A stretch of 8,695 nucleotides of DNA from an uncultured archaeon (lineage in GTDB: Archaea; Iainarchaeota; Iainarchaeia; Iainarchaeales; 0-14-0-20-30-16), in NCBI GenBank assembly GCA_964565725.1, contig CAZMGA010000021.1, forward strand, positions 1-8,695, written 5' to 3'. A program made the position numbers and the translations under genes. A model generated the notes under the pieces. That model was not told where the DNA came from, did no database searches, and saw nothing but the letters and a program-made list of their open reading frames with translations. The stretch's first letter is position 1, and each line of letters opens with the position of its first letter. Positions 1 through 8,695 of this stretch are shown one piece after another.

Positions 1-1139
1 CTGGAGGAGAGGAAATTTTAAAAGAAACTTATAAATTAACAGATCAAGGACAAAGAGAATTATGTTTAAGATATGAATTAACTTTTAAATTGGGAAAATT
101 AATTGCTTTAAATCCTACACTAAGATTACCATTAAAAAGATATGAAATAGGAAAAGTATTTAGAGATGGTCCAGTTAAAACAGGGAGACTAAGAGAATTT
201 ACTCAATGTGATGTTGATGTTGTTGGAATTAAAAACTTAGCATTAGATTCTGAGTTTATGAAAATGTCTTTTGATATATTTAATGAATTAGGTTTGCAAG
301 TCTATATACAAATTAATAATAGAAAATTATTATTTGGTTTATTTGCGAGTTGTAATATTGAAGAAAATGATTATATTGATGTTGCATTATCTTTAGATAA
401 ATTAGAAAAAATAGGCGAAAAAGAAGTTATAAAAGAATTAAGAGAAAAGAAAATAAAAGAACAAAGTATTGATGCATTATTTGATTTATTAAATGCTTCT
501 AATTCTATAAAAGAAAATAATAAAAAATTAGAATACTTAGAATCAAAATGTACAAATGAATTATTTAAAGAAGGTGCAAAAGAATTAAAAGAAATTTTTA
601 ATTATACTGAAGATTTAGGCATTAAAAAAGATTTTTATTTTATACCTATATTATCTAGAGGTTTAGGATATTATACTGGGCCTATGTGGGAAGTTTATTT
701 AAAAGATTCAAAAGTTAAATCAAGTGTTGCTGCAGGAGGTCGTTGGGATTCAATGGTAGCTAAATTTTTACAAAGCGATAGAGAATATCCTGCTTCGGGA
801 ATGACATTTGGGTTAGATGTTATTTATACTGCATTAATTGAAGATAATATTAAATTAGAAAACTTTACAAAAACACCTAAATTATTAATAATACCATTAG
901 ATAAATTAAATACTTGTTTATCAATAGCAAATACACTAAGAGAAAATAATATTTCAGTTAATATTGCTTATGATGATAAATTAAGTAAAGCGTTAGATTT
1001 TGCAAATAAAGAAGTTATACCATATGTTTTAGTTATAGGCAAAAAAGAAATTGAAAGTAAAATATATGGCTTAAAGAATATGATAACTGGCGAAACAAAA
1101 TTATTAACAGTAAATGATATTGTTAAAGAGCTTATTTGA
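1..1139 (+). CDS. hisS: Histidine--tRNA ligase (HisRS), 5'-truncated by the window edge; the frame is open from nt 3
   Basis: Frame 3 is open from nt 3 (GGEEILKETYKLTDQGQRELCLRYELTFKLGKL...). The TTG at nt 90 used by the ORF track is therefore internal, not the true start. Class II HisRS signatures are present: LRYELT, motif 2 YEIGKVFRDGPVKTGRLREFTQCDVDVVG, and the motif 3 region AAGGRWDSMV...ASGMTFGLD. The C-terminal anticodon-binding domain follows (LLIIPLD...IPYVLVIGKKEIE...LKNMITGE). Stop codon is TGA at 1137-1139. Confidence 0.9.
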   Translation, partial: GGEEILKETYKLTDQGQRELCLRYELTFKLGKLIALNPTLRLPLKRYEIGKVFRDGPVKTGRLREFTQCDVDVVGIKNLALDSEFMKMSFDIFNELGLQVYIQINNRKLLFGLFASCNIEENDYIDVALSLDKLEKIGEKEVIKELREKKIKEQSIDALFDLLNASNSIKENNKKLEYLESKCTNELFKEGAKELKEIFNYTEDLGIKKDFYFIPILSRGLGYYTGPMWEVYLKDSKVKSSVAAGGRWDSMVAKFLQSDREYPASGMTFGLDVIYTALIEDNIKLENFTKTPKLLIIPLDKLNTCLSIANTLRENNISVNIAYDDKLSKALDFANKEVIPYVLVIGKKEIESKIYGLKNMITGETKLLTVNDIVKELI

Positions 1140-2802
1140 CATTCAGATTAAAGAAATAATCATAAATTTCTTTTATCATAATAAGATCTGATTTATTTTT
1201 TTCAGTTATAATTTCTATTAACTCTTCCTTAGTCATACATTGTTTGCAACCCCTATTAGAAAATATTAAGTGATCAGTTAATAACCCTAAATGTTCCCCT
1301 CGATATAAAACTGACTTATTCTTACGATTAAACAAAGAATTATATAAATCATCCAATTTATAGGAATTACTTATTACACATTTTGATATTCTTTGACATA
1401 AGTCTATAAATTTCAAATTTGTTGTAATATTACTTCTAATTGCTTTTGAATCATAATTTGTCCAACAAAATACTTCCTGAATTTTATTTTTATTTAAATA
1501 ATTCAAAAATAAATCTTTTTCATCAGGATATTTAAATTGATTTAATTCATTTTTATAATACAGGCCTATTAAAAATAATCTTCCTGGAATTACACCTTTT
1601 GATAATCCTGTTTCTACATCTAAAAAACAAACATCTTTTAATCTAAGATTAATATTCTTAATTATTTTAAATCCAGATTCATTAAATCTATCTAAAATAT
1701 AATCATATTTAATATTTAACTTTGATAATAATTTAGAAACAAACTCAGTTTCTAAAATCTTAATATTTCCTTTTAATAATTCTGATTTAATTAATACTAA
1801 ATCCGATGATAATTCTGGTTTATCAGATATTATTTTTGTTAAATTAGATAATAAAGATGTCAAACCACGTGGTCTTTTTACTTCAAAATCTTTAAACTCT
1901 TTTATGTCAATAGAATAGTTATTTGTATCAATTATAGCATAATACCCGAAAGCGGGATCTATATCTTGTTGTGAAACATTAATGATTTTAATATTATTAT
2001 AATCTTTGATCATACCAGACCAAATGTGTGAATGGCCACAAATAACCAATTTAGGAGAATATAATTTAATTGAATCAAATAAATCTTTAGAACCAATATG
2101 ATCAACACCAAACCTAACAGATAAATCCAAAATTCCTTTTGGAGGTACATGGGACAAATAAATATCTGCATAAACATTTGGTTTATTTAATATTTGAGTA
2201 TCTAAACCATAACTACAATTAACCCCAAAAATTGATAATCCATTATATTTTATTAAACCATCAATAGGTGCCAATTTAAATTGTAAATATATTCCATAAT
2301 CTTTTGAGAAGTCATAATATGATGGATCTTTTAAAGTTATTTTGCCTTTTGACGTCTCAGATATTATTTTAGATTTAAGTTTATTTATAAAAATATTTTC
2401 TTGATTAATTCTAAAAAATAACTTTTTATCAAAAAAAATGACCGAATCATCATTACCTACAACATAAAAAAAAGAACGATTTAATAAAAAATCTGTTTTA
2501 TCGGGATAATCACTAAATGTTTTTTTCTTAAAATTATTATAAAAATGTATGAATTGTTCTCTAATATTTTTATTCTCACAAAAAATACTACTATTTATTG
2601 TATTTTTATTGAATTCTATAAAATGAGATTTAGTTTTTAAAAATAACTTTCTTTCTATCGGAACAATTCGCTTTAAATCATCACCAGCATACAATATAAT
2701 ATCTGGATTCTCTTCTAATATTATTGTTTTTAATTTATCTACATTTTGTACACGCCAATCTGAAAATGCAAATATTTTAATGTTTTTCACCCTCTGTAGC
2801 AT
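1132..2802 (-). CDS. Two-domain putative nuclease: N-terminal calcineurin-like metallophosphoesterase fused to a C-terminal RNase H-fold (YprB/DEDD-like) exonuclease domain
   Basis: 556-aa ORF with ATG at 2802-2800 and TAA at 1134-1132. The metallophosphoesterase motifs occur in the expected order: FAFSDWR (res 11-17), LYAGDD (37-42), VVGNDD (114-119), LSHVPP (216-221), ICGHSH (254-259). The C-terminal ~165 aa carry CFLDVETGL (392-400), LFLIGLYY, CWTNYDSKAI (446-455) and KNKSDLIMIKEIYDYF (535-550). This is the acidic-residue pattern of YprB-type RNase H-like (Pfam RNase_H_2-like) 3'-5' exonuclease domains. Domain calls are by eye only. Confidence 0.72.
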   Translation of the reverse strand: MLQRVKNIKIFAFSDWRVQNVDKLKTIILEENPDIILYAGDDLKRIVPIERKLFLKTKSHFIEFNKNTINSSIFCENKNIREQFIHFYNNFKKKTFSDYPDKTDFLLNRSFFYVVGNDDSVIFFDKKLFFRINQENIFINKLKSKIISETSKGKITLKDPSYYDFSKDYGIYLQFKLAPIDGLIKYNGLSIFGVNCSYGLDTQILNKPNVYADIYLSHVPPKGILDLSVRFGVDHIGSKDLFDSIKLYSPKLVICGHSHIWSGMIKDYNNIKIINVSQQDIDPAFGYYAIIDTNNYSIDIKEFKDFEVKRPRGLTSLLSNLTKIISDKPELSSDLVLIKSELLKGNIKILETEFVSKLLSKLNIKYDYILDRFNESGFKIIKNINLRLKDVCFLDVETGLSKGVIPGRLFLIGLYYKNELNQFKYPDEKDLFLNYLNKNKIQEVFCWTNYDSKAIRSNITTNLKFIDLCQRISKCVISNSYKLDDLYNSLFNRKNKSVLYRGEHLGLLTDHLIFSNRGCKQCMTKEELIEIITEKNKSDLIMIKEIYDYFFNLNVK

Positions 2803-3331
2803 GTAATAATTTTAATATTTCATTTGCAAATTTTTCTGCATGCATTGGACCTTCAGCAGTAACTATATTTTTATCTACAACTACAAAGTCTTTTGAATAA
2901 TCACAACCATATTGTTCTAATACTTTATCTGTATTTGCATTATATTCAGAATCAAATCCTAACCAACAAGTTGCTTTTTTATTTTTTAATATTCCAGACT
3001 TGGCTAAAATAGTTGGCGCCCAACAAATTGCACCTATAATTTTATTTAATTTATAAGCATTTTCTGCAATTAAAATAGTTTCTTTCTTTTTTCTAATTAT
3101 TGGTGTTCCAGCACCACCAACAAAAATAATTGCATCGTATTCTTTAATTTTTGGGATTATTTCTTCTAAAATTAATGATACTTTATAATCTAAACCAAAT
3201 GTACCTTTTGCTAAACCTTTTTGAGTACTTGCAACATCTATTTGTATATTAAATTTTTCAAATATTTCTTTTGGTTTTGAAAATTCCCAGTCCTGAAAAT
3301 TTCTAAATGCAATTATCATTAATAATTTCAT
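2777..3331 (-). CDS. DJ-1/PfpI family protein (class I glutamine amidotransferase-like fold)
   Basis: 184-aa ORF with ATG at 3331-3329 and TAA at 2779-2777. Family hallmarks are MIIAFRNFQDWEF (conserved acidic residue), YDAIIFVGGAG, the nucleophile elbow IGAICWAPTILAKSG (Cys103) and VVVDKNIVTAEGP. Its 3' end overlaps the start of the downstream fusion gene by 26 nt. Confidence 0.85.
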   Translation of the reverse strand: MKLLMIIAFRNFQDWEFSKPKEIFEKFNIQIDVASTQKGLAKGTFGLDYKVSLILEEIIPKIKEYDAIIFVGGAGTPIIRKKKETILIAENAYKLNKIIGAICWAPTILAKSGILKNKKATCWLGFDSEYNANTDKVLEQYGCDYSKDFVVVDKNIVTAEGPMHAEKFANEILKLLHATEGEKH

Positions 3332-3379
3332 AAAGAAATAAATACAAAACTATTTATAATTATATTACATATTATATTC
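3332..3379. promoter_or_regulatory. Divergent 48-nt promoter spacer with a single central TATA-like box, possibly used in both directions (leaderless transcripts)
   Basis: This is the only real intergenic gap in the window. TTTATAA at 3353-3359 is centred 25 nt from the minus-strand ATG (3331) and 24 nt from the plus-strand ATG (3380). An A-rich stretch (caaaac, 3345-3350) lies immediately 5' of the box on the + strand, which would fit a BRE. No Shine-Dalgarno-like purine tract precedes either start. Confidence 0.4.
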
Positions 3380-4528
3380 ATGGCTGAAGAAATTTATATT
3401 AATAAATTTGATAATTTAATTAAATCTATTGAAAACGAAAAGAAAAAAGGCAAAATCTTAATAGCACAACTAGCTCCAGCAGTTAGAATTACATTAGGGG
3501 AAGAATTTGGATATACTGTAGGAGAAGATTTAACAAAAAAATGTTTTAATATATTAAAACAATTAGGATTTGATTATGTTTTTGACACCCCATTAGGTGC
3601 AGATTTGGCTGTTTATGAAGAAGTTTGTATATTAAAACAATTATTAGACTCTAATGATAAAAGTTTTTTTCCATTATATAACTCTTGTTGTATAGGTTGG
3701 AAACAATATGCTAAACGAATGCATCCCTATTTAATGCCCCACATATCCTCAATTGGATCACCAAACCAGATTGTAGGGTCAATAGCTAAAAATTATTTTA
3801 ATAAAAAAATTAATAAAAAAGTTGAAGATATTATAGTTGTAGGAATTATGCCATGTACTTTAAAAAAATTTGAAACTTTAGATACATTTGATTACTTTGA
3901 AAATAATAAAAAAAAGAATTCTAAATTTGTAGATTATGTTATAACTACTGTAGAATTAGCACAATGGATCAAAAATAAAAATTTAGACTTTGAAAACATA
4001 AATGACATTGAAGTAATAAATACAGCATCAAGAGAAGGAACTATTTTTGGGGTAACTGGAGGCATAACAGAATCTATTTTAACAGCTTTTGCAAAATATA
4101 TAGGAGAAGAAAAAGAAATATTAGATTTTAGAGAAAATGAAGAATTACGAACCTATAAAGTAAAAATTGGGAAATATGAATTAAATGTTGCTATTGTTTT
4201 TGGGGTTAATCAAATAAATAAAATTTTAGAAAGAATTTCTAATGGAGAACAATATCATTTTGTTGAAATGATGTTTTGCCCTAATGGTTGTGTTGGTGGC
4301 CCAGGACAACCTATGGCATCAGAAAGTGTTTTAGAAGAAAGGGCCAAGGCTATGAGAAATTGTGCAGATAAAATTCACAGAAAAACTTGTTTTGATAATT
4401 CAGCTTTATTAAAAATTTATTCAGAATTAAATCTAAAACCAAATGATGAAAAAGTAAAGAATTTGTTTCATATAAAAGAAGAAAATATTAGAAAACCAAA
4501 AAAGATTTTAAGTTGGCCTATTGATTAA
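3380..4528 (+). CDS. hydA: [FeFe]-hydrogenase catalytic subunit, H-cluster domain only (ultraminimal, no accessory Fe-S domains)
   Basis: 382-aa ORF with ATG at 3380 and TAA at 4526-4528. It is colinear with the H-domain of clostridial HydA. Matching blocks are QLAPAVRITLGEEFG, FDTPLGADL and L1 NSCCIGW (Cys103/104, nt 3686-3691). They continue with SIGSPNQI, L2 MPCTLKKFE (Cys159, nt 3854-3856) and TIFGVTGGITES. The last two are L3 QYHFVEMMFCPNGCVGGPGQP (Cys300/304, nt 4277-4291) and the small-subunit-like tail NSALLKIYSELNLKP. There is no CxxCxxCxxxC ferredoxin motif anywhere in the protein. Confidence 0.9.
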   Translation: MAEEIYINKFDNLIKSIENEKKKGKILIAQLAPAVRITLGEEFGYTVGEDLTKKCFNILKQLGFDYVFDTPLGADLAVYEEVCILKQLLDSNDKSFFPLYNSCCIGWKQYAKRMHPYLMPHISSIGSPNQIVGSIAKNYFNKKINKKVEDIIVVGIMPCTLKKFETLDTFDYFENNKKKNSKFVDYVITTVELAQWIKNKNLDFENINDIEVINTASREGTIFGVTGGITESILTAFAKYIGEEKEILDFRENEELRTYKVKIGKYELNVAIVFGVNQINKILERISNGEQYHFVEMMFCPNGCVGGPGQPMASESVLEERAKAMRNCADKIHRKTCFDNSALLKIYSELNLKPNDEKVKNLFHIKEENIRKPKKILSWPID

Positions 4529-4530
4529 TT

Positions 4531-4629
4531 ATGAAATCAGATGTAATTTGTCCATATTGTAATACAGAATTAGAAATTAGTTGGAATATTGAAGATTTAG
4601 ATACTATTCTTAACTTTAATTGTCCCTAG
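4531..4629 (+). CDS. N-terminal zinc-ribbon segment (CPYC-x20-CP-TAG-C) ending at an in-frame TAG; it is in the same frame as the ORF at 4684-5481 and is probably its true 5' end
   Basis: ATG at 4531 lies 2 nt after the hydA stop. The translation is MKSDVICPYCNTELEISWNIEDLDTILNFNCP*CKKKFRYSSKFAELIGHILGILFII... The TAG (4627-4629) sits at the x position of the second CPxC knuckle. The frame then stays open straight into the transmembrane helix of the downstream ORF. Confidence 0.5.
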   Translation: MKSDVICPYCNTELEISWNIEDLDTILNFNCP

Positions 4630-4683
4630 TGTAAGAAAAAATTTAGATATTCTTCTAAATTTGCAGAATTAATAGGGCACATA

Positions 4684-5481
4684 TTGGGGATTTTATTTAT
4701 TATAGGAATAGTTTTTGGTTTTATATGTTTAGGATATTATGGCATAATTTGGTTCATATCTTTATTTTCAAATGACACTTCAAATAATAATACAATAATA
4801 CAACAACAAGAATTAATTGCACAACAACAATATGAACAACAAAAAGCAATATTAAGAGCAGAACAAGCAGAAACAAAAAGAATACAAGCAGAAATGGATA
4901 AAATAAAACAAGAAATTGCAAATAGAGAATTAGAAAAACAATCCGAACAAAATCAAATAAAACAATATACATCTAAAGTCTTATTTGATGATAGTCAATT
5001 TAGAACAACGGCAAAAAAAATTGCATCTGGTTGTAATGGAGAACAAGAATGTCAATTATATAAAATCTATAGATATATAGTAACTAATTTTGACTATTAT
5101 TCAGATCCTAGAAATAATGAATATATTCAAGACCCTTATGAAACATGGAATTCTCAAGGTGGAGACTGTGAAGATTTAGGCATATTATTACAAACACTTT
5201 TAGAAAGTATTGGAATAAAAACATATTCTGTATTTACTACAAATCATTATTATGTTTTAGGGTGTATTGAAAATGCTAGTCAAGTATTAGATTATACTAA
5301 TTATGATATGCGAAAATTATATTCAAAATATTACGAAACAATAAGTTATTACAATTTAAATAGATTAGAATGTATACCTTTAGAACCTACTGCTGGAAAA
5401 TATGGTTTTCCTGGCGAATCTACTTGGAATTATAGTGAAGCTTATGATCCATTAACATTAGAAAAACATAATTTAACCTAA
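4684..5481 (+). CDS. Membrane-anchored transglutaminase-like (papain-fold) cysteine protease/transglutaminase family protein with a Gln/Glu-rich coiled-coil stalk
   Basis: 265-aa ORF from TTG 4684 as given in the track; the real start is likely ATG 4531 if the TAG is read through or is an error. The N-terminal TM helix is GILFIIGIVFGFICLGYYGIIWFISLF. A coiled-coil-like region follows (QQQELIAQQQYEQQKAILRAEQAETKRIQAEMDKIKQEIANRELEKQ). The transglutaminase core is YRYIVTNFDYYSD...QGGDCEDLGILLQTLLESIGIKTYSVFTTNHYYVLG...IPLEPT, with Cys162 (nt 5167-5169), His188 (nt 5245-5247) and an acidic third residue in LEPT. Stop codon is TAA at 5479-5481. Confidence 0.8.
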   Translation: MGILFIIGIVFGFICLGYYGIIWFISLFSNDTSNNNTIIQQQELIAQQQYEQQKAILRAEQAETKRIQAEMDKIKQEIANRELEKQSEQNQIKQYTSKVLFDDSQFRTTAKKIASGCNGEQECQLYKIYRYIVTNFDYYSDPRNNEYIQDPYETWNSQGGDCEDLGILLQTLLESIGIKTYSVFTTNHYYVLGCIENASQVLDYTNYDMRKLYSKYYETISYYNLNRLECIPLEPTAGKYGFPGESTWNYSEAYDPLTLEKHNLT

Positions 5482-6125
5482 TCTTTCCAGACATAGGTTA
5501 CTCTATGTTCTAAAAAACCTGTTTCTGTTTTGTAATTTAATTTTTTCAAGAAAGTTTCGCAATCTTTATCTGTAGTTTTTCCATCAATTATATGATAAGT
5601 TGCAATTGCTAAATTGATTTTATTATTATTTAATAACTCTTTTGCACCTTTTAAAACATGTAATTCTGAACCTTCTACATCCATCTTAATAAAATTAGGT
5701 ATTAAATTTAATTCTTTTGATATAGTATCTAATTTTGATACATCTATATCAATTGTTTTTTGATATTCGTTTTCAAAAATAAATGAAGATCCCCTTGAAG
5801 TTCGAGCATAAAATTTCTTTTTAGAATCAGAATCAAAAATACCTTTATTAATTGCAATAACATTAGTTAATTTGTTTAATTTAATATTTGCTAATAATTT
5901 TCTATAACTCACACTATCGGGTTCAAATGAAATTACTTTTCCTTTTGAACCTACTAATTTACTAGCTATAATTGTAAAACAACCTACATAAGAACCTAAA
6001 TCAAAAACAATATCTCCTTTTTTAGGCATATATTTTTTAAAATAACCAGACATAATCTCTAAATCTTTGTCTAAATTATTATTAGAGTGTATATTTAAAT
6101 TCATTATTTTGTATGTTAATTCCAT
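5478..6125 (-). CDS. FkbM-family SAM-dependent methyltransferase
   Basis: 215-aa ORF with ATG at 6125-6123; an alternative Met lies at 6104. The stop is TAG at 5480-5478. FkbM-type pattern: the SAM-binding loop VFDLGSYVGCFTIIAS, then GKVISFEPDSVSYRKLLANIKLNKLTNVIAINKG, and the diagnostic IKMDVEGSELHVLKGAKELL. Confidence 0.85.
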   Translation of the reverse strand: MELTYKIMNLNIHSNNNLDKDLEIMSGYFKKYMPKKGDIVFDLGSYVGCFTIIASKLVGSKGKVISFEPDSVSYRKLLANIKLNKLTNVIAINKGIFDSDSKKKFYARTSRGSSFIFENEYQKTIDIDVSKLDTISKELNLIPNFIKMDVEGSELHVLKGAKELLNNNKINLAIATYHIIDGKTTDKDCETFLKKLNYKTETGFLEHRVTYVWKD

Positions 6126-8695
6126 ACACTCACTGTCTTTTTAGGTCTAAAAATTAAATATGCTACAATACCTAAAGCAACAATTAAAGCTATACCAATT
6201 ATAATTACATAAGATACATTTTTATAAAATATTTCTGCAACAGCAGAATGATTTGTTAATTCTATAAAATCAGAAGATGTACTAATATAATCTTTTACAG
6301 CTTCAAATTTTCCAGTTACTTTTTCTTCAGGATAAGGTACTTTTAGAGAATAAATTCCTTCATATTCCGGAGTAAATTTAGCATAACCTAATTCATCAGT
6401 TTTAATAATCCAACTTTCACCATTATATAAAATAATTATATCTTGATTAATTATAGGATTTTTATCTGCATCTAAAATTTGAATTATTTGTAATTCTCCA
6501 ACACCTAATTTATTTTTATAATTTATATAATAAACTCCATCTTTCCAATAACCCTCATCAAATATAGTTATGTTTTTATTTTCATCTATTTTATTATCAG
6601 GTCCTTCTTTAGGACTTGGTTCAGGCGCATTAGGAACAGGAACATCTATTTTATCTTCAATATATTCATATTCTAAATCTATATTTATATTTTCTTTTAC
6701 ATTTACACCAAAAATTTCAATTTTTAAATTTGATAATACACTTGAAAAATAAATTTCATTTAATTTATTTACAACTAACAACTCTTGTTTTTCACTATTA
6801 ATTTTATTATATATTTTTTTATAATCATCAGAATCTTTAGGATAACCTGTAATATCTACTATTAAATTAGATATTTCTGTATTGTTAAACAAATTAGATA
6901 ATGATAAATCAATAGTATATTTTTCATTATTTTTTGATTTCCCATTAGTATTACCTAACTTAATATCTTTTGTAAATACAACCAAATCATCATTCATTAC
7001 ATTTACTTTAATATCTTTTTGTAAATTTATAGATTCATAATCCAAATCAAATGTTAATTCATAATTATTTCCAAGAGTATATATAAACTTTGTATTTATA
7101 GGTTCGTTATTTATTTTTACATTAGATAAATCTAATTTAAAATGGTTTACTAATAAAGTATTTTCAACTATATTATTACTAGTACTTTTATCATCGTCAA
7201 TATCCAAATAATATTTCATATTTAAATATCCTTTAGAATCTACTAAATTATAAATATCAGAATCATCTATATTTAATTCTATATTACCTTCATCTTCTAA
7301 ATCCTCTATATTAATTGTTTTTATTAATTCATAATTTGAATTATTTTTAACATATATTTTCATATTTGCAAAATCTACTTCACCCGTACCAGATTTAGTT
7401 ATTTTATAAGGAATTTTTAAAGTATTATTAGTATTAAATACATTAGGATTTGTAATTCTTAATCTATAATCATAATATTTTGTAGAAGACCCTTTAGATC
7501 CAGTTGTTTGTTCACCCTCTTCATTATATTTTACTAAAGGATAATAATCATAAAAATTTGTGTCAACTTCAGATATTAATCCTAATATACTAAATCTAGA
7601 ATCATTTACACCATCAGAACCCTCTATATTTTGACTAATTCCTGAATATATATCCTCATATGCTAAATTTATAGTATCTTCTGTATCTAATAAATCTTCA
7701 GCAAACCAAAAATTACCACCAATTGTAGAATAATAATCTCTATATTCATAAGTTATAGGTATTTGTGATCTTATAGAAGCATTACTAGAATAATCTAAAT
7801 TAAAATTTATATCCAAATTTGAATTTATATCTCCAAAAAACCAATATTTTGTTAAATCTAAAATATTAGCATCTAAAAAAACATTATTAGATATTTTTCC
7901 AGAAACATTTGAATCTAAAGAATTAAAAAAATACCCTAAATTAATAAATGAATAAAGCATATTAAAAGTATTAATATTCGTGTCTATAAAATTAAATACA
8001 TTACCATCTATATAACCATTAATAGAATATATATTTACATTATTTAAATCACAATTATTTAAATCTATTAAACTATTATTTAAATTATAATATACCCCAT
8101 TTGAAATAAAAGTATTAACATCTAAATTATTTTCAAGATTTTCAAAATAAAATGGAGTACCATCACCATAAATATTTGCATCTATATATATTTTTGAAAT
8201 GTTTGAATCTATTGTTTTTATTATTCTTGAATTTTCATCCAAATAACTTGTAAAATAATCTACATTTAATTCATCAATATTTGATGCATTAATATCTACC
8301 AAATTAAAATTATATAAATTTAAGGTATCTTCGACAGATTCACTAAAAAGTATATTATTTAAAACACTATTTTCAACATAAATCAAATTCCCATTACTTA
8401 AATTCGTATCAAAAGCTGATCCAATATTAATGGTGTTTATTACAGTATTATTTTTTAAAGATATATAAGAATCATTTAATCTATTTAAAAAATTCAAATC
8501 CGATTCTATATTTACATTTAAAATATTTATATTAGAATCATCGAATATAATTGAATTTGATCTATTATTTGGACGCAATATGTTAGTATTAAAATTATAT
8601 AAATTTATATTGTTAATATCTCCAAACATAAATAAACTTGCGCTAGTATTAATTATAGAATTATAAAAATTTATATCTAAATATTCTATATTAGA
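6116..8695 (-). CDS. Giant Asn-rich secreted/surface protein with beta-helix-like repeats, beta-sandwich domains and a C-terminal TM anchor; the N-terminus lies beyond the window
   Basis: The track starts this ORF at Met 8629. The same frame stays open to nt 8695 (...SNIEYLDINFYNSIINTSASLFMFGDINN...) with the same repeat character, so at least 859 codons are visible and the 5' end is missing. From N to C the protein has N-[ILV]-x-[ILV]-rich repeats and a Pro-rich linker VPVPNAPEPSPKEGPD (nt 6596-6643). Next comes a carboxypeptidase-regulatory-like beta-sandwich (about nt 6296-6574; DADKNPIINQDIIILYNGESWIIKTDELGYAKFTPEYEGIYSLKV). The protein ends in the TM helix YVIIIGIALIVALGIVAYLIF followed by RPKK (nt 6149-6211). 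Stop codon is TAA at 6118-6116. Confidence 0.8.
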   Translation of the reverse strand, partial: SNIEYLDINFYNSIINTSASLFMFGDINNINLYNFNTNILRPNNRSNSIIFDDSNINILNVNIESDLNFLNRLNDSYISLKNNTVINTINIGSAFDTNLSNGNLIYVENSVLNNILFSESVEDTLNLYNFNLVDINASNIDELNVDYFTSYLDENSRIIKTIDSNISKIYIDANIYGDGTPFYFENLENNLDVNTFISNGVYYNLNNSLIDLNNCDLNNVNIYSINGYIDGNVFNFIDTNINTFNMLYSFINLGYFFNSLDSNVSGKISNNVFLDANILDLTKYWFFGDINSNLDINFNLDYSSNASIRSQIPITYEYRDYYSTIGGNFWFAEDLLDTEDTINLAYEDIYSGISQNIEGSDGVNDSRFSILGLISEVDTNFYDYYPLVKYNEEGEQTTGSKGSSTKYYDYRLRITNPNVFNTNNTLKIPYKITKSGTGEVDFANMKIYVKNNSNYELIKTINIEDLEDEGNIELNIDDSDIYNLVDSKGYLNMKYYLDIDDDKSTSNNIVENTLLVNHFKLDLSNVKINNEPINTKFIYTLGNNYELTFDLDYESINLQKDIKVNVMNDDLVVFTKDIKLGNTNGKSKNNEKYTIDLSLSNLFNNTEISNLIVDITGYPKDSDDYKKIYNKINSEKQELLVVNKLNEIYFSSVLSNLKIEIFGVNVKENINIDLEYEYIEDKIDVPVPNAPEPSPKEGPDNKIDENKNITIFDEGYWKDGVYYINYKNKLGVGELQIIQILDADKNPIINQDIIILYNGESWIIKTDELGYAKFTPEYEGIYSLKVPYPEEKVTGKFEAVKDYISTSSDFIELTNHSAVAEIFYKNVSYVIIIGIALIVALGIVAYLIFRPKKTVSVWN

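Follow-up and report, generated by a model that had tools for sequence, protein, structure and literature searches.

An H-domain-only [FeFe]-hydrogenase of the minimal group A1 type, with hydrophobic residues at the proton gate, from a probable DPANN archaeon

The hydA locus

The window, meaning the whole stretch of DNA analysed (8,695 nucleotides), carries on its forward strand an open reading frame at 3380–4528, here called hydA. It runs from an ATG start to a TAA stop and encodes a protein of 382 aa and 43.8 kDa. Its annotation as a minimal, group A1-like, DPANN-type [FeFe]-hydrogenase consisting of the H-domain only draws on the reading frame, Pfam, the match to Clostridium pasteurianum CpI, an AlphaFold2 model searched with Foldseek, and dN/dS. 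A DJ-1/PfpI gene (2777–3331, reverse strand) lies divergently upstream. Downstream of hydA, a possibly translated zinc-ribbon segment precedes a TAG at 4627–4629. The contig start cuts into hisS (1–1139, forward strand), a gene whose linkage to hydA is conserved in this lineage and which we used as a taxonomic marker. Three independent assemblies contain the protein unchanged, and comparison with an 87%-identical relative gave a dN/dS of 0.13. hydA is a real, intact gene that is maintained by selection.

The divergent genes are separated by 48 nt (3332–3379). This intergenic region contains a TATA-like hexamer, TTTATA, at 3353–3358, starting at −27 relative to the hydA ATG, near the −25 proposed for a TATA box in the initial annotation. 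The hexamer is weak evidence alone (TTTAWA has a chance of ~0.07 per 12-nt slot in DNA of 24% GC); a similarly positioned TTATATAAA is present 5' of hydA at the related loci L003 and L087. Judged from its sequence, the region is likely a leaderless archaeal-type promoter. GGAGG-like motifs within 20 nt were found at none of the six complete gene starts in the window, and coding density is 97–99% with four gene overlaps, in line with the compaction and lack of SD motifs described initially.

An in-frame stop ends at 3325, and the first start codon thereafter is the ATG at 3380. As only 48 nt separate this ATG from the divergent gene, an N-terminal domain cannot be hidden upstream. A wrong start or missed domain is therefore ruled out, in agreement with the earlier view of the 48 nt as non-coding. 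The five-residue-longer start of one relative (MAFLVMAEE) was also considered and rejected: it would leave the conserved TATA-like element only ~16 nt away.

Domain content and fold

The Pfam profile Fe_hyd_lg_C was matched over its entire length (positions 1–245 of 245) with an E-value of 8.4e-69 and 232.3 bits against a cut-off of 22.1. Fe_hyd_SSU aligned to residues 316–365 with 20.1 bits, just under its gathering score of 24. This C-terminal, small-subunit-like segment (4325–4474, forward strand; CpI 517–572) is predicted to form three helices, at 315–330, 341–349 and 357–363, and its His364 aligns with CpI H569. PAS or other signalling domains were not found in the protein by Pfam. The best PDB sequence matches were HydA1 of the T. 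kivui HydABC complex (4.4e-63) and CpI (~1e-58), the latter pairing residues 22–367 with CpI 222–572. The H-domain spans 345 residues compared to 351 in CpI. It is preceded by 21 residues, in contrast to the ~210 N-terminal residues with four accessory clusters in CpI. The AlphaFold2 model (pLDDT 90.6, pTM 0.91) superposed on CpI with a Foldseek E-value of 1.9e-31, a query TM-score of 0.84 and an rmsd of 3.5 over 370 columns, at 32% identity.

NCBIfam models of group A scored highest (A6 295 bits and group A 268 bits; B1 121 bits), all below the curated group A cut-offs: 267.7 versus 405.95 for TIGR02512, 295.1 versus 765 for NF040763 and 235.4 versus 900 for NF040762. NF040763 (A6) and NF040762 (clostridial) describe complete multi-domain proteins and align only in their C-terminal part, from about profile position 212. 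TIGR02512 (group A) aligned over positions 68–374 of 375 and still scored under its cut-off.

Nine cysteines are present in the protein, at positions 55, 83, 103, 104, 159, 300, 304, 328 and 337, and the ferredoxin motif CxxCxxCxxxC is absent from all 382 residues. An additional Fe-S site built from C55, C83, C328 and C337 was rejected because these four are not conserved even in the 87%-identical relative, nor across the subclade described below. Taken with the cysteine ligands mapped in the next section, these data support an [FeFe]-hydrogenase made up of the H-domain only, which has all its H-cluster ligands and lacks F-clusters. The initial annotation had reached the same description, including the absence of F-clusters and a length below that of algal H-domain-only enzymes (382 aa versus 442–457 aa for Chlamydomonas HydA1 chains).

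The H-cluster site

All three H-cluster motifs, L1 (T/N)SCCxxW, L2 MPCxxKxxE and L3 ExMxCxxGCxxGxGQP, are present on the forward strand. CpI equivalents from a MAFFT alignment are given in brackets. L1 (NSCCIGW, residues 101–107; 3683–3700) contains the relay residue Cys103 (C299) and the [4Fe-4S]H ligand Cys104 (C300), with Ile in place of Pro301. L2 (MPCTLKKFE, residues 157–165; 3848–3874) provides Met157 (M353), Cys159 (C355), Lys162 (K358) and Glu165 (E361). L3 (EMMFCPNGCVGGPGQP, residues 296–311; 4265–4312) provides Met298 (M497), Cys300 (C499) and Cys304 (C503), the cysteine that bridges to the 2Fe subcluster. Ser123 (S319) and Glu81 (E279) likewise have one-to-one equivalents. Two PDB variant chains, E282A and S357T, fixed the alignment register independently, as each differs at the column expected. 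The mapped cluster, relay and second-sphere positions were invariant in a 63-sequence alignment. No cluster-ligating cysteine is lost, nor are Lys162 and Met298, and every cluster, relay and second-sphere residue named in the initial annotation had its exact CpI counterpart. Differences from CpI comprise Pro301, Ser357, Gly507, Glu282 and Arg286, replaced by Ile, Leu, Pro, Ile and Leu, respectively.

The last two of these replacements lie in the proton-path helix (3617–3643, forward strand). Glu80 and Glu81 (E278 and E279) are kept in this helix, with Ile84 found for E282 and Leu88 for R286. The inner relay of Cys103, Glu81 and Ser123 is intact, and three of the five residues of the C299–E279–S319–E282 plus R286 pathway are retained. 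The initial annotation had described the enzyme as looking catalytic. That view holds for the inner relay but had missed the exchange of E282 and R286.

Clade and class assignment

A bootstrapped neighbour-joining tree (100 bootstraps) placed the protein in a 13-member clade with support of 100. This subclade is nested in a 106-member clade (support 79), all members of which are 291–394 aa long. Every taxon-named sequence of the sample within the larger clade is DPANN, and the traceable short sequences named Micrarchaeota, Bilamarchaeaceae, Anstonellales and Iainarchaeum all fall inside it. Identity to the named Micrarchaeota and Iainarchaeum proteins is 44–49%. Full-length short homologues number ~100, and public data contain ~100 clusters of such proteins at 90% identity. 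Among long homologues the nearest come from bacteria (Thermosipho group A6, 39%). When GTDB genomes were scanned with an alignment of the family, the matches listed were almost all bacterial group A loci at 33–40% identity.

Group E, to which the name 'ultraminimal' belongs, averages 286 aa with shortened loops and is 28% identical to its closest characterised homologue, in group C; the archaeal 'minimal group A1' enzymes average 363 aa (PMC11216029). The CpI-length H-domain, the best scores to group A models and the position in a clade of 291–394-aa DPANN-type proteins all assign the hydA protein to the latter. It consists of the H-domain only, has no accessory Fe-S motif and is 382 aa long, against ~363 aa for the class. 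It thus matches minimal group A1, as judged from the published description and the shared clade with DPANN-named proteins. The label 'ultraminimal' in the initial annotation has to be withdrawn, and its suggestion of possible membership in the set reported by Greening and colleagues in 2024 holds for the minimal group A1 type.

Comparison with individual enzymes refines this picture. Two minimal group A1 members, Mu (Micrarchaeota UBA95) and Ia (Ca. Iainarchaeum andersonii), evolved H2 after maturation with [2Fe]adt (PMC11216029). Like them, the hydA protein is an H-domain-only monomer of the ~360–380 aa range without F-clusters, keeps the H-cluster cysteines, has no maturases nearby and comes from a DPANN host in an anoxic engineered or groundwater habitat. 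It shares a tree clade with Micrarchaeota- and Iainarchaeum-named proteins; Mu and Ia themselves were compared by description. Within the class it differs in belonging to a separate, well-supported subclade and in its hydrophobic residues at the E282 and R286 positions, most other DPANN short forms having Glu or Asp at 282. Group E enzymes, such as the 33-kDa Fm of Ca. Forterrea multitransposorum, are also monomeric DPANN proteins that carry one [4Fe-4S] plus 2Fe and lack accessory clusters. They differ, again by description, in loops L1–L6 being shortened and in being closest to group C (TmHydS), whereas the hydA protein is 32–40% identical to group A enzymes. Chlamydomonas reinhardtii HydA1 (M1, group A1) shares the H-domain-only architecture, the three cluster motifs and the expected direct docking of ferredoxin. 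The algal enzyme is longer (457 aa; PMC11216029), with an insertion that splits its HMMER match in two, has a full proton path (E141, E144, R148, S189 and C169) and is matured by HydEFG. CpI (M3, group A1) is alike in fold and in its H-cluster residues.

Host assignment

Every named sequence among the best 98 matches of hisS is archaeal, mostly DPANN with a few Asgard and a single Marsarchaeota; bacteria (Firmicutes) are named only further down the ranking, at 46–51% identity. The hisS neighbour-joining tree, with bootstrap values below 45 at its deeper nodes, left the phylum unresolved. The window and the contigs of relatives have in common the hisS–hydA linkage and DJ-1, FkbM and transglutaminase neighbours. 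Contigs of relatives with this synteny encode NMD3, LSm, TFB, both PolD subunits (DP1 and DP2) and NurA, and the DP2 of one has Ca. Iainarchaeum sp. (51%) and Diapherotrites as its best named matches. An Rfam search of the window and three related loci gave no RNA marker of any kind, rRNA and tRNA included. The samples that carry the hydA lineage are anaerobic digesters. The host is probably an Iainarchaeota/Diapherotrites-related symbiont of such digesters, its phylum being taken from the contig of a 60%-identical relative and not from the window. The archaeal, DPANN-like context proposed initially is borne out by the hisS matches and by TFB, PolD, NMD3 and LSm in the syntenic relatives.

Neither the 8.7-kb window nor the 10 kb on either side of hydA at the loci L003, L004, L087 and L089 contained a hydE, hydF, hydG, ferredoxin or PFOR gene. 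A conserved partner subunit beside hydA was also absent, its flanks differing among the window, L003, L087 and L089.

Proposed function

We favour, with fair though not high confidence, an [FeFe]-hydrogenase of the minimal group A1 class (M1 architecture) and DPANN type that works as a monomer, depends on ferredoxin and evolves H2, in a host that is probably Iainarchaeota/Diapherotrites-related. H2 evolution is suggested by homology to Mu and Ia; the ferredoxin partner, the catalytic direction and the route of 2Fe subcluster assembly, with no hydEFG seen, are likewise inferred. The H-domain would fold alone, with Cys104, Cys159, Cys300 and Cys304 holding the [4Fe-4S]H subcluster. Cys304 would bridge to the [2Fe]H subcluster, seated in a pocket of Lys162, Met157, Met298, Ala32–Pro33 and Phe223. 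In place of accessory clusters, reduced ferredoxin would have to bind the exposed [4Fe-4S]H directly, as it does in algal HydA1, and could be supplied by, for example, a 2-oxoacid:ferredoxin oxidoreductase encoded elsewhere. Protons would reach the azadithiolate bridge through Ser123, Glu81, water and Cys103, and fermentative reductant would be disposed of by release of H2.

The departure at the proton gate is a property of the whole subclade. The position of E282 is occupied by Ile, Val, Ala or Asn and is never acidic in all 13 members (Ile or Val in 11), and that of R286 is Leu or Ile in 13 of 13. By comparison, Glu or Asp is found at 282 in 68 of 87 other DPANN-type short forms, and the long forms have Glu at 282 in 125 of 130 cases and Arg at 286 in 114 of 130. 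Hydrophobic residues at these positions imply that turnover may be low, or that protons may enter differently.

A competing explanation, which we consider unlikely but worth weighing, is accordingly that this is a real H-cluster enzyme with a proton pathway rewired or crippled after the subclade lost the surface Glu/Arg pair. In its crippled form the enzyme would be slow, with a high overpotential, and possibly an H2 sensor or redox valve instead of a bulk H2 producer. Published mutational data on E282Q, E282L, H569 and S320 speak for this explanation: CpI E282Q retains only 0.4–8% activity (PMC6226526), and that of E282L is described as inherently low (bioRxiv 10.64898/2026.09.22.753672). Water rescues CpI E282A to ~50% activity, however (PMC6226526), and archaeal enzymes that differ in their proton-transfer residues remain active (PMC11216029). 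A sensory role is further disfavoured by the lack of the PAS or signalling domain expected in a sensory hydrogenase. In its rewired form, protons would enter elsewhere, which could be by way of His364 (H569) and Ser124 (S320), anchored by Glu80 (E278), to Ser123. Equivalents of E278, S320 and H569 are present in the hydA protein and its four closest relatives. Across the subclade the histidine is not conserved (His in five members, Phe in four, Tyr in two and Cys in two), so that a His-based entry cannot be a general solution.

Retaining the ferredoxin-dependent, H2-evolving enzyme as the preferred reading, we tentatively propose that the subclade, probably Iainarchaeota-related, is a natural group A variant with E282 changed to mostly hydrophobic residues and R286 to Leu, held under strong purifying selection; if fully active, it would admit protons by an entry other than the Glu/Arg pair. 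In the hydA protein itself this entry could run through His364 and Ser124 directly to Ser123, by the 'SHE' motif that has recently been put forward for CpI.

It is improbable that the protein is a non-hydrogenase relic, either Nar1/NARF-like or an apo [4Fe-4S] protein used in Fe-S handling or electron transfer, which never received a 2Fe subcluster because its host has no HydEFG. [quoted passage not shown] Against it, residues that serve only the 2Fe subcluster are invariant, namely K358, M353, M497, C299 and the bridging C503 in GCxxG(P/G)GQP, and are under purifying selection. DPANN homologues take up the cofactor and produce H2 (PMC11216029), and the protein has no N-terminal Cys cluster of the kind typical of Nar1, in keeping with the initial dismissal of a Nar1/NARF-type relic. 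The bacterial nearest long homologues and GTDB matches might point to a fragment of an ordinary group A enzyme from a bacterium, on a bacterial contig or a mis-binned one. This reading is refuted by the complete reading frame with start, stop and 48-nt promoter region, by the ~100 full-length short homologues, by the archaea-specific TFB, PolD, NMD3 and LSm genes adjoining syntenic relatives and by the DPANN best matches of hisS and DP2.

Significance

The class to which hydA belongs is already published and biochemically validated (PMC11216029). As it was described and shown active in 2024, hydA is an addition to a known class and not a discovery, and it leaves the known distribution of hydrogenases unaltered. 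It extends the archaeal minimal [FeFe]-hydrogenases, a group recognised only recently, by a well-supported anaerobic-digester subclade and confirms that single-domain 40-kDa enzymes of this kind are widespread and under purifying selection. Its practical value is modest, as one more compact scaffold for semi-synthetic H2 catalysts. Like its relatives, it bears on the assembly of the 2Fe subcluster in archaea that lack HydEFG. The naturally hydrophobic residues at the E282/R286 proton gate could inform the debate on proton entry in group A. If fully active, the enzyme would be a compact natural test case for proton entry in [FeFe]-hydrogenases; if slow, it would show that a low-rate hydrogenase is retained by DPANN symbionts, perhaps in the role of a redox valve.

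Results and Discussion

The hydA gene (3380..4528, + strand) runs from an ATG start to a TAA stop. The ORF listing and the sequence agree with the initial annotation that its 382-aa product contains nine cysteines (55, 83, 103, 104, 159, 300, 304, 328 and 337) and no ferredoxin-like CxxCxxCxxxC motif. The preceding in-frame stop ends at 3325, leaving ATG 3380 as the next possible start, and 48 nt (3332–3379) separate hydA from a divergent DJ-1/PfpI gene (2777..3331, − strand). This leaves no room for an overlooked N-terminal domain, confirming what had been judged likely.

The Pfam profile Fe_hyd_lg_C matched the protein over its full length (E 8.4e-69), while the small-subunit-like C-terminus (residues 316–365) scored 20.1 bits, slightly under the threshold of 24. 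The top PDB sequence matches were HydA1 from the bifurcating complex of T. kivui (4.4e-63) and the Clostridium pasteurianum enzyme CpI (about 1e-58), with residues 22–367 aligned to CpI 222–572. In a MAFFT alignment of 265 sequences including the CpI H-domain, all four cluster cysteines fell in register with their CpI equivalents as initially proposed (C104=C300, C159=C355, C300=C499, C304=C503), as did C103=C299, K162=K358, M157=M353, M298=M497, S123=S319 and E81=E279. This register was anchored independently by the PDB E282A and S357T variant chains, which deviate at exactly the expected columns. The mapped cluster, relay and second-sphere residues were invariant across a 63-sequence family alignment. 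From this same alignment, AlphaFold2 gave a model (mean pLDDT 90.6, pTM 0.91) that was disordered in the last few residues only and superposed on the CpI H-domain in Foldseek with E 1.9e-31, TMq 0.84 and 32% identity.

Comparison of hydA with an 87%-identical relative (locus L003) gave a dN/dS of 0.13 (dN 0.077, dS 0.60, Nei–Gojobori). Two more independent assemblies also encode this protein: the first matches at 100% identity over 1.8 kb, and the second at 99.2% over 3.3 kb with every difference outside hydA. hydA is thus intact and under purifying selection.

Homology searching recovered about 100 clusters of H-domain-only proteins of 291–394 aa, the named ones from Micrarchaeota, Bilamarchaeaceae, Anstonellales and Iainarchaeum, followed by bacterial multi-domain enzymes at ≤39% identity. 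When 264 sequences were placed in a bootstrapped NJ tree, the window protein belonged to a 13-member subclade (support 100, 60–87% identity) nested in a 106-member clade of short proteins only (support 79). NCBIfam group A models scored far better than B1, yet their curated cut-offs were not reached, chiefly because the A6 and clostridial models describe multi-domain proteins and align only in their C-terminal part. Only 21 residues precede the H-domain, versus a median of about 218 in the long forms. Minimal group A1 enzymes of DPANN archaea average 363 aa, and two of them, Mu (Micrarchaeota UBA95) and Ia (Ca. Iainarchaeum andersonii), evolve H2 when matured with [2Fe]adt (Greening et al., Cell 2024, PMC11216029). 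The ultraminimal group E enzymes average 286 aa, have shortened loops and lie nearest a group C enzyme (PMC11216029). The window protein fits the former and not the latter; with 382 aa and an H-domain of 345 residues versus 351 in CpI, the original label "ultraminimal" does not apply. The hydA product is a further DPANN minimal group A1 [FeFe]-hydrogenase. The reading as an H-domain-only archaeal enzyme was supported, with catalysis probable, but the high novelty claimed for it was not, the class being already published. The representative library also held P0242, a 4,122-aa predicted protein in which seven stretches resemble H-domains, each sharing about 31% identity with the window protein; it could represent several hydrogenases fused or wrongly predicted as one, and is possibly eukaryotic or an assembly artefact.

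The window spans the whole 8,695-bp contig, with 24% GC, 97–99% coding density and four gene overlaps. Among the best 98 matches of hisS (1..1139), all named ones were archaeal. DPANN predominated (Woesearchaeota, Micrarchaeota, Huberarchaeum, Pacearchaeota), alongside a few Asgard entries and a single one from Marsarchaeota; bacterial names (Firmicutes) came only further down the list, at 46–51% identity. The closest hisS matches share contigs with the closest hydA relatives, and related contigs have a common local order of hisS, DJ-1/PfpI, hydA, a transglutaminase-like gene and an FkbM methyltransferase. Archaeal/eukaryotic-type NMD3 and LSm adjoin hydA of the 87% relative; TFB, both DNA polymerase D subunits, NurA and an archaeal-type PheRS beta subunit adjoin that of a 60% relative. 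The archaeal context proposed at the outset was borne out by these hisS matches and by the archaeal genes on syntenic contigs. The 60% relative's DP2 best matched Ca. Iainarchaeum sp. (51%) among named entries, then many "Diapherotrites" entries (46–48%), in agreement with the hydA tree, where the subclade is weakly sister to an Iainarchaeum-named protein. The subclade is probably Iainarchaeota-related. Source samples were anaerobic digesters and biogas plants.

Linkage of hisS to hydA extends throughout the subclade (adjacent in loci L003–L006, 4 kb apart in L087, about 10 kb in L089). Two genes on the minus strand separate them in the window: DJ-1/PfpI and one for a 556-aa metallophosphoesterase-like protein (1132..2802), whose weak calcineurin-like phosphoesterase matches cover the N-terminal half only, leaving the C-terminal half unassigned. 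A 549-aa gene without a Pfam match occupies the corresponding position, in like orientation, directly upstream of hydA in L087. Around the gene for this O2-sensitive enzyme, oxidative-stress functions recur (Fe-SOD, peroxiredoxin, Ogg, DJ-1). The supposed "giant" surface protein (6116..8629, − strand; 15% Asn, 12% Ile) is, at 837 aa, large but not giant. Neither Pfam nor NCBIfam gave a match, and no signal peptide is obvious at the N-terminus. The protein has one TM helix, at its C-terminal end, with a short basic tail behind it, and may be tail-anchored at the surface.

A TTTATA hexamer begins 27 nt ahead of the hydA ATG, TTATATAAA is similarly placed in two relatives, and Shine–Dalgarno-like motifs are absent at all six complete window genes. 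The hexamer and the lack of Shine–Dalgarno motifs would fit a leaderless archaeal transcript, if weakly, because the DNA is so AT-rich. For the 87% relative, the start as annotated (MAFLVMAEE...; L003/L004 10001..10015) is probably five codons too far upstream; a conserved TATA-like element lies ~27 nt ahead of the internal ATG aligned with the window's start.

Downstream, the transglutaminase-like gene (4531..5481, + strand) forms one frame with a single in-frame TAG (4627–4629) that falls within the second CxxC of a zinc ribbon at the N-terminus (MKSDVICPYC...NFNCP(stop)CKKKF), followed by a TM helix, a coiled coil and the transglutaminase-like core. Two independent assemblies (L001, L002) carry this TAG, and the 87% relative has an uninterrupted 314-aa counterpart with Lys (CYKC) at its position. 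One possibility is a recent nonsense mutation, with translation restarting at TTG 4684; another is read-through. The neighbouring FkbM gene likewise terminates in TAG.

By homology, the enzyme would be monomeric, with four cysteines holding the [4Fe-4S]H subcluster and Cys304 bridging to the 2Fe subcluster. As no accessory clusters are present, reduced ferredoxin would need to dock at the exposed cubane itself, as it does with algal HydA1. Protons would pass via Cys103, Glu81 and Ser123, and H2 release would dispose of fermentative reductant, the role inferred for the class by Greening et al. (PMC11216029). We only infer the ferredoxin partner and catalytic direction; ferredoxin, PFOR and radical-SAM maturase genes were absent from the window and, in four related loci, from the 10 kb on either side of hydA.

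The Iainarchaeum-named sister group (P0048, P0059, P0073) has Gly at the CpI E279 position (motif GADLIVVDGV). Exchange of E279 for Ala in CpI leaves about 0.1% activity. This Gly might be related to the activity of the Iainarchaeum enzyme studied by Greening et al., reported to be 100-fold lower (PMC11216029).

Pro301→Ile, Ser357→Leu and Gly507→Pro (CpI numbering) occur in essentially all DPANN short forms, while subclade-specific substitutions map to the outer, surface-facing part of the canonical proton path. At E282, 11/13 subclade members have Ile/Val (Ile84 in the window protein) and none an acidic residue; Glu/Asp occupies this position in 68/87 other DPANN-type short forms and 126/130 long forms. 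R286 is Leu/Ile in 13/13 (Leu88 in the window protein), mostly Ala, Met or Leu in the other short forms (Arg in 5/87), and Arg in 114/130 long forms. In CpI, E282A leaves about 50% activity through water rescue and E282Q 0.4–8% (PMC6226526), and E282L reportedly has intrinsically low activity (bioRxiv 10.64898/2026.09.22.753672). The equivalents of E278, S320 and H569 (Glu80, Ser124, His364), the proposed "SHE" proton-entry motif (bioRxiv 10.64898/2026.09.22.753672), are kept in the window protein and in the four relatives closest to it; His at the H569 position is not conserved across the 13 members. The inner relay is thus intact and the entry point uncertain; either turnover would be reduced or protons would enter differently. 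A natural rewiring of proton entry in the subclade is conceivable, though we consider it rather unlikely. Greening et al. (PMC11216029) state in general terms that archaeal enzymes differ in proton-transfer residues; the E282/R286 substitution is the only feature we found in the window protein that goes beyond the published description of its class.
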